Below, one piece after another: positions 1-51,117 of a DNA stretch of 51,117 nt; positions within the stretch are counted from its first letter, which is position 1; every line of letters starts with the position of its first letter. The stretch is from the NCBI GenBank assembly GCA_026984135.1, contig JALSSR010000152.1, positions 1 through 51,117 on the forward strand, written 5' to 3'. Below the pieces are notes generated by a model. That model was not told the origin of the DNA and did not search any database. It saw nothing but the letters and a program-made list of their open reading frames with translations. Position numbers and translations under genes: made by a program. The DNA is from Bacteroidales bacterium (GTDB taxonomy: Bacteria > Bacteroidota > Bacteroidia > Bacteroidales > JAADJA01).

Positions 1-1
1 A

Positions 2-385
2 TTTAATTTAATAGGTTCGTTATCAATGCTTATACTGGATAAGAAAAAGGATATTGCAATACTTTACAGTATGGGTGCCGGTGAAAAAACCATTAAACGT
101 ATATTCAGGGTTGAGGGGATGATGATATCGGTTTTTGGTGCACTTACGGGATTGATACTTGGAGCAGCCTTGAGTCTGGCTCAGATAAAATTCGGATTAA
201 TAAAACTGGGTGAAGAAAATGCTTTTATTGTGCCGTATTATCCGGTAAAAATGGAGTTGTTGGATTTTGTATATGTTTTTGCAATAGTGTTGGCAATTGG
301 TTTTTTAACATCCTGGTATCCTGTCAGGCAGATTACAAAACAGTTTCTGAATCAAAGGATAGCGGATTTTACAAAAAATCAGTAA
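2..385 (+). CDS. ABC transporter permease, LolC/E (FtsX-like) family, 5'-truncated by the window edge
   Basis: The frame is open from base 2 (FNLIGSLSMLILDKKKDIAILYSMGA...IFRVEG). This is the conserved LolC/E C-terminal motif, followed by hydrophobic TM segments. Confidence 0.85.
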   Translation, partial: FNLIGSLSMLILDKKKDIAILYSMGAGEKTIKRIFRVEGMMISVFGALTGLILGAALSLAQIKFGLIKLGEENAFIVPYYPVKMELLDFVYVFAIVLAIGFLTSWYPVRQITKQFLNQRIADFTKNQ

Positions 386-459
386 ATGATATCTCAAAAA
401 AAACCGTTTCAGACAACCATTTATATATGATTATTGTCTTGTAAAAGCAAAACGGAAAA

Positions 460-493
460 TTTGTATTAAAGGTCTAATTTTTTTATACTTTTG
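460..493 (+). promoter_or_regulatory. Bacteroidota sigma-A promoter for the C25 protease
   Basis: TTTG at 460-463 and TACTTTTG (TAnnTTTG) at 486-493, 22-nt spacer. Confidence 0.6.
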
Positions 494-545
494 TAAACAT
501 CAAATCGAGAATAAAATCAGAGGTTAATAATTTAATAATTTAGAG

Positions 546-3500
546 ATGAACAAAATTTTATTTACTAAAAAAGCTCAGGTGATTATAATAATGCTTGGGT
601 TTTTATCAACGGCACTCTTTGCCGGAAACATTAATGTGAGCGATAATACAACGGGATTTAAAGTTGTAAATAACAGCTACAATTCGCTCTCGGTAAGAAG
701 CACTTTATCCGACATTAACTTCATTGAAGTTAAAACTAAAGAGGGAAGATTTACTATGTTAACTGTTCCCGATTATTCTTACACAATGAATGAAGGCGAA
801 CCCCGCCTTCCCGTACTTAAGAAGTTGATAGAAGTTCCTGTGGGAGCTACCATTAACGTTTCTTACACTTCAAACTATGTTGTAGTTCGTAAGCTTGCCG
901 ATTACAACATTGATAATTACATTTTGCCTACACAGCCTTCGCTGTCGAAAAGCGATAATCCGGAGGATGTTGTTTTTATTTATGATAAGCAGGCATATAA
1001 AACTGATCAGCTTTACGGGAATGATCTCGTAAAAGTTGTTGACCTTGGAATTATGAGAGGTGTGAGAATGGCAAGAGTGGAGATTGCACCGATTATGTAT
1101 AATCCCGTTCAGGGTAAATTGGTCGTTAACATTGACGTAAATGTGGATATCACTTTTGACGGGGCAAATGTTGCGGCTACAATCCAAAACAAAGAAAAGT
1201 ATTTCTCACCCTATTTCGAGGGTATCTATCAGGAGCTTGTCAATTACAAGCCATTGGACAGCAAAGAATTGATAATGGATGCTCCTCCGACATATATCAT
1301 TGTTTCCGATCCGATGTTTGAGGCTGCTCTGCAACCTTTTGTCCAATGGAAAACAAAAAAAGGATTTAATGTTGTTGAGGCTTATACCGATGATCCTAAT
1401 GTCGGAAACACAAACACTTCAATAAAATCATATCTTGAAGATTTTTACAACAATCCGCCTGCCGGATATACTCCGCAGAGTTTTGTGCTTCTTGTTGGTG
1501 ATGTAGCACAAATACCGCCTTTTAACGGCACTGCAGGAGGTCATGTGACCGATTTGTATTTTTGCGAATATACAGGCGACATTTACCCCGAATGTTATTA
1601 CGGAAGATTCTCAGCCAATAATCTTGCGGAATTACAACCGCAGATTGACAAAACACTTGAATATGAGCAGTATCTTTTCCCGGATCCTTCATTTTTGGAT
1701 GAGGTAGTAATGGTTGCCGGAGCCGATGCATCACACCAGTTAACCTGGGGTAACGGCCAGATTAACTATGGAACAGAAAATTATTTCAATGAAGCTCATG
1801 GAATTCTTTCTCATACCTACTTGCAGCCTGAGCCGGCAGGAGGTAATTACTCACAGGAAATACATCAAAATGTCAGTGACGGTGTGGCTTATGCAAATTA
1901 CACTGCACATTGCAGCCCTAACGGCTGGGCTGACCCGAGTTTCGGTATCGGAGATATTGCAGGCTTGTCAAATGCTCATAAGTATTGCTTAATGGTAGGA
2001 AACTGCTGTTCTTCGGTTGAGTTCCAAACAACCTGTTTTGGTGAGGAGATGCTACGTGCACAGGATAAAGGAGCTCTCGGATATATCGGCGGTTCAAACA
2101 GTACATACTGGGATGAGGACTATTGGTGGGGAGTAGGCTTTGAAGCCATTGAAGCCAACCCCGTTTACGAACCTGACCATCTCGGAGCTTATGACCGTAC
2201 TTTCCACGATCACGGTGAACCTTTGGACGAGTGGTATGTTACACAAGGCCAAATGGTTTCGGCAGGTGACCTTGCCGTCACGCAAGCCGGATCAAATATG
2301 GAAACATATTATTGGGAAATTTATCACCTTATGGGAGACCCCTCATTGATGGTTTATTTCTCTCAACCTCCGGATGCAACAGCTAATTATCAGGGTTTGA
2401 TGCCCCTTGGTTCTGCTACCTTTACTGTTAATACCGATCCTTATGCTCTTGTAGCTATTTCAAAAGACGGAGTTCTTCACGGTGCTGCCGTTGCAGACGA
2501 AACAGGTGTTGCAGAGGTTAATATGTTCGACCCCATTGCCGTTCCCGGAATGGCAGATGTTGTTATAACAGGCCAAAATCTGAAACCTTATATCGGTGAT
2601 GTTGTTGTTCAATCTCCCTCAACCGCTTATATTCTTTTTGATGAAATGAATATTGACGATAGCAACGGAAATAATAACGGGCTTGTTGATTTTTCGGAAT
2701 ATATCCTGCTTGATGTTACTTTGCAGAATCTCGGAACGGTAACCGGAACAAACCTGGTTGCTACATTATCAACTGATGATGAGTATGTTACCGTTGATAC
2801 GGATACTCATAACTGGCCTGATATCTCAGCAAATGCTTCCGTTGAGCAAACAGGAGCATTTGCTTTTACTGTTAATGATATAGTTCCCAATCAGCACATT
2901 GTAATGTTTAACCTTGATGTAACTGACGGTACGGATACATGGTCTTCGACTTTCAGTGTTATCCTTAACTCTCCTGTATTGATTGCGGGAAGTTTTTATA
3001 TTGACGACTCAAACGGAAATAACAACGGCAGGCTTGATCCGGGAGAAAATGCCGATATCATTGTAAGCAATACCAATGACGGTGGTTGTGATGCGTTGAA
3101 CTCCATTGCTTCGGCTATCACAACAAGCGGAATATTGACACTGAACAATACAACCTACGACCTTGAAACCATTGCAAGCGGTGAGACTAAACAGGCCGTT
3201 TTCAACGTAACCGTTGATGCTTCCGCACAGATTGGCGATGTTGTTAATATCAATTATACTCTGGAATCTTCACCATATAGTACAAATGAAGCTATTTCCC
3301 TGACAATAGGATTGCTTGTTGAGGATTTTGAAACCGGCGATTTTACGGCATACGACTGGTCGTTTGCCGGTGATGCAGACTGGGTTATTGATAATGCTGT
3401 TTATTATGAGGGCGATTACAGTGCAAAATCGGGAAATATTGTTGATGATCAGACCTCATCACTTGTGATTACTCTTGAAGTATCAACTGACGATCAGATA

Positions 3501-4469
3501 TCATTTTACAGAAAAGTTTCTTCGGAATCAAACTATGACTTTTTGAGATTTTATATTGACGGTGTTCAACAAGCCGAGTGGAGTGGTGAGGTTGACTGGG
3601 AAGAAGTATCGTATCCGGTTACTGCCGGTGATCATACTTTCACCTGGTCGTATGAGAAAGATTACTCCGTATCAAGTGGTGATGACTGCGCTTGGGTTGA
3701 TTTTATCGTATTTCCGTCATTTGGCGGTGCTGCTCCTCTTGCTGTAGCTGCTTCGGCTAATCCTGCCGAAATATGTGCAGGTGAAAGTTCACAGCTAAAT
3801 GCATTTGCAACCGGCGGCTCGGGTAATTATACTTATCAGTGGTCACCTGCAACCGGTTTGAACGATCCGAATATACAAAATCCCGTTGCCACTCCGGACG
3901 AAACAACCGTTTATTCGGTTATTGTTAATGACGGAAGCGACGAAGTTACCGGAGAAGTTACACTTACGGTTAACCCTGTTCCCGAAACACCGACAGTTAC
4001 ACAGCAGGAAAGTATGCTTGTTTCAAGTGCCGAAGAGGGAAATCAATGGTATGACTCCAACGGAGCTATCGAAGGTGCCACGGGACAAACTTACACTCCA
4101 ATGGCAACGGACGATTACTACGTGATAGTTACCAATGAGTTCGGATGCGAGTCGGAGCAATCAAATGTTTATCATTTTATTTATACCGGTGTAATTGAAA
4201 TATCAAGTAATGATAATGTCCTTATTTATCCTAATCCGTTCCTTGATCAGTTTACCGTTGACTACTCTCTGAAAACAGTATCTAAAGTTACAATTACGGT
4301 TTATGATACTTACGGAAGACAAGTTGCAACGGTTAAAAGTGATAATGATGAGACGGCAGGAAATCACAGGGTGATTTTCAATACGGAAAAATTTAATCCA
4401 GGTATCTATTTTTGCAGAATTGAAACCAGCGACTATACGGTTATTAAACGTATAGTACAGTCTAAATAA
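546..4469 (+). CDS. C25 family (gingipain-like) cysteine peptidase with propeptide, Ig-like repeats and T9SS C-terminal domain
   Basis: Signal peptide; C25 motifs (LLVGD, YGRFSA, YTAHC, GNCC, YHLMGDP); DDSNGNNNG repeats; CTD IYPNPF...GIYFCRI...IKRIVQSK. Confidence 0.9.
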
Positions 4470-4477
4470 TTAAATAT

Positions 4478-4504
4478 GGAATCCCCCGAAAACCGGGGGA
4501 TTCC
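4478..4504 (+). terminator. Hairpin between the two C25 genes (terminator or RNA-stability element)
   Basis: GGAATCCCCC-gaaaacc-GGGGGATTCC, a perfect 10-bp stem; the U-tract is weak. Confidence 0.65.
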
Positions 4505-4537
4505 TTATATTGAAATCCAATTTAAAATATTAGAAAA

Positions 4538-7500
4538 ATGAAAAAGTTAATTGTAGCAATTGCATTGCTAATAACTACCGGTTTGTTTGCCGGAAACGGT
4601 TATGAAGCAACATTCGAGCAACCTGAAAATGGTATTTATCAGGTGAATTTTACAATAGGTAATTATGATTTGACTGAGGTTGCATTTGATGGTGTAACCT
4701 ATTCAAAGATAATTTTTGACGGAAGTGTGCATACAAATATGAAAGGTTTTGCAGAACTTCCTTTCGTCAGTGCATCGGTTATGTTATCACCGGATAAAAA
4801 TGTTTCATTGAAGGTGATTTCATCGGATTATGTGGATATTGACCTTGAGAACCCTATGCTTCCTTCAAGAGGTGTTATTTACAGGGATCAGGACCCTTCG
4901 GCAATACCTTATGAAATAAGTCCGTCTTCATTACGGGATAATTGGTATCCCCAAAATCTGGCAAGGAACACAGCACCGTTTATCATTAAAGATATAAGAG
5001 GTACTTCCGTTTATGTTTATCCTTTCAGATATAATGCCGTACAAAATAAGTTACGTATATATAAATCCGTAACGGTTCAACTGATTGAAAATGAAACTCA
5101 ACCGGTTAATCCTCTTGCCAAAAAACCTTCAAAAATATTACGTGAGATGGACGGGATTTATTCTTCACTCTTTATCAATTATTCCGAAAATAAGGATGAC
5201 CTTACAATAGGACAATTCGGAGATATTTTGGTAATATGCACCGACAGGGATGAGAATGCCATTCAGCCTTATATTCAGTGGAAAAGAGAAAAAGGTTATA
5301 ATGTTTCGTTGGAAGTTGTGGCAACGGGAACAAATGTAAAAACACTTGTTCAAAATGCTTATGATGCAAATAACGATTTGCTTTATGTTCAATTGGTGGG
5401 CGATTGGGCGGATATAAAATGTGATGTGTTAAACGGCTCTTCTCCAATGGACCCCCAACTTGGCTGTGTTGTCGGAAATGATGAAGTTGCGGATATTACA
5501 GTTGGAAGGATATCCTCAAATTCACCTTCGGATGTTACGGTTCAGATTGATAAAATCATTAACTATGAAAAAAATCCCGATATCGGAGCAAGCTGGTATA
5601 GCGCTGCTATAGGAATTGGGTCGGATCAGGGGCCCGGTGACGACGGTGAACTTGACAAGGAGCATATTCAGGTGATATGGGATGATAAGCTTGATCCTTT
5701 TACCTACGAAACATATTCCCCGATTTATGATCCTTCCGCATCCGCGGCAATGGTGTCCACTGCCGTTAATGACGGTGCCGGTATAGTCAACTATTGCGGA
5801 CATGGTTCTCCGACTTCCTGGGGAACAACGGGTTTCAGCAACAATGACGTTTCTGCACTTACAAATGGAGATAAATTACCCATAATCTTTTCCGTTGCTT
5901 GCAATAACGGTAATTTTCAGGATCCGGGCGACTGTTTCGGTGAAGCCTGGTTAAAGAAAGAAAACGGAGGAGCCGTTATGTTTCTCGGAGCTACTATTAG
6001 CCAGCCATGGGACCCACCTATGCGGGGCGAAGACTATTTTGACGATATTCTTACGGGTGGATACGATTACTCCCAGCATCCGGATCAAAACGGAATTTCT
6101 ACGGACGAGGGTAGAACGACTATAGGTGCAATTGTGTTTAACGGTTTTGTATTAATGACTACGGAATCCAACGGGGCAAGCGATTGGGAAACGGCCAAGA
6201 CCTGGACTATTTTCGGAGATGCCTCTATGCAACCGCGTACGGATATACCCGGTGCAATTACTCTTTCAAATGAAACGGTAATGGCCGGTATTCCTTATAC
6301 TACAACGGTAAGTGGTCCCGATGGACCTGTTGAAGGGGCAATGGTTTGTATTTCAAACGGAACGGATTACTTTTCAGGTGTTACGGATGCAAGCGGAAGT
6401 GTCTCAATAAATCATACTTTGGTTCCGGGTGCGGCAAAGAGGGTAGTAACGGGCTTTAATCTCGAAATCGTTTATGAAGATATTACGGTTGCATCTTCAA
6501 ATACACCCTGGATTGTTGCAGGCGATTGTGTGATTGACGATTCCAACGGGAACAACAACGGACAGGCCGATTACGGTGAATCCGTATTGCTTAATGTTAC
6601 AGCTGAAAATGTCGGAACGGTTGCCGCTTCGGGAATTAATGCTGTAATTACTTCTACCGATCCTTTTATCACAATTACGGATGATTCATTCTCGTACGGT
6701 GATATTGCCGGTGGCCAGACCGTTAGCGGCGACGGTGCGTTTGCCGTTACAATTGCGGGCGATGCTCCCGATAATTATAATGCTGTTATTGATATTGAAT
6801 TTACCGACGGAAATAAAGATTCATGGACATCTTCATTTACAATTGATTTACATGCTCCTGTTATGGAAATGGGAAATTATACAATTGATGATGCTTCCGG
6901 CAACGGAAACGGAAATATTGACCCGGGCGAAACCGTTGAAATTACAATACCCGTTTTAAACTCCGGTTCTTCGGATGCTTATTCCGTTGTCGGTGAGCTT
7001 GTATGTAATGATGCTTATATTACAATTGCAAACGCTTCCCAAAATTACGGAGATATAAATGCTGCCGGACAAGCACAGGCAGTCTTTACCGTAACGGCTG
7101 AAGCAGTTACTCCTGTGGGACATCAGGTTACTTTTGATTTTGAAATTTCCGCCGATTTGATCACTTCCGTACAGGAATCTTTTGATTTGGTGATTGGCCA
7201 GATACCTGTAGTTGTAATTGACCTTGACGGTAATACCAATTCGGGGCCTGCTATGGTTGATGCTATGGCAAATAATGGTGTTGCAGCCGAATATGTTGCA
7301 TCCTTTCCCGATGATCTGAATTTGTATTCTTCGGTATTTCTGTGTCTTGGTGTTTATCCTGATAATCATACTCTTACGGATAGTGAAGGGCAGTCTCTGG
7401 CAGACTATCTAAATGCAGGCGGTAACCTTTATATGGAAGGTGGAGATACCTGGTTTTACGATCCGCAAACAGTTGTCCATCCTATGTTCAGCATTGATCC

Positions 7501-8605
7501 GCAAGCAGACGGTTCGGGTGACTTATCAACAATAGCCGGGAAAACGGGAACGTTTACCGAAGGAATGTCCTTCGGTTATGGAGGTGATAACAACTGGATT
7601 GACCAGATTGGTGCGTCAAATTCCGCCTTTGTTATTCTTGAAAATCAGGCTCCGGTTTACGGTACCGGGGTTGCTTACGATCAGGGAACATATAAAACAA
7701 TAGGTGCTTCTCATGAGTTTGGAGGGCTTGATGACGGTGCATCACCTTCAACTAAGGATGAATTGATGAATGAATACCTTGTATTCTTCGGGATTGGCGG
7801 TTCCGAGTTACAGGCATACTTCTCTGCCGACGACCCGGTTGTTTGTGAAGGAGGAACAGTTACATTCAGTGATTTGTCAACCGGAGGTGCCACTTCCTGG
7901 AGTTGGGAATTCCCGGGTGGTGACCCCGCTACTTCAACGGAGCAAAATCCTGTTGTCACTTATAACACTGTTGGAGTTTATGATGTTACATTAACAATTT
8001 CCGACGGTACTAATACAAACTCATACACAAAAGACAATTACATAAATGTTGTAGTGGCACCTGAGGCTCCTGCAGCTCCACAAGGTGATGCCGACGTTTG
8101 TACAAACTTTGTTATGACATCGGAATATACAACAACCGGAGTTGCGGGTGCTGATTCGTATGTGTGGATGATTACACCTGCCGATGCCGGAACTATATCG
8201 GGAACGGAAACAACCGGAACAGTTGAATGGACAGATAGTTGGGAAGGAACTGCAACAATAACGGTTAAAGGTGTTAACGCTTGCGGCGAAGGAGTTTCCT
8301 CCGAAGGTTTTGACGTTGTTTGTTCAATTTGCACGGGTATTGACGAAATCGGACTTAATGAGGTTTCGGTTTATCCCAATCCGGGCAACGGTCTTTTTAC
8401 TGTCGAGATAAGCGGTTTAAATAGTAAAGACCTTTCTATAAAAGTTCTAAACACTCTGGGAGCGATAGTCTATGATCAGGTAGGAATTGAAACATCTGCC
8501 AACTATAAAACGACAATTGACCTAAGTGAATTGAACAAAGGAGTATATTTCCTTGTTATTAATGGAAACGAGGGTAAAGTTATAAAAAGAATAATTATCC
8601 AATAG
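4538..8605 (+). CDS. C25 family cysteine peptidase with propeptide, PKD domain and T9SS CTD
   Basis: YCGHG (His422) and SVAC (Cys455) give the 33-residue dyad spacing of RgpB; TIFGDASM; PKD motif SWSWEFPGGDP; CTD VYPNPG...GVYFLVI...KRIIIQ. Confidence 0.9.
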   Translation: MKKLIVAIALLITTGLFAGNGYEATFEQPENGIYQVNFTIGNYDLTEVAFDGVTYSKIIFDGSVHTNMKGFAELPFVSASVMLSPDKNVSLKVISSDYVDIDLENPMLPSRGVIYRDQDPSAIPYEISPSSLRDNWYPQNLARNTAPFIIKDIRGTSVYVYPFRYNAVQNKLRIYKSVTVQLIENETQPVNPLAKKPSKILREMDGIYSSLFINYSENKDDLTIGQFGDILVICTDRDENAIQPYIQWKREKGYNVSLEVVATGTNVKTLVQNAYDANNDLLYVQLVGDWADIKCDVLNGSSPMDPQLGCVVGNDEVADITVGRISSNSPSDVTVQIDKIINYEKNPDIGASWYSAAIGIGSDQGPGDDGELDKEHIQVIWDDKLDPFTYETYSPIYDPSASAAMVSTAVNDGAGIVNYCGHGSPTSWGTTGFSNNDVSALTNGDKLPIIFSVACNNGNFQDPGDCFGEAWLKKENGGAVMFLGATISQPWDPPMRGEDYFDDILTGGYDYSQHPDQNGISTDEGRTTIGAIVFNGFVLMTTESNGASDWETAKTWTIFGDASMQPRTDIPGAITLSNETVMAGIPYTTTVSGPDGPVEGAMVCISNGTDYFSGVTDASGSVSINHTLVPGAAKRVVTGFNLEIVYEDITVASSNTPWIVAGDCVIDDSNGNNNGQADYGESVLLNVTAENVGTVAASGINAVITSTDPFITITDDSFSYGDIAGGQTVSGDGAFAVTIAGDAPDNYNAVIDIEFTDGNKDSWTSSFTIDLHAPVMEMGNYTIDDASGNGNGNIDPGETVEITIPVLNSGSSDAYSVVGELVCNDAYITIANASQNYGDINAAGQAQAVFTVTAEAVTPVGHQVTFDFEISADLITSVQESFDLVIGQIPVVVIDLDGNTNSGPAMVDAMANNGVAAEYVASFPDDLNLYSSVFLCLGVYPDNHTLTDSEGQSLADYLNAGGNLYMEGGDTWFYDPQTVVHPMFSIDPQADGSGDLSTIAGKTGTFTEGMSFGYGGDNNWIDQIGASNSAFVILENQAPVYGTGVAYDQGTYKTIGASHEFGGLDDGASPSTKDELMNEYLVFFGIGGSELQAYFSADDPVVCEGGTVTFSDLSTGGATSWSWEFPGGDPATSTEQNPVVTYNTVGVYDVTLTISDGTNTNSYTKDNYINVVVAPEAPAAPQGDADVCTNFVMTSEYTTTGVAGADSYVWMITPADAGTISGTETTGTVEWTDSWEGTATITVKGVNACGEGVSSEGFDVVCSICTGIDEIGLNEVSVYPNPGNGLFTVEISGLNSKDLSIKVLNTLGAIVYDQVGIETSANYKTTIDLSELNKGVYFLVINGNEGKVIKRIIIQ

Positions 8606-8630
8606 ATTGTCGGAAATTTGGGTATTTAAG

Positions 8631-8659
8631 AAAAGCCTCCTTTCGGGGAGGCTTTTTTT
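8631..8659. terminator. Bidirectional rho-independent terminator between the C25 gene and lptB
   Basis: AAAAGCCTCC-tttcgg-GGAGGCTTTT with A and T runs on both sides, between convergent genes. Confidence 0.9.
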
Positions 8660-8662
8660 ATT

Positions 8663-9400
8663 TTATTGCCGTCTTAATTCAAAGTTCTTTCCAAGATAAA
8701 CCCGTCTGACATGTTCATCCTCCGCAAGTTCTTCGGCAGTACCTGCTTTCAATATGGAACCTTCAAAAAGCAAATAGGCTCTGTCGGTAATTGTCAGAGT
8801 TTCGTGTACGTTGTGGTCGGTGATGAGCACACCTATGTTTTTTTCTTTCAATTTTGAGACAATAGTCTGAATATCCTCAACTGCAATGGGGTCAACACCT
8901 GCAAAAGGTTCATCAAGTAGGATGAATTTCGGGTCAACGGCCAGGGCTCTTGCTATTTCCGTTCTTCTTCTTTCACCACCCGATAATTGAATTCCCATAC
9001 TTTTTCTGACATGTCCCAATCCAAACTCACTAATAAGCGATTCCAACCTGTCTTTCTGTTCACTCCTTGAAAGCTTTGTAAATTCCAGAACCGCCTTAAG
9101 ATTATCTTCCACCGAAAGTTTACGAAATACCGAAGCTTCCTGCGGCAGATATCCTATACCTTTTTGAGCTCGCTTGTACATTGGCTCTTTAGTGATGTCA
9201 ATATCATTCAGAAAAATTTTGCCCGATAGAGGTTTTATCAGCCCGACAATCATATAAAATGTAGTTGTTTTTCCTGCACCGTTCGGGCCAAGCAGCCCTA
9301 CTATCTCTCCCTGGTTAACACTGACGGAAACACCTTTTACAACTGTGCGATGACGATATTTTTTTACAAGTTTCTCAGTTTTGAGTATCATATTAAACAA
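8663..9400 (-). CDS. lptB: LPS export ABC transporter ATP-binding protein LptB
   Basis: GPNGAGKTT Walker A, LSGGERRR signature, [11 protein letters not shown], and C-terminal VRRVYLG..F. Confidence 0.95.
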
Positions 9401-9455
9401 TTTGCCACAAAAAAGGTTGGATTAAAACATTATTGATGCAAAGGTACGTTAATTT

Positions 9456-11939
9456 TCAGAATCTGAAATTAAATGCAAAGAAAATGCCGAATTTATTAGC
9501 TTTAGTATTTTCAAGATGAGAAAGTCTCCATATTGCGTCAATCCTGAAAATCTTAAAAATATTTTCAATTCCCACACCTGCTTCCATATAAGGTTTGTTA
9601 AGTGTATGTGTAATGTCCGGAAGTTTATTATACTCCAGGTTTGATTTCGACAGGGTTCCGACAACTCCCCTGAAAGTAACCACTTCGCGCCATTTCAGTT
9701 TTCGGACAAGCGGTATATGATTGAACAGAAGACCGTCGAAATGATGTGTGTATGAAAGACTTACATATTCATCGCTGACAAACTCAAAGTAGTTCATAAG
9801 GTTATATGCATAAACATCATATATGAAAGTTTCGTTTCCGGGATGAAGCCTGAGTAAAGGCCAAGGTAATGTGCCCCATACTTTTCCCGCCTCAAGAATA
9901 TATTTGGACCATCCGATATTAAAAACATTAAACCAATGTCTTATTCCTACTCTTAATCTTTGATAGCCGTAGCTGTTATTAAACATATCGGAAATTCCAA
10001 AGCCGTATTGAATACCAATTACGGGAAATTTTGAACCGAGACTGACTCTGTTGAAATTTCCCGTTATGAAATTTTCCCTAAAGGAGATGCGCGTATCAAG
10101 TCTGAACTCACTTGTAGTTATATTCTTCAAACTTACTTCATCACCTTTATTATTAAATACAACAACCTGTTCTTTCCCGATTGGGATTATCTCCTTATAT
10201 ATATAGTTAAATGTATTGATCAATCCGTTATACCATTCGTGCTCATAACTGACAGATAATTCCTTGGTCATTGACATCTTATTTGCCGGCTGACGTCTGA
10301 AAAGTGATGATATCAAAAGGTCTTCTTTTAGCGCCCGCGGACTTGCTCCCAATTGTTCTATGTCGTATTTATAGTTTCCTGCCAGTGCCCGTCTCGGATT
10401 TTTATTTATTACATACAGAAAGCCTCCGCCATATTTTATTTGCTTATCCTCCATACCGTATGCGGCATAACCGTTAAGTCTGATATGTTCGTTGAAGTTT
10501 TTTGTTGTTCTGGCACCCAGTTTGAACCTGGTTCCTTCAATAGGGTTAAAAGAGACCAGCGACATATACGGGCCTATCTCAATTTTGTTAAATTTATAAT
10601 ACCCGGTAACTACGGTTTTTACAATATCAACCCAGGTTTTAAAAACCGGTAGATTTGTTAATGTATCTACCATATAATATATTGTCTTTTCATTTTTTGA
10701 AAGTGTGTCGGGTCTTTGTTCTCCCCAAAACTCTTCAGATTTATTGTTAGCACCGTCTGCAATGATAACGTTTACGGGTTGTGAATAGAACTTTTTATCT
10801 TTTGGCTGATTAATTAGATAGTTGTCGTAAAAACTGGTCTTTCTCCCGAAAAAACCAAGCAGTGTTCTTGTTTTTTCGTAAAGGTTAACATCGGCAAATA
10901 GCTCATCTTTGGTAACTACCCAGTATTTATTGTCAACCAAATCGTACTCCTTTTTGAAAATGGCATCATTAAGAAAGTTGATATTGGCATCTTTAGCCAG
11001 GCGGATTTCGAATGATTTTATAGCCCATGTTGTATCATTAACCCACATATTGCCGGTAAAAGTAAGTTCCTGTTTTCTCTTTGGCTTGAACATTATTTTG
11101 TAGCACCATTTATTACCTATATAGGCGCTGTCAGTAAGATAATACTTATAAAAACCGAAGCCGAAGTTTGATATGGGGCTGACAAAGTTCTTTGACACAA
11201 CAGAGATATAGTTATCATAGAAGTTGTATTTTTGAAACATCTCACCCATATACTGCATCAGGCTTTCATTTTTTACTCCCGACGTTTTTACTGCCGTTAT
11301 AACCTCTTTCTCGGTTTTTGGGTTTTTGCGGTAATAATAATCCGAAAATGTTTCTGAAAGAAATACCGGTAAAAAAGTTTTGCCGTTAACGGCTGAAGTA
11401 TCCATATAGTCAAATATAAACCTGAATGGCTTTGGAAATCTTTTTTCTTTGAATTTCTCCGTTATATTATTTGCATCAATCTCAACCTTATTATATACTC
11501 TGCATTGGTAATAATCAAACTCGGTAAAGTTATTTTTATCTTTATTTTTTATAATATTCCGCAAAATCGTATCCGCAGGATTTTCTCCGGCATTGAATAC
11601 AAATTCCGACAGGCTGATATTAGATGAAGCCAAAGCAACGCTGATTTCCTGAAAACGATTCTTTTGAATTGGGATTTCCTGCGATTGGTATCCCATACAA
11701 GAGATAACCAGAGTGTCGGTCGGGTTTTTGGTTTCGAGAGAAAAATTGCCATCAAAATCGCTTGTCACTCCTATTGTCGTACCTTTGAAATAAATGTTGG
11801 CAAAAGGGACAGGTTTTCCCGTATTGGAATCGTTAACTTCTCCCATGATTTTTGTAACCTGGCTTATTCCTTGTAACGCTGTTACAATGAAAATAATAAA
11901 GAGAAAAACGTGCCTTTTATTTCTGCCCTCCGATATCAA
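9456..11939 (-). CDS. Outer-membrane protein with N-terminal carboxypeptidase-regulatory-like domain and DUF5686-type barrel
   Basis: N-terminal GKPVPFANIYFKGTTIGVTSDFDGNFSL; C-terminal PYMEAGVGIENIFKIFRIDAIWRL ending in Phe. Confidence 0.8.
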   Translation of the reverse strand: MISEGRNKRHVFLFIIFIVTALQGISQVTKIMGEVNDSNTGKPVPFANIYFKGTTIGVTSDFDGNFSLETKNPTDTLVISCMGYQSQEIPIQKNRFQEISVALASSNISLSEFVFNAGENPADTILRNIIKNKDKNNFTEFDYYQCRVYNKVEIDANNITEKFKEKRFPKPFRFIFDYMDTSAVNGKTFLPVFLSETFSDYYYRKNPKTEKEVITAVKTSGVKNESLMQYMGEMFQKYNFYDNYISVVSKNFVSPISNFGFGFYKYYLTDSAYIGNKWCYKIMFKPKRKQELTFTGNMWVNDTTWAIKSFEIRLAKDANINFLNDAIFKKEYDLVDNKYWVVTKDELFADVNLYEKTRTLLGFFGRKTSFYDNYLINQPKDKKFYSQPVNVIIADGANNKSEEFWGEQRPDTLSKNEKTIYYMVDTLTNLPVFKTWVDIVKTVVTGYYKFNKIEIGPYMSLVSFNPIEGTRFKLGARTTKNFNEHIRLNGYAAYGMEDKQIKYGGGFLYVINKNPRRALAGNYKYDIEQLGASPRALKEDLLISSLFRRQPANKMSMTKELSVSYEHEWYNGLINTFNYIYKEIIPIGKEQVVVFNNKGDEVSLKNITTSEFRLDTRISFRENFITGNFNRVSLGSKFPVIGIQYGFGISDMFNNSYGYQRLRVGIRHWFNVFNIGWSKYILEAGKVWGTLPWPLLRLHPGNETFIYDVYAYNLMNYFEFVSDEYVSLSYTHHFDGLLFNHIPLVRKLKWREVVTFRGVVGTLSKSNLEYNKLPDITHTLNKPYMEAGVGIENIFKIFRIDAIWRLSHLENTKANKFGIFFAFNFRF

Positions 11940-12087
11940 TTAGTTTTTAGTTTTTTATGTAAAGATTTTTATTACGAAGTTAATAAAAAATTATAAAACC
12001 CATTATTATAACCGGATAATTTATTCTGAAATAAAATAAATATTCCAACTATAAAATCATTTTAAAGTGCTATCATATAGATGTTTA

Positions 12088-13053
12088 CTACAAAATTCCT
12101 TCATTAAGAATATCATGCAGGTGAATTACTCCAACATATTTAGTGCCATCAAGAACAAGTAGCTGCGTAATGTTAAATTTTCTCATTATCCCCAATGCGT
12201 CTACTACCAAAGTATTTTTATCAACAGTCTTTGGATTTCTTGTCATTATATCTCCTGCTGAAATATTGTTAATAGTATTATTATTTTCAAGCATTCGCCT
12301 TAAATCGCCGTCAGTAATAACACCCGTAAGTTTCCCGTTATCCATAACAGCGGTTGTTCCAAGTCTTTTAGACGATATTTCAACGATTGTCGTTTTAATG
12401 TCATCATCTATGTTGACTTTTGGGACTTCATTTTTTACAAACAGGTCATTTACTTTCAGATAAAGTTTTTTTCCGAGAGCTCCGCCCGGATGATATTTTG
12501 CAAAATCATCAATCGAAAAGCCACGGCTTTCAAGCAGGGCAACAGCAATTGCATCACCCATAACAAGCTGAGCTGTAGTGCTTGAAGTGGGAGCAAGATT
12601 GTTGGGGCATGCTTCTTTCTCAACGTAGGTACTTATAACGAAATCGGCCTGATTTGCAAGGTATGAATCCCTGTTTCCGGTTAATGCAATTAATGTACTA
12701 CCTCTGAATTTTAACAAAGGAACAAGTATTTTTATTTCGGGAGTATTTCCGCTATTGGATATACATATAATAATATCGTCTTTTTGAACTATTCCCAAAT
12801 CACCATGAATGGCATCCGCAGCATGCATAAAGACAGACGGTGTGCCGGTTGAATTAAGTGTTGCGACAACCTTGCTTGCTATGTTGGCACTCTTCCCAAT
12901 GCCCGTGATAACAACTCTTCCCGATGATGAAAGTATGGATTGAATTGCTTTTGGAAAGTTGTCATCTAACTGATCAATGAGGCCTTCAATAGCCAACTTT
13001 TCATTGCGGATTGTTTCAATCGCAATATTTTTTATTTCTTCTATTGACTTCAA
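12088..13053 (-). CDS. kdsD: KpsF/GutQ family arabinose-5-phosphate isomerase (SIS plus CBS domains)
   Basis: TGIGKS, HGDLG, EACPNNLAPTSST, FAKYHPGGALG, and a CBS pair. Confidence 0.92.
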   Translation of the reverse strand: MKSIEEIKNIAIETIRNEKLAIEGLIDQLDDNFPKAIQSILSSSGRVVITGIGKSANIASKVVATLNSTGTPSVFMHAADAIHGDLGIVQKDDIIICISNSGNTPEIKILVPLLKFRGSTLIALTGNRDSYLANQADFVISTYVEKEACPNNLAPTSSTTAQLVMGDAIAVALLESRGFSIDDFAKYHPGGALGKKLYLKVNDLFVKNEVPKVNIDDDIKTTIVEISSKRLGTTAVMDNGKLTGVITDGDLRRMLENNNTINNISAGDIMTRNPKTVDKNTLVVDALGIMRKFNITQLLVLDGTKYVGVIHLHDILNEGIL

Positions 13054-13173
13054 GTTAAAAATTTTTTATACATTTGATAAAAAATACAAAAGTACAACTT
13101 TTTAAGTTTTGTACTTTAATTTGGGTCAAACAAAAAAATATTATCTTTATATTTTATAAAAAAAAATTATAAC

Positions 13174-13206
13174 TTTGTCTTGTAAATTAAATTTTTTGTA
13201 AATTTG
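13174..13206 (+). promoter_or_regulatory. sigma-A promoter for recQ; the divergent kdsD -7 box is at 13087-13094 on the minus strand
   Basis: TTTG at 13174-13177, 21-nt spacer, TAAATTTG at 13199-13206. Confidence 0.6.
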
Positions 13207-13275
13207 TAAAAACGAATTATCCAAGGAGAAGATATAAGAAACTATTTTGGTTAGATTAATTAATGAGAGGTCAGT

Positions 13276-15483
13276 ATGGTAAAAAAAATGGATAATGATT
13301 ATCCTTTGCACGAATTTCTAAAAAAGATTTTTGGGTTCGACAGTTTTAAGGGAAATCAGGAGGCAATAATTAAAAGTGTGTTAGATGGCTACAATACATT
13401 TGTTATTATGCCTACGGGCGGAGGAAAGTCAATGTGTTATCAGCTACCCGCTATTGTAAGTGAGGGTACTGCAATAATTATTTCGCCGTTAATTGCATTA
13501 ATGAAGAATCAGGTTGATGCTTTAAGAAACTTTGGCGCAGAAAAAGGGATTGCTCATTTCTTGAACTCTTCACTTTCAAAACCGGAAATACAGCAGGTTA
13601 AAGATGATTTGACGGCAGGTAAAACAAAATTGTTATATGTTGCGCCCGAATCTTTGACAAAAGAAGAAAATGTTGATTTTTTGAAAACAATAAAAATCTC
13701 ATTTTATGCAATTGACGAGGCCCATTGTATTTCGGAATGGGGACACGATTTCAGACCTGAATATAGAAGGATCAGACCTATAATTGAATCTATCGGGCAG
13801 GATGTGCCTGTTATGGCATTGACTGCTACGGCAACATTAAAGGTTCAGCAGGATATACAGAAAAATCTGAATATCCTTGACGCAAGGGTTTACAAATCTT
13901 CGTTCGACAGGCCAAACCTTTATTATGAAGTAAGACCGAAAGGGAAAGATGTAATTAAGGATATCATCAAATACATTAAAACAATGCCCAATAAGTCGGG
14001 TATTGTATATTGCCTTAGCAGAAAAAAGGTTGAGGAAATAGCAGAGACCTTGCAGGTCAACGGAATCAAGGCACTACCTTATCATGCAGGTCTTGACGCT
14101 GCTACACGGCGTAATAATCAGGATAGATTTTTGATGGAGGAGTCCGATGTTATTGTTGCTACCATTGCTTTTGGAATGGGAATAGATAAACCGGATATTA
14201 GATTTGTAATCCACCACGACATACCTAAAAGTATTGAAGGATATTATCAGGAAACAGGTCGTGCAGGCAGAGATGACGGGGAAGGCAATTGCATTACCTT
14301 TTACAGCTACGATGATATTGTTAAACTCGAAAAATTCATGAAAGGAAAGCCTGTTGCCGAACAGGAAATTGCAAAGCAGCTTCTTCAGGAAACAGTGTCT
14401 TATGCCGAGTCTGCAGTCTGCCGTCATCGTCAGCTCTTGCATTATTTTGGAGAGGAATACACGAAAGATAATTGTGGTGCCTGCGATAATTGCTTACATC
14501 CGAAAGAGAAATTTGAAGGCATGGAGTTTGTGAAGATCGCCCTTGAAGCTGTTGTGGAGGTGAAGCAACTTTTCAAAGCCAAGCACATTATTAATATTCT
14601 CGTAGGCAAGAATACTGCAACAATAAAATCGTTTAAGCACAATAAACTGAAATCATTCGGCAGGGGAATGGAAAAGGATGAGAAGTTTTGGAATGCCGTA
14701 ATCCGTCAGGCTCTGATAAAGAATTTGCTGGTAAAGGATATTGAGAACTATGGACTGCTGAAAGTAACTCCGGATGGTGAAAAGTTTATTGAAAGCCCGT
14801 GGTCTATTATGCTTACCAAGGATCATGATTATGAAAATACCGATGGCGATGAAGACTTTTTTGGTGGTGGTGCAGTCAAAACCAGTACAACGGATCAGAC
14901 ATTGTTTGCATTGCTGAAGGACTTGAGAAAGGAGATATCACGTAAGGAAAATTTACCTCCTTTTGTTATTTTTCAGGATCCGTCACTTGAAGATATGTCA
15001 ATTCAATATCCCATTAAAGAGGAAGAATTGCTGCAGATTACAGGTGTTGGTGCCGGGAAAGCAAAAAAATACGGAAAGCCTTTTCTGGAGTTAATTAAGA
15101 GTTATGTTGAGGAGAATGAGATTACAAGGCCGAATGACCTTGTTGTGAAATCCGTTATCAATAAATCGGGATTGAAGGTGTATATTATTAAGAGCATTGA
15201 CAGAAAACTTGCTCTGGAAGATATTGCGTTCACAAAGAATCTGTCGGTAGACGAGCTTCTGACGGAAATCGAAAGTATTGTAGCTTCGGGTACAAAGGTT
15301 AATATTGATTACTATATTGATGAGTATGTTGACGAATATCACCAGGAGGAAATATTTGAGTATTTCCAGGAGGCCGAGACGGATTCTTTGGAAGAAGCTC
15401 ATGTGGAACTTGGTGAAGATGAGTTTACCGAAGAGGAAATCAGGCTTGTTAGAATAAAGTTTATGTCGGAGGTTGGAAATTAA
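13276..15483 (+). CDS. recQ: DNA helicase RecQ (helicase core, Zn/RQC, HRDC, C-terminal HTH)
   Basis: MPTGGGKS, AIDEAHCISEWGHDFRP, ATIAFGMGIDKPD, QETGRAGRDG, and a Cys cluster (CRH...CGACDNC). Confidence 0.96.
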   Translation: MVKKMDNDYPLHEFLKKIFGFDSFKGNQEAIIKSVLDGYNTFVIMPTGGGKSMCYQLPAIVSEGTAIIISPLIALMKNQVDALRNFGAEKGIAHFLNSSLSKPEIQQVKDDLTAGKTKLLYVAPESLTKEENVDFLKTIKISFYAIDEAHCISEWGHDFRPEYRRIRPIIESIGQDVPVMALTATATLKVQQDIQKNLNILDARVYKSSFDRPNLYYEVRPKGKDVIKDIIKYIKTMPNKSGIVYCLSRKKVEEIAETLQVNGIKALPYHAGLDAATRRNNQDRFLMEESDVIVATIAFGMGIDKPDIRFVIHHDIPKSIEGYYQETGRAGRDDGEGNCITFYSYDDIVKLEKFMKGKPVAEQEIAKQLLQETVSYAESAVCRHRQLLHYFGEEYTKDNCGACDNCLHPKEKFEGMEFVKIALEAVVEVKQLFKAKHIINILVGKNTATIKSFKHNKLKSFGRGMEKDEKFWNAVIRQALIKNLLVKDIENYGLLKVTPDGEKFIESPWSIMLTKDHDYENTDGDEDFFGGGAVKTSTTDQTLFALLKDLRKEISRKENLPPFVIFQDPSLEDMSIQYPIKEEELLQITGVGAGKAKKYGKPFLELIKSYVEENEITRPNDLVVKSVINKSGLKVYIIKSIDRKLALEDIAFTKNLSVDELLTEIESIVASGTKVNIDYYIDEYVDEYHQEEIFEYFQEAETDSLEEAHVELGEDEFTEEEIRLVRIKFMSEVGN

Positions 15484-15600
15484 ATCTTTAATAAAAAAAT
15501 ACCCCTCCTGTTGTTCAAATGGAATTGTACTTTTGCAAATCATTAATAAACAAAAGACCGGCAATTTTTGTTTGGTCTTTTATCATAAATATTAAATTAT

Positions 15601-16236
15601 ATGAGTGAAGAAATGAAAAATAATAATTCGGGATTAATCGTTGCGATAATTGCTCTGATAGGAGTAATTGTTTTATTTGTTTTGTATTTTTCTGAAAATG
15701 ATGAGGTACAGGAACATAGTAAAGCCCATAGTGTTGCAATAGCCAAAGAGATGCCGGCTTCGTCCATCGCCTTTGTTAACTCCGATAGCGTTTTGGCTCA
15801 TTACGACCTTGTTACCAAATTGTCGGATGACTTAAAAAAGGAGCGTGATAAAAAGGATAAAGATATCACTGCAAAGCAAAAAGCCTATCAGGATGACGCT
15901 GCCTATTTTCAGGAACAGGTGCAAAAACAAACCATCTCTCAGCAAAGTGCCGAAGAAATATATCAGAAACTTATGCAGCGCCAGCAGGATTTGTATTTAT
16001 TGCAGGATCAATACTCTTCCGAACTTGCACAAAAAGAGATGGATATGAACGTGATTATCCTTGATAGTATTCGTAACTATCTTAAGCGTATGAATCTTTC
16101 CGCAAACTTTGATTATGTGCTGAGTTACAATTCAATGGGAAATATTCTGTTTGCAAAAGATACCTTTGATATAACACCTCAGGTTGTCCGGGGTTTAAAT
16201 ATGGAATATGCCGCGAAAAATAATAAGGAAGAGTGA
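15601..16236 (+). CDS. OmpH/Skp family periplasmic chaperone
   Basis: N-terminal anchor, IAFVNSDSVL, a coiled-coil middle, and FDYVLSY...ILFAKDTFDITPQVVRGLN. Confidence 0.8.
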   Translation: MSEEMKNNNSGLIVAIIALIGVIVLFVLYFSENDEVQEHSKAHSVAIAKEMPASSIAFVNSDSVLAHYDLVTKLSDDLKKERDKKDKDITAKQKAYQDDAAYFQEQVQKQTISQQSAEEIYQKLMQRQQDLYLLQDQYSSELAQKEMDMNVIILDSIRNYLKRMNLSANFDYVLSYNSMGNILFAKDTFDITPQVVRGLNMEYAAKNNKEE

Positions 16237-16595
16237 AAAGGCATATCATCTATATTGTTATTTCTCTGATTGTCATATCGGGATGTACAACGGATATTTC
16301 GGAAAAAAAGGAAAAACCTCCCGCCAATCTGATTCCGCGTGACGAAATTGTTAATGTCATCGTTGATATGCATCTGTATGATGCGGCAATAAAGGAGAAA
16401 CAAAAGAAACACAGGGATATCTTAAAATCAAAATATTATCTCTATCAAACCGTAATGGAAAAGTATAATATCACACGGGAACAGTTTGAAAGTAGCTTGA
16501 AGTATTATCAGCAAGACCTTGATGATTATGACAAAATATATGATGATGTTATTGAAAAGCTAAGCAAGATGAAGGCCGAAGCCGAATTGAAATAA
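16233..16595 (+). CDS. DUF4296-type lipoprotein
   Basis: Lipobox ISGC; PANLIPRDEIVNVIVDMHLYDA; KYNITREQFESSLKYY. Confidence 0.75.
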   Translation: MKRHIIYIVISLIVISGCTTDISEKKEKPPANLIPRDEIVNVIVDMHLYDAAIKEKQKKHRDILKSKYYLYQTVMEKYNITREQFESSLKYYQQDLDDYDKIYDDVIEKLSKMKAEAELK

Positions 16596-17015
16596 CTATT
16601 GTTTTTCGTATGTTGCCGTGCAGGTGTAAAGATCCGCACCGTCATTGACGGTGTAGTTCCAGGTTATCTTGTTTTTATTCAGTTTTCCGCTTCCCTGTAC
16701 TTCATTTGAGCAATTGTTGCACATATCTTGCTTGGGAATGGTAATTGTACTTCCCGCAACAATAGCATACGGCGGTTTTTCGTTATTACCGATAAGCCAG
16801 AAGTTTTTTATTAAAACCTGGCTGCTGTTTGAAGGGTCGGCAATTATTTGGACGGAATACGAGTCCCGGTTACAGGTTTCGTTAACATCCCAGTAACCAA
16901 TAAACTGATCCCTGTCGTCGGCAGGATTTGCATTGTCGTCTTCGGTACAGGACGGGATTAATAAAATGCCGAAGAATAAAGTTGTCAGAATCGTAAATTT
17001 ACCTATTTTAATCAT
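16596..17015 (-). CDS. Hypothetical lipoprotein, probably surface-exposed
   Basis: Signal peptide ending IPSC, followed by acidic TEDD, which resembles the Bacteroidota lipoprotein export signal. Confidence 0.7.
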   Translation of the reverse strand: MIKIGKFTILTTLFFGILLIPSCTEDDNANPADDRDQFIGYWDVNETCNRDSYSVQIIADPSNSSQVLIKNFWLIGNNEKPPYAIVAGSTITIPKQDMCNNCSNEVQGSGKLNKNKITWNYTVNDGADLYTCTATYEKQ

Positions 17016-17101
17016 TGTTTTTTAAATTTGAATAAAAATGAATATTTTTGTAAAAATAATATAATTTTAAATATTGTCTTCGGAAAAGGGGAAAATTAAA
17101 A

Positions 17102-19330
17102 ATGGAAAAAAGAATTATTGAAAGAAATTATAAAAGTATTTTTGGTCTTGTAAAAAGCAAAAGACTTAAAGATGCCCTTAATCTGTTGAGAGAATTGGTA
17201 CTTGCTTCAGGGAAAGGTGATCTGATCTCGCAATTTGAAGAATTGGATACAACTTACGAAACTTTATTGAAATATGCCGTGGATGGTGTCTCTGACCCTG
17301 AGCGTGATAAAATATATCGTAAACTGCAGGTTTCGGTACTTGAACTGTCTGATATTGCAAGGCAGCAAGCTATTATGAAGGCGAGCAATCAGTATCTTTA
17401 TAATATGAAACGGCAGATCGAGAACAGAGCAGGTCTTGTGAAAGAGGAGGCAATTAAAAGTATTGACAGCCTTGCTTTTGATGATGAACTTGCCAGCGTT
17501 CTGACAGAATCTTTTGTGTCGGCAAAGGACAATAAAAGTGAGTATTTGCGACACCAGGAAACCTTGAGTAAAGTATTTAACCTGATACTCCTGACCGATA
17601 AATTTAAGGAGGCCGACATAAAACTTGTGAAGTCGCTTTGGGTTTCAAAGAATTTCCCGTGGTATGAACAGGCAATTGTTATTAGTGCCCTGACAGTTAG
17701 CTCGATACGATCATTTGATGTTAAAAAAATCGAACTTTTAATGGAGTTTTCTATGGACTCGAATGAACAGATACGACAGAGGGCTTTGGTAGGTTTGTTT
17801 TTTAGCTTGTACATTTATGATTCCAGATTGGAATTTTATCCTGAATTGTTGAAAGAAATCGAAGAATTGAAAGCTATCCCCGAAATCGAAACAAATATAG
17901 AATTCATTGCTATTCAGTTGCTTAAAACCAAAGAGACGGAAAAGATATCCAAAAAACTCAATGAAGAAATATTCCCCGAAGTTGCTAAATTTCAACCGAA
18001 ATTAAAGGATAAACTGGACCTTGACAATATTTTGTCCGATGATTTTATGGAAGATAAAAATCCTGATTGGGAAAGGGTTTTTGAGGATGCTCCCGATCTT
18101 CTTGACAAACTTCAGGAAATATCAAAACTTCAGCTTGAGGGTTCCGATGTTTTTATGGCTGCTTTTTCACGACTGAAAAACTTCTCCTTTTTTGATGAAA
18201 TGATCAACTGGTTCAGACCGTTTCATGTTGATAATTATATAATCAGGGAAGCCCTGAGCCGGGAAGATGAAAGTTTTGATACCGACCTGTTCCTCGATAG
18301 CCTTTCGCAGTCTTTCTTTTTGTGCAATTCCGACAAATACTCGTTCTGTCTTAATATTGAGCAGATGCCGCAGATGCAGAAAAATATGATGCTTGAAATG
18401 TTCCGCGCCGAAACCGAGGGCTTAAAAGAGTTGCAAAAGGAGGATGATGTATTAAATAAATCCACTCACACAAAAAGTATCTATTCCCAATATATACACG
18501 ATTTGTACCGGTTTTACAAGCTTCATCCTTTGAGGAATGAGTTTTCGGATATATTTAAAATGAGATTTGATTTTTATAAAAGCGAATTTTATAAAATTTT
18601 GGTTGAAGATGAGAAGATTATCAGAAACATTGCGGAGTTTTTCTTTGAAAGGGAGTATTATGAACAGGCATTTGAGATTTATAAGGATTTGAATGCCAAA
18701 GGTGATAATTCACTCGAGGTATTTCAAAAAATGGGCTACTGCTCACAAAAACTCCGCAATTATGAGGAGGCTTTAAATTATTATAAAATGGCTGAGCTTT
18801 ACGATACTAACCGCGCTTGGAATATTAAAAAAATTGCGCTCTGTTATCGAAATGTGAAAAATTATGAAGAATCGCTTAAATACTACCTGGAGGCAGAGAA
18901 ATTGGAACCGGATAATCTTTATGTGCAGACTTTCATCGGGCACTCTTATCTTGATCTTAAAGATTATGAAAATGCACTGAAATATTATTTCAAAGTCGAG
19001 TTTCTCGCTCCTGACAACAAGAAGGTTTTACGTCCGATTGCCTGGTGTTCATTTGCACTCGGAAAACTTGAAACGGCAAAGAACTATTATCTTAAACTGA
19101 TTGAAAGTGAAGCCAATAAGTATGACTTTATGAATTTGGGACATGTGGAGTGGTGCCTCGGAAACCGTAAAGCGGCTTTAAAGAACTACAGGCTTTCAAT
19201 AAACAGTAATGACAACAATCTCAAATTGTTTATGGCCGGATTTGAAGAAGATAAAGAACTCATTGTCAAAAACGGGGTAGCACCGGATGAAATTCCCCTG
19301 ATGCTCGATTATCTGAAATATATTCTGTAA
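17102..19330 (+). CDS. Tetratricopeptide repeat protein
   Basis: Long helical ORF with C-terminal TPR-like repeats (MGYCSQKLRNYEEAL, IGHSYLDLKDYENAL, LGHVEWCLG). Confidence 0.8.
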   Translation: MEKRIIERNYKSIFGLVKSKRLKDALNLLRELVLASGKGDLISQFEELDTTYETLLKYAVDGVSDPERDKIYRKLQVSVLELSDIARQQAIMKASNQYLYNMKRQIENRAGLVKEEAIKSIDSLAFDDELASVLTESFVSAKDNKSEYLRHQETLSKVFNLILLTDKFKEADIKLVKSLWVSKNFPWYEQAIVISALTVSSIRSFDVKKIELLMEFSMDSNEQIRQRALVGLFFSLYIYDSRLEFYPELLKEIEELKAIPEIETNIEFIAIQLLKTKETEKISKKLNEEIFPEVAKFQPKLKDKLDLDNILSDDFMEDKNPDWERVFEDAPDLLDKLQEISKLQLEGSDVFMAAFSRLKNFSFFDEMINWFRPFHVDNYIIREALSREDESFDTDLFLDSLSQSFFLCNSDKYSFCLNIEQMPQMQKNMMLEMFRAETEGLKELQKEDDVLNKSTHTKSIYSQYIHDLYRFYKLHPLRNEFSDIFKMRFDFYKSEFYKILVEDEKIIRNIAEFFFEREYYEQAFEIYKDLNAKGDNSLEVFQKMGYCSQKLRNYEEALNYYKMAELYDTNRAWNIKKIALCYRNVKNYEESLKYYLEAEKLEPDNLYVQTFIGHSYLDLKDYENALKYYFKVEFLAPDNKKVLRPIAWCSFALGKLETAKNYYLKLIESEANKYDFMNLGHVEWCLGNRKAALKNYRLSINSNDNNLKLFMAGFEEDKELIVKNGVAPDEIPLMLDYLKYIL

Positions 19331-20119
19331 TTATCTCAATATTAGTTTCTTGATCGTCAATTGATTTTTACCTTCAAGTAATCTGACAAAATAGGGTCCT
19401 TTGGGTAATGATGGTAAGTTTATTCTTTTAACAAACTTACCTCGCTTTATTAATTCCGGTTGGGTTTCAAAAACTTTCATGCCGAGCAAATTGTAAATCT
19501 CCGCTTTTACCATTCTCTCTTTTGCAAGTTTAATATTCAGATTCACAAAAGAAGTTGCGGGATTAGGTGACAAAACAAAATCGTCCGTATCCGTTTTTTC
19601 TTCGGCAACGGCTGTTATCAGATTTCCACCCACACTGACGATTGAATCAATCAAATTTTCCGTTGAGGGTGGATATATCTGCTTCACCGGAATATACCGG
19701 TCAGGAAGAATAACGCAAAGTGTCGGTGTTCCCTGAATGCTGTATGCCATATGAACAGGATTGCCGCCACCGTTCTGTCCGCTGACGTCGGGATAAGTGA
19801 TGCCGTAAACAGAATCGAAATATTGAACGTTTTTGTTGGTGTTTCCTTTGTCAATTCCTATAAAAAAGACATTACCTTCGTTTTCGCCAAAAGCTTCGTA
19901 AGCCGCCTGAACATCAGGTGCATACAACTGGCAAGTACCGCAAGCCGTTGAGAAAAAGTCAACTACGACTATTTTGTTGTCATCAAGTAGTGAAAAGAGT
20001 TCCCAGGTGTTTCCGCTTACATCTTTAACCGTAAAATTTACGGCCGTATCAAGCAATGTTTGGGTGCGACCGGTAATAAACAAAGTAAGCAGTAATGGTA
20101 AGAGTATAATTTTTTTCAT
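19331..20119 (-). CDS. Thioredoxin-fold (redoxin) protein with T9SS CTD
   Basis: Signal peptide; VVVDFFSTACGTC (CxxC); GTPT cis-Pro loop; CTD LSPNPA...GPYFVRL...IKKLILR. Confidence 0.8.
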   Translation of the reverse strand: MKKIILLPLLLTLFITGRTQTLLDTAVNFTVKDVSGNTWELFSLLDDNKIVVVDFFSTACGTCQLYAPDVQAAYEAFGENEGNVFFIGIDKGNTNKNVQYFDSVYGITYPDVSGQNGGGNPVHMAYSIQGTPTLCVILPDRYIPVKQIYPPSTENLIDSIVSVGGNLITAVAEEKTDTDDFVLSPNPATSFVNLNIKLAKERMVKAEIYNLLGMKVFETQPELIKRGKFVKRINLPSLPKGPYFVRLLEGKNQLTIKKLILR

Positions 20120-20286
20120 TTATATTATTTTTATCGTTTCCAAATAACAGACAAATAATTCATAAAATTAGTTGTCCTTACTTTAAAATCCTTACAGGGT
20201 TATACAAAAAAATTTAAGTTTTGTTCAAGATGCCGCAATACGAAAATACCGTTCCCTGATTTTTTCATACCGTTAACTTTTTTTTG

Positions 20287-20317
20287 TTTGCTTTTTGAGA
20301 TTTTATTCCTATATTTG
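20287..20317 (+). promoter_or_regulatory. sigma-A promoter for the first beta-propeller T9SS gene
   Basis: TTTG at 20287-20290, 19-nt spacer, TATATTTG at 20310-20317. Confidence 0.7.
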
Positions 20318-20431
20318 TTGCCAGAACATATACCAAATAATAAGTTTTGCACCTGTTATTAAAAACAAATTAAAAATTTTAATAGTTTTTGAAAGAATTA
20401 AAAATGTCGAATAACACTCTTTAATAAGATT

Positions 20432-22312
20432 ATGAAAACTATATTAATTTTAGCATTTTCCATTTTTACGATTATAGGGCAATCCCAGATACCTGAAATC
20501 ATACGTCAAAAATGTGATGGAACATCATTTGATGATTATAATCCCTGTATTATAGAAAACGGACCCGACTACCTTATGGGCTTTTCAAGGCCATCAAACA
20601 AACAGTATTTTGATAGTACGAAAACCGATTTTAGCATATGCTTGGTTGAAATTGATTCTATGGGGAATTTTATATGGGATAAATTTTACGGGGGAAGTGA
20701 TTTTGACAAACCGGAAAAGATAATAAGAACAACTGACAACGGTTATTATCTTCTCGGGTTAACATTTTCAAATGATGGGGATGTGCAATCATTTAATCAT
20801 GGGGATGGGGATTTATGGGTTGTGAGATTGGATCAGAATAAAAATATACTTTGGGAAAAATGTTTTGGAACTCCATATTATGAAGAGCCGAGGGATATTA
20901 TTTTAACTCCTGACGGAGGTGTTGTGGTTATAGGCCAAATACACGGTGCAGGGGGAGATGTTTCTGTTTATTATGGTTATTATGATATCTGGATGTTCAA
21001 ACTTGATCCCACCGGCAACTTGGAGTGGGAAAAAACCATTGGAAACGAAGAAGAAGACAAGGGTTTTTCAATAATGCTAAATAGTCTGAATAACATAATG
21101 TTGATTGGTGCAACTACTAAAAACGGCGGGCTTGTTGATTGTTATCCTAATGAGGGATGGCCGGATGTATGGCTTGTGGAACTTGATTTACAGGGAAATA
21201 TCTTAGCACAGAATTGCTATGGTGGCAGTTACTATGATTTGGGAATTGATTTACTGGAAATTGATGACGGTTTTATACTTATGTGTTATACCGATTCAAA
21301 TGACGGAGATGTTTCAGGGTTACACGGTACTCCTAACGGCTCCTCCGATATCTGGATTTTAAAAATTGATGGACAGTTTAATATTGTTTGGCAAAAGTGC
21401 TTAGGCGGGTATTCAAGTGAATCACCTGACTATATTTTAAAAACTGAAGATGCCGGTTATATGATATTTGGCAGTACATCGTCCCACGACGGAGATGTTG
21501 CCGGAAACCATTCATCATCTTTTGGTAATGATTCTGATGTATGGGTAGTAAAAATCAATCAATCGGGAGAAATAGAATGGCAACAATGTTATGGCGGTTG
21601 GGGAAGCGAATGGATGTGGAACAAAAACTGTGTTTTGAAAAAAGACGATTATGATTTCATAATAACCTCCTCAACAGACTTTGGCCCGTCATATGATGTT
21701 CTGTGCTCTCCGGGTTACCTTGATAGGGATTCCTGGATATTTGAAATAAAAGACTGCGACATTTACACCCCTTCAACACCCGAAACACCTGCGGGTGACG
21801 ATACGGTCTGCAACTCCTCAGGCGGCACAAGCTTTATGAGCATACATAAAGCACAAAACGTCGATACCTACGAATGGAGAATACTGCCGGCAAATTCGGG
21901 TTCGTTGACTCAGACGGATACATCGGCTGTCATCAGTTGGAACCCGTCTTTTGAGGGTACTTCATCCGTTATCGTACGAAGCAATAATGAATGCGGAACG
22001 AGCCAATGGTCGGAGCCGCACCACGTTATCGTGGTCAACTGCATAGGTATAGCGGAGCAGCAGTCCGGAGACATCAGCCTTAAGGTTTATCCCAATCCCG
22101 CAAGGGAGTTTGTGGTGTTTGAATTGAACAAAGCATCCCGCACCGGCACCATTGTCATCTACAACTCCACCGGAACGGAAACGGCAAGGCTGCAAACAAA
22201 CGGCAGCCGTACAACGTGGCACACCGGAAACATCAAACCCGGATTGTTCTTTTACAGAGTGGAAACGGAAGAAAAGGTTTTGAGCGGGAAGATTGTGATA
22301 AGCGGAGGGTAA
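20432..22312 (+). CDS. T9SS-secreted protein: beta-propeller-like repeats, PKD-like stalk, CTD
   Basis: Repeats of W.K.(Y/F)GGS..D and DxWxxKxD.xG.(I/L).W of about 55-60 aa; CG.SQWSEP stalk; CTD VYPNPAREF. Confidence 0.8.
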   Translation: MKTILILAFSIFTIIGQSQIPEIIRQKCDGTSFDDYNPCIIENGPDYLMGFSRPSNKQYFDSTKTDFSICLVEIDSMGNFIWDKFYGGSDFDKPEKIIRTTDNGYYLLGLTFSNDGDVQSFNHGDGDLWVVRLDQNKNILWEKCFGTPYYEEPRDIILTPDGGVVVIGQIHGAGGDVSVYYGYYDIWMFKLDPTGNLEWEKTIGNEEEDKGFSIMLNSLNNIMLIGATTKNGGLVDCYPNEGWPDVWLVELDLQGNILAQNCYGGSYYDLGIDLLEIDDGFILMCYTDSNDGDVSGLHGTPNGSSDIWILKIDGQFNIVWQKCLGGYSSESPDYILKTEDAGYMIFGSTSSHDGDVAGNHSSSFGNDSDVWVVKINQSGEIEWQQCYGGWGSEWMWNKNCVLKKDDYDFIITSSTDFGPSYDVLCSPGYLDRDSWIFEIKDCDIYTPSTPETPAGDDTVCNSSGGTSFMSIHKAQNVDTYEWRILPANSGSLTQTDTSAVISWNPSFEGTSSVIVRSNNECGTSQWSEPHHVIVVNCIGIAEQQSGDISLKVYPNPAREFVVFELNKASRTGTIVIYNSTGTETARLQTNGSRTTWHTGNIKPGLFFYRVETEEKVLSGKIVISGG

Positions 22313-22687
22313 ACCCCTCTGTCAGCCTGCGGTTGACATCTCCCCTGAAGGGGAGACCGGCGATAGTAGTAGGATTAGCGGTAGTGGAAATTTATGTTTA
22401 ATTACGAATTAAAAACATTTTGAAAACAGTTAAAAAACCGAATAAATTATCCGTTTTGGAGGATGTGAGAATTAGTCTCTCTTTCAGGTAAAAAGACCCC
22501 TCTGTCAACCTGCGGTTGACATCTCCCCTGAAGGGGAGACCGGCGGTAGTAGATGGAATAACGGTAGTGGAAATTTATGTTTAATTATGAAAAAAAAACA
22601 TTTTGAAAACAGTTAAAAAACCGAATAAATTATCCGTTTTGGAGGATGTGAGAATTAGTCTCTCCTTCAGGAGAGATTTAGAGAGGT
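22313..22687 (+). repeat. Two tandem 183-bp repeat units (starts 22313 and 22496) containing REP-like hairpins
   Basis: Each unit starts ACCCCTCT-GTCA(A/G)CCTGCGGTTGAC-ATCTCCCCTGAAGGGGAGAC, continues through an AT-rich spacer, and ends GTCTCTC(C/T)TTCAGG. The period is exactly 183 bp. Confidence 0.95.
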
Positions 22688-22691
22688 AAAG

Positions 22692-23120
22692 GTGGGAGTT
22701 AAAAAAGAAAATATCGAAAAAGAAATGTTTTACGGAGCAAGTCCCGAAATATTTCGACGTGCTTTGGAATTAAGAAAGAATATGACCAAAGCCGAAAAAA
22801 AACTTTGGGCGGCTTTGAGAAGAAAACAAGTTAACGGGAAACGTTTCAGACGGCAACATCCCATAGGTAAATTTATTGTGGATTTTTACTGCCACGAAGT
22901 AAAACTTGTAATAGAGCTTGACGGAAGCATTCATAATTTTCAAGAACAAAAAGAATATGACTTGGGTAGAAGTGAAGATATTCAACAACTTGGTATTAAA
23001 ATTATCAGATTTACAAATAAACAAGTTATGAACAATTTAAATAAGGTAATAGCCGATATTGAAAGCGAAATAAAAATAATAAATGACGAAACAATCAAAG
23101 ATGGAGAAAGTTTGCATTAG
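22692..23120 (+). CDS. DUF559 family endonuclease-domain protein (Vsr-like, PD-(D/E)XK fold)
   Basis: ALELRKNMTKAEKKLWAALR...FRRQHPIGKFIVDFYC...LVIELDGSIH. The start could instead be the ATG of MFYG. Confidence 0.9.
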   Translation: MGVKKENIEKEMFYGASPEIFRRALELRKNMTKAEKKLWAALRRKQVNGKRFRRQHPIGKFIVDFYCHEVKLVIELDGSIHNFQEQKEYDLGRSEDIQQLGIKIIRFTNKQVMNNLNKVIADIESEIKIINDETIKDGESLH

Positions 23121-23129
23121 CCTTTTTAA

Positions 23130-23390
23130 ACCCCTCTGTCAACCTGCGGTTGACATCTCCCCTGAAGGGGAGACCGGCGGTAGTAGATGGAATAACGGAA
23201 GTGGAAATTTATGTTTAATTATGAATTAAAAACATTTTGAAAACAGTTAAAAAACCGAATAAATTATCCGTTTTGGAGGATGTGAGAATTAGTCTCTCCT
23301 TCAGGGAAAAAGACCCCTCTGTCAACCTGCGGTTGACATCTCCCCTGAAGGGGAGACCGGCGGTAGTAGTAGGAATAACGGAAGTGGAAA
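23130..23390 (+). repeat. Third (23130-23312) and partial fourth (23313-23390) 183-bp repeat units
   Basis: Near-identical to units 1 and 2, again with a 183-bp period. Unit 4 diverges after GTGGAAA. Confidence 0.95.
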
Positions 23391-23456
23391 ATTGATATTT
23401 TTGTTATGAAATTAAACATTTTGAATTAGAGATGTAAAAAATATAAAACAACAATT

Positions 23457-25265
23457 ATGAGTATAAAATTAACAATAACGGCGATATTTATAACATTGGC
23501 ATCTTTGGCGCAATTGCCGGAGATAACTATGCAGCAATGCTATGATAATTCCGTCAGCGATATTCCGGCGGGTATTTGCGAAACCGAAAGCGGGTATGCC
23601 GTTTTAACGGAGGTTTATAATGCCACGGGCACTCCCGGATTTCACGCTTTACGTGATTTTCATATTAGGTTTGTTGATACCCTCGGAAACACTCTGTTTG
23701 AAAAATGCTATGGCGGGTCCAAATCGGAGTATCCGAAAAAAATTCTGAAAACCGGTGACGGTAATTTTCTTTTGTTCGGAAAAACAAATTCCGTGGACGG
23801 TGATTTACCCGGAAATATTTGGGGATATAACGACTTATGTATCATTAAAATAAATCAGAACGGTGATATAATATTTTCAAAAACTTACGGCAGTACGGGC
23901 GATGATTCTCCGGGTAGCATCATATTGCTTCCTGACGGCGGTTTTATGTTTTGCGGAACTATATACGGCGACGGCGGTGATGTTGCAAATTATTACGGCG
24001 ACGGTGATATGTGGATTTGCAAGTGCGACCAGAACGGAAATATTGTTTCGCAAATGACTTTCGGCGACGATAAGGAGGATAAATGTAATGACATTTTGTT
24101 GAATGATGGAAATATAATTGTGGGCGGTGCAAAATTCATAAAACAAAGTTTAGTAACAATGTACGGTGCCCGGTTATTCGAAACGGACTTTCAGGGAAAT
24201 ATTCTCTGGGACAGTTTTATTCCCGACTCGGTATCTAATCATCTGGATTCAAGTATTGAAGCACTTTCCATTCTGAAAACCACCGACGGATATATGACAT
24301 TATGTAGTTCTGTTGGAGGTACGGATTATAATATGTTACTAAAAACTGATAATCAGGGACAATTGGAATGGAAAAAGAAATACGGGACCTATGGAGGTTA
24401 TGCAGCTCCCGCATATATAACACAATTAGACGACGGCAATTATCTGTTATTAGGTTGCGATTCAAAAGCTCCTTGCAACCACGCACTTCCTTCTCAATCA
24501 ACAACCGATATTTGGTTAGCCGAACTCGCTACAGACGGAGACATAATACTTCAGCAATGTTACGGCGGATACGGAGATGAAAATCTAAATCTTAATTGTG
24601 TAATAAAAAAGAGTGATTATCATTATGTAATTGCAGGAGATTCCGATTCCGACAATTCTGGTGATGTTACTTGCGAAAACGACGACCGGAATGTATGGCT
24701 TGTGGAAATGCAACGCTGCCCCGGTTACGAACCCGGCGTGCCCGATATTCCCTCAGGCCCCGACACAGTCTATTCAGCCAACCATCCCCAAATAACCTTC
24801 ACCATTGAACCACCACAAAATGCCTGGACTTTCAACTGGAAAATGGAACCCGACACAGCGGGCGAACTGACAGGCTACGGACTCTATGCCGAAGTTGATT
24901 GGGCACCGGACTTTAGCGGTACGGTGCAACTGTTCGCCCAAAGTGTCAACTACTGCGGCGAAAGCCAATGGTCCGAACCGAAAACCGTTTCGGTGTTCAA
25001 TACAATAGGAACGGATGAATATAACACAAATGAAGTTAGTTTAAAGGTTTATCCCAATCCTTCAAACGGAGATTTCATAATAGAAAGCGCTTTGTTGAAC
25101 GGCAAGTTCAATGTTAAAATTTATGATATAACGGGAAATATGGTTGTCAATGAATTTCTTCAATCGAACCGCTTGAAAACCAACCTGCAGGACGGAATCT
25201 ATTTTGTGAAAATCATAGACGGTGAAAATGTCTATTTAAGGAAGATAGTCATTGAAAATAAATAG
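23457..25265 (+). CDS. T9SS-secreted beta-propeller-like protein, paralog of 20432..22312
   Basis: Same repeat type (FEKCYGGSKSE, QQCYGGYGDE), CGESQWSEP stalk, CTD VYPNPSNG...GIYFVKI; TATTTTTG -7 box at 23396-23403. Confidence 0.8.
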   Translation: MSIKLTITAIFITLASLAQLPEITMQQCYDNSVSDIPAGICETESGYAVLTEVYNATGTPGFHALRDFHIRFVDTLGNTLFEKCYGGSKSEYPKKILKTGDGNFLLFGKTNSVDGDLPGNIWGYNDLCIIKINQNGDIIFSKTYGSTGDDSPGSIILLPDGGFMFCGTIYGDGGDVANYYGDGDMWICKCDQNGNIVSQMTFGDDKEDKCNDILLNDGNIIVGGAKFIKQSLVTMYGARLFETDFQGNILWDSFIPDSVSNHLDSSIEALSILKTTDGYMTLCSSVGGTDYNMLLKTDNQGQLEWKKKYGTYGGYAAPAYITQLDDGNYLLLGCDSKAPCNHALPSQSTTDIWLAELATDGDIILQQCYGGYGDENLNLNCVIKKSDYHYVIAGDSDSDNSGDVTCENDDRNVWLVEMQRCPGYEPGVPDIPSGPDTVYSANHPQITFTIEPPQNAWTFNWKMEPDTAGELTGYGLYAEVDWAPDFSGTVQLFAQSVNYCGESQWSEPKTVSVFNTIGTDEYNTNEVSLKVYPNPSNGDFIIESALLNGKFNVKIYDITGNMVVNEFLQSNRLKTNLQDGIYFVKIIDGENVYLRKIVIENK

Positions 25266-25397
25266 GTTATTATCCTGTTTACTAATTCTTTGCAGGTTTA
25301 CGAAGCAAAGCTGTTTATAGATACGTACCAACCAAAGGTTGGGAAGCAGTTAAGGCGTTGCAGCACAATGGCTGAAGTTTGACAAACCTATTCCGCA

Positions 25398-26237
25398 TTA
25401 GTATATGGCAGCAGCTACTTTATCTGCAAGGCGGCTAGCACCTATTCTGAAAAATTCATTGTTCATCCATTTATCGCCGAGGATTGCAGATAACAACTGC
25501 AGATAATCCAAAGCCTGCTCGGGCTCGGAAATGCCTCCGGCAGGTTTGATGCCAATCATTTTGCCGGTTTTTTCGTAATATTCTCCGATGGTATCGGCCA
25601 TAACGACAAAAGCATCCTGCGTTGCAGCCGGAGAAATTTTACCTGTTGAAGTTTTGATGAAATCGGCACCGGCATTGATGGCCAGTTCGCTTGCTTTACG
25701 GATATTCACAATAGTTTCCAACTCTCCCGTTTCAAGAATCACTTTCAGGTGGGTCTCTCCGCAAACTTCCTTTTGGGCGGCCAGTTCATCAAAAACTTTA
25801 TTGTATTCACCCTCAAGGAATGTTCCGCGCGAGATAACGGTATCTATTTCGTCCGCTCCCCCGTCAATGGCATATTTTATCTCATCAAGCTTAACCTGTA
25901 ATGATGTCTGTCCGCTCGGGAATCCTCCCGCAACGGAGGCTATTTTAATCCCTTTGCCGGCAAGTTCTTTTTTTGCCGTTGACATAAAAGGCGGATAAAA
26001 ACATACTGCTGCCACATTGGGGACGTTGTTTTCCAATTGCTTGAAACTATACGCTTTACGACACATCGTGCGAATTTTTTCGTGTGTGTCGTTTCCGTTT
26101 AGTGATGTCAGATCAATGGAGTTTAAAACCGTGCGGAGCAATTCTTTCTCCGTTGTCTTATCCCGGGACGAATGAATCTTTTCTATCCGTTCTTTGATAT
26201 CTTTTTCCGTGTATTTGTATTCTGAAAAATGTATCAT
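25398..26237 (-). CDS. deoC: Deoxyribose-phosphate aldolase
   Basis: IDLTSL, SVAGGFPSGQ, GADEID, LKVILETGEL, ADFIKTSTGK, GIKPAGGI, RIGAS. Confidence 0.95.
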   Translation of the reverse strand: MIHFSEYKYTEKDIKERIEKIHSSRDKTTEKELLRTVLNSIDLTSLNGNDTHEKIRTMCRKAYSFKQLENNVPNVAAVCFYPPFMSTAKKELAGKGIKIASVAGGFPSGQTSLQVKLDEIKYAIDGGADEIDTVISRGTFLEGEYNKVFDELAAQKEVCGETHLKVILETGELETIVNIRKASELAINAGADFIKTSTGKISPAATQDAFVVMADTIGEYYEKTGKMIGIKPAGGISEPEQALDYLQLLSAILGDKWMNNEFFRIGASRLADKVAAAIY

Positions 26238-26356
26238 AATTATGCGTTATTCAATACAAAAGTACATTAATTATTTCATTTTAAAACTTCCGGGAAGGAA
26301 ATTTGAAAAATAAAATGTAAATTTGTAAAGTTGTATTCTATTCATTTCTTTATAAA

Positions 26357-27520
26357 ATGATGATGGCATCAAAGATTGTAAATAATTATATTCCCGAGTT
26401 CTTAACACTAATATCCGGAAGGTCAAAACCTTCGATGGTTTCGGTTAATATCACTTCGGAATGCAATCAGAAATGCATATATTGCGAAATCGGACAGGGT
26501 GTGCGGACTTCAGCAAAGGGAAGTATTTCAACAGGAGATATGAAGTGGATTCTTGATCAAATGGAAATGACACGAATACCCAAACTTTCCATAAACGGAG
26601 GTGAACCGTTTCTGTTTAATGATATTATTGATGTTGTAGAATATGCCTGGAAAAAAAATATTCGATGCACGATTACGACAAACGGTATGACATTATATCA
26701 ACTGCCGGACAAAGAGTTGAAAATAATAAAGGATTCCGGAACAGAAATTAATATTTCGGTTGATTCGTTTAACAACGAAATAAATGCGATTACGAGGGGA
26801 ACAAAACAGGCTTTACCCAATGCTTTGAAATCAATAAAAAGGCTTGTTGATAACAAAATTCCGGTAACCGTTTTGACAGCCATTTCAAGATTTAATTACC
26901 TTGATTTGTACAGCTCCGTTGCGGAGGCATACGAGTTGGGCGTGAGTCAAATGCTGTTTCAACCGATAATTTATTCTTCAAATTATCCTGACAGACAGGT
27001 ACTTATTGGGAAATCAAATCTGAATATAAATCCGGAACAAATTGATGAATTAAAGAGGGAGCTGAAAAAAATATTGAAGTTTGAAAAAAAGCATAAGATA
27101 GATACCAATATTTACAGGATATTGCCCTGGATTGAATATTATATAAAGAGTGCTTCAAGTGCAAGCGAAGGGTTGTTTTTTCAGAAAATTCTGAAAAAAT
27201 TCTATTGTCGTGAAGTTGATGCAATAATTGAGATTTCCTACGACGGCAGTATTCTTCCCTGCGGACTTGCGCCGGCAAATGGTAACATTCATAATGGTAG
27301 CAACTTGATGAAGCTTTGGAGTAATTCAACTGCTAAATTGAGAAATGAATTGAAGAATGACAGATATCCCGGTTTTTGCAATGCTTGTTGTCACCATTTC
27401 AGCAGGAATATGTTCGCTTCGATAATGAAATATCCCGTTGAAAACGGAAATGCATTAGCGATGATGCTTCCTGCTGTTTTTTCAAGGGCAATGTATAAAA
27501 TCCTTAAAAACGTATTTTAA
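26357..27520 (+). CDS. Radical SAM protein with a C-terminal SPASM/twitch-like Cys cluster
   Basis: CNQKCIYC (CX3CX2C), GGEPFL, TTNG, and C-terminal FYC...DGSILPC...CNACC. Confidence 0.85.
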   Translation: MMMASKIVNNYIPEFLTLISGRSKPSMVSVNITSECNQKCIYCEIGQGVRTSAKGSISTGDMKWILDQMEMTRIPKLSINGGEPFLFNDIIDVVEYAWKKNIRCTITTNGMTLYQLPDKELKIIKDSGTEINISVDSFNNEINAITRGTKQALPNALKSIKRLVDNKIPVTVLTAISRFNYLDLYSSVAEAYELGVSQMLFQPIIYSSNYPDRQVLIGKSNLNINPEQIDELKRELKKILKFEKKHKIDTNIYRILPWIEYYIKSASSASEGLFFQKILKKFYCREVDAIIEISYDGSILPCGLAPANGNIHNGSNLMKLWSNSTAKLRNELKNDRYPGFCNACCHHFSRNMFASIMKYPVENGNALAMMLPAVFSRAMYKILKNVF

Positions 27521-27533
27521 CAAGTATAAACAG

Positions 27534-28340
27534 ATGAAAACAGTATTGGTTACCGGTGGAAACAGAGGAATAGGATTTGAGATTTGCAGGCAGCTTGATA
27601 ATCTCGGTTATCAGGTAATACTTGGTTCGAGGGATATGGACAAAGGTATGGCAGCGGCGAAAAAACTAAGTAATAACGTCATTATAAAACAATTGGATGT
27701 TACTGACGAAAAAAGCATTATTGAACTTTTTGACTTTGTTAAAACCCGGTTCGGCAGGCTCGATATTCTTATTAACAATGCAGGTGTTGGCGCCAAACGC
27801 GATAGTGATGAAAAATCATTTTTCGATGATGTTAAAAAAATTATGGAGACAAATTTTTACGGTGTATGGAGGATGATACGGGTTTTTATTCCGCTATTAA
27901 AAAAGTCGGGACTAACTCCGCGCAGGAAGGGACCTTCGGATATTTCTATTGCTGGAGTTAAGGATACTATGGAAACCAATTTGTACGGCCCCTGGAGAAT
28001 GATACGGAATTTTGTCCCACTGGTGAAAAACAGTGATAACGGACGTATAATAAATATAAGTAGTGGCATGGGAGAATTAAAGAATCTCACGGGACAATAT
28101 CCGGGATACAGTTTGTCAAAAGCATCGTTAAATGCACTTACAATAATGTTTGCCAACGATTTGAAAAATGACGGCATAAAAGTAAATGCCGTATGTCCGG
28201 GCTGGGTCAAAACGGATATGGGTGGGAAGGATGCTCCGTTATCAGTCGGACAGGGAGCGGATACTGCCGTATGGCTTGCTACGGAAAAGAATATTCCGAC
28301 AGGAAAATTTTTTAGAAACAGGGAGGTTATTCAATGGTAA
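27534..28340 (+). CDS. SDR family NAD(P)-dependent oxidoreductase (carbonyl-reductase-like) with an internal duplication
   Basis: TGGNRGIG, LINNAG, NISSG, YSLSK (YxxxK), VCPGWVKTDMGG. Confidence 0.9.
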   Translation: MKTVLVTGGNRGIGFEICRQLDNLGYQVILGSRDMDKGMAAAKKLSNNVIIKQLDVTDEKSIIELFDFVKTRFGRLDILINNAGVGAKRDSDEKSFFDDVKKIMETNFYGVWRMIRVFIPLLKKSGLTPRRKGPSDISIAGVKDTMETNLYGPWRMIRNFVPLVKNSDNGRIINISSGMGELKNLTGQYPGYSLSKASLNALTIMFANDLKNDGIKVNAVCPGWVKTDMGGKDAPLSVGQGADTAVWLATEKNIPTGKFFRNREVIQW

Positions 28341-28384
28341 TGGATGTTATGGAAATAGTTTAGTCTTAAAAAATATAAAAAGCT

Positions 28385-29785
28385 ATGAAAATAGGTCTGA
28401 TTTTTCCCAATGAAGACAGAAGGTATAAAACGGTTCATCTCGGACTGGGTTATATAGCCGCATATTCAAGGGAGCATCACGATGACCTGGAGTTTAAAAT
28501 TCTTGACACGCGTGTCGCCACTTCGAAGGAAACGGAGAGTTTTTTCAATGAGTCGTTTGACCTAATTGGAATTACCGTTCTTTCTCCTGTCTATTTTGAA
28601 GTAATACGGATTTTTAACAAAATAAAGGAAAAGAGTAAAAATACACCTGTTTGTCTCGGTGGTCCTTATGTCACAACCGTAATGGAGGAGATTTTCGAGG
28701 ATACTCCTGCCGAATTTGCCGTTTACGGTGAAGGTGAAATAACATTCTCCAAACTTATTGGCTATCTCAAAGGAGATGAAAATATTGAGGATATTGACGG
28801 TCTAATGTTTAAAAATGAAATAGGAGAAATAGTTAGAAACAAGCCAGTAAAACAAATACGGGATTTGGACACCCTTCCTTTTCCCGCTTATGACCTTTTT
28901 GATATGGACAGATACCCGCTTCACAGGATTGTTACAAGCAGAGGATGCCCCTATTCGTGCGATTTTTGCAACTCAACTTTTATTTGGGATGTTAAATGGA
29001 GAAAAAGAAAGCCTGAAAAAATTATTGAGGAGCTGGAATTCCTGCTGCAAAAGTATGGGAAAAAGATAGTTGTTTTCGCAGATAACAGTTTTAATATTGA
29101 CCTTGAGAGAGTAAATGAATTTTGTGATTTGCTTATCATGAAGGATTTGAAAATTTTGTGGTCAACCTCCGTGAGAGCTGATATTATTAACAGAGAAACC
29201 GCAGTAAAAATGAAGGCTGCCGGCTGTTATAACGTTGCTGTCGGTGTGGAATCGGCAAATAATGAGGTGCTAAGAAAAATGAATAAACAGACTACAATTG
29301 AGAAGGTTACGGAAGGTGTAAAGATTTTTAAGAATGCCGGAATTGAGGTTTTATGTCAGTTTGTTATCGGCAGCCAGGGTGATACCCTCGAAACGGTTAA
29401 AGAGTCTATTGAGTATGCAAAGCAATCGGATTGCGATTATGTGAATTTTTATTCCGTTTTGCCTTTTAAACGAACGCCGCAGTGGGATTTTGTTGTTGAA
29501 AATGGTAATCTTGCTACTGAAAAAATTCACGAGTTTCATTCCATTAATCCGCGAATAGTATTTGATACTCCAAATTTCTCATATGAGGAGCGTCTTGAAG
29601 CAATAAAACTTGCAAAAAAAGAGGGCTTTTATAGTAATAAGGATAAAAAAAACTGGCTTTTTGATGTCGCAAAAGAGACTTCACGAAAAATACAAACATT
29701 GTTGCCTGGTGAATTGGGTGAAAAATTATATTTGATATTAAAATCAATTTACAAAATCCGTTTTGTCAAAAAAAATAATCTTTAG
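28385..29785 (+). CDS. Cobalamin-binding-domain radical SAM protein (class B methyltransferase-like)
   Basis: N-terminal B12-binding region (HLGLGYIAA...LGGPYVT...GEGE), RGCPYSCDFC, VGVESAN. Confidence 0.88.
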   Translation: MKIGLIFPNEDRRYKTVHLGLGYIAAYSREHHDDLEFKILDTRVATSKETESFFNESFDLIGITVLSPVYFEVIRIFNKIKEKSKNTPVCLGGPYVTTVMEEIFEDTPAEFAVYGEGEITFSKLIGYLKGDENIEDIDGLMFKNEIGEIVRNKPVKQIRDLDTLPFPAYDLFDMDRYPLHRIVTSRGCPYSCDFCNSTFIWDVKWRKRKPEKIIEELEFLLQKYGKKIVVFADNSFNIDLERVNEFCDLLIMKDLKILWSTSVRADIINRETAVKMKAAGCYNVAVGVESANNEVLRKMNKQTTIEKVTEGVKIFKNAGIEVLCQFVIGSQGDTLETVKESIEYAKQSDCDYVNFYSVLPFKRTPQWDFVVENGNLATEKIHEFHSINPRIVFDTPNFSYEERLEAIKLAKKEGFYSNKDKKNWLFDVAKETSRKIQTLLPGELGEKLYLILKSIYKIRFVKKNNL

Positions 29786-29794
29786 TTGTAAAAG

Positions 29795-30868
29795 ATGATA
29801 ACTGCTATTGTTATAACGTTGTTGCTGATAATTATATACCTGCTATATCCTTTGTGGTTGTGTGCTTTTTCGGTTGCCGAGCCACAAAAGGATGGTGAAG
29901 AGTGTGAAATTGACGGTGTTTCACTTATTTTGATAACATTGAACGGAGAAAAATTCCTGAATGAAAAAATAAACTTTCTTATTAAAGAACTTTCCCGTTT
30001 TGAAAATAAAGAATTAATAATCATTGATGATTGCAGTACGGATGAAACAAGTAAAATCATTAACTGTTTTAAAGATGATTCGGAGGTCAGGATTATCCAA
30101 AAGAAAGTTGTTAAGGGTATCCCCGATTCAATGAATCTTGGTGTGAAATTGGCAAAGTATAACAATATTGTGTTTTGCGACCAGCGGCAGACCATACATA
30201 AAAATGCTCTTAAAAGACTTTTATCTCCTTTGGCAGATGCCAATGTCGGGGCCGTTTCGTGCCTTATATCTTCTTACGACAACAGAAAATCGGTGTCGTT
30301 CATCCGGATGTATGAAAATTATTTGAAATCCCTGGAAAGCAGGAGCGGGAATTTAATAGGTGTTTATGGTCCCTTTTATGCATTACGAAAAGAAAACTAC
30401 ATCCCGATTCCCGAAGATATTATTCTTGACGATCTTTATTTGAGCCTTAAGATACTGCCGGAGAAACAGATAGTTATGGCACAACAATGCATAGTTACCG
30501 ATACAAGGTTCGGTCACCTTTATGATTATAACAGAGTTAAAAGATATTTAAACGGGTTTTTGCAAATTTTAAAGGATAGAGAATTGATGAGGAATTTAAG
30601 CATAAAACAAAAGGTGATGCTTATATGGCATAAATATTTAAGACTACTTATTCCCGTTTTTGTATTTTTCGATATTATTGCCGCCCTAATATTGTTTTCC
30701 TACGGTGCATTATTTTTGATAATGTTTATATGCCTTATGCTCATAGCGGTATTTTCGTTTGTATTGAACTCATTCAAATCCGAGATATTATCATTTGTAC
30801 GTATAAATATTTTTTATATCATTGCATTTGTTGATATATTAAAAAGTAATCTCTTTGTTAAAAAATGA
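29795..30868 (+). CDS. Membrane glycosyltransferase family 2
   Basis: IIIDDCSTD, FCDQRQ, GPFYALR, DDLYL; TM segments at both ends. Confidence 0.85.
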   Translation: MITAIVITLLLIIIYLLYPLWLCAFSVAEPQKDGEECEIDGVSLILITLNGEKFLNEKINFLIKELSRFENKELIIIDDCSTDETSKIINCFKDDSEVRIIQKKVVKGIPDSMNLGVKLAKYNNIVFCDQRQTIHKNALKRLLSPLADANVGAVSCLISSYDNRKSVSFIRMYENYLKSLESRSGNLIGVYGPFYALRKENYIPIPEDIILDDLYLSLKILPEKQIVMAQQCIVTDTRFGHLYDYNRVKRYLNGFLQILKDRELMRNLSIKQKVMLIWHKYLRLLIPVFVFFDIIAALILFSYGALFLIMFICLMLIAVFSFVLNSFKSEILSFVRINIFYIIAFVDILKSNLFVKK

Positions 30869-31989
30869 ATAATCCCGGCCGAAATAGTGAATTAAGATTT
30901 ATGAAGCCTTTCGTGCCTCAACCGGTTGAAATCTTTCCTTATCTGGAGAAAATTTCAAAATCTAGATGGATAACCAACGGCGGTACCATACAAGACAAAC
31001 TTGAAGAAGCTCTTTGTGAATATTTGGGAGTGAAACATATCTGTCTTTTTTCCAGTGGCACAACGGCTTTGATGATGGCTTTAAGGGTGCTGAATATTCG
31101 GGGTGAGGTTATTACAACGCCTTTTACATCCATTGCAACCGTTCAGGCAATACTTTGGAATAACCTGAAACCGGTTTTTGTTGATATAAATGAAACCGGT
31201 TTTAATATTGATCCCGTCAAAGTTGAAACGGCAATTACACCGGAAACAAAAGTTGTTTTGCCGGTTCATGTCTTTGGCAACCCTTGTGATGTGAACTCTA
31301 TTGATATACTTGCCAAAAAACACAATCTCAAAATAGTTTATGATGCAGCGCACTGCTTTGGTGTGGAGTTTGAAAATACTCCGGTTTATTCTTTCGGTGA
31401 TTTGTCGGTTCTTAGTTTTCATGCCACAAAAGTTTTTAACACTATTGAGGGCGGTGCCATAATTTGTAATGACCCGGAGATGAAAAAGTTAATAGAAATG
31501 TATAAAAATCCCGGGCTGATTAAAAATGGCAATACTTTAGGGTATGGATTCAATGCGAAAATGAACGAAGTACAGGCTGCTTTTGGTCTTGTTAATTTAA
31601 GCCACATTGATTCTGTCATTGGAATGCGTAAAAATGCAGTTAAGAAATATAAGGAATTACTTGCCGATGTAGAAGGTTTGATTTTGCCTTATGAAAATGA
31701 TTTTGTGAAATACAACTATTCCTACTTTCCGGTGATTATTGTCCCTGATATTTTTAATTTGTCGAGGGATGAGGTGCTGAGTCATCTTAAAAGAAAAAAT
31801 ATAACTGCAAAAAAATATTTTCATCCGCTTGCTACCGGGTATTTTGCAAGTGATGATTTTCGTGTCGAAGATATTGCCGTTGCTAAAAAAGTATCTGAAA
31901 ATATTATTTGTTTGCCGCTTTTCCACGATATAAGTGATGATGAAATTTTTCGGGTCGTAAACGAAATAGTTTGTTTAAATAGAGATTAA
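30865..31989 (+). CDS. DegT/DnrJ/EryC1/StrS family sugar aminotransferase (VioA-like)
   Basis: SSGTTAL, PVHVFGNP, YDAAH, SFHATKVFNTIEGG (PLP lysine), NAKMNE. Confidence 0.9.
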   Translation: MNNPGRNSELRFMKPFVPQPVEIFPYLEKISKSRWITNGGTIQDKLEEALCEYLGVKHICLFSSGTTALMMALRVLNIRGEVITTPFTSIATVQAILWNNLKPVFVDINETGFNIDPVKVETAITPETKVVLPVHVFGNPCDVNSIDILAKKHNLKIVYDAAHCFGVEFENTPVYSFGDLSVLSFHATKVFNTIEGGAIICNDPEMKKLIEMYKNPGLIKNGNTLGYGFNAKMNEVQAAFGLVNLSHIDSVIGMRKNAVKKYKELLADVEGLILPYENDFVKYNYSYFPVIIVPDIFNLSRDEVLSHLKRKNITAKKYFHPLATGYFASDDFRVEDIAVAKKVSENIICLPLFHDISDDEIFRVVNEIVCLNRD

Positions 31990-32003
31990 AGGAGACCAAA
32001 ATT

Positions 32004-33227
32004 GTGTTGAGAGTTCTGCAAGTATGCCATAAAATGCCCTTTCCGCTGAAAGACGGTGGTGCGGTATCAATTTATAATACTGCTGCCGGTCTGCTCAACC
32101 TTGGTGTAAGTTTAAAGATTTTTGCCGTAAACACACCTAAAAACTTAATAAAAGGGGAGGAAGTGCCTGATGACTTTAAAAATAAAACACAATTTGAATC
32201 CGAAATAATTGATACCGGAGTAAAACCGGTAAAAGCATTTATGAATCTTTTTTCGAACAAATCATATTTTGTAACACGTTTTTACTCTAAAAAATTTGAG
32301 AACCGCTTGATTAAAATACTTAAGAAACAAAATTTTGATATCGTGCAACTGGAGCATGTTTATCTGGGGCTTTATATTGATACCATCAGAAAACATTCAA
32401 ATGCAAAAATCGTTTTGCGACCTCAAAATGTTGAAAGTCAACTTTGGAAAAGGTATCTTGAAAATGTAAATAATCCTTTGAAGAAATATTATCTTGAAAT
32501 AGCTACACAGCGGCTTTTTAAATTTGAAAGAAAAACAGCTAATAGCGTGGATGGAATAATGGGAATATCCCCAAACGATTCCGGTGTTTTCAGTAAGTGG
32601 GTGCCGAAAACTCCGGTATCGAATATACCTGTGGGATATGAGATTAATACAAATAATGTATCTTCCCCGGATTTCTTCGAAAGGGAATCCGGTTTCCCGG
32701 TTTTTTACCATTTGGGCTCAATGGATTGGCTTCCGAATGTTCAGGCCGTTAAATGGTTTATCTCGGATGTAATACCTATAATAAAAAAATCCGTTGGTAA
32801 TTTCCGGTTTAGAATTGCAGGTAAGAATATGCCTGAATATTTCTATAAACTGAAAAATGCCAGCCTGATAGTTGACGGTGAGATTGAAGATCCCCGGAAA
32901 TATCAGTCGGATAAACAGGTGATGATTGTTCCGCTGTTGTCCGGTGGGGGAATACGCGTTAAAATAATTGAAGGAATGGTGCTGGGAAAAGTTGTTATTT
33001 CAACACCACTCGGTGCGGAAGGAATTCCTTATAGCGACGGGGTTAATATTCTTATTGCCGACTCAAAAGAGGAGTTTGCAAAAAAAATTGTTGAGTGCAT
33101 AAATTCGTGGAAACATTGCACGGAAATAGGCAAAAATGCGCGTTTACTTGCGTCGCAATATTTTGACCGTAGTAAGTTAGCGGAAAAAATGATACTTTTT
33201 TATGAAGATGTTATTTCAAAAACCTGA
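32004..33227 (+). CDS. Glycosyltransferase family 4
   Basis: PFPLKDGG, LGSMDWLPN, VPLLSGGGIRVKIIEGM. Confidence 0.88.
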   Translation: MLRVLQVCHKMPFPLKDGGAVSIYNTAAGLLNLGVSLKIFAVNTPKNLIKGEEVPDDFKNKTQFESEIIDTGVKPVKAFMNLFSNKSYFVTRFYSKKFENRLIKILKKQNFDIVQLEHVYLGLYIDTIRKHSNAKIVLRPQNVESQLWKRYLENVNNPLKKYYLEIATQRLFKFERKTANSVDGIMGISPNDSGVFSKWVPKTPVSNIPVGYEINTNNVSSPDFFERESGFPVFYHLGSMDWLPNVQAVKWFISDVIPIIKKSVGNFRFRIAGKNMPEYFYKLKNASLIVDGEIEDPRKYQSDKQVMIVPLLSGGGIRVKIIEGMVLGKVVISTPLGAEGIPYSDGVNILIADSKEEFAKKIVECINSWKHCTEIGKNARLLASQYFDRSKLAEKMILFYEDVISKT

Positions 33228-33256
33228 TTTCTTTCGACATTTGAGAAAGACAATAT

Positions 33257-34753
33257 TTATCCGCAATGGAAATATCTCTCCACAAGCTTCATAACTTCTT
33301 CGGGATTATTTTCCGTTTCCTTACGTAAATTGACGTCGTTAAAGCTTTTGTGATATTCAATGATCCCGTTTAAGATACCTTCGGTAAAGACACCGTATTT
33401 CAAAAGTATATCCTTTTGTTTCTCAAGGGATTTGGCCGACTCATAGCAAGAGGAGGGAAGGTGTTTCAACTCGTTTGCTTTTTTGTCGTCTTTGAAAATA
33501 TCAACATCAACATAGGTTTTTTCGGCAAATTTTATTGCATCTTTCATCTCGAAGCCGTGACGAACGGCAACGGCAAGGCTTGCCATCAGTGTGTAAATGT
33601 CGGCGGAGCCGTCGGCAGCTCTAAACTCAATAGTCTGTTTGTCGGGAGGAGAAACGGGTTTTTTCTCTTCAAGGGGATTGGCATTTTGTGCCATATTCAG
33701 CTTGCCTGTCCAGCCAAGTGGTACTCTTACGAGCACCGACCTGTTGCGGTCGCCCCAGCAAATATTTGTGGGAGCTTCCTGATGTGGAACAAGGCGGAAG
33801 TAAGAAGTGGGATTCAGATTTCCGAAAGCCGTAACCGAAGGAGCCAGATCAAGAAAACCGGCAATAAGTTTTTTGGCATCATCGGTGAGATTTCCGTTTT
33901 CCACCAGCATATTGTGCCCCTCTTTCATCAGTTTTGTGTGAATGTGAAGTCCGCTGCCTGCTTTTCCTACCGTAATTTTCGGTGCAAAAGTAACCGTAAC
34001 TCCATGTTTGTATGCCAGCGTCCTGATAATCCATTTTGCAATCATAAGCTGGTCGGCGGCACTTTCAATATCGTCGGGCAAAAATTCAATCTCATTTTGC
34101 TCATATTCAAGATTGTCAACCGTAAAGTTTCCCACTTCCGAATGTCCGTATTTTATAACGCCACCGGCTTCGGCAATGGCAAGCATAGCTTCTCGCCTGA
34201 AATTGCCCCACTTTGAAAAAGGCTCCGCCTCGTGATAACCTTTCTGGTCGGTTGCCGGGAAAAGCTCTTCCTTTTCGCTGATTATATAATACTCCAGCTC
34301 ACCCATGGCATACATGGTCATTCCTGTTTTTTCTTTCAAAACATCATGTGCTTTTTTCAGAATGTACTGCGGTGAATCTTCCAGCGGGTTACCGTCTTTA
34401 TTATAGTATGAGCAGAGAATATCAATTGTGGGGACTTCCGAGAAAGGATTTACGAAGGCTGTTTTATATCTCGGTATCACGTAGAGGTCGCTGGAACCGG
34501 CTTCTATAAAAGGGAAAAGACTGGAGCCGTCAACACGTTCGCCGAAAGTGAGCAGGTCGTCAAGATGTTGCTTGCTGTTTATTACGAAGTTTAGTGTTTT
34601 CAGTCTTCCGTCCCAACCGCCGTAGCGGAAATTTACCATTGCAATGTCGTGATCCTCAATGTATCTGATAAGATCTGCTTTCGTGAATTTTTCCGCAGGC
34701 TTGTTCAGGTACTGCACCAGCGGATTCGGGTTCATCTCCGTGTAAATGTTCAT
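33257..34753 (-). CDS. glnA: Glutamine synthetase family protein (type I-like, Bacteroidota form)
   Basis: VDGSSLF, GELEYY, HSEVG, EQNEIEF, FAPK...GSGLHIH, EAPTNICWGDRNRS, IEFR. Confidence 0.85.
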   Translation of the reverse strand: MNIYTEMNPNPLVQYLNKPAEKFTKADLIRYIEDHDIAMVNFRYGGWDGRLKTLNFVINSKQHLDDLLTFGERVDGSSLFPFIEAGSSDLYVIPRYKTAFVNPFSEVPTIDILCSYYNKDGNPLEDSPQYILKKAHDVLKEKTGMTMYAMGELEYYIISEKEELFPATDQKGYHEAEPFSKWGNFRREAMLAIAEAGGVIKYGHSEVGNFTVDNLEYEQNEIEFLPDDIESAADQLMIAKWIIRTLAYKHGVTVTFAPKITVGKAGSGLHIHTKLMKEGHNMLVENGNLTDDAKKLIAGFLDLAPSVTAFGNLNPTSYFRLVPHQEAPTNICWGDRNRSVLVRVPLGWTGKLNMAQNANPLEEKKPVSPPDKQTIEFRAADGSADIYTLMASLAVAVRHGFEMKDAIKFAEKTYVDVDIFKDDKKANELKHLPSSCYESAKSLEKQKDILLKYGVFTEGILNGIIEYHKSFNDVNLRKETENNPEEVMKLVERYFHCG

Positions 34754-35087
34754 ATTTTCAAAATAAAAAATTTATACCTTTTTATGTTGTGTGTCACAGT
34801 AGAAATATTGGACGCCAAACTTAGGTATTTTCCACTAATTAACCGGTAAAAAGAAGATATAAAATTTTATTCGAGCAATTCGTAGATATTTTCCGGAGTG
34901 ATTACCTTAAATGTTTTTACATTATACATTTCGGAAAATTGGCGGGGCAGACTAACCTTTCTTTACAAAATTAAGCTTAAAATTGTATTTTTTAATTATT
35001 GATTATCATTTTTTGTTCTTGGTTTGAGTTGAAAAAAATTGATGTACATTTGCTGAGACAAAGTATTGATGGATTTAAACGATTATT

Positions 35088-36131
35088 ATGGGTGATATTT
35101 TTTTATCATCATTGGGATTGCTGGCATCATTCTATTTTCTGTATTTCATTACGGAGTTCTATTTTATTCCTTCGCTCGATGAACTTGCAAAGAAGCTGAA
35201 GATGTCTTCGGATATGGCGGGTGCCACATTGATGGCTGCCGGGTCAAGTGCACCGGAGTTGGCTGTAATGCTTTTTGCCATTTTCATAAAAGGTGATCAT
35301 GAGGCTATCGGAATAGGTACTATTGTGGGGTCGGCGTTGTTTAATTTGTTGGTTATTGTGGGGGTGGTTATGATATTGGGAAAATCTAAAATGGTGTGGC
35401 AACCTCTTTTAAGAGATCTGATTTTTTACGGCATCTCCGTTGCATTGATATTTTTCTTCTTTGCCGACGGCTATCTGACTCCTGTTGAATCTTTGATGTT
35501 TGTTACTGTATATATCATCTATATCGTCGTAATGTATTTATGGCAAAAATATTTTCCGTATGAGGATATTGAAGACCATATTCGTGAAAATGAATTTCCG
35601 GAAGAGGACTCGGGAAATCTTAAAAAAAGTTTTGACAATCTGCTTCAAAAATTTGTTCCCAATGTAAATAATATTTTTATAGCATTTTTGCTTTCGGTTG
35701 TGGTAATTAGCGGATTGAGTTGGTTACTCGTGCATTTTGCAGTTAATTTGTCAAGAACTCTGAACATCCCGGAAGTTTTTATCGGTCTGACAGTAATAGC
35801 TATGGGCACCTCCGTACCCGATCTTATTTCGTCGGCAATTACGGCAAAACAGGGACGCTCGGGTATGGCCATAAATAATGCTATCGGCTCCAATGTGTTT
35901 GATATATTGATCGGAATAGGATTTCCGTTTCTTCTTCTGTCCGTCATTGAAACCCATTCCTTTGAGGTCGTTTCCGGAAATCTATTGATTTCGTTTGTAT
36001 TGCTGTTCGGTTCGGTGGCGGTACTTACGCTGACTTTTTTATTGAACAGATGGAAGACAAGTAAACCAATCGGCTATTTACTTATTTTTATTTATCTGTG
36101 TTATCTTGTTTTTGAGATTTTGAAGGTTTAA
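35088..36131 (+). CDS. Calcium/sodium antiporter (CaCA family)
   Basis: Two alpha repeats, AAGSSAPEL...GSALFN and AMGTSVPDL...GSNVFD; about 10 TM segments. Confidence 0.9.
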   Translation: MGDIFLSSLGLLASFYFLYFITEFYFIPSLDELAKKLKMSSDMAGATLMAAGSSAPELAVMLFAIFIKGDHEAIGIGTIVGSALFNLLVIVGVVMILGKSKMVWQPLLRDLIFYGISVALIFFFFADGYLTPVESLMFVTVYIIYIVVMYLWQKYFPYEDIEDHIRENEFPEEDSGNLKKSFDNLLQKFVPNVNNIFIAFLLSVVVISGLSWLLVHFAVNLSRTLNIPEVFIGLTVIAMGTSVPDLISSAITAKQGRSGMAINNAIGSNVFDILIGIGFPFLLLSVIETHSFEVVSGNLLISFVLLFGSVAVLTLTFLLNRWKTSKPIGYLLIFIYLCYLVFEILKV

Positions 36132-36161
36132 TCAAGCTTATATGGAGTTGGACAATAAATT

Positions 36162-37259
36162 CTACTTAATACTTTTAAAATAAACTTCCAACAATTGTTT
36201 TGCCGCTTTATATGAACTAAGATTGCCATCCAGCACCATTCTTTCAACTTTGGGAAGCAGTTTTTTTACGGAAGGATTATTTTTAAAACTGTTTTGAAAA
36301 CTCTCCTGAATGGTCTCGAACATTATTTTCAATTTCTGTTCCCTGCGTCGTTTTTGGAAATAGCCGTTCTTTTTCATCCGGGTTTCATAATTTGCAATTT
36401 TCTCCCAAATTTCCTCAATTCCGTTTTTTTCGCGCGCCGAGCAGGTATCCACAAAAGGTATCCAACCCGATTCCGTAGGGGGAAAGAGGTGAAGTGCATT
36501 TTTATATTCACGTTTTGCCAATTCCGCTTTTGCAACATTATCACCGTCGGCTTTGTTAATAACAATGGCATCGGCCATTTCCATAATTCCCCTTTTAATA
36601 CCCTGAAGTTCATCGCCGGCACCGGCAAGCATGAGGAGAAGAAAGAAATCAACCATCGAATAAACGGCTGTTTCGGACTGACCCACACCAACTGTTTCCA
36701 CGAATATCGTATCGAAACCGGCAGCTTCGCAAAGTATGATTATCTCTTTTGTCTTTTTTGCCACACCGCCGAGTGAGCCTGCCGACGGTGAAGGGCGGAT
36801 GAAAGCGTCCGGGTCGGCGGCAAGTTCCTCCATCCTTGTTTTATCGCCGAGTATTGAGCCTTTGGTCCGTTTGCTGCTCGGGTCAATGGCGAGGACAGCA
36901 AGTTTGTGTCCCGACGTGGTGAGATGTTTTCCAAGGGCCTCGATAAAAGTACTTTTGCCGACTCCAGGAACCCCTGTTATCCCGACTCTTATGGAATTAC
37001 CCGAAAAGGGCAAACATAGTTCCATAATGTCGTCCGCTAGCTTTTGATGTTTCGGTAGCGAACTTTCAATGAGTGTAATTGCTTTACTTAGTATTGTACG
37101 GTTGCCGCTTTTAATTCCTTCGGCATACTCTTTTGCGGTAAGTAAACCGGGTTTAGTGCCTTTTAACATTTTGGCCGCCTGAGGATTGAATGATGCAGGT
37201 TGCTCTATACCCTTATTGACTTTTAGTGCCGATTTGTTATCTCTGTTTTCCTTTTGCAA
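36162..37259 (-). CDS. meaB: Methylmalonyl-CoA mutase-associated GTPase MeaB/ArgK
   Basis: GITGVPGVGKST, AIDPSS, ILGDKTRM, ETVGVGQSE, GDELQGIKRG, NKAD. Confidence 0.93.
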   Translation of the reverse strand: MQKENRDNKSALKVNKGIEQPASFNPQAAKMLKGTKPGLLTAKEYAEGIKSGNRTILSKAITLIESSLPKHQKLADDIMELCLPFSGNSIRVGITGVPGVGKSTFIEALGKHLTTSGHKLAVLAIDPSSKRTKGSILGDKTRMEELAADPDAFIRPSPSAGSLGGVAKKTKEIIILCEAAGFDTIFVETVGVGQSETAVYSMVDFFLLLMLAGAGDELQGIKRGIMEMADAIVINKADGDNVAKAELAKREYKNALHLFPPTESGWIPFVDTCSAREKNGIEEIWEKIANYETRMKKNGYFQKRRREQKLKIMFETIQESFQNSFKNNPSVKKLLPKVERMVLDGNLSSYKAAKQLLEVYFKSIK

Positions 37260-37491
37260 CGTTGAGAATGTTTTTGCAAAGATAATTAACTATTTGTTTT
37301 TAAAAGCTAAAAATATCAATCTTGAAATACATTAATGAGTTGAGTACGAAAAGGTCGGTTTTTTCAAAATCAAGGTGCAGCGAATTTTTGGAGCGGAGCT
37401 AACTCTCAGTTAATGAGTAGATGAAGATTTGCGACAACCCAGAGTTTGACGGCTAAGAACCTTTTTGGAGCACAATCACCAATTTATTTTA

Positions 37492-37499
37492 TACTTTTG
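37492..37499 (+). promoter_or_regulatory. -7 box upstream of tRNA-Lys
   Basis: TACTTTTG about 20 nt before the tRNA. Confidence 0.55.
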
Positions 37500-37518
37500 C
37501 AAAGTATTTGAAATAGAT

Positions 37519-37591
<73 letters not shown>

Positions 37592-37639
37592 CAAAAAAAT
37601 AAAAAATATTTGCAGGTATCCATCATTAAGATTCTTTAA

Positions 37640-39073
37640 ATGAAAAAACAGGTTTTATTTTTATTAGCCTTTTTGTTAATTTTATCTCCGGGATTTAGTC
37701 AGGACTATTCCTATGATAAAAAAATCGGTGCGGAGAATGCCAGGCAGGTGCCTTTAACAATGGGAATTTATAACGATTCGGTTTTGTCGGCTTATGTTTC
37801 TTCGGTGGGAGAAAGATTGGTGAAACAGGTGGAATATGTCCCGCTTGATTTCAATTTTCATATTGTGGATATGCAGGAGCCCAACGCATTTGCTTTGCCG
37901 GGAGGTTATATCTATGTAACACGGGGAGTGTTGAGCCTGGTAAATGATGAGTCGGAGCTTGCCTGCATTATGGGGCACGAGATGATACATGCCATCGAAA
38001 GGCACAGCGTTAAGCAGATGAAAAAGAAAATACTTCCCGGACTACTGCAAATACCCGGAGCTCTCGTGGGTATTGTAAATCCGAGTCTTGGTGGACTTAT
38101 TAGTGCTCCGGTTCAGATAGGGAGTGCACTTTTTCTGTCGAGTTATAGTCGTAGTCAGGAAAAACAGGCCGACAGACTTGGCATTGACCTTGCATCCAAA
38201 GCCGGGTACGACCCGTCCAAACTGGCAATTATTCTCGAAAACCTTTCAAAAGATGTAGAAACCCTTACCGGAGAGGAAGAAAAGAAAAGCTATTTCAGTT
38301 CACATCCCTTCACCCCTAAAAGAGTTTCATATCTTGACAAAGAGGTTGACAAGCTTCAATGGACGCCAAAAGTGCCTATTGCAAAAAACAAGGAGGAGTT
38401 GTTCGGTTATTTGAAAGGAATGTGTTTCGGAGATAATCCCGAACAGGGAGTGTTTAAGGATAATAAGTTTCTCCATCCCGATATGGATTTTACAATAACC
38501 TTTCCCGAAAAGTGGCAAACACAAAATATTCCGGTTGCGGTTGGCGCAATGCAGCCTAAGGGTGATGCACGCATTGTATTACAACTTTCCGACACCGTGG
38601 CTAATCCCGATTCGCTCGGTTTGGATTTTGTGAGAAAATTCAAAAAGAAATATAAAGAATCACCAAAAGAAAACAGACATCTTGAAATTAACGGTTATCC
38701 TGCATATATGGTAATGCTGTCCGATAACAGCAGCGGAAAAACGGTTAATATGTTTCTCTATTGGATAAAAAAGAGTGATGTTGTTTTTAATATTCAAGGG
38801 TTGGGGTATTCGCAATATTCCGACACAATACAAAATTGTGTTCAAACATTCCGGGAGCTTACCGAAAAAGAGAAAGAGGGTATTACAAGCCTAAAGCTCG
38901 ATTTTGCTAAAGTGAAAGCAGGCGAAAGCCTAAAGGCCTTTTCCGAAAGAACAGGCAATAAATGGAACGAAGAGGTGACCGGTCTAATGAATGGGCTTGA
39001 GAAAGGGGCTAAACTTGAAGAAGGTCAATATTTAAAGATTGCCGTAGAAGTTCCCTACATTAGTAAGAAATGA
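37640..39073 (+). CDS. M48 family zinc metallopeptidase with C-terminal extension
   Basis: PNAFALPGGYIYVTRG, GHEMIH (HExxH), YSRSQEKQAD, SSHP. Confidence 0.88.
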   Translation: MKKQVLFLLAFLLILSPGFSQDYSYDKKIGAENARQVPLTMGIYNDSVLSAYVSSVGERLVKQVEYVPLDFNFHIVDMQEPNAFALPGGYIYVTRGVLSLVNDESELACIMGHEMIHAIERHSVKQMKKKILPGLLQIPGALVGIVNPSLGGLISAPVQIGSALFLSSYSRSQEKQADRLGIDLASKAGYDPSKLAIILENLSKDVETLTGEEEKKSYFSSHPFTPKRVSYLDKEVDKLQWTPKVPIAKNKEELFGYLKGMCFGDNPEQGVFKDNKFLHPDMDFTITFPEKWQTQNIPVAVGAMQPKGDARIVLQLSDTVANPDSLGLDFVRKFKKKYKESPKENRHLEINGYPAYMVMLSDNSSGKTVNMFLYWIKKSDVVFNIQGLGYSQYSDTIQNCVQTFRELTEKEKEGITSLKLDFAKVKAGESLKAFSERTGNKWNEEVTGLMNGLEKGAKLEEGQYLKIAVEVPYISKK

Positions 39074-39150
39074 TTTTTTTTGCTCAATGCATATTAATTT
39101 CATTTTGAGTTGTCATTAACCAGTGGAAATACATTAAATAAACATAACAG

Positions 39151-41277
39151 ATGAGACTAAAGGCATTATTCATTATCGCAATAGCAGGACTTTTCATTGC
39201 TTGCAATTCAAATCAAAAACAGATGGAATCGAAAACAGGAACAAATCCGTTTTTTACTGAATACGATACACCGTTCGGTGTTCCGCCGTTTGACAAGATC
39301 AAACCGGAGGATTATCTCCCGGCTTTTAAGGAAGGCATTAAGCAACAGGATGATGAAATAGACGCCATTGTTAACAACCCCGAGCCTGCAACATTTGATA
39401 ATACGATTGTAGCTATGGAATATACCGGAGAGTTGTTGCGGAAGGTTTCAAATGTCTTTTTCAATTTGACCGAGGCAAACACAAACAAGCAGTTGCAAGA
39501 GATTGAAAAAGAGGTTGCCCCGTTGCTGGCAAAGCATAACGACAATATAAATATGAACGGGAAATTGTTTGCGAGGGTAAAAACAGTTAATGACAAAAAG
39601 GATGATTTAAACCTTTCGGTAGAGCAAAAGAAACTTCTTGAGGAGACATATAAAGGCTTTGTCAGGGGCGGAGTAGGACTCACGGGAAAGGATGCCGAAG
39701 AGTTCAGGAAAATAAACGGTGAGTTGTCGTCACTAACGGTTAAATTCGGCGAGAATCTGCTTGCCGAAACCAACGCTTTCAAACTTGTTATTGATAATAA
39801 GGATGACCTTGCGGGATTGCCGGATTTTGTAGTCGAAATGGGTGCTGCCGAAGCTAAAGCCGACGGAATGGACGGGAAATGGGTCTTTACACTTGATAAA
39901 TCAAGTATGATTCCTTTTTTGCAATATTCGGCAAAAAGAGATTTGCGCGAAAAGATTTTTAAGGCTTATATCAATAGGGGGAACAATAATAATGAGCATG
40001 ATAATAAGGCTGTTGCTTCCAAAATTGCAGCTCTGAGAGTAAAACGTGCAAATTTGTTGGGATTCAAAACACACGCCGATTATGTTCTGGACGAAAATAT
40101 GGCGAAAACACCCGAAAATGTTTATAACCTTATGAATCAGGTGTGGGATGCAGCTCTGCCTGTTGCCAAAGAGGAAGCAAAAACTTTACAGTCAATGATT
40201 GATGCCGGAGGAGGAGACTTTAAACTGCAGCCCTGGGACTGGTGGTACTATACCGAAAAACTTCGTAAAGAGAAGTATGCTCTCGATGATGAGCAGTTGA
40301 AACCCTATTTCGAACTTAATAATGTCAGAAATGGAATGTTTGAAGTAGCTCACAGGCTTTACGGCTTGAATTTCAAAGAGATAAAGGATATCCCGAGACC
40401 TCATCCCGATGCAAAAGCTTTTGAGGTACTTAATGATGACGGGTCGCTTCAGGCCATTCTGTATATGGACTTTTTCCCGCGTTCAAGCAAAAGAGGAGGT
40501 GCCTGGATGGATACCTACAGAAAACAGTATAAAACCCGGGACGGTAAAAATGTCATTCCCGTTGTAACAATGGTGATGAACTTTTCCAAACCCACCGGAA
40601 CAAAACCCTCCTTACTTACTTTTGAGGAGGTTTCAACCATGTTTCACGAGTTTGGTCATTCGCTGCACGGTATGTTGAGTAATTGTACTTACAGGTCGCT
40701 TTCGGGGACTTCCGTTGCAAGGGACTTTGTGGAGATGCCTTCACAGTTTATGGAAAACTTTGCTTCCGACCCGCAGGTTTTGAAAATGTATGCAAAAAAT
40801 TATGAAACCGGTGAACCTATTCCCGATGAGCTTATTGAAAAAATGAATGCAACATCACATTTCAATCAGGGATTCATTACAGTAGAATATACCTCTGCCG
40901 CCTATCTTGATATGGATTGGCATACTTTAACCGAACCTGTTGAAAAAGATGTCATTGAATTTGAAAACGCTTCAATGAAAAAGATAGGTCTTATACCCCA
41001 AATAGTTGTAAGGTACAGAACGCCCTATTTTGCTCATATCTTTTCAGGTGGTTATTCGGCTGGTTATTACAGTTATCTGTGGGCTGAGGTGCTGGATGCC
41101 GACGCTTTTGAAGCATTCAAGGAAAACGGTATTTTCGATAAGAAAACGGCGGATTCCTTCCGTACTAATATCCTTGAAAAAGGCGGAACCGAAGACCCGA
41201 TGGTGCTCTACGAACGGTTCAGAGGCAGAAAGCCAAGTATTGAACCTATGCTGAAAAGGAAGGGCCTTCTGAAATAG
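39151..41277 (+). CDS. dcp: M3 family peptidyl-dipeptidase Dcp (lipoprotein)
   Basis: Lipobox FIAC, KRGGAWM, FHEFGHSLH, RDFVEMPSQ, HIFSGGYSAGYYSYLWAE. Confidence 0.9.
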   Translation: MRLKALFIIAIAGLFIACNSNQKQMESKTGTNPFFTEYDTPFGVPPFDKIKPEDYLPAFKEGIKQQDDEIDAIVNNPEPATFDNTIVAMEYTGELLRKVSNVFFNLTEANTNKQLQEIEKEVAPLLAKHNDNINMNGKLFARVKTVNDKKDDLNLSVEQKKLLEETYKGFVRGGVGLTGKDAEEFRKINGELSSLTVKFGENLLAETNAFKLVIDNKDDLAGLPDFVVEMGAAEAKADGMDGKWVFTLDKSSMIPFLQYSAKRDLREKIFKAYINRGNNNNEHDNKAVASKIAALRVKRANLLGFKTHADYVLDENMAKTPENVYNLMNQVWDAALPVAKEEAKTLQSMIDAGGGDFKLQPWDWWYYTEKLRKEKYALDDEQLKPYFELNNVRNGMFEVAHRLYGLNFKEIKDIPRPHPDAKAFEVLNDDGSLQAILYMDFFPRSSKRGGAWMDTYRKQYKTRDGKNVIPVVTMVMNFSKPTGTKPSLLTFEEVSTMFHEFGHSLHGMLSNCTYRSLSGTSVARDFVEMPSQFMENFASDPQVLKMYAKNYETGEPIPDELIEKMNATSHFNQGFITVEYTSAAYLDMDWHTLTEPVEKDVIEFENASMKKIGLIPQIVVRYRTPYFAHIFSGGYSAGYYSYLWAEVLDADAFEAFKENGIFDKKTADSFRTNILEKGGTEDPMVLYERFRGRKPSIEPMLKRKGLLK

Positions 41278-41283
41278 AATCCG

Positions 41284-41326
41284 AAGGTATTTTCCTGCGG
41301 TGAAAGGAAAAACATACCGATTCTAC
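41284..41326 (+). terminator. Possible hairpin downstream of dcp
   Basis: Imperfect stem GGTATTTTCCT...AGGAAAAACATACC. Confidence 0.4.
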
Positions 41327-41372
41327 GTATTAGATTGTATAACATTTGGTAAATCAGAAAATAAATACCATA

Positions 41373-41405
41373 ATTCCCCTCTTTAGAGGGGTGTAGGGGT
41401 GTGTT
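41373..41405 (-). repeat. Solitary REP-like palindrome
   Basis: Minus strand reads AACACACCCCTACA-CCCCTC-TAAA-GAGGGG-AAT, the same architecture as the hairpins flanking DUF559. Confidence 0.6.
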
Positions 41406-41573
41406 AAATTATTAATAAACTGATGCTGAACGAAAATGCAAATTTCTTCGAGATAAATTTGCTATAATTCAGGTAATTATATAAAAGAGAATTTACAAAG
41501 TTTATGCGTTTTAGTATAACATTTATTTTCTGATTTACTAATTTGTATTCATTTAATTTTAAACAACTTAATA

Positions 41574-43151
41574 TTATTCTTTAATAACTTTCAAAATATC
41601 CGATACCTCATTTCCTTTTTGAATGCTGATAAAATATATACCGCTCTGAAGGTTTGAGCCGGCTACTATTCTACCCGTTTGTTCCGTGACAGGCTTCTCC
41701 TCGACAATCCTTCCCGTAAGGTCATAAATTCTGTACGATGCACCGGTAGTGACAGGGCTGTCGAAAAAATATTCCGCTACAATTTGAGTGCGAAAGGGAT
41801 TGGGATAAACAGCCAGACCTATTTGTTCAGGGTTTTCGATTCCTGTGGTAACCGAATAGCTCATTTCAACATTCAGATTTGTAACAACACCGTTCTCAAG
41901 GATTACATCGTCTAAAACTTTTGTGTCGTATCCCTCTTTTGAAAACTCAAAGGTGAATGTTCCTTCTTCAAGTGTGCCGAATCCGAAAGTTCCCGTATTG
42001 TCCGTTTGTCCTCCGAAGTCAATGCCGGTAACACTCCAGATAACATCACTTAGAGGTTCTCCGCTTATGCTGTCAAGCACGATGCCTTCAATTCTGGAAG
42101 CGTGTTTGTAGTCAACCGATAAAATGTAAAGTCCCTCTTCAATGTCGGAAGCAAGTATGTTGCCTGAAGGCAGGAAAGGATAAACACCCCAGCAACCTGC
42201 ATAACCGCCGCCTGAAAAAGGCGAAGTGTCAAAATTTGCAACTTCAATCATATCCGCCGGATTGCTGACGTCATGAATAACCACTCCATCCTTGTAATAA
42301 GAGGTTATGATGAAATCATTCATAAAGTGAGTATTATGCGGAATGACACCGCTGCCCGGGTTTGACTGAACTTTGTCCAATTCCGCAATATTATTAATAT
42401 CCGAAACATCGTAAGCTGCCACATAACCGCTTCCGACTTCATCGGTAGTGAAAACATAATTACCATTATCCGATACCCAGGAGTTGTGGGTGAAATTGCC
42501 AGGTGTATAGGCAGTTGCCATAACGAAGGGGGCTGCCGGATTCGTAACATCAACCATGGCAAAAAATCCGTTGTATATCGCACTTCCGTATAAAATGTTA
42601 TTTTTAACCATCCCGTCGTGCAGATAATAATCATTAAATCTTCCCAGTTCAACCGGATTCATCGGATCTTGAGTAAGGTCGCATATTATTGCTCCTCCGT
42701 TGCCGTTATCGGCACCGAAAATATATAATCTTCCGTTTTCATCAATATATATGTTGTGCGCATCCGAAAAAGGATAACCCGAACCCGTAAAAAAAGATGT
42801 ATTGGTTATTTCCCCGTCAGGTAGCGGGCTCATATCAACAATAAATACCCCTCCGGTACTTTCGGATGAAACATAGGCATAGTCACCCCAGGTCTTTATG
42901 TCGCGCCAGATGGAAGGATCCTCATTGCCGAAATAGACTTCAACAGGATTTGCAGGTTCCGTGACATCCACAATGGAAAGCCCTTCATAAACTCCCACAA
43001 GTGCATATTCGTTACCCGTTTCATCAACATAGCCCCAAACATCACTGATGTCGTTTGTATATTCAAGTTTCCCGAGTAACCCCATATTGAGTTGTGCAAA
43101 GGTTATAAAAGTAATGTTGAAAATGGCAATGGAAATAAAAAATCGTTTCAT
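41574..43151 (-). CDS. Choice-of-anchor B / LVIVD-repeat protein with carboxypeptidase-regulatory-like domain and T9SS CTD
   Basis: SDVWGYVDETGNEYALVG, AHNIYID, THNSW, PHNTH, GCWGVYPFLPSG; CTD VYPNPF. Confidence 0.8.
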   Translation of the reverse strand: MKRFFISIAIFNITFITFAQLNMGLLGKLEYTNDISDVWGYVDETGNEYALVGVYEGLSIVDVTEPANPVEVYFGNEDPSIWRDIKTWGDYAYVSSESTGGVFIVDMSPLPDGEITNTSFFTGSGYPFSDAHNIYIDENGRLYIFGADNGNGGAIICDLTQDPMNPVELGRFNDYYLHDGMVKNNILYGSAIYNGFFAMVDVTNPAAPFVMATAYTPGNFTHNSWVSDNGNYVFTTDEVGSGYVAAYDVSDINNIAELDKVQSNPGSGVIPHNTHFMNDFIITSYYKDGVVIHDVSNPADMIEVANFDTSPFSGGGYAGCWGVYPFLPSGNILASDIEEGLYILSVDYKHASRIEGIVLDSISGEPLSDVIWSVTGIDFGGQTDNTGTFGFGTLEEGTFTFEFSKEGYDTKVLDDVILENGVVTNLNVEMSYSVTTGIENPEQIGLAVYPNPFRTQIVAEYFFDSPVTTGASYRIYDLTGRIVEEKPVTEQTGRIVAGSNLQSGIYFISIQKGNEVSDILKVIKE

Positions 43152-43423
43152 AACATTTAATTTTAAATTAGTATTACAAGTATTTATTAGTAAATTGAAT
43201 TTGCCTTAAAATTCAATCTTAGTCTTTGATATACCGCAATTTATATAAAAAAACAACAGTATGAATAATACGATTCAAAAAGGGAATAGTATCATAAAAA
43301 CATATATTGCCCTTTTATTGTTCAATCTTAACGGTATTATTTTGAATCATTCTAAATTTTAAAAATAATTTCCTAATACTCTTATGTTTAGATTTGATTT
43401 TTTGACAGCAAACTGTTTATAAT

Positions 43424-43454
43424 TTTGCGATATTGAAATTATATTTTACTTTTG
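43424..43454 (+). promoter_or_regulatory. sigma-A promoter for the cytochrome gene
   Basis: TTTG at 43424-43427, 19-nt spacer, TACTTTTG at 43447-43454. Confidence 0.7.
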
Positions 43455-43497
43455 TCATATCTAAATAAGTAAATATGTCTAACTAATACTTACTACA

Positions 43498-44946
43498 ATG
43501 AAAACACGCATTACTTTAATTGTAATTGTTATCACGGGAATTTTTCTTTTCGAATCTTTTTACAATCCTGGCGATGATCCCAAATCCGGTCAATATGTTA
43601 TAATCGGTTGGAATGACCTTGGGATGCACTGCGCCAACAAAGATTTCAGTAAATTTGCAATTCTTCCTCCCTATAATAATCTGCATGCACAGGTTGTAAA
43701 AGTGGGTGATGCAGATAACAATCCAGAACTTGTAACAACAAATGTAAATGTTACTTATGAGGTGCCGGGAAACACTTATTCGGTCGGTAAGACAAATTTC
43801 TGGGATTATGAAGATCAGCTTTTCGGAGTAAATCTTCCGGATAATACGGGCTTGACAGGTGCAGGGCTTTCAGGTGATATGGAAATTCAGGATAACTATT
43901 TCATAAAGGAAGGTATCCCTTTGACGCCTTATACCGATGATAATCTTACGGACGAAGACCCCTATCAACTTGCTTTACTGCAAGCTTATGACGGGCAAAA
44001 TAATCTTTTGGCAAGTACACAACCGGTAATTCCCGTCTCAAACGAGATAAGCTGTGTCAGCTCGGGTTGCCATTCAAGTGAGAATGATATTTTGTATGAA
44101 CATGAGGAGGAGGGAGGCTTCGACCCTAACAACACGCCGATTTTATGTGCCGAGTGCCACTCTTCCAATGCTTTGGGAACTCCAGGCACACCGGGTTTGG
44201 AGTCGTTGTCGGAGGTAATACACGATCAGCATGCCGAAGAAACGAATGATTGTTACAAATGTCATCCCGGGTCACAAGCTCAATGCCTGAGGGGTGTGAT
44301 GCATGGAGCCGGACTGGTATGTCAGGATTGTCATGGTAGTGTGGCACATGTTGCCCAGACCATAGCCAACGGCCGCGAACCCTGGCTTGAGGAGCCTAAA
44401 TGCGGAGCAACCGACTGCCACGGACCTGATTATGCCGAAGAACCGGGTAAACTGTTCAGACAATCAAAGGGACACAGCGACCTTTATTGCAGTGCTTGTC
44501 ATGGCTCACCCCACGCAATCCTGCCGTCCACAAACGACAGGGATAATGTGCAGAATATTGCTCTTCAGGGATATGAGGGTACTTTGCAGGAATGTACGGT
44601 TTGCCACGGAGTAGCACCAACCGGAGCCGGCCCTCACGGTATTTTGGCTACGGCAGTTAAGGAAATTCCTAACTCAGGCATTACTTCCGATGCTATTGAA
44701 AAGATTTATCCCAATCCAGCTTCCGGAAACCTGACAATTGCTTTTACCGTTAACGAAAGGTCTAAAGTTGATATTTCTCTTTATACCCTTGCCGGACAAA
44801 AGGTTGCAACCGCTTTGAATCATACTCTTTCGCAAGGTGAATATGAAGCGTCATTCAACGTTTCGGAACAGGAAGCCGGTGTTTATCTTATAGTACTTAA
44901 CAACGGAAAATCTACCGATAATATGAGAGTGGTAATTACAAAATAA
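43498..44946 (+). CDS. Multiheme c-type cytochrome (5 CXXCH plus 2 CX4CH) with T9SS C-terminal sorting domain
   Basis: Hydrophobic N-terminus; GWNDLGMHC motif; CVSSGCH, CAECH, CYKCH, CQDCH, CGATDCH, CSACH, CTVCH; CTD IYPNPASG...LAGQKV...GVYLIVL...RVVITK. Confidence 0.9.
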   Translation: MKTRITLIVIVITGIFLFESFYNPGDDPKSGQYVIIGWNDLGMHCANKDFSKFAILPPYNNLHAQVVKVGDADNNPELVTTNVNVTYEVPGNTYSVGKTNFWDYEDQLFGVNLPDNTGLTGAGLSGDMEIQDNYFIKEGIPLTPYTDDNLTDEDPYQLALLQAYDGQNNLLASTQPVIPVSNEISCVSSGCHSSENDILYEHEEEGGFDPNNTPILCAECHSSNALGTPGTPGLESLSEVIHDQHAEETNDCYKCHPGSQAQCLRGVMHGAGLVCQDCHGSVAHVAQTIANGREPWLEEPKCGATDCHGPDYAEEPGKLFRQSKGHSDLYCSACHGSPHAILPSTNDRDNVQNIALQGYEGTLQECTVCHGVAPTGAGPHGILATAVKEIPNSGITSDAIEKIYPNPASGNLTIAFTVNERSKVDISLYTLAGQKVATALNHTLSQGEYEASFNVSEQEAGVYLIVLNNGKSTDNMRVVITK

Positions 44947-44962
44947 TGTAATATCCGGTTTG

Positions 44963-46081
44963 TTAAAGTCTTGTAAGCCATTTGGCTAAAAAAACATCAT
45001 AAACATAGTACTTAGCATCTTTTTTGTAGATCATCTTTTTCTCCAAAAGAGATTTTATACCTCGACGAACCGTGGATGTGGTGCTTAAGTTGTATTTTTT
45101 AATGAATTTGGAGGTTGTAACCTGACTTATTCCTTCTTCTTTTGCGAGGGCTATAAGTAAATCCCATTGTTGTTTTGTCAGTAAATCTCTATATTCGGAA
45201 AAATAAACTTCATTCTCGTTTAAGATATTAAAAAAGACCTCTTTAACAACTTTGTTGTCAATGTTTTTTTCCTCTGAACCGTATAACTTATTACATAAAT
45301 ACTGAACATAATAGGTGTGTCGTCGGGTCATTGTTAAAATGTTTTTTATCGCCTCATCCTCTATTGAAATAGCATTATTATTGAAGTTTGTTTTGATGAA
45401 TTCCGAATACTCCGATGCAGGTATTTCTTCAAGGTGCATAAATTCGGTACTTTGATAAAAGGGTCGTTTTGCATCGGTGAACATACTTGTTAACAAATGC
45501 TTGTCGCTGCCTGAAAAAATAAAGTTGACATTTAATAATTTTTGAATATTCGTTCTAAGCAGTGCCTCCACATTTTTCTCGGGATAATCGGCAATTTGTT
45601 GAAACTCGTCAATTGCTATTACAACAGGTGTTTCCCGACTCCTTTGCTCGAGAAATCCGAATATCTCCTCTATTGTATTTACACCTGAGGCTTCGTTATT
45701 TATATTGAATGAAAAAACAGGGGCTCCCGTAAAGCTATCATAAGTTATTGTCGGCCTAATGCTGCTTATAAATGATTTTATCATTCTCTTTATTTTTTCG
45801 GGAAAAGATTCTTTTTCGGTAAGCAGACTTGTGCCGAATTTATTAATAAATCCCAATAGTGAAGATGTATGATATATGTCAAAATAGACTAAATCATAAT
45901 CCTTTGTATTGTTCAGCTTATTAAAAACATGATGTATCAGACCTGTCTTCCCCATTTTCCGTATTGATGACAAGGTGAGATTTCGTTGGTTTTCTATCGC
46001 ATTAATTATTCTTTTTGTCTCATCTTTCCTGTTGCAAAAATATTCAGGACCTGCATACTCTTTTAGTGTAAAAGGATTCAT
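44963..46081 (-). CDS. AAA+ family ATPase with C-terminal winged helix (archaeal-ATPase-like)
   Basis: MNPF...YFCNR, SIRKMGKT (Walker A), IAIDEFQ (Walker B), FIFSGS, and a C-terminal DVFLAKWL. Confidence 0.82.
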   Translation of the reverse strand: MNPFTLKEYAGPEYFCNRKDETKRIINAIENQRNLTLSSIRKMGKTGLIHHVFNKLNNTKDYDLVYFDIYHTSSLLGFINKFGTSLLTEKESFPEKIKRMIKSFISSIRPTITYDSFTGAPVFSFNINNEASGVNTIEEIFGFLEQRSRETPVVIAIDEFQQIADYPEKNVEALLRTNIQKLLNVNFIFSGSDKHLLTSMFTDAKRPFYQSTEFMHLEEIPASEYSEFIKTNFNNNAISIEDEAIKNILTMTRRHTYYVQYLCNKLYGSEEKNIDNKVVKEVFFNILNENEVYFSEYRDLLTKQQWDLLIALAKEEGISQVTTSKFIKKYNLSTTSTVRRGIKSLLEKKMIYKKDAKYYVYDVFLAKWLTRL

Positions 46082-46095
46082 AGGACTTTTTTTTG

Positions 46096-46126
46096 CAAAG
46101 ATATGAATTTTTTTATTTAAAACAAA
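46096..46126 (-). promoter_or_regulatory. sigma-A promoter for the AAA ATPase
   Basis: Minus strand: TTTG (46126-46123), 19-nt spacer, TATCTTTG (46103-46096). Confidence 0.7.
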
Positions 46127-46164
46127 ATGTTTAAAACAAAATGTTTAAAACAAAATGTTTAAAA
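46116..46164. repeat. 14-bp tandem repeat, 3.5 copies
   Basis: (TTTAAAACAAAATG)x3 plus TTTAAAA. It overlaps the ATPase -33 box and the DUF3810 stop codon. Confidence 0.9.
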
Positions 46165-47265
46165 TTGCAAAACACCTTTTTTACTGTAATCATTCAACAG
46201 GAGTGTAACCATAAGTCCGTAACTTTTAATACCCGCTTTTTGGTTGTTGGCTTTTAGATATTTGTCATAAACCTTGTCGGAATATTTTTCAAAAGGGTTC
46301 TTAAATTTTAACCAATATTTGCGGTTTTCGTCAAGGTCCGACTTAACGCCGGCAGATATTTTTTTACGTAGTTCGTCAAACGATACGGGATCGCTTTTTC
46401 TTAATGCGTTTAATGAATAGCGCATTGCCATAAGATAGCCCGAATATCTGAAAACGGGATTGTTGCTTCTCCGGCAGGCGGTAAAAGAAACATAATTGGC
46501 CTCATCTTCGGGTGCAATACCTGCCTGATGTGCCATTTCGTGACAAACGGTGGCAGGCAGAAGGAATAGGGGAGGATCGGAGTTTACGTTTGCCTCACCC
46601 GTAAACGGATTGTAAATGCCTGTAACTCCGAGATATGAAAATAAACCGGTAAATAAAATACTTTTTACGGACGGAAGTGCATAATAAAGATTCCTGTTTC
46701 CGATTTTCAAATCAATGTATGAGTTATATGCATCTGATATGATGTCGCTTTTTTTAATTTTTTGTAATTCTCCCGAATCCCCGATAGCTTTTCTGTTTTC
46801 GTTGGTTTCGGTTATCAGAATTTCACATAGACTTTTTAATTGTTCGGTTGAAAATTTCTTCCCCGCAACATTTACCAACGGTTCTCTGTGGTAATTAAAA
46901 CCCCATAGGACCATAAACAGGAAGTATATAATTGAACCGGTTGCAATAAGAGTTGTCAACGAACCGGTTATAAATGAAAAGGCGGTTTGTTTTTTCTTTG
47001 ATATTCGATAAATGCCTCCGAATAAATAATACGGAATGAAAAGTATTAAGAAATAAACCGCTATTTCGCCGAAGGAAAAGGGCAACCATTTTGTCACTGC
47101 CCGTAATAAAAACGATAAGAATCCGTAAAGCCCTTCGGAATACCAAACTTCAACAAAATGAGGGTAAGAATTGATAACGGAAAACAGTAACCATTGTACG
47201 GGTAAAAGAATAATCCACAGTGTTTTCCATGACCATACTATAAAAGGCTTTTTAATTGCTTTCAT
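46159..47265 (-). CDS. DUF3810 family membrane protein (putative zincin)
   Basis: VEVWYSEGLY, WGFNYHR, GIYNPFTGEANVN, CHEMAHQAG (HExxH), EDEANY. Confidence 0.85.
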   Translation of the reverse strand: MKAIKKPFIVWSWKTLWIILLPVQWLLFSVINSYPHFVEVWYSEGLYGFLSFLLRAVTKWLPFSFGEIAVYFLILFIPYYLFGGIYRISKKKQTAFSFITGSLTTLIATGSIIYFLFMVLWGFNYHREPLVNVAGKKFSTEQLKSLCEILITETNENRKAIGDSGELQKIKKSDIISDAYNSYIDLKIGNRNLYYALPSVKSILFTGLFSYLGVTGIYNPFTGEANVNSDPPLFLLPATVCHEMAHQAGIAPEDEANYVSFTACRRSNNPVFRYSGYLMAMRYSLNALRKSDPVSFDELRKKISAGVKSDLDENRKYWLKFKNPFEKYSDKVYDKYLKANNQKAGIKSYGLMVTLLLNDYSKKGVLQF

Positions 47266-47403
47266 TTCACAAGTTTCACCGATATTATATTTATCTTCAT
47301 ATAAATTGAGATTTGTTGCTTTGCAAAGCTAATGCTTTTATGTGTTCCGAAAGCATGATATAATAATTCTTAACAGAGCCTGCACATAAAAAATTATCGA
47401 AAT

Positions 47404-47434
47404 TTTGAAAAGTAGCAAAAAAATTGTATATTTG
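47404..47434 (+). promoter_or_regulatory. sigma-A promoter for the FISUMP gene
   Basis: TTTG at 47404-47407, 19-nt spacer, TATATTTG at 47427-47434. It overlaps the ORF-track start at 47424, which favours the GTG start at 47553. Confidence 0.7.
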
Positions 47435-47552
47435 CCTGTCCGAAACAGAAATATGCACTTGCATTGCGAAGATGTATTTTATGAAATTTAAAAATCCGCT
47501 TGACGATATATGTAATTATTATAGATTTATAAACTCATTAAAATCATATCCT

Positions 47553-48899
47553 GTGAAAACAAAAACTTTACTTTCGATTTTGGCACTTGCAACAGTAATA
47601 AGTGCTTTTGCACAAAAACCCACAATGGAACTGACCTTTACGGCGGAAAACAGCGGACAATACGTCCCGATGGACAGCATTCTCATTGAAAACCTCACAC
47701 AGGGCGGGGACACAACGCTTTATCCACCCGACACAACACTTTCGTTGGAATATAACGTGGGTATCAATGAAACTGACTTATCAAAAAACACATTTTCCGT
47801 TTCACAAAATTACCCCAATCCGTTTAATGAAAAAACCACGGTTAATTTGGTTTTGCCGGGGAAAGATAATATTAAAATCACCTGCCGGAATATGCTTGGC
47901 ATCGAGCTGGCACATTATGAAAAGGTTTTGAACCGGGGCAACCATTCCTTTATTTTTTATTGCGGTGCCGGAAGCCAATACCTGCTTACCGTAACAGGAA
48001 AACAAACAAGCAAAACCGTTAAAATGCTGAATTCAGGCAGTAATATAGCCAAAAGTGGAAAATGCAAAATAGTTTATAACGGGAATGTAACCGGTTTTAA
48101 ATCCAGCGAAGCCCTGAACGGTTTTGTGTTTAACCTTGGCGATGAATTGAAATATACTGCTTATACCGATGTGGAAGAAACAGAAAAAATTGATTCTCCC
48201 ACTGGCAGCCAAACTTACACATTTCAATTTGACGGATGGGATCCCTGTCCTGGAATGTCCATTATTACCGACATTGATGGCAATACCTACAATACGGTTC
48301 AAATAGGCAACCAGTGCTGGATGAAGGAAAACCCGAAAACCACAACCTACCGAAACGGCACAGCAATACCTAATATAACGGATGCTAATGCTTGGGAAAG
48401 TCTTACAACCGGAGCCTATGTATGGTATGGTAATGGTATTAGCTGGAAAGGCCCGTATGGTGCTTTGTACAACTGGTATGCAGCGGTTGATGCCAACGGT
48501 CTTTGCCCAACGGAATGGCACGTACCGACAGATGATGAATGGACAGCATTGACCGATTTCATTGGCGGAACAGGCTCGCCCCACAGCAACGAGCTAAAAT
48601 CGTGTAGGCAGGTCAATTCGCCTTTGGGTGGAGGTTGCAATACAACGGAACATCCAAGATGGAATAACCCGCAAAATGGAGTTTTCGGTACTGACGATTA
48701 TGGATTTTCAGGTCTTCCGGGCGGCTACCGTAACTTCAGTGGCTATTTCGACAGCGTTGGCTACTCCGGTGGCTGGTGGTCTTCTACGGAGTCCTCATCA
48801 GCCAGTGCCGGCCGCTTCCTGAGTTACAACGACGGCTACGTGTTCGTGAACTACTACAGTAAGCAGGATGGTTTTAGCGTCCGTTGTCTCAGGGATTAG
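47553..48899 (+). CDS. FISUMP (Fibrobacter succinogenes major paralogous) domain protein, probable DGR target
   Basis: Signal peptide MKTKTLLSILALATVISAFAQ from the in-frame GTG; TDIDGNTYNTVQIGNQCWMKEN, YGALYNWYA, CPTEWHVPTDDEW, GLPGGYR, WWSST, GFSVRCLRD. Confidence 0.88.
   Translation: MKTKTLLSILALATVISAFAQKPTMELTFTAENSGQYVPMDSILIENLTQGGDTTLYPPDTTLSLEYNVGINETDLSKNTFSVSQNYPNPFNEKTTVNLVLPGKDNIKITCRNMLGIELAHYEKVLNRGNHSFIFYCGAGSQYLLTVTGKQTSKTVKMLNSGSNIAKSGKCKIVYNGNVTGFKSSEALNGFVFNLGDELKYTAYTDVEETEKIDSPTGSQTYTFQFDGWDPCPGMSIITDIDGNTYNTVQIGNQCWMKENPKTTTYRNGTAIPNITDANAWESLTTGAYVWYGNGISWKGPYGALYNWYAAVDANGLCPTEWHVPTDDEWTALTDFIGGTGSPHSNELKSCRQVNSPLGGGCNTTEHPRWNNPQNGVFGTDDYGFSGLPGGYRNFSGYFDSVGYSGGWWSSTESSSASAGRFLSYNDGYVFVNYYSKQDGFSVRCLRD
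48720..48896 (+). other. Candidate DGR variable region at the 3' end of the FISUMP gene
   Basis: Of 59 codons, 31 end in C, 16 in T, 10 in G and 2 in A. Variable-looking positions fit A-to-N derivatives of AAC/AAT codons. Confidence 0.7.
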
Positions 48900-48938
48900 G
48901 ACGCTTTGACAATTTGTCTATTTGACTATTTTTTTATT

Positions 48939-48952
48939 GCCCCGTAAGGGGT
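48939..48952 (+). promoter_or_regulatory. GC-rich hairpin downstream of the variable region (DGR-type cis stem-loop candidate)
   Basis: GCCCC-GTAA-GGGGT, 40 nt after the stop, preceded by three 8-mers (TTTGACAA, TTTGTCTA, TTTGACTA). Confidence 0.5.
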
Positions 48953-49049
48953 CGAATTTTTGCGAAAGGTGAGCGCAGAATCAAACTTGTTTGAATTCTG
49001 CCGAGCCAAACAAAAATCACTGAAAGTAAATTTTTCTTGTATGGGATTA

Positions 49050-49250
49050 CATTATGATTTCCCTGATAAACAAAGGCTAACCAAACAAAGTAGACAAAGG
49101 TTTATGAAAAAGTTCGGTAAATACGATAAAATGTTAAAAAACGGTTTATGGTCACAAGAGGAATATGCCGGGCATATTATTCCGCTTATTGCTTTCACAA
49201 ACCATGCAAACACAAAACAATTAAGGATGAAACATATTGAAAAAACGGAA
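49050..49250 (+). pseudogene. Probable C-terminal remnant of a DGR-type reverse transcriptase
   Basis: FPDKQRLTKQSRQRFMKKF...GLWSQEEYAGHIIPLIAFTNHANTKQLR resembles, from memory, the thumb/C-terminus of Bacteroidota DGR RTs. No YxDD core and no proper start are present. Confidence 0.6.
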
Positions 49251-49725
49251 ACCGCCAATAGGCCACACTCCCGTCATTGCGAGGGATTTAGAGGGGGCAA
49301 TGGGCGCAGGCATCCCGTGGCAATATGTTTGATATGAAAAGGCGGCCAAAATTGCCAACCGTCAGACTGCGCAACAACCTAAAATTTCATCAGAGATAAT
49401 TATCGGCTTGTAAAATCTAAAAAATATTGAATCCGAAATTTGTTGTACATTTGGGACTCTTAAACACCTGGATATGAATATACCGAAAGAAAACAGGTTT
49501 GCGAAAAGCAAACTTGATTTCTTTCGAGTCCCATCTTAGACGTGGATGCTCGACAAAGTCGGCGTATTAACTGGTTCTAAGCAGCTTTGCGTTGCAAACC
49601 TGATAAGATCCAGTATAACAGGAAGGAATTTGCAAATTTTAGTGGGGTTATTGCGTGAACTCCCGTTACCTGCAAGGCAAAACGCAGTCCAAACAAAATC
49701 GAAATTAATTGAAGAAATGGTTGCG

Positions 49726-49756
49726 TTGTCCCAATTTTTATGTATTTTTGGGACAA
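49726..49756 (+). promoter_or_regulatory. Inverted-repeat operator overlapping the TA promoter
   Basis: TTGTCCCAA-N13-TTGGGACAA overlapping the -7 box TATTTTTG at 49743-49750. Confidence 0.7.
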
Positions 49757-49767
49757 ATTAATAAGAA

Positions 49768-50385
49768 ATGACTGTTTCAAGTAAAATAGAGAATATAATT
49801 ATTAAATCGAAAAAGGGGAAACTCTTATTTGTTTCTGATTTTTCTCAATATGGTAATTATGATACAGTTAGGAAAGCACTTCAACGATTAACAGATAAAG
49901 GAATAATTTTAAGAATTTCAAAGGGAATTTATTATTATCCGAAAACAGATGAACTTCTTGGCATTTTATATCCAACAGCAGCAGAAATTGGAAAAGCAAT
50001 CGCAAAACGAGATAAAGCAAGAATAATTCCGACAGGAGCATATGCTCAACATTTACTTGGATTATCTACACAAATTCCAATAAATATTGTTTACCTGACT
50101 GATGGCTCAGCACGAAAAGTAAAAATAGGCAATCAAACAATTATTTTCAAAAAAACAAGTCCGAAAAATTTGAGTTTTAAAAGTAAATTAAGCAGTTTAA
50201 TAATCCAAGCCTTAAAATCTAAAAAAGAAAATAACATTACCCAAATTGAAAAACTAAGGTTGACTGAAATTATTAGGCAATCAAATGAAAAGGAAAAAAT
50301 AAAAAAGGACATTCAAAATGCACCCGTTTGGATACAAAAAATCGTATTAGAAATTTTATCAGCTATTAAAGATGAATTGGCTTAA
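49768..50385 (+). CDS. DUF6088 family protein (AbiEi-like type IV antitoxin)
   Basis: VRKALQRLTDKGIILRISKGIYYYPK, AHLLGLSTQIP-type segment (AQHLLGLSTQIP), VYLTDGSARKVKIG; overlaps the AbiEii gene. Confidence 0.85.
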   Translation: MTVSSKIENIIIKSKKGKLLFVSDFSQYGNYDTVRKALQRLTDKGIILRISKGIYYYPKTDELLGILYPTAAEIGKAIAKRDKARIIPTGAYAQHLLGLSTQIPINIVYLTDGSARKVKIGNQTIIFKKTSPKNLSFKSKLSSLIIQALKSKKENNITQIEKLRLTEIIRQSNEKEKIKKDIQNAPVWIQKIVLEILSAIKDELA

Positions 50386-51117
50386 TTTACCGAAAAATAA
50401 ACAGCAAGAATTGTTTAAACAATTAAGTGTTAAAACAGGCATTCAACCGCAAGCTATTGAGAAGGATGCTTGGGTAACACTTGTATTGAGAGTTATATTC
50501 AGCTCTCAAATTTCTGAATATTTGGTATTTAAAGGCGGAACATCATTAAGTAAAGCATATAAATTAATACAAAGATTTTCGGAAGATATTGACCTTGCCA
50601 TAAGTAGAGAATATCTTGGTTTTCAAGGAGAACTAACGAAAGGACAAATTCGTAAACTTCGCAGAAAATCGCACGATTTTGTATCAAATGAAATGCTCAA
50701 TACATTAATCAATGAATTTAAAAAGCAAGATATTGACAGGCAATTATTTAATGTTGAAGTTAAGAACACTAAGATTTCAGACCAAGACCCTGAAACTATT
50801 GAAATAATTTACCAGTCCGTTTTTGAAGAATTACCGTATATAGAGCAAAAAGTATTAGTAGAAATTGGATCACGTTCATTATTAGAACCATCTGAGAACA
50901 AGGAAATAAAATCGATTATTGATGAGAATTATGCAAGTGCCCAATTTTCGGAAATAGCCTTTACAGTAAAGACAATTCGACCGGAAAAGACTTTTTTGGA
51001 AAAATTAATTTTATTGCACGAAGAATTTTCAAAACCGATTGAAAAAATTCGTTATCACAGAATGTCTAGACATTTATATGACATTGGAGAAATCATTACA
51101 ACTGACTTTGGCGTCAA
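50372..51117 (+). CDS. AbiEii/AbiGii family nucleotidyltransferase toxin, 3'-truncated by the window edge (absent from the ORF track)
   Basis: ATG at 50372: MNWLNLPKNK...AIEKDAWVTLVL...LVFKGGTSLSKAYKLIQRFSEDIDL...EKTFLEKLILLHEEF...RMSRHLYD. The frame is open to the window end. Confidence 0.92.
   Translation, partial: MNWLNLPKNKQQELFKQLSVKTGIQPQAIEKDAWVTLVLRVIFSSQISEYLVFKGGTSLSKAYKLIQRFSEDIDLAISREYLGFQGELTKGQIRKLRRKSHDFVSNEMLNTLINEFKKQDIDRQLFNVEVKNTKISDQDPETIEIIYQSVFEELPYIEQKVLVEIGSRSLLEPSENKEIKSIIDENYASAQFSEIAFTVKTIRPEKTFLEKLILLHEEFSKPIEKIRYHRMSRHLYDIGEIITTDFGV

Follow-up and report, generated by a model that had tools for sequence, protein, structure and literature searches.

Three-arm palindromes of the BoxC/PIT/triplex-motif class were already known in the 1990s; they occur abundantly in many bacteria and have been linked to genome instability. 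To our knowledge, no protein partner has been reported for them. DUF559 proteins form a very large family with a solved structure for which we know of no function, and we are aware of no DUF559 protein that acts biochemically on three-arm motifs. The window analysed here is a stretch of 51,117 nucleotides (contig JALSSR010000152.1, hereafter C152) from a metagenome-assembled genome of a Bacteroidales bacterium. It carries a DUF559 gene among tandem repeat units that end in inverted versions of one three-arm palindrome, which by its sequence appears to belong to the BoxC/PIT/triplex-motif class. DUF559 genes accompany such palindromes widely, and this locus is one example; we did not find the association in print.

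The BoxC, PIT and TM(ECO) elements consist of a pyrimidine arm, a loop, a purine arm, a short spacer and a mirror purine arm, and they are G/C-rich, multi-copy, intergenic, found in both orientations and linked to rearranged loci (Holder et al. 2015, PMC4666352). The motifs described here share these characteristics, including the order of the arms and a multi-copy, intergenic distribution in the genome. Published work links the known motifs to genome rearrangement and reports no associated protein or mobility gene (PMC4666352). Under the ITxF rule, a motif has three blocks (Y, R and mirror R), its stems measuring 6-15 nt and its loops 1-6 nt, and intrastrand triplex formation is assessed by CD, NMR or footprinting (PMC4666352). 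The right end of the unit (TCTCTCC-ttca-GGAGAGA-ttt-AGAGAGG) conforms to this rule with 7-nt arms and loops of 4 and 3 nt. The left end conforms only if an extra 17-nt spacer hairpin, which exceeds the loop limit, is ignored. Further differences from BoxC are the arms, which are CTCTCC or CTCCCC rather than the E. coli consensus, and the placement of the motifs at both ends of a composite unit of 183 nt.

The four direct repeats that the initial annotation had placed at 22313, 22496, 23130 and 23313, two on each side of the DUF559 gene, were confirmed together with their period (Table 1). In number and order as assembled, with contigs of independent assemblies all breaking inside the repeats, the units are 94-98% identical and spaced exactly 183 nt on each side of the gene. 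BLAST E-values between units range from 1e-74 to 1e-98, and therefore chance is excluded as the source of their similarity. As had been noted, the first base of unit 1 directly follows the upstream TAA stop and TAA also precedes unit 3, but the nuclease stop is TAG at 23118-23120. The array was also called symmetric. Units do stand on both sides of the gene, and the apparent symmetry is that of a 267-nt direct repeat. Recombination between its two copies would delete 817 bp including the DUF559 gene.

Table 1. Coordinates of the DUF559 locus and related features in the window.
Feature	Position	Strand	Description
Upstream T9SS cargo gene	20432-22312	+	626 aa; Por_Secre_tail and PKD-like domain; TAA stop abuts unit 1
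Direct repeat copy 1	22310-22576	+	267 nt; family D1; 95% identical to copy 2
Unit 1	22313-22495	+	183 nt; left three-arm end with spacer hairpin, AT-rich interior, truncated right end
Unit 2	22496-22678 (22496-22695 including complete right end)	+	complete right end at 22657-22694, GTCTCTCCTTCAGGAGAGATTTAGAGAGGTAAAGGTG
DUF559 cassette	22696-23129	+	434 bp: 29-nt leader, ORF from ATG 22725 to TAG 23120 (131 aa), 9-nt tail
Direct repeat copy 2	23127-23393	+	267 nt; partner of 22310-22576
Unit 3	23130-23312	+	183 nt; truncated right end; 98% identical to unit 2 over 176 nt
Unit 4	23313-23456	+	left end intact; rest diverges into downstream-gene leader
Downstream T9SS cargo gene	23457-25265	+	602 aa; paralog of C307:21538-23412
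Solo three-arm motif	41376-41401	+	CCCCTCT-tta-GAGGGG-tgta-GGGGTG; convergent intergenic gap, no DUF559 nearby

Both hairpins said to open each unit (GTCAAC-ctgcg-GTTGAC and CTCCCC-tgaa-GGGGAG) are present, the first being imperfect in unit 1 (GTCAGC). The inverted arm proposed to close the full units is found in unit 3 as a 15-nt sequence (GTCTCTCCTTCAGGG), and unit 1 carries only a similar variant (GTCTCTCTTTCAGG). Unit 2 terminates in a complete inverted variant, GTCTCTCCTTCAGGAGAGATTTAGAGAGGT, ahead of the nuclease gene as had been described, although the start of that gene required correction (see below). Divergence of unit 4 begins after about 80 nt, and the divergent part is homologous to a sub-repeat of C307, another contig of the genome. 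The non-coding unit measures 183-196 nt and has terminal inverted repeats ACCCCTCT..ATCTCCCCTGAAGGGGAGAC and GTCTCTCCTTCAGGAGAGATTTAGAGAGGT. Folding models indicate that its two ends can pair to give one long, REPIN-like hairpin, with z-scores for the end-to-end fold of unit 2 of -2.8 (DNA) and -2.6 (RNA). Unit 2 is complete in this respect: both of its ends are there and pair, as in a MITE or REPIN.

The DUF559 cassette occupies precisely the gap that separates one unit's right end from the next unit's left end. Its protein matches the PF04480 profile at 122.3 bits (cut-off 20.6; residues 22-127 of a 142-aa ORF) and PDB 3HRL with E = 7e-21, which bears out the identification of the gene as DUF559 and non-HUH. 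Residues D53, E64, D66 and H70, numbered from ATG 22725, are all present, and each is 97-99% conserved in 74 homologs. By family, the product is a small Vsr-like PD-(D/E)XK protein with predicted nuclease activity. The true start is ATG 22725, which gives an N-terminus (MFYGASPEI) conserved in homologs. GTG 22692 was rejected as the start, being located in a repeat tail that gene-less copies also have. The gene is intact and under purifying selection (dN/dS about 0.12).

The initial annotation suggested looking for an enrichment of such palindromes next to DUF559 genes across Bacteroidota, and an enrichment was found. Across 57 homologous loci retrieved from other genomes with the DUF559 protein, the density of exact three-arm motifs is 1.32 per kb in the roughly 250 nt next to the gene ends and 0.075 per kb in the remainder of these loci, a contrast of about 18-fold. 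Inverted flank pairs are visible at most of these loci. In many phyla the gene is bracketed by inverted copies, one about 90-140 nt upstream and the other at or just after the stop codon. The common cassette order is left end, gene, right end. The order at the locus described here is the opposite (right end, gene, left end), and we could not derive one arrangement from the other. A relaxed three-arm detector found motifs in 67 of 84 loci with left and right types indistinguishable, and orientation statements therefore rest on the strict detector.

The closest same-genus DUF559 gene (genome G003) is part of a compact cassette of about 470 bp, composed of a left end, 49 nt, the gene and a right end. 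Its ends are of the same type, including the spacer hairpin, and its gene context is different. Homology between the unit interior and the leader of this cassette was considered and rejected, since the ends alone match. No orthologous empty site was found in the genus: nothing in the present genome matches the DNA that flanks the G003 cassette, and the genomes are too diverged. DUF559 genes lie between direct copies of longer units in G002 and G010 and, in G015, between a complete palindrome and a second, direct copy of it. The sole other DUF559 gene of the genome under study, on contig C123, is nested in a similar array whose units belong to another family. The C152 and C123 families share a core, and both have inverted three-arm ends. 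A duplicated 3' fragment of the DUF559 gene is present at C123 and likewise at E. coli ycjD.

Identity between DUF559 proteins correlates with the similarity of their flanking motifs (Mantel r = 0.34, p = 0.001). Within a single genome, different DUF559 genes have unlike motifs, whereas like motifs accompany their nearest relatives elsewhere (6/6 comparisons). Motif variants track the DUF559 subfamily rather than the host, gene and variant being inherited or moved together. The association of DUF559 with hairpin palindromes is genuine and general. At the locus described here, the units are in tandem between two T9SS cargo paralogs.

The explanation that best fits these data, a tentative one with slightly less than an even chance, is that the DUF559-palindrome pairing involves a nuclease that acts on the motifs and is copied by recombination. 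A somewhat unlikely alternative is that the palindromes destabilise DNA alone, and that DUF559, as a Vsr-like repair or defence protein, accumulates or is exchanged at such sites as passive cargo and never acts on the motif. Most motif copies in the genome (about 17 solo motifs plus the gene-less units) have no nearby nuclease gene, which speaks for this alternative. Motifs also abound in relatives that lack PF04480: a pattern that captures only some motif variants, CCCC-N3-6-GGGG-N2-6-GGGG, was counted 20 times in G024 (100% complete), 18 times in G026 and 11 times in G017. The dependence of the repeat population on the enzyme gene that is expected of a REP/REPIN-RAYT system was not observed. 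Across genomes, the DUF559 count and the motif excess correlate weakly (Spearman rho = 0.34, p = 0.06).

In E. coli K-12, which has 23 BoxC copies, the stop codon of the single DUF559 gene, ycjD, is in a hairpin, and a BoxC copy is located about 170 nt downstream. The ycjD region likewise favours passive cargo: carried by 3346 of 5426 E. coli genomes, it is large and variable, with a break about 35 nt from BoxC and no clean cassette indel. E. coli was rejected as a clean empty-site source because ycjD-less genomes have a larger replaced region and not a cassette-sized gap. The published link between motifs and rearrangement, without mobility genes, is also in keeping with passive cargo (Holder et al., PMC4666352). 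This alternative fits poorly with motif variants that track the DUF559 subfamily and with inverted copies at stereotyped distances in many phyla, and the examined loci showed no further recurrent cargo between motif pairs of this kind.

A second class of related systems is REP/REPIN-RAYT, in which a single-copy enzyme gene is flanked by inverted palindromes that also occur gene-less in many copies, and in which doublets fold into a long hairpin. The locus shares these features, and the initial annotation accordingly proposed a REPIN/RAYT-like module. The association and the REPIN-like fold survive from that proposal, and strict RAYT-like propagation is not supported. The hairpins had been described as REPs, yet the ends are probably BoxC/triplex-motif-type palindromes rather than classic REPs. 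They start with ACCCCTCT and ACCTCTCT, lack the GTAG/CGTC head tetranucleotide and persist in relatives without the gene. In addition, the enzyme is a Vsr-like PD-(D/E)XK protein (PF04480) and not a Y1 HUH protein (PF01797). The genome has three PF01797 (Y1_Tnp) matches (C235, C173 and C124), none of which adjoins units or three-arm motifs, and the C235 gene has repeats of its own that are unlike the units. Y1 transposases were rejected as the true partner of the units because their repeats differ.

A strict analogue, wherein DUF559 would excise and insert the 183-nt units as its non-autonomous derivatives, is improbable, even though the layout, the long-hairpin fold and the ends shared between gene-less units and the G003 cassette all speak for it. 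We know of no PD-(D/E)XK protein that is a sole transposase, which counts against such a role, and TnsA requires TnsB. Gene-less units with the same ends occur at no fewer than six other loci of the genome. BLAST matches across the genome number about 26 for right ends and 14 for left ends, plus C123 variants. Between loci the units are 80-93% alike, and neither recent identical copies nor near-identical dispersed copies were seen. The majority of the unit loci are behind T9SS cargo paralogs, a distribution explicable by segmental duplication, gene conversion and local tandem duplication. C152 and C307 are themselves segmental paralogs: the 3' 280 nt of the upstream T9SS gene is paralogous to C307:20689-20970, and the C307 locus has the repeat array and no counterpart of the DUF559 cassette. 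The full unit is missing from 18 genomes of the same genus and is private to this species. No target-site duplication was seen, as the bases that flank the units differ (TAA, AAAAAG and GAAA), and motifs persist in genomes without DUF559.

Like MITE and BIME elements, the units are non-coding and shorter than 200 bp, have inverted ends and form modular hairpin mosaics in tandem clusters within intergenic gaps. Unlike MITEs, they have neither a target-site duplication nor a known transposase with matching ends, and their copies are few and diverged.

The flank motifs occupy stereotyped, UTR-like positions, and the downstream T9SS gene has a leader into which unit 4 merges. One might view the palindromes as elements of the 5' and 3' UTRs whose structure stabilises the DUF559 mRNA or regulates it, with gene-less units as leftovers or regulatory leaders of neighbouring genes. 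Such an RNA-level role is very improbable. An Rfam scan of 21800-23900 returned sub-threshold chance matches only (whalefall-1 at 17.9 bits and mir-BART15). Scans for sigma-70 promoters, which are not the Bacteroidota type, and for intrinsic terminators gave no more than shuffled sequences. Solo copies of the motifs are also present in convergent gaps, and relatives have motifs within long reading frames. In published work, PIT elements displayed neither promoter nor terminator activity (PMC4666352).

The preferred reading, a nuclease acting on the motifs with recombinational copying, can be compared to homing. DUF559 shares its fold superfamily with the Vsr-like 'EDxHD' homing endonuclease I-Bth0305I (PDB 3R3P), and enzymes of this type have been listed together with DUF559 (PMC3424549). 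As with that group, the DUF559 gene is small, looks selfish, differs in presence between close relatives and has a plausible recombination-dependent route of copying. However, the DUF559 locus has no intron or intein context, and its putative target is a palindromic repeat in dispersed copies, not a single conserved site in a gene. We infer that the nuclease might recognise or nick structured palindromes beside its own gene, and that the breaks would be repaired by homologous recombination between repeat copies. Such repair could duplicate, delete or copy the gene-plus-repeat segment in a homing-like or Campbell-type manner, as opposed to cut-and-paste transposition. The gene described here would be gained or lost via the 267-nt direct repeats, with an 817-bp change. 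Gene-less units might spread mainly by local tandem duplication and along with duplicated T9SS genes. DUF559 genes have been reported as enriched among predicted inversion targets, with an odds ratio of 14.3 (PMC9881135). Against this explanation stand the abundance of motifs in relatives that lack DUF559, the many motif copies far from any nuclease gene, the age of the units (80-93% alike between loci) and their lack of target-site duplications, and the reversed order of ends at this locus.

The gene-plus-palindrome pairing recurs across phyla, and therefore the DUF559 family may act on an old bacterial repeat class. A broader proposal, which we consider unlikely as it stands, is that DUF559 nucleases are the missing protein partners of BoxC/PIT/triplex-type repeats, each subfamily recognising and nicking its own variant and, by way of recombinational repair, driving duplication, deletion and homing-like copying of itself and of gene-less derivatives. 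A specific link, if true, would give both the family and the motifs a testable function. It would also be a second bacterial nuclease-repeat partnership that is independent of RAYT-REPIN, and would give that model of repeats with a dedicated enzyme a non-HUH counterpart, displayed here together with tandem MITE-like gene-less units. The locus offers a compact set of substrates: an enzyme of 131 aa, defined ends of the left and right type, a paralogous locus without the gene and a same-genus compact cassette.

The symmetric 2+2 array, or the position of the cassette between the two T9SS genes, might stem from mis-joined repeats or strain variants, but an assembly artefact of this kind is quite improbable. 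Similar units do exist at other loci, contig breaks in independent assemblies fall within repeats, and the unit 1 interior (22369-22435) is not seen in contigs of sequencing run X1. Nevertheless, a single 491-nt contig from an independent assembly of X1 matches 22666-23156 exactly and has the same depth as the flanks, which supports the junctions of repeat end, DUF559 gene and repeat start. Moreover, the four units carry distinct SNPs, and the unit-gene-unit layout recurs at C123 and in same-genus genomes.

Gene-skipping contig joints in runs X2-X4 were rejected as an empty site, for they derive from the paralogous C307-type junction. A gene-less allele at the exact locus was not recovered from the assemblies of these runs, whose contigs break in repeats. 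The DUF559 gene comes and goes between close relatives. It is absent from runs X2 and X4, which represent two related vent populations whose flanking genes are 96-99% identical, and in run X3 it is a minority, at a depth of 2.4 versus 10-12.

The source genome is a 4.17-Mb Bacteroidales assembly (307 contigs, 38.6% G+C) recovered from a hydrothermal-vent metagenome. The four direct repeats reported in the initial annotation are present in the assembly with an exact 183-nt period on both sides of a 142-codon ORF, and are 94-98% identical to one another (E-values 1e-74 to 1e-98). The nested ORF is indeed a DUF559 gene (PF04480, 122 bits; PDB 3HRL, E = 7e-21) that keeps D53, E64, D66 and H70, each of which is conserved in 97-99% of 74 homologs. 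The conserved start is an ATG, and the segment MFYGASPEI is common to homologs. A GTG at 22692 was rejected as the start, being situated in the repeat tail AAAGGTG that is found in gene-less copies as well. The presence of a DUF559 gene within a hairpin repeat array is therefore confirmed, and both neighbours of the array are T9SS cargo paralogs.

Locations of the array, the DUF559 genes and related repeats (positions without a contig refer to the window)
Feature	Location	Remark
T9SS cargo paralogs	20432..22312; 23457..25265	flank the array
Units 1, 2, 3 and 4 (starts)	22313; 22496; 23130; 23313	183-nt period
Long direct repeat	22310-22576; 23127-23393	267 nt
DUF559 start codon	22725	ATG
Segment missing from C307	22696-23129	434 bp
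Contig from metagenome run X1	22666-23156	491 nt
Solo three-arm motif	41376-41401	CCCCTCT-tta-GAGGGG-tgta-GGGGTG, in the gap flanked by convergent ORFs 39151-41277 and 41574-43151
Second DUF559 gene	C123:7591-7971	45% identical
Array around second gene	C123:7000-8300	units of ~190 nt
Copied 3' gene fragment	C123:7300-7412	one unit upstream of the gene
51-nt hairpin	C304:6604-6654; C7:1908-1958; C302:26938-26988	13 further loci
Right-end variant AGTCTCACCTTCAGGGGAGATTTAGAGGGG	C93:37322; C230:23534; C263:32087	examples
Tandem duplication	C304:6560-7340	period ~374 nt
Y1_Tnp gene and repeats	C235:5500-6800	~330-nt direct repeats
DUF559 insert L088	G015:C1:181400-182100	
E. coli ycjD region	L100:8040-8840; L101:1640-2130	

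Each unit opens with a left end, ACCCCTCT-[GTCAACCTGCGGTTGAC]-ATCTCCCC-tgaa-GGGGAGAC, whose blocks are a mirror pyrimidine arm, a small spacer hairpin, a pyrimidine arm, a loop and a purine arm. An AT-rich interior of about 115 nt follows. The complete right end, present in unit 2, reads GTCTCTCC-ttca-GGAGAGA-ttt-AGAGAGGT and corresponds to the left end inverted, minus the spacer hairpin. In units 1 and 3 the right end is cut 2-3 nt past the loop, and (G/T)AAAAAG joins each to the next unit. As a single strand, unit 2 is predicted to fold end to end into one long hairpin (z = -2.8 for DNA and -2.6 for RNA). Holder et al. 2015 (PMC4666352) described BoxC/PIT/TM intrastrand-triplex motifs, whose block order (Y, R, mirror R) is shared by the unit ends. 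The right end satisfies the finder rule of that study (stems of 6-15 nt, loops of 1-6 nt). The study reported no mobility genes near triplex motifs. Because the spacer hairpin recurs in unrelated cassettes (L026, L032, L040, L081, L083 and L088), it is a variant of the motif rather than a peculiarity of the window locus.

The initial annotation had suggested testing such motifs for enrichment beside DUF559 genes across Bacteroidota, and enrichment is seen in a set of loci that spans several phyla. We fetched 57 loci from other species with the window protein (41-71% identity), the majority from Bacteroidota and the rest from Cyanobacteria, Chloroflexota, Proteobacteria and candidate phyla. In most of them, inverted copies of a three-arm motif (pyrimidine arm, loop, purine arm and mirror arm) bracket the gene: a left-type copy usually precedes the ATG by 90-140 nt, and a right-type copy sits at the stop codon or just past it. 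A strict exact-match detector found 43 motifs in 32.6 kb at DUF559 gene ends, and the remaining 241 kb of these loci yielded 18 (1.32 versus 0.075 per kb). The reversed order, with the right end preceding the gene and the left end following it, occurs in cyanobacterial loci and at both loci of the source genome. Among 31 relatives, PF04480 is patchy (0-4 copies), again with motifs at its flanks. The association of DUF559 with three-arm motifs is real and general.

In the relatives, several PF04480 copies are embedded in long open frames. At L077, L081, L082, L083 and G011:C104, three-arm motifs flank DUF559 domains that are part of stop-free frames 643-1254 codons long, an arrangement resembling in-frame insertion into a larger gene. 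In L088 a complete four-arm palindrome occurs as a direct copy on each side of the gene, and a 3'-terminal stretch of the host gene (~95 nt) is duplicated on either side of the insert.

A tblastn search revealed one further DUF559 gene in the source genome and no others. It also resides inside an array, but the units belong to another family, whose ends are GACTCACCCC..CCCCTCTCTaaatattAGAGAGGGG and CCCCTCTCT..AGAGGGGattaaGGGGTGAGTC (also written GACTCACCCC... and ...GGGGTGAGTC) and whose core in common with the window unit is ACGGTAGTGGAAATT..AAAAACAG. A 3' fragment of the gene and a 90-nt spacer are duplicated there, and the unit-gene-unit layout is also found in the same-genus genomes G002 and G010. 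Both DUF559 genes of the source genome (2/2) lie within motif arrays, which make up well under 1% of the genome.

The 183-nt family is also found on C307, C304 (twice), C100, C7 and C70, with a fragment on C302, at 80-93% identity to the window copies, and the majority of these units are directly behind T9SS cargo genes or pieces of their 3' ends. Contig C307 is a segmental paralog of the window contig with patchy identity (79-95%) that carries the repeat array and lacks a counterpart of the gene-bearing segment; the DUF559 cassette is therefore 434 bp long. Another hairpin family, of 51 nt (AACCTTTCGGGTC...GTCCCGAAAGGTTGAAA), is present in 16 copies in the genome, often directly 3' of a T9SS cargo stop codon and directly before a unit. 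On C304, the last ~95 nt of a T9SS gene, this hairpin and one unit are tandemly duplicated, and arrays therefore also grow by duplicating neighbouring host sequence. The right-end variant AGTCTCACCTTCAGGGGAGATTTAGAGGGG recurs at 16-17 further loci in a different long mosaic intergenic repeat (>300 nt, several hairpin modules) with no adjacent DUF559 gene, and solo copies like the three-arm motif at 41376 in the window are found on C133, C169, C266 and C273. A search for the full unit in 18 same-genus genomes gave only end-sized pieces.

The proposal that gene and repeats form a REPIN/RAYT-like system with a non-HUH nuclease is supported in part. The layout of gene and palindromic repeats is alike and the association is general, but membership fails on enzyme type and repeat head, and because the repeats do not depend on the gene. 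The pattern CCCC-N3-6-GGGG-N2-6-GGGG was found 377 times in the 31 relatives pooled versus 65 times in the control, which was equal or higher in a few genomes. Its count correlates weakly with DUF559 copy number (rho = 0.34, p = 0.06), and it is plentiful in the DUF559-free genomes G024 (20), G026 (18) and G017 (11). We found neither target-site duplications at the units nor recent identical unit copies. Y1_Tnp genes of the source genome are accompanied by repeats other than the units. One such gene (IS200/RAYT-like), on C235, lies between direct repeats that carry their own palindrome, CCTTATTACCTTAT...ATAAGGTAATAAGG, unrelated to the 183-nt units.

DUF559 protein identity correlates with flank-motif similarity (Mantel r = 0.34, p = 0.001), a correlation to which common host phylogeny may contribute. 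Motifs of different DUF559 genes in the same genome resemble each other little (similarity 0.26-0.38); those of their nearest relatives in other genomes are more similar (0.33-0.96) in 6/6 comparisons. The closest same-genus copy, in G003, has 70% nucleotide identity and a dN/dS of 0.12. It forms a compact cassette of 470 bp that shares the end type of the window but has a different gene context. As the most likely mechanism, we tentatively suggest that the nuclease acts on the palindromes flanking its own gene, which would provoke recombination-based gain, loss and duplication.

The gene appears to be polymorphic among four independently assembled metagenome runs. Run X1 has it on a single contig with zero mismatches, and its depth there equals that of the flanks. 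Its depth in X3 is 2.4 versus 10-12 for the flanks. X2 and X4 lack it but have the flanking genes, at 96-99% identity and a depth of 3-17 (about 3 in X4). As every run contig breaks within the repeats, the unit number quoted here is that of the source assembly. The long direct repeat would permit a segment of 817 bp to be lost, or gained in a Campbell-type way. The main rival explanation, that DUF559 is passive cargo in a recombination hotspot, seems to us less likely.

A literature search found no paper naming DUF559 in its title or abstract. The family is placed alongside Vsr and a homing endonuclease in PMC3424549, and PMC9881135 lists it as enriched in predicted targets of inversion, with an odds ratio of 14.3. 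In Escherichia coli K-12, the DUF559 gene ycjD ends in a hairpin, a 3' fragment of it is duplicated, and a BoxC copy lies ~170 nt downstream. The region is present in 3346/5426 complete E. coli genomes, and genomes with the alternative allele carry a larger replacement starting ~35 nt from BoxC; in O157:H7, homology is lost ~35 nt short of the BoxC copy, and is followed instead by a TetR/RND efflux block.

Follow-up and report, generated by a model that had tools for sequence, protein, structure and literature searches.

Multiheme cytochromes reach the outside of Gram-negative cells by lipoprotein export via the type II secretion system (T2SS), in porin-cytochrome complexes, or by filament assembly. 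The characterized cargoes of the type IX secretion system (T9SS) are hydrolases, adhesins, gliding proteins, and non-covalent heme binders. Literature searches on T9SS/Por secretion combined with multiheme cytochromes or extracellular electron transfer yielded no paper that described a covalently heme-loaded multiheme cargo or joined the two subjects, in agreement with the original prediction for the gene reported here, which knew of no characterized example. One pairing of search terms led to a Marinifilaceae paper (in two versions), in which each term was present once. Searches on Maribellus plus cytochrome and on dockerin plus multiheme returned nothing relevant to the present family. In ANME archaea, large multiheme cytochromes carry S-layer or dockerin/cohesin modules as fusion partners (PMC9012536), and secreted multiheme cytochromes were predicted for wastewater Bacteroidota (PMC11495043), so extracellular cytochromes have already been proposed for this phylum. 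As far as the accessible text of these two sources goes, neither links T9SS to cytochromes, and PMC11495043 contains neither "T9SS" nor "type IX".

The gene lies in a stretch of 51,117 nucleotides from a Bacteroidales genome (hereafter the window), and its features are collected in Table 1. As predicted from the DNA alone, the ORF starts with ATG, ends with a stop codon at 44944-44946, and encodes a product of 482 amino acids. Its upstream neighbor is transcribed divergently and its downstream neighbor convergently, so by orientation the gene forms a transcription unit of its own. The upstream spacer of 346 bp has a GC content of 21%. Because the TAnnTTTG motif is unenriched in the window as a whole (69 observed versus 62.5 expected), the promoter in this spacer is only plausible. 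Thus, the claim of a standalone gene with its own promoter stood in its first part, by orientation, and is plausible in its second. The GC content of the conserved core (47%, versus 38.6% for the genome) was discounted because coding for a Gly/Pro/Cys/His/Ala-rich protein raises GC, and a recent transfer judged by composition was dropped. A 626-aa ORF at 20432-22312 was considered as a paralogue within the window and rejected as an unrelated T9SS protein.

Table 1. Features of the cytochrome gene and its upstream region (positions in the window; residues of the 482-aa product)
Feature	Residues	Position	Strand	Basis or remark
Candidate promoter region, three Bacteroidota-type TAnnTTTG boxes (43389, 43420, 43447)		43389..43454	+	motif in upstream spacer
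Whole gene (P0001), 482-aa heptaheme c-type cytochrome with T9SS type A C-terminal domain		43498..44946	+	ORF and profile searches
Putative N-terminal export signal, MKTR plus 14-residue hydrophobic run	1-22	43498..43563	+	sequence; modelled helix, residues 2-21
N-domain, all-beta sandwich	31-185	43588..44052	+	no Pfam/NCBIfam family; structure model; 28% of columns invariant
GWNDLGMHC loop	37-45	43606..43632	+	W38-H44 invariant; C45 at least 90% conserved
Heme domain, two repeats each led by CX4CH	186-385	44053..44652	+	c7-like match, residues 216-279; c3-like match, residues 304-371
Heme site 1, CVSSGCH (CX4CH)	from 186	44053..44073	+	motif script, alignment
Heme site 2, CAECH	from 217	44146..44160	+	motif script, alignment
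Heme site 3, CYKCH	from 252	44251..44265	+	motif script, alignment
Heme site 4, CQDCH	from 275	44320..44334	+	motif script, alignment
Heme site 5, CGATDCH (CX4CH)	from 302	44401..44421	+	motif script, alignment
Heme site 6, CSACH	from 331	44488..44502	+	motif script, alignment
Heme site 7, CTVCH	from 366	44593..44607	+	motif script, alignment
Linker, weakly conserved	386-402	44653..44703	+	alignment
T9SS type A C-terminal sorting domain	403-482	44704..44943	+	PF18962, TIGR04183, model, Foldseek

The conserved core comprises 356 residues and consists of a beta-sandwich N-domain followed by a seven-heme domain; 28-30% of its alignment columns are invariant. The GWNDLGMHC sequence noted beforehand was found in the N-domain. 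In this loop H44, or else M43, could supply a distal heme ligand, and a pairing of C45 with C263 is possible. A motif script reproduced all seven predicted heme-site positions, five of them canonical CXXCH and two the longer-spaced CX4CH. All 14 motif cysteines and all 7 motif histidines were invariant in 64 homologues, as they were in a 61-sequence set, so the motifs are not a product of chance. The window protein matched PF14522 with 27.8 bits, above the cut-off of 24.8, and PF14537 with 22.3 bits, below the cut-off of 25; both profiles matched 61/61 family cores. Outside the motifs, H44, H202, H242, H245, H339, and H380 were invariant and H326 was at least 90% conserved in the 64 homologues. 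Spare histidines for distal ligation had been expected; seven conserved ones are present, with a predicted role as ligands. Seven such residues for seven hemes favor electron transfer over catalysis, and the protein is likely to be an electron carrier rather than a catalyst.

A secreted redox enzyme would have to be envisaged as one in which a heme near an invariant N-domain pocket (W38-N-D-L-G-M-H44, K98, T99, W102, and others) acts on a soluble sulfur or nitrogen oxyanion or on peroxide. The core, N-domain included, is indeed unusually conserved between phyla, and the invariant polar residues resemble a binding site. Moreover, some distant relatives, e.g. P0260 (GMQA) and P0241, do not retain H44, which could leave a heme open there. 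In the subfamily of the window protein, however, the conserved spare histidines match the hemes in number, and the motif script detected neither a CXXCK site nor a long-spacer heme site. There was no match to NrfA, HAO, octaheme tetrathionate reductase (OTR), or MccA even at E = 1; in the search against catalytic multiheme profiles only NrfH, a non-catalytic electron-donor subunit, was listed (E 0.92). As controls, the OTR-like protein of the same genome matched TIGR04315 with 565 bits, above the cut-off, and its HAO-like protein gave a hydrazine-dehydrogenase match of 63.6 bits, far below the cut-off of 900. We consider an enzymatic function improbable.

The fold of the core was compared with solved structures. 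When the PDB was searched by sequence and by profile, using the protein as well as the core alignment as query, only matches to the C-terminal domain (CTD) fell below E = 1. Foldseek found no significant match for the core model in the PDB (the best E-value, 0.009, went to p53-like sandwiches and was deemed meaningless), and for the full model it returned only CTD matches and spurious beta-sandwich matches. In architecture, the decaheme proteins MtrC, OmcA, MtrF, and UndA of Shewanella are similar in their alternation of beta-domains and multiheme domains, and the outer-face location predicted here is likewise shared. These proteins are built as [beta + 5 hemes] x 2, an arrangement echoed by the [beta + 7 hemes] x 2 of relatives with a double core. 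The match to PF22113 (MtrC/OmcA/MtrF) was weak, however, with 13.7 bits versus a cut-off of 30, and E fell below 0.01 in only 16 of 61 family cores. The window protein further differs in having no lipobox, no T2SS-type lipoprotein route, no MtrAB-like partner genes, and no Foldseek match to this group, and its unit carries seven hemes, two of them bound by CX4CH. The CxxxxCH/CxxCH cytochromes of Geobacter (TIGR01904) and the c7/c3 modules (PF14522, PF14537) resemble the family in their paired CX4CH...CXXCH units, and hemes 2-4 and 5-7 show c7/c3-like spacing in every family member. Neither the N-domain nor the CTD has a counterpart there. The suggested link to metal-reducing deltaproteobacteria was not supported: the window protein reached 16 bits and its relatives 20-23 bits against the TIGR01904 cut-off of 27, and the named relatives are not Desulfuromonadia. 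Named close relatives are organisms of the FCB group, and named distant ones belong to Nitrospirota, Acidobacteriota, Sumerlaeaceae, and Anaerolineae.

The C terminus bore out the prediction of a canonical T9SS CTD when the proposed profile check was run. PF18962 matched residues 403-479 with 50.1 bits (cut-off 27) and TIGR04183 residues 403-480 with 43.3 bits (cut-off 23), so that the match ends 2 residues ahead of the stop codon, at the extreme C terminus. The domain was modelled as a seven-strand sandwich with a pLDDT of 83-94, and Foldseek aligned it with two solved CTDs, that of NucA in the translocon complex (8glk_D, TM 0.74, rmsd 3.4) and that of mirolase (8qb1_A, TM 0.71). The likeness to type A cargoes, which this 80-residue beta-sandwich establishes at one end of the protein, extends to the putative export signal at the other and to a genome with the T9SS core and dozens of sibling cargoes. 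SprA (2563 bits), PorU (two copies, 1333 bits), PorV (510 bits), and GldM (360 bits) all scored above their cut-offs, and a similar CTD occurs on at least 55 other ORFs. A single CcsBA-like ORF of 1054 aa was found on contig C183 (PF01578, 141.8 bits), with the WWD-type motif WGRYWGWDPKETW. The original prediction had named a CTD that does not score, a genome lacking T9SS, and a genome lacking cytochrome c maturation as sequence-level findings that would speak against it; CTD, secretion genes, and synthase were all found. The protein is very probably a T9SS cargo that is a holo-cytochrome, as judged from these sequence features.

The N terminus, noted earlier as hydrophobic, begins with a K/R segment ahead of the hydrophobic run. 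It contains no Cys and hence no lipobox. The LFES/FYNP region of the window protein offers no canonical A-x-A cleavage site. Comparison of the N termini of homologues showed that the LFESFYNP segment is conserved and that many homologues have canonical ...FAQ/Q sites immediately N-terminal to the core. The non-canonical site and the conserved segment would suit a periplasmic electron carrier that shuttles among redox enzymes of that compartment, its CTD being unused or inefficient or its N-terminal helix serving as an uncleaved inner-membrane anchor. The genome is rich in periplasmic and membrane cytochromes, which would provide possible partners. A CTD that scores well over the profile cut-offs and is kept and inherited with the core throughout the clade argues against such a carrier, as do the canonical cleavable signals directly before the core in many orthologues and the behavior of other lineages, which swapped the CTD for other surface modules and did not lose it. 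We consider a periplasmic destination very improbable.

By its sequence, the core is a member of a large uncharacterized family. Core identity is 55-86% across Bacteroidales, Ignavibacteria, Calditrichia, and Zixibacteria, and the cultured Maribellus sediminis and M. mangrovi also carry it. Its occurrence is patchy: it was found in 12/201 genomes of the order and is missing from the sole genome of the same genus (G070). An empty-site comparison with G070 was uninformative because that genome does not have even the flanking DUF3810 gene. A T9SS CTD is present on 45/79 family ORFs. Elsewhere the core is followed by a dockerin (PF00404 in P0120), by an undescribed 225-aa module, or by a tandem second core, and the family includes double-core fusions with 14 heme sites as well as tandem paralogues. 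On the core tree, tail type requires 10 changes, and well-supported branches force at least 7 of these; the Caldithrix T9SS forms are nested within a dockerin clade. Several distant relatives have a lipoprotein signal followed by Gly/Ser/Pro linkers, and one has an SLH domain. Tail swapping and these lipoprotein and SLH relatives argue for display at the surface or outside the cell. We also considered whether tail type tracks the presence of T9SS and rejected this. A SprA match was found in 23/23 hosts tested, 22 of them above the cut-off and 13 of them with dockerin tails; thus, tail type is not simply a consequence of which secretion system is available. The closest matches of the window CTD were the CTDs of orthologues and not those of other proteins in the same genome; in the window clade, the CTD is inherited jointly with the core. 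The proposed fusion of a core to a host CTD therefore describes the repeated swaps across the family but not this clade. A multiheme module joined to the lineage's own surface-anchoring module is also the principle seen in the ANME archaea of PMC9012536, with unrelated sequences; the cytochromes of PMC11495043 are likewise unrelated to the window family.

Possible redox partners were sought around the family genes and in the genome. Clustering of ~985 ORFs from 79 loci revealed no partner gene, the largest non-family cluster being present in 8 loci. Conserved neighbors were lacking in 74 loci, and other cytochrome genes lie close by in only a few family loci. The genome contains no detectable MtrB/PioB porin, none of its ORFs exceeds 12 CXXCH motifs, and its 12-heme protein did not co-occur with the family in any of 201 genomes beyond the window's own. 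Taken together, these results leave no visible respiratory electron path across the outer membrane. The predicted surface cytochrome for extracellular electron transfer was thus supported as regards cytochrome, CTD, and machinery, whereas neighbors, porin, and partner were not found. With neither conduit nor partner in sight, and with a gene that is standalone, accessory, and scattered among genomes of the order, one may ask whether the exported protein serves something other than energy conservation, be it Fe(III) reduction for iron uptake, oxidant detoxification, redox buffering in the matrix as a "capacitor", or mineral adhesion. Dockerin-like tails would fit a matrix or scaffold role. Seven closely spaced hemes would, however, be expensive for scavenging or adhesion, and tandem paralogues and doubled cores suggest selection for electron-carrying length or capacity. 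No iron-uptake genes were seen linked to the family. Such roles appear unlikely to us.

The explanation toward which we lean, if only slightly, is a heptaheme electron carrier exported by T9SS that exchanges electrons with partners outside the cell. We infer heme loading, export, ligation, and partners as follows. The protein would be exported to the periplasm by Sec, where the sole CcsBA-type synthase of the genome would load the seven heme sites. The folded holo-protein would then enter T9SS, led by its type A CTD, after which it would either stay on the cell surface or be set free. Bis-His coordination is probable for all hemes, with H44 of the GWNDLGMHC loop as one ligand. The N-domain would pack against the seven-heme domain, the core forming the functional unit and acting as an electron-transfer module, not an enzyme. 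The likeliest partners would be ones unable to enter the cell, such as Fe/Mn minerals, sulfur, humics, or other cells. Several points weigh against this explanation. Core conservation this high is commoner among enzymes or fixed-partner proteins than among outer-surface cytochromes, the cleavage site of the window copy is non-canonical, SprA is present even where the tail is a dockerin, and an electron path across the outer membrane is not visible in the genome or the loci. In addition, PDB sequence, profile, and fold searches gave no relative with an experimentally known location or structure. Membership in a respiratory extracellular electron-transfer chain is possible, at somewhat less than an even chance.

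If T9SS exports holo-cytochromes, this would be a fourth route out of the Gram-negative cell, and its cargo range would widen to cofactor-loaded redox proteins. The finding suggests surface redox chemistry, missed by current marker sets, in many uncultured Bacteroidales, Ignavibacteria, Calditrichia, and Zixibacteria from sediments, sludge, and vents. As a bolder and rather unlikely extension, an extracellular electron-transfer route widespread in FCB-group bacteria might have the core as its outermost module. T9SS, dockerin, or the 225-aa tail would deliver this module to the surface, where Shewanella and Geobacter use the lipoprotein/T2SS route. The module might be fed via an unrecognized outer-membrane component, or via self-association through the invariant GWNDLGMHC loop with inter-subunit His donation as in cytochrome filaments. 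T9SS genetics is established in laboratory strains of Flavobacterium johnsoniae; together with the cultured Maribellus carriers, this makes a direct test of the idea feasible. A look through sequencing runs turned up none from RNA, either for the window gene or for its Maribellus orthologue. The DNA runs point to a hydrothermal vent metagenome.

A script scan placed heme-type motifs at the same seven nucleotide positions that had been read from the sequence, namely five canonical CXXCH sites (residues 217, 252, 275, 331, and 366 of the window protein) and two longer-spaced CX4CH sites (residues 186 and 302). In an alignment of 64 homologues, all motif cysteines and histidines were invariant, as were W38-N-D-L-G-M-H44, H202, H242, H245, H339, H380, M268, and C263 outside the motifs; H326 and C45 were conserved at 90% or more. 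The heme domain can be read as two repeats, each led by CX4CH, and all 61 cores scanned gave a c7-like match across hemes 2-4 and a c3-like match across hemes 5-7. The MtrC/MtrF domain II/IV model scored the window protein at 13.7 bits against a threshold of 30 and reached E < 0.01 in only 16 of the 61 members. In the core model (pTM 0.82, mean pLDDT 80), which like the second structure model contains no cofactors or hemes, an all-beta N-domain of ~10 strands (residues 33-180) was followed by a mostly helical, loop-rich heme domain. Sequence, profile, and Foldseek searches found no PDB relative of the core, and no Pfam or NCBIfam model matched the N-domain. Because the conserved spare histidines number seven, as do the hemes, and the model places H44 in an N-domain loop of low confidence, we infer that all hemes are probably bis-His-ligated, with one ligand bridging the two core domains.

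A profile scan revealed no catalytic multiheme enzyme signature in the window protein. As a positive control, the OTR-like octaheme (octaheme tetrathionate reductase) of the same genome exceeded the cut-off of TIGR04315 with 565 bits; the HAO-like octaheme gave only a hydrazine-dehydrogenase match, far below threshold. The window protein is probably an electron carrier rather than an enzyme. Unusual conservation across phyla and invariant polar residues in the N-domain would favor a secreted enzyme, which we consider quite unlikely.

The upstream neighbor is divergent and the downstream neighbor convergent, and the cytochrome gene therefore forms its own transcription unit. Thus, the gene stands alone as originally predicted, whereas its promoter is only plausible: the preceding 346-bp spacer (21% GC) contains three TAnnTTTG boxes, but this element does not exceed chance frequency across the window.

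Coordinates of the cytochrome gene and of other features
Feature	Location	Strand	Remarks
Window cytochrome gene	window 43498-44946	+	ATG start, 482 aa
Upstream neighbor	window 41574-43151		divergent to cytochrome gene
Downstream neighbor	window 44963-46081		convergent to cytochrome gene
Two adjoining giant ORFs	window 546-4469 and 4538-8605	+	1307 and 1355 aa
Paralogous pair, ~600 aa	window 20432-22312 and 23457-25265	+	repeated ...YGG...D/GDV motifs
Small ORF between the ~600-aa paralogues	window 22692-23120		DUF559/Vsr-type endonuclease fold (by eye)
ORF with 225-aa-type C terminus (example)	contig C208 20740-22341	-	others on C95, C108, C69
920-aa ORF	contig C209 6283-9495	-	cytochrome b-like membrane domain fused to 11 CXXCH
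OTR-family octaheme and adjoining b-type cytochrome fused to PAS-like repeats	contig C36 4946-8169	-	octaheme: TIGR04315, 565 bits
Porin-like 459-aa gene, then genes resembling Rieske and cytochrome b by eye, HAO-like octaheme	contig C36 8513-12726	+	
20- and 26-CXXCH ORFs	locus L036 17367-21067	+	one Bacteroidales genome

The T9SS C-terminal domain (CTD) proposed for the window protein was recovered by both PF18962 (residues 403-479; 50.1 bits, cut-off 27) and TIGR04183 (43.3 bits, cut-off 23). The region formed a seven-strand sandwich in an AlphaFold2 model (pLDDT 83-94), and its Foldseek partners 8glk_D (TM 0.74) and 8qb1_A (TM 0.71) are both solved T9SS CTDs, the former from a substrate within the translocon complex. 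At the N terminus, a basic n-region leads into 14 hydrophobic residues and then a conserved, non-canonical LFESFYNP; in many orthologues, textbook ...FAQ/Q cleavage sites stand immediately before the core. The genome (4.17 Mb, 307 contigs, 92% complete) encodes the secretion and maturation machinery: SprA, PorU, PorV, and GldM were each found over the curated cut-off by profile search, and a single 1054-aa CcsBA-type ORF (PF01578, 141.8 bits; motif WGRYWGWDPKETW) covers cytochrome c maturation. At least 55 other ORFs carried a CTD detectable with that of the window protein as query. Judged from its sequence, the window protein is very probably exported by T9SS as a holo-cytochrome, and in the most likely reading an electron-transfer module would thereby be displayed on the surface or released.

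Tails were surveyed in the 79 family ORFs that the fetched loci contained; the classes "dockerin," "ext620," and "ext550" were set by pattern and eye except where Pfam confirmed them. A T9SS CTD was present in 45 ORFs, a dockerin-like double Ca-loop tail in 13 (PF00404 was detected in protein P0120), a 225-aa extension in five, and a 170-aa extension in another five, of which three had two cores in tandem and hence 14 heme sites. In both Maribellus proteins a MopE-like motif was combined with a weak CTD, and CTD-bearing and 620-aa paralogues often adjoined each other. On the maximum-likelihood core tree, the T9SS label required 10 tail changes, at least seven of them forced by well-supported branches, and the Caldithrix T9SS forms were nested within a dockerin clade. 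The window protein belonged to a Bacteroidales clade of nine, all T9SS (support 95). Because its CTD resembled those of its orthologues more than any CTD elsewhere in its own genome, the core-CTD fusion in this clade is, by sequence comparison, old and inherited. The suggestion of a core fused to a host CTD thus captures the repeated tail swapping in the family but not the window's clade, where the CTD was inherited with the core. Distant relatives carried lipoprotein signals followed by Gly/Ser/Pro linkers and, in one case, an SLH domain. The core is apparently a cassette that different lineages carry on different surface tails, and this variety, the strongest indirect argument, suggests that it acts on the cell surface or outside the cell. 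A periplasmic carrier whose export tag goes unused is very unlikely. Tail type did not track T9SS presence, as SprA also occurred in hosts with dockerin tails.

Several tails had features of their own. Nearly all dockerin-type tails of the family, among them those in loci L026, L027, L033, L034, L043, L077, and L082, terminated with a conserved Cys-Pro (...PACP, ...PHCP), itself a possible signal for processing or anchoring. Proteins of 905-942 aa in L014, L019, and L022 consisted of two full cores in tandem (10 CXXCH and 4 CX4CH), a layout reminiscent of MtrC-type cytochromes, in which a beta-plus-heme unit is likewise duplicated. The 225-aa extension of the CTD-less 613-626-aa paralogues (P0037 residues 386-626) matched no Pfam or NCBIfam model, contained dockerin-like D-x-N-x-D-G loops, and recurred at the extreme C terminus of ~45 different large ORFs of the window organism's genome (phmmer E 1e-76 to 1e-47). 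This extension thus resembles another C-terminal module for sorting or anchoring, one that is undescribed yet in heavy use.

The family is large, uncharacterised, and highly conserved. A word-indexed search with the window protein gave >5000 matches, the best 120 of which were full-length and at least 54% identical (PF18962 in 84 of these 120); an exhaustive search with the core (residues 30-385) gave 341 representative clusters at E ≤ 1e-30, rising to 937 at the looser limit of 1e-10. Invariant columns made up 28-30% of both core domains, whereas signal, linker, and CTD were not strongly conserved. Cores 55-86% identical occurred in named genomes of Bacteroidales, Lentimicrobiaceae, Cytophagia, Ignavibacteria, Calditrichia, and Zixibacteria, with Maribellus sediminis and M. 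mangrovi as cultured carriers. Within the window organism's order, distribution was patchy (12 of 201 genomes), and the sole same-genus genome in this panel lacked the gene. Distant relatives (36-45% identity) from Thermodesulfovibrionales, Nitrospirota, Blastocatellia, Sumerlaeaceae, and Anaerolineae bore no annotation beyond "cytochrome c3 family" or "multiheme c-type cytochrome." The suggested link to metal-reducing deltaproteobacteria found no support, the only close relative so labeled (Desulfosarcina) probably being mis-binned because it lies on a 2.7-kb contig and bears a T9SS CTD. That suggestion likely stems from the weak score of the window protein on TIGR01904, the Geobacter CxxxxCH/CxxCH model (16 bits, cut-off 27).

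Full-text searches that combined T9SS/Por secretion with either multiheme cytochromes or extracellular electron transfer gave no relevant match; the sole match to one such pairing, a Marinifilaceae paper, was incidental. In the closest prior work found, wastewater Bacteroidota and Ignavibacteria are predicted to secrete multiheme cytochromes, but T9SS is not mentioned (PMC11495043); ANME cytochromes fused to S-layer or dockerin modules are described in another study (PMC9012536). Because NCBI labels family members "T9SS type A sorting domain-containing protein," the combination is already annotated, but without interpretation. What would be new here is an export/anchoring route for an outer-surface multiheme cytochrome.

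The window neighbors were non-redox (M48 and M3 peptidases, an LVIVD/T9SS protein, an AAA ATPase, DUF3810, and a Fib_succ_major protein). In a comparison of 74 loci, the family's own paralogues were the sole conserved neighbors, and other cytochrome genes lay within 10 kb in only a handful. Further multihemes of the genome were a C-terminally anchored 12-heme protein, an 11-heme cytochrome b fusion, the OTR-like and HAO-like octahemes, two 7-heme/TPR proteins, and an ActA-like protein; inspection of their sequences revealed no CTD. Neither an MtrB/PioB porin nor an ORF with >12 CXXCH motifs was found; because the genome was assembled in many fragments from a hydrothermal vent metagenome, gene absence is weak evidence only. 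The 12-heme protein was rejected as a partner, since four other genomes of the order panel contain it and all four lack the family. No electron supply to the window cytochrome is visible in its genome. A respiratory role in extracellular electron transfer is a tentative proposal, and an exported protein with a non-energetic role is unlikely.

The L036 ORFs, 6-8 kb downstream of a family member, may be a PCC3-like conduit cluster near a T9SS cytochrome; nothing similar occurred in the other loci or in the window organism's genome. By eye, the 920-aa ORF on C209 is preceded by a small gene resembling Rieske-type proteins and lies near a molybdopterin oxidoreductase, an NrfD-like gene, and sulfur-handling genes. 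The porin-like C36 gene had no NCBIfam match. In the window, the C termini of the ~600-aa paralogues were CTD-like by eye (...YPNP...GIYF...), and each giant ORF matched a central stretch of the PorU sortase model (positions ~491-672), though below threshold.

Follow-up and report, generated by a model that had tools for sequence, protein, structure and literature searches.

Variable region of a FISUMP gene in a Bacteroidales genome, probably the frozen relic of a locally decayed DGR cassette

The last codons of a gene encoding a FISUMP-domain protein in a Bacteroidales bacterium look like a DGR variable region (VR), and no template repeat (TR) lies in the surrounding DNA. This raises the question of whether a DGR wrote this gene end and, if so, whether the end is still being rewritten from elsewhere or has been left behind by a cassette that decayed. 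The DNA analysed, here called the window, is a stretch of 51,117 nt (GCA_026984135.1, JALSSR010000152.1:1-51117) from a metagenome-derived assembly of 4.17 Mb in 307 contigs, 92% complete; the features described below are on its + strand. Targets with DUF1566, DUF823 or Fib_succ_major domains form category 'd' of DGR targets, all of them with CLec2 VRs and together 14% of DGRs, an example being LdtA of Legionella pneumophila (Wu et al. 2018, PMC5758913), and Fib_succ_major targets have been reported in DGRs of the human microbiome (Ye 2014, PMC4159848). Non-adjacent or remote targets, frequent horizontal transfer, and a share of at least 75% of mismatches facing adenines are established for DGRs (PMC5758913, PMC8144416).

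The target gene occupies a 472-codon frame of the ORF list at 47481-48899 (open from 47424/47481). Its likely start is the GTG at 47553, with which the initial MKTKTLL of the homologous proteins aligns (37 homologues). These homologues are 61–76% identical, marking a well-conserved protein; more than 5,000 FISUMP homologues were found overall, and the same assembly contains 15 FISUMP paralogues. Pfam places a Fib_succ_major (FISUMP) domain, PF09603, at residues 273-471 of the 472-aa protein (E=4.8e-38), so that the C-terminal 200 residues are FISUMP and the VR lies at the C-terminal end of the domain. A signal peptide and an N-terminal beta-rich part precede the domain, and the protein is predicted from this layout to be a secreted FISUMP-domain protein. 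Within the last ~62 residues of the 37 aligned homologues, invariant scaffold positions are interleaved with 27 hypervariable ones, the scaffold reading ...WWSSTE..SS..AW.R.L.Y..G.V....K..GFSVRCLRD. An AlphaFold2 model of the protein was too poor for a fold search (mean pLDDT 45.7, below 50 in the FISUMP domain), and PDB sequence and profile searches with the target protein gave no significant match; the C-type-lectin fold, with the VR on its binding face, is a presumed assignment taken from the literature (PMC5758913, PMC4159848).

The codon composition of the gene's 3' end was examined first as a record of how that end arose. A recount returned exactly the figures on which the original prediction of a VR had been built: the last 59 codons end in C 31 times, in T 16, in G 10 and in A 2. 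Adenine makes up 17.8% of 48720-48899 compared to 32.8% of the rest of the gene upstream. A potential concern is that such a pattern could come from selection for lectin loops rich in Tyr, Ser, Gly, Asn and Asp rather than from a DGR, since Tyr, Asn, Asp, Phe, His and Cys have NNY codons only. We therefore held the amino acids fixed and sampled their synonymous codons at random according to usage across the whole genome (700,076 codons). Under this null model the 2 codons ending in A compare with 12.2±2.7 expected (P=3e-5), the 31 ending in C with 13.8±3.1 (P<1e-5), and the 47 ending in a pyrimidine with 37.7±2.8 (P=7e-4). The bias survives with the amino acids fixed, indicating that more than amino-acid composition alone is involved. 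Selection on the fold also accords poorly with the paralogues, most of which share the fold without the signature: the window gene is the only one of the 15 to show it in extreme form, with C79 and C144 milder. Of the 27 variable codons in the window VR, 26 are NNY.

To find templates, 401 genomes of the order were searched with a 67-residue family-consensus peptide as bait, its variable positions set to Asn. The best matches (72–94% identity) were real template repeats inside short open frames, and 6 of them pair with a nearby VR according to a self-BLAST scanner that seeks repeat pairs with adenine-biased mismatches. The scanner can be considered to work, because, when run on RT loci of relatives, it recovered seven true TR/VR pairs. 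The closest TR, G278:C87:9486-9678, encodes SGLPGGNRNNNGNFNNIGNNGNWWSSTENSSSNAWNRNLNYNNGNVNVNNNNKRNGFSVRCLRD and immediately precedes the gene for a 414-aa RVT_1 protein in a genome from a different family of the same order, Bacteroidales. Codon-aware alignment to this TR, together with the codon bias tests, delimits the VR at 48708-48897, which is the last 190 bases of the gene or the C-terminal ~64 codons, with adenine-derived changes at ~48726-48868.

The VR differs from this TR at 40 positions, 31 of which are TR adenines (77.5%, adenines being 33% of positions, 62 as against 127 others; binomial P=9e-9), and is 92.9% identical outside the adenines; the other FISUMP-type TRs reach merely 69–81% outside adenines. 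Of the nine non-adenine mismatches, seven are at third positions, six of those synonymous. The TR has 24 AAY codons, of which 21 are changed in the VR and 23 keep their third base, including all five AAT codons, which retain T (AGT four times, GAT once). As a separate observation, the VR is already short of one conserved scaffold codon present in the TR, the TGG for the W of the conserved 'AW'. An adenine-biased, template-like copy in this genome or its relatives, the absence of which the original prediction had named as fatal to itself, is thus present in a relative, and the 48-nt template that had been imagined from the VR alone agrees with the real one at 45 of 48 bases. One could argue that the likeness is ordinary homology, since the mismatches between any FISUMP C-terminus and a TR will gather at the variable positions of the family. 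Such homology does not account for a third-base C or T that follows the AAC or AAT of the TR codon by codon (the 23 of 24 noted above), nor for the avd and RT remnants that adjoin the gene (see below), and we regard an origin of this gene end without a DGR as extremely unlikely. Being heterologous, the TR match (77.5% at adenines) shows where the VR came from and does not imply a current pairing. At least 5 of the 9 non-adenine differences recur in at least 3 other VRs of the genus, CGG>CGT being present in 11 of 13, which suggests that the template that wrote the VR was probably even closer than that of G278.

The same history can be read across the family. At the 27 variable columns of the homologues, 94.8% of residues fall within the 15 NNY-encodable amino acids, and Lys, Glu, Gln, Met and Trp account for 5.2%, compared to 16.9% at variable columns upstream. 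When the window gene is compared with 8 homologues, fewer amino acids are identical in the VR (0.53–0.67) than upstream (0.72–0.80), whereas the share of identical amino acids encoded by the same codon is higher in the VR (0.59–0.80) than upstream (0.45–0.56). This inverted pattern, in which the amino acids have diverged and the codons are conserved, is the one that arises when conserved templates overwrite a gene end again and again. Compared with the window VR, other VRs of the genus are different at 42–70% of template-adenine columns and at 9–18% of other columns. Because the signature of the window VR is so little eroded, its last rewriting must have been recent relative to divergence within the genus.

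We also examined the DNA that follows the gene. Directly after the stop codon are three tandem 8-mers, at 48905-48912 (TTTGACAA), 48913-48920 (TTTGTCTA) and 48921-48928 (TTTGACTA), and then a GC hairpin, CCCC-GTAA-GGGG (48940-48951), which folds and is followed by TCGAATTTTT (the two together at 48940-48961); repeats and hairpin are both as the original prediction describes them. The order after the stop codon is TTTGACAATT..CTATTTGACTATTT, GC hairpin, TCGAATTTTT. The repeat motif is also found 3' of the bona fide DGR target of G278:C237 (TAGGCTATTTGACAATTCGGCTATTTGGCTATTT), after the homologues L191, L193, L195, L002, L213, L086 and L097, and after the paralogue C79, and the layout as a whole recurs after many FISUMP VRs, distant ones included. 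The 8-mers are, from this recurrence, part of a putative post-VR element conserved after FISUMP-type VRs. The window hairpin itself is weak (4 bp, z=-1.8); stems of other sequence stand at the same place in the homologues and are 7–8 bp long (7 bp in L191, 8 bp in L002, 7 bp in G278:C237), each followed by TCGAA/T-run. The window hairpin occupies the position of the DGR post-VR stem-loop and resembles an intrinsic terminator as well. A search of 48700-49800 against Rfam returned only RAGATH-7 at chance level (17 bits, where the gathering score is 111.8).

Beyond the hairpin, remnants of a cassette can be recognized. The sequence at 48946-49060 is 83% identical over 115–117 nt (E=2e-26 / 3.5e-25) to the spacer between VR and avd in G006:C47, an intact DGR of the same genus that consists of target, avd, TR (DUF1566-type) and a 398-aa RT; G021:C371 also has this spacer, 3' of its own VR. 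The homology to G006:C47 extends into the avd start codon, and an avd start of eight codons, MGLHYDFP (49040-49063), is continuous at the DNA level with the avd start of G006 (MALYYELQ) and with those of homologues, which read MGLHYDLPVYK.... The closest metagenomic homologues (L191, L193, L002, L195, L213) have a truncated avd after the hairpin. That of L191 is 50 aa long and 57% identical to the bAvd of G278 (E=8e-19), which in turn matches Pfam bAvd, PF22296, at 1e-15. In the window the eight codons are all of avd that remains at the locus, and no Avd was found elsewhere in the genome.

In the same frame as the avd start there follow the last ~61 codons of an RT (49059-49241), detected by tblastx to DGR RTs and by phmmer. 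In tblastx the remnant is 41% identical over 61 aa to the RT of L174 (E=1e-13) and 43% identical to that of L173 (E=3e-11), and both of these RTs adjoin verified TR/VR pairs. When the remnant was searched with phmmer against 1.84 billion representative proteins, 83 matches were obtained (best E=2e-12); all six that were checked (334–379 aa) are RVT_1 proteins, aligned at residues ~267-337, just after RVT_1. A tblastn search of the whole genome with six DGR RTs had as its sole match a C-terminal remnant of 61–72 aa at 49023-49274, and Pfam gave no match on the 125-aa ORF at 48960-49334. BLASTP of the downstream ORF against the ~400-aa RTs of G278 was empty; the remnant belongs to another RT type, the ~335-aa type seen with an HRDC-like accessory gene in L173 and L174. 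The spacer and avd start belong to an Avd-type cassette such as that of G006, and this difference in type makes the scar a mosaic. The junction of avd and RT can be placed no more exactly than 49023-49063, where the two homologies overlap. Read in this way, the locus is made up of the target, the post-VR element, the spacer, avd codons 1–8 and ~61 codons from the RT C-terminus; the bulk of avd has been deleted, as have the TR and the RT core. An AAY-derived NNY pattern, a conserved 3' element with a stem-loop, and linkage to DGR remnants, the marks by which a historical origin is judged, are all found here. These data indicate that the 3' end of the window gene is very probably a DGR variable region by historical origin.

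The mosaic scar raises the possibility that VR and scar were acquired already decayed, by recombination or gene conversion from a paralogue or another organism, so that no DGR ever acted on the gene in this lineage. Consistent with such an import, an Avd-type spacer and start adjoin the C-terminal end of an RT of another type, the closest TR sits in a different family, and four homologues with a common avd::RT junction are more alike in their scars (82–87%) than in their gene bodies (66–83%). The window scar, however, has breakpoints unlike those of L191, L193, L195, L002 and G021, and the window gene body is 81–82% identical to its nearest homologues, above the 56–64% of the downstream region. 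Because gene-body identity exceeds downstream identity, the window copy carries no sign of recent import, and we consider import of an already decayed end very unlikely.

A DGR-written end could still be a live one if the remaining parts lie elsewhere, and the assembly was therefore searched for them. That no template would be seen in the window had been stated in the original prediction; this now extends to the whole assembly, in which sensitive blastn, an adenine-tolerant scan and a real TR used as query all failed to reveal a TR. The blastn of the VR against the genome, a check proposed at the outset, returned paralogous gene ends only, and the scan allowing either the VR base or A at each position found only poly-A-rich low-complexity DNA. 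A search of the whole assembly for RVT_1 gave no match. Thus a TR in the same genome that nearly equals the VR and has at least 75% of mismatches at adenines, a DGR RT and a complete accessory gene of avd or HRDC type, which together would mark a functional DGR, were not found in the window genome.

The search was then widened to relatives and to the source sample. Across 160 loci of FISUMP homologues, mostly distant ones, from genome and metagenome collections (±10 kb), the scanner found no TR/VR pair. With the G278 TR, VR-like copies were detected in 16 of the 29 genomes of the genus (the window's own and 28 others), and a TR of the G278 lineage was found in none of the 29; genome G015, which is 98% complete in 8 contigs, has such a VR and no trace of an RT. 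Other DGRs are present in two genomes of the genus, G006 and G424, the TR of the latter being of a different FISUMP type and 71% identical to the window VR outside adenines. A class-level search added one further, different FISUMP-type DGR (G545). Among contigs of the source run (X1, a hydrothermal vent metagenome), the G278 TR matched only the window's own contig, and the RT search gave nothing beyond two pieces of ~40 nt. A scan of viral contigs for the TR pattern had no match. Two candidate cassettes were rejected: the RT ~900 bp downstream of a VR on G012:C7 is of group II intron type with an in-frame TAG, and G278:C201 and C87 are not halves of one cassette, as the coding sequence of C201 continues past its VR without a stop.

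Copies of the VR were also compared between samples. In X1 a single contig of 1865 nt carries the VR without a break, and two 151-nt pieces from two runs of another study, 48637-48787 (X2) and 48681-48831 (X3), show 0 differences from the window, a comparison made on assembled Logan contigs, which drop rare variants and render low-level heterogeneity invisible. The homologous protein P0119 is likewise identical, VR included, on 12 contigs from at least 4 assemblies.

These results bear on the possibility that the VR is an active remote target, still diversified in trans by a TR, RT and Avd encoded elsewhere. The writer could then reside in the ~8% of the genome that the assembly lacks, or else on a mobile element that escaped binning or is transient, with the post-VR repeats and hairpin as a putative homing signal. 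Remote targets are documented, in 45 of 372 DGRs and at distances of up to Mb (PMC5758913). The post-VR element is intact and the VR signature barely eroded, and intact DGRs do occur within the genus (G006, G424). Binning, moreover, often loses DGR cassettes and mobile elements, and the bin here is 92% complete. Also in its favour, G278:C87 is a TR-RT unit with no visible target on its contig, which carries a tyrosine integrase, and its TR is 92–94% identical outside adenines to VRs of the window's genus, close to the 95% of the best VR in its own genome. Finally, the four homologues with one shared deletion scar have VRs that differ mainly at adenine columns and retain the NNY signature. Set against this are the lack of RVT_1 and TR in the assembly, the absence of the TR lineage from all 29 genus genomes, nearly complete G015 among them, the lack of other TR-like sequence on X1 contigs and of a TR pattern on viral contigs, and the identity of the VR in three runs from two studies and of P0119 on its 12 contigs. 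On balance we consider continued diversification in trans rather unlikely.

We conclude that the VR is probably a frozen relic of a locally decayed DGR cassette, frozen because neither TR nor RT was found. The original prediction had left open two readings, a remote target diversified in trans and the surviving target of a decayed DGR. The second gained from the cassette remnants downstream, from the absence of RT and TR in the assembly and the source run and of the G278 TR lineage in the genus, and from the identity of the VR across two studies; the first obtained no positive support.

The course of events leading to such a relic can be proposed from the established DGR mechanism. A TR transcript would have been reverse-transcribed with misincorporation opposite adenines, and the cDNA would have overwritten the gene's 3' end, so that AAY codons became NNY at ~24 positions of the predicted ligand-binding face. 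As the alignment shows, the writing template was a close relative of the G278:C87 TR, with the same AAC/AAT pattern and ~93% identity outside adenines. The cassette after the gene (post-VR repeats and hairpin, spacer, avd, TR and RT) would later have suffered deletion, from which the post-VR element and the spacer were spared, together with 8 codons of avd and ~61 at the RT C-terminus. The VR would now be a frozen allele, and the protein a secreted or surface lectin-like binder, predicted to be of fixed specificity.

Comparison with known systems places the locus among familiar ones. Like other CLec2/Fib_succ_major targets, the window VR ends a secreted or surface protein, has AAY-derived variable positions and differs from a TR specifically at adenines; unlike them, it is in a genome without cognate TR, RT or complete avd, and it appears fixed. 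G278:C237 is a textbook cassette of FISUMP target, ORF, bAvd, TR and RT, with which the window shares the post-VR repeats and hairpin; with G006:C47 it shares the spacer and avd start, and with the TR-RT unit G278:C87 the adenine-specific TR match. These three and G424:C397 are intact or nearly so, and their RTs are of the ~400-aa type, in contrast to the ~335-aa-type scrap in the window. The Treponema denticola DGR (TvpA and remote targets) demonstrates that a VR can serve as a target with no cassette beside it, but there the TR and RT that match the remote VRs are in the same genome, and none was found in the window genome. As in Bordetella phage BPP-1 (Mtd/IMH/hairpin), the paradigm for the DGR mechanism, the gene carries its VR at the 3' end with a short GC stem-loop just downstream, and TR-VR homology reaches the very end of the coding region. 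The window differs from BPP-1 in the subclass of the target fold and in a stem of only 4 bp that doubles as a terminator-like element. The window VR is best described as an ordinary, well-documented relic, and the system it belongs to is a known one: both FISUMP/DUF1566 targets and targets away from their cassette have been described already (PMC5758913, PMC4159848).

The locus provides a coordinate-level example of how a DGR dies: the last-written VR and a putative homing signal stay, while deletion removes avd, the template and the core of the RT. Such a VR remains recognisable, and its lost template largely reconstructable, from codon statistics alone. A search with a consensus peptide carrying N at the variable positions recovers real templates in relatives, which aids the annotation of FISUMP genes in Bacteroidales MAGs. 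The known mechanism of DGRs is unchanged by this locus, and the question it raises is whether orphan VRs are re-used in trans. The mosaic scar, the contrast between scar and VR in the four homologues, and the integrase beside G278:C87 leave room for occasional events of this kind. It is conceivable, if unlikely, that the orphan FISUMP VRs of the genus and many of the metagenomic homologues are rewritten now and then by mobile TR-RT units like G278:C87, in which case the post-VR repeats and hairpin may serve as a putative portable landing pad. If this were true, the decay of a cassette would not end diversification.

The variable region (VR, 48708-48897) of the window's FISUMP target gene (47553-48899, + strand) lacks one conserved scaffold codon, the one for Trp in the 'AW' motif, and a gap falls between GCC (48806-48808) and GGC (48809-48811). 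This codon is kept in the template repeat (TR) and in nearly all homologues. Its loss in the window VR cannot be accounted for by adenine mutagenesis, and absence of the Trp may weaken the fold of the window protein.

At the 5' end of the target gene (47424-47560), the open frame reaches 43 codons upstream of the start common to all homologues (MKTKTLL...). The homologues' start position is occupied by GTG at 47553 in the window; this GTG is therefore probably the true start, with the 43 additional codons left untranslated. In its N-terminal half, the protein carries a segment of the 'SQNYPNPF...' type (47760-48030), for which weak matches to Por_Secre_tail, a T9SS C-terminal domain, were found in several homologues, despite the approximately 290 residues that lie C-terminal of it.

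A type IV toxin-antitoxin pair (49768-51115) is located approximately 430 nt past the reverse transcriptase (RT) remnant; it is cut by the window end and composed of a DUF6088/AbiEi-like partner (E=3e-66) and an AbiEii nucleotidyltransferase toxin (E=1.6e-30). Arrival of this pair may be connected with loss of the diversity-generating retroelement (DGR) cassette. A weak Rfam match to RAGATH-7 (49434-49615, - strand; 17.4 bits, E=0.32; gathering score 111.8) is most likely due to chance.

A second FISUMP paralogue is found in the same genome (contig C79, 5637-6269, - strand). Its VR signature is weaker than that of the window (A 0.23, C3 0.45), with Glu, Met, and Lys occupying variable positions. 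The post-VR repeats are the same as those of the window, and the hairpin is almost identical to that of the target in a relative's canonical DGR cassette (G278:C237). From its sequence, this paralogue seems to carry a relic VR that is older and more eroded. In a genome of the same genus, a locus at G012:C7 (3798-8104) encodes a protein of 791 aa that contains two FISUMP domains; a DGR-like VR is present in the second. The RT that follows the gene is of the group II intron type and is broken by an in-frame TAG, and the locus is not a DGR.

The best-matching TR-RT is on a relative's contig (G278:C87; features at 288-1469 and 9700-9979) that also carries a tyrosine integrase (Phage_integrase, E=2e-42). 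The contig edge lies 300 nt upstream of the TR, placing the adjacent target beyond view. An avd-like frame upstream of the TR appears broken, with 'TTTACAAACTTT' repeats on its flanks.

A single deletion junction downstream of the gene is common to four metagenomic homologues (L191:1725-2083, L193:4080-4470, L195:11440-11720, and L002:2590-2970); at this junction, avd codons 1-46 are joined to an N-terminal piece of an RT full of stops, 'RNKKHRTKSANFERH'. Identity among these loci is higher in the scar (82-87%) than in the gene bodies (66-83%), and most differences between their VRs fall at template-adenine columns. Selection on the scar is one possible explanation for this pattern; movement of a 3' module between paralogues and rewriting of the VR in trans are also possible.

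Follow-up and report, generated by a model that had tools for sequence, protein, structure and literature searches.

A DGR wreck beside a FISUMP gene in a Bacteroidales bacterium, with an avd start joined to a reverse transcriptase thumb

The region downstream of a FISUMP surface protein gene in a Bacteroidales bacterium is the wreck of a DGR, not a working gene. Directly past the terminator-like hairpin of the FISUMP gene, the C-terminal stub of a DGR reverse transcriptase (RT) is joined in frame to seven avd codons and their leader. The avd start, the layouts of related loci and an RT end without a template repeat (TR) together point to at least two breakpoints and probably to a composite of two cassettes, not to one deletion. 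The window analysed here is the whole of contig C152 (51,117 bp) from a MAG of 4.17 Mb in 307 contigs that is 92% complete. Its relevant features are as follows.

46159-47265: DUF3810-like gene, on the upstream flank of the locus
47424..48899, + strand: FISUMP (Fib_succ_major) surface protein gene, longest ORF (PF09603 E 5.3e-38, TIGR02145 E 2.1e-30)
48708..48899, + strand: 3' end of the FISUMP gene equivalent to a variable region (VR), template gone; alignable to the VR/TR pair (190 nt) of L107, an intact locus
48900..48931, + strand: post-VR motif GACGCTTTGACAATTTGTCTATTTGACTATTT, 89-94% shared with the post-VR sequence of L107 and of several other FISUMP paralogs
48939..48961, + strand: hairpin GCCCC-GTAA-GGGGT followed by CGAATTTTT, called as terminator-like
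48946..49040, + strand: leader conserved ahead of avd and predicted to form a stem-loop (83% G006:C47, 77% G021:C371)
49041..49061, + strand: avd stub, ATG plus six codons (MGLHYDF), aligning with the avd starts in G006 and G021
49041..49337, + strand: 98-aa in-frame chimera that runs from the avd start through the RT thumb into 28 unrelated read-through codons
49059..49254, + strand: remnant of a DGR RT C-terminus (thumb), 64 codons, HRDC-associated clade, by homology to full-length RTs
49274..49339, + strand: hairpin element 'X' of 66 nt (CATTGCGAGGGAT...ATCCCGTGGCAAT; CATTGCGAGG...CCGT.GCAAT), 76% identical to G042:C279 (L063) 8331-8396
49768-51115: toxin-antitoxin pair of DUF6088 (AbiEi-like, PF19570 E 3e-66) and an AbiEii nucleotidyltransferase (PF08843 E 2e-30), directly downstream and running off the contig end

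The preliminary description of this DNA had read positions 48960-49260 as the C-terminus of a DGR-type RT. The peptide it quoted sits in frame 3 of the + strand within an ORF of 125 aa (48960..49337). When this ORF was searched with phmmer against 1.84 billion representatives, 85 proteins matched at E<=1e-3 (top non-self match 7.9e-13). The full-length matches (334-379 aa) were all aligned via their last ~70 residues and all contain Pfam RVT_1; these relatives also bear the DGR-typical IGNLTSQ motif (PIGNLTSQYFAN). At the level of sequence, the resemblance of the stub to RT C-termini is thus confirmed as far above chance. The blastp check that the description had proposed for the stub translation likewise gave alignments to RTs. 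Because the blastp alignments to RTs open almost uniformly at F7/P8 of MGLHYDF-PDKQRL, we confine the RT-derived part to 49059-49254 (FPDKQRL...HIIPLIAFTNHAN..., 64 residues), so that the extent first given contains the remnant and also sequence of other origin.

The thumb was present in 20 other genomes when 401 same-order genomes were searched, with 62% identity to the closest, G282:C150, and 53% to the next, G282:C279. Neither Pfam nor NCBIfam matched the 125-aa ORF; the thumb lies outside RVT_1. NCBIfam holds no DGR-RT model, and the stub's relatives match only its group II, retron and Drt models, below cut-off. A profile of 28 thumb sequences found no match in the PDB at E<=10. The ORF has no RVT_1 and none of the marks of an RT catalytic core (RVT_1 motifs, YxDD, [I/L]GxxxSQ), and full-length RT queries matched this genome by tblastn only over residues 267-324; a genome-wide search also gave no RVT_1. 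The stub is an RT remnant, non-functional as a DGR RT, and the 125-aa 'hypothetical protein' is best annotated as an RT pseudogene fragment.

The RTs related to the stub come from a clade in which the RT directly follows an HRDC gene (seen by tblastn in ~20 same-order loci; PF00570 E 3.5e-12 and 5e-14). Self-comparison of these loci gave the layout VR, ~200 nt, HRDC, RT, 0-100 nt and TR (127-141 nt). TR/VR mismatches fall on TR adenines in 18/18 cases in L048, 17/18 in L051 and 19/21 in L054, and the identity of the thumb to the DGR RTs beside such adenine-specific pairs is 40-62%. These neighbours show that the stub's relatives are true DGR RTs and, by homology, that the stub itself derives from one, as the preliminary description had proposed. 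The TRs of the clade read GSNRVxRGGSWNNNAxNCRVANRNNNxPxNRNNNxGFRL, the FGE-sulfatase/CLec type, and are trailed by a conserved post-TR element. No bAvd was found on any contig with an HRDC-RT cassette (17 genomes). In its thumb, the window resembles the RTs of the VR-HRDC-RT-TR cassettes of HRDC-type DGRs (architecture C, Treponema-type; Wu et al., 2018, PMC5758913), but only the end of the RT is kept; HRDC gene, RT core, TR, post-TR element and a target of FGE-sulfatase type are missing.

The sequence in front of the thumb is related to avd loci. Window positions 48946-49060 are 83% identical in DNA (117 nt) to the target-avd junction of G006:C47, and the match covers the intergenic leader and the seven codons that open avd. 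The DGR of G006:C47 is intact, with an Lcl_C-type target carrying a VR, an Avd of 113 aa (PF22296 E 2e-22), an Asn-rich TR and an RT of 398 aa. The search of 28 other same-genus genomes that gave this match also gave one at 77% of 48912-49073 to G021:C371. The avd starts compare as MGLHYDF in the window, MALYYEL in G006 and MSLHYDL in G021. We assign GGATTACATTATGATTTC / GGATTACATTATGATTTCCCT to the N-terminus of avd by this flanking DNA homology, not by the codons themselves, and the ATG at 49041 accordingly reads as the inherited avd start codon. The ORF had earlier been called devoid of a credible start, and GGATTACATTATGATTTCCCT had been taken for an eroded G-Y-I-I-F-P segment of the RT; the possible starts are in fact TTG at 48960 and the avd ATG at 49041, and the DNA identity to an intact target-avd junction replaces the second reading. 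Homology to the G006 avd is limited to the leader, the start codon and six further codons, which does not amount to the four-helix bundle of Avd (bAvd, PF22296). G021 has the same leader behind a FISUMP paralog, and its avd ends after about 14 codons; this cut is a second, independent truncation. RNAalifold, run on three sequences only, predicted 28 pairs in the leader, 4 of them with compensatory changes (window 48958-49020; L020 2040-2105, - strand; L013 1573-1640). The predicted stem-loop may be a regulatory or DGR-RNA element.

A second intact DGR from the same genus, L107 (G042:C397), shows which machinery accompanies a FISUMP target. Its order is FISUMP(VR), two small ORFs, Avd, TR and RT, and its 190-nt TR/VR pair has 21/24 mismatches at TR adenines. 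This locus shows that the FISUMP family is diversified by an Avd-type DGR in this genus, which agrees with the earlier view that the gene beside the stub belongs to a DGR-diversified family. The L107 RT shares 61% identity with that of G006, and its clade ends in a different C-terminus (...SYLGIMQHYKTYK...; the ~400-aa '...SYLGIMKHYK...' type). In tblastn searches of the window contig neither RT_G006 nor RT_G042 gave a match, and an HRDC-clade RT matched with E 1.5e-15. The two small ORFs between the L107 target and avd (2745-3366; MKISDIIKREENNKDIVLHKEGVFWRAYEYSAF...) have no Pfam match and may represent an MSL-like accessory gene. The window thus shares with Avd-type DGRs that have FISUMP/DUF1566 targets (CLec2, category 'd', Legionella-type; intact in G042:C397 and G006:C47) a FISUMP target, a VR-like end, the post-VR motif, a hairpin with T-run and the avd leader and start, all in the same order. 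It differs from them in that its avd stops after codon 7 and in that the TR and the cognate RT clade are missing. In the scheme of Wu et al. (2018, PMC5758913), Fib_succ_major targets make up category 'd'.

PF09603 spans residues 292-490/491 of the window FISUMP, which places a Fib_succ_major domain with a putative VR at the extreme C-terminus, as in DGR targets of the CLec2 type. The true start of the gene is likely GTG at 47554, opening a signal peptide (VKTKTLLSILALATVISAFAQ) as in its paralogs, which begin MKTKTLL. Against the L107 TR, the window VR mismatches at 50% of A sites vs 34% of non-A sites, a weak enrichment, between sequences too diverged for an adenine footprint to be read. Apart from two paralogous FISUMP genes, no copy of 48680-48905, which spans the VR, was found in the window or the genome. 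The post-VR motif common to the window and L107 is CTTTGACAATTTG.C.ATTTGAC.ATTT, with a hairpin and T-run in the corresponding position. At least 11 FISUMP paralogs are present in the genome (including contigs C73, C79, C90, C98, C144, C153, C172, C295, C306 and C69), and among these the motif, as GCTTTGAC(A/T)ATT, is kept only in the window's copy and in C79. In L108 (G012:C7) a group II intron (4174-6190) separates a FISUMP stop codon from the post-VR motif, filling exactly the space between them, and the motif picks up at 6191; Rfam places D1-D4 at 4371-4489 and domain V/VI at 6115-6190, and an intron RT lies inside. Similar beginnings ('TTGTGCACTG...') come after the FISUMP stops in G004:C15 and on the genome's own contig C144.

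The window hairpin consists of a 5-pair stem (four G-C pairs and a closing G-T wobble) with the loop GTAA (T at position 2), lies 39 nt past the FISUMP stop codon and is followed by a T-run. The DGR target hairpin of Guo et al. (2011) has a GC-rich stem of 7-10 bp and a 4-nt GRNA loop, 4-34 bp after the VR. On stem length, loop and distance we rejected the window hairpin as an element of that description; it looks more like an intrinsic terminator, and may also serve as a DGR target hairpin. Its stem is preserved by compensatory changes across five loci, the sequence changing to ACCGC/GCGGT in G006, ACCCC/GGGGT in G021, ATGGGG/CCCCAT in G042:C279 and ACCGCC/GGCGGT in L107.

What a DGR needs to operate is missing from the genome. 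RVT_1 and bAvd gave no match anywhere in the 92%-complete genome, and tblastn returned the thumb stub only when the queries were Avd, RTs from the two clades and TRs of the two types. An HRDC query gave one weak match well away from the stub (C152:14905-15090, 29% identity, E 0.001), which is presumed to be helicase-related. The window thus offers no TR cognate to the VR, and of the accessory genes (Avd/HRDC) only the 7-codon avd stub. The loss of the RT core and of any TR, asserted in the preliminary description, therefore holds for the window and the rest of the genome alike. Since RT core (fingers and palm), Avd, DGR-type HRDC and TR are all lacking, the variable tip of the FISUMP protein is frozen.

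Two breaks delimit the RT stub. The 5' junction, between avd and RT, falls at about 49056-49062, with 49056-49074 as its outer bounds. DNA and protein homology to the HRDC-clade loci ends at ~49254, and in the alignment to these loci nothing TR-like follows the RT stub. The stub is thus an island of 195 nt, broken off at both ends, the second time at ~49255, where a TR would be expected. Element X follows shortly downstream. Its counterpart in G042:C279 is part of a locus in which a decayed FISUMP paralog is followed by the post-VR motif and hairpin, by element X and, beside it, by the final ~45 nt of an FGE-type TR with its post-TR element. Element X may mark the spot of TR loss, and the debris in G042:C279 implies that HRDC-type DGR remains beside FISUMP genes are recurrent in the genus. 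Several other candidates were discarded. Positions 49262-49290 resemble the VR 3' end, and 49370-49395 a TR end, only weakly and with no alignment in support; an apparent second RT remnant on contig C91 matched a repeat in the non-RT tail of the L107 ORF; and the FGE-sulfatase-domain genes of the genome (C282, C218, C60) have no DGR-type VR end. Rfam reported only RAGATH-7, sub-threshold, on 48800-49900. An intact ancestor of this exact locus was not found, a single-protein scan of genome contigs yielded no close relative, and a degenerate HIIPLIAFT pattern had one relevant match in metagenome contigs, L114, which is also a thumb stub.

Further downstream, window positions 49479-49619 are a hairpin-rich repeat of ~140 nt (MFE -51.5 kcal/mol over 161 nt) with >25 full or partial copies in the same genome (C274 92%, C107 90%, C295 90%) and others in same-genus genomes. 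Its flanks (49421-49472 and 49620-49670) are ~5 nt apart in C274, so the repeat behaves like a MITE insertion.

We propose that two different cassettes, FISUMP-avd-TR-RT and target-HRDC-RT-TR, once stood in tandem, the first of which would have supplied the avd stub and the second the RT stub. One deletion would have taken out what lay between avd codon 7 and roughly residue 265 of the RT, and a second event would have removed the TR and post-TR element after the RT stop. We give this history somewhat better than even chances. A single ancestral cassette with both helpers, arranged FISUMP(VR)-avd-HRDC-RT-TR or FISUMP-avd-TR-HRDC-RT, would need an avd-to-thumb deletion and a further loss if its TR lay downstream. 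The adjacent, in-frame position of the two stubs would suit it, as would the many architectural variants described by Wu et al. (2018, PMC5758913), who found avd in about half of 14 HRDC DGRs. Among ~20 relatives of the RT clade, however, not one has avd on the same contig; their TRs are all of the FGE-sulfatase type, unlike the FISUMP VR, as is the TR remnant beside the FISUMP paralog in G042:C279; and the FISUMP-targeting DGR of the genus has a different RT clade. We therefore regard a single cassette as possible but doubtful.

The order target-hairpin-TR-RT, from which the preliminary description had derived the locus by one deletion of the TR and RT core, with the upstream peptide as an eroded 'GYIIFP' of the RT, fits neither system: the clade of the stub is built VR-HRDC-RT-TR, and the DGR that serves FISUMP in this genus has the order FISUMP-avd-TR-RT and an RT from another clade. 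A real RT C-terminus does lie about 160 nt past the VR, and xLxYx-FP can be read in MGLHYDFP given one gap, but the 83% identity of 48946-49060 to an avd leader and start, the lack of any relative in the RT clade with a TR upstream of the RT, and the second break at ~49255 make this account very unlikely. That the FISUMP VR can no longer be rewritten, its machinery missing, stands as first suggested; that a single deletion did it does not, given the avd/RT junction and the break beyond the stub. An assembly chimera, in which the contig would join unrelated fragments and the remnant be an artefact, could be entertained for a MAG of 307 contigs, and assemblers struggle with DGR repeats. The 195-nt RT island would nevertheless require the assembler to misjoin twice inside 200 nt, both junctions lie outside sequence repeated elsewhere in the genome, the avd leader is single copy, and similar stubs occur in the independent assemblies L013, L058, L063 and L114, so that we consider an artefact extremely improbable. 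The tandem-cassette collapse remains our preferred history.

The chimeric ORF is most likely a non-functional by-product of this collapse. Pfam assigned it to no family, and lacking polymerase core, helper and template, its product is unable to support retrohoming. It might instead be a retained small protein, expressed from the avd leader, that for example binds RNA as a thumb peptide or inhibits incoming DGRs. All 64 thumb codons are open, the avd ATG and a conserved leader are present, and many short proteins among the database representatives derive from RTs by in-frame deletion. A called protein is necessarily in frame, however, so that the selection is biased; the tail of 28 residues is unrelated sequence reached by read-through; and no ortholog of the avd::thumb ORF was found in the 28 same-genus genomes. 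We think a function of this kind hardly credible.

Decayed copies are seen elsewhere. L114 (Ga0190305_1000045; 1-420) has a thumb stub of ~40 codons ahead of an FGE-type TR and post-TR element that are intact, and in L058 (G362:C37, ~7070-7400) the RT is in pieces and the TR internally deleted. Many short cluster representatives among proteins P0002-P0085 are in-frame deletion derivatives of the stub's RT clade: the RT N-terminus (MKR.G.L...) is fused straight to the thumb in P0009, P0011, P0034, P0036, P0046, P0057 and P0068, an HRDC N-terminus is fused to it in P0008, P0013, P0024 and P0053, and ~15 begin at the Met of YMDD. Such short representatives may come from clustering bias or assembly artefacts. 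It is a long shot that in-frame fusions of an accessory gene or RT N-terminus to the thumb are a recurrent, possibly selected way of switching off DGRs, with functional thumb mini-proteins that would, for example, bind DGR RNA and block incoming elements; if this were true, the avd::thumb ORF of the window and the many short N-terminus::thumb and HRDC::thumb representatives would be instances of the switch-off.

Degraded and orphaned DGR components have been described in cyanobacteria, and so has the idea that fixation of a good variant is followed by removal of the machinery (Vallota-Eastman et al., 2020, PMC7517822). Like those orphans, the window carries a variable-protein paralog without diversification machinery; unlike them, it keeps scraps of that machinery (the avd stub and the RT thumb stub), has mappable breakpoints and belongs to a Bacteroidota MAG. 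The locus is an unremarkable leftover of a mutagenesis system that was already known, and reveals no new mechanism; the decay is of a known kind, with unusually clear breakpoints, and it may be of interest for the study of DGR gain and loss. Avd-type and HRDC-type cassettes have both left debris beside FISUMP genes in one genus. The locus records the death of a DGR with its breakpoints mapped and a hypervariable lectin tip left in one state.
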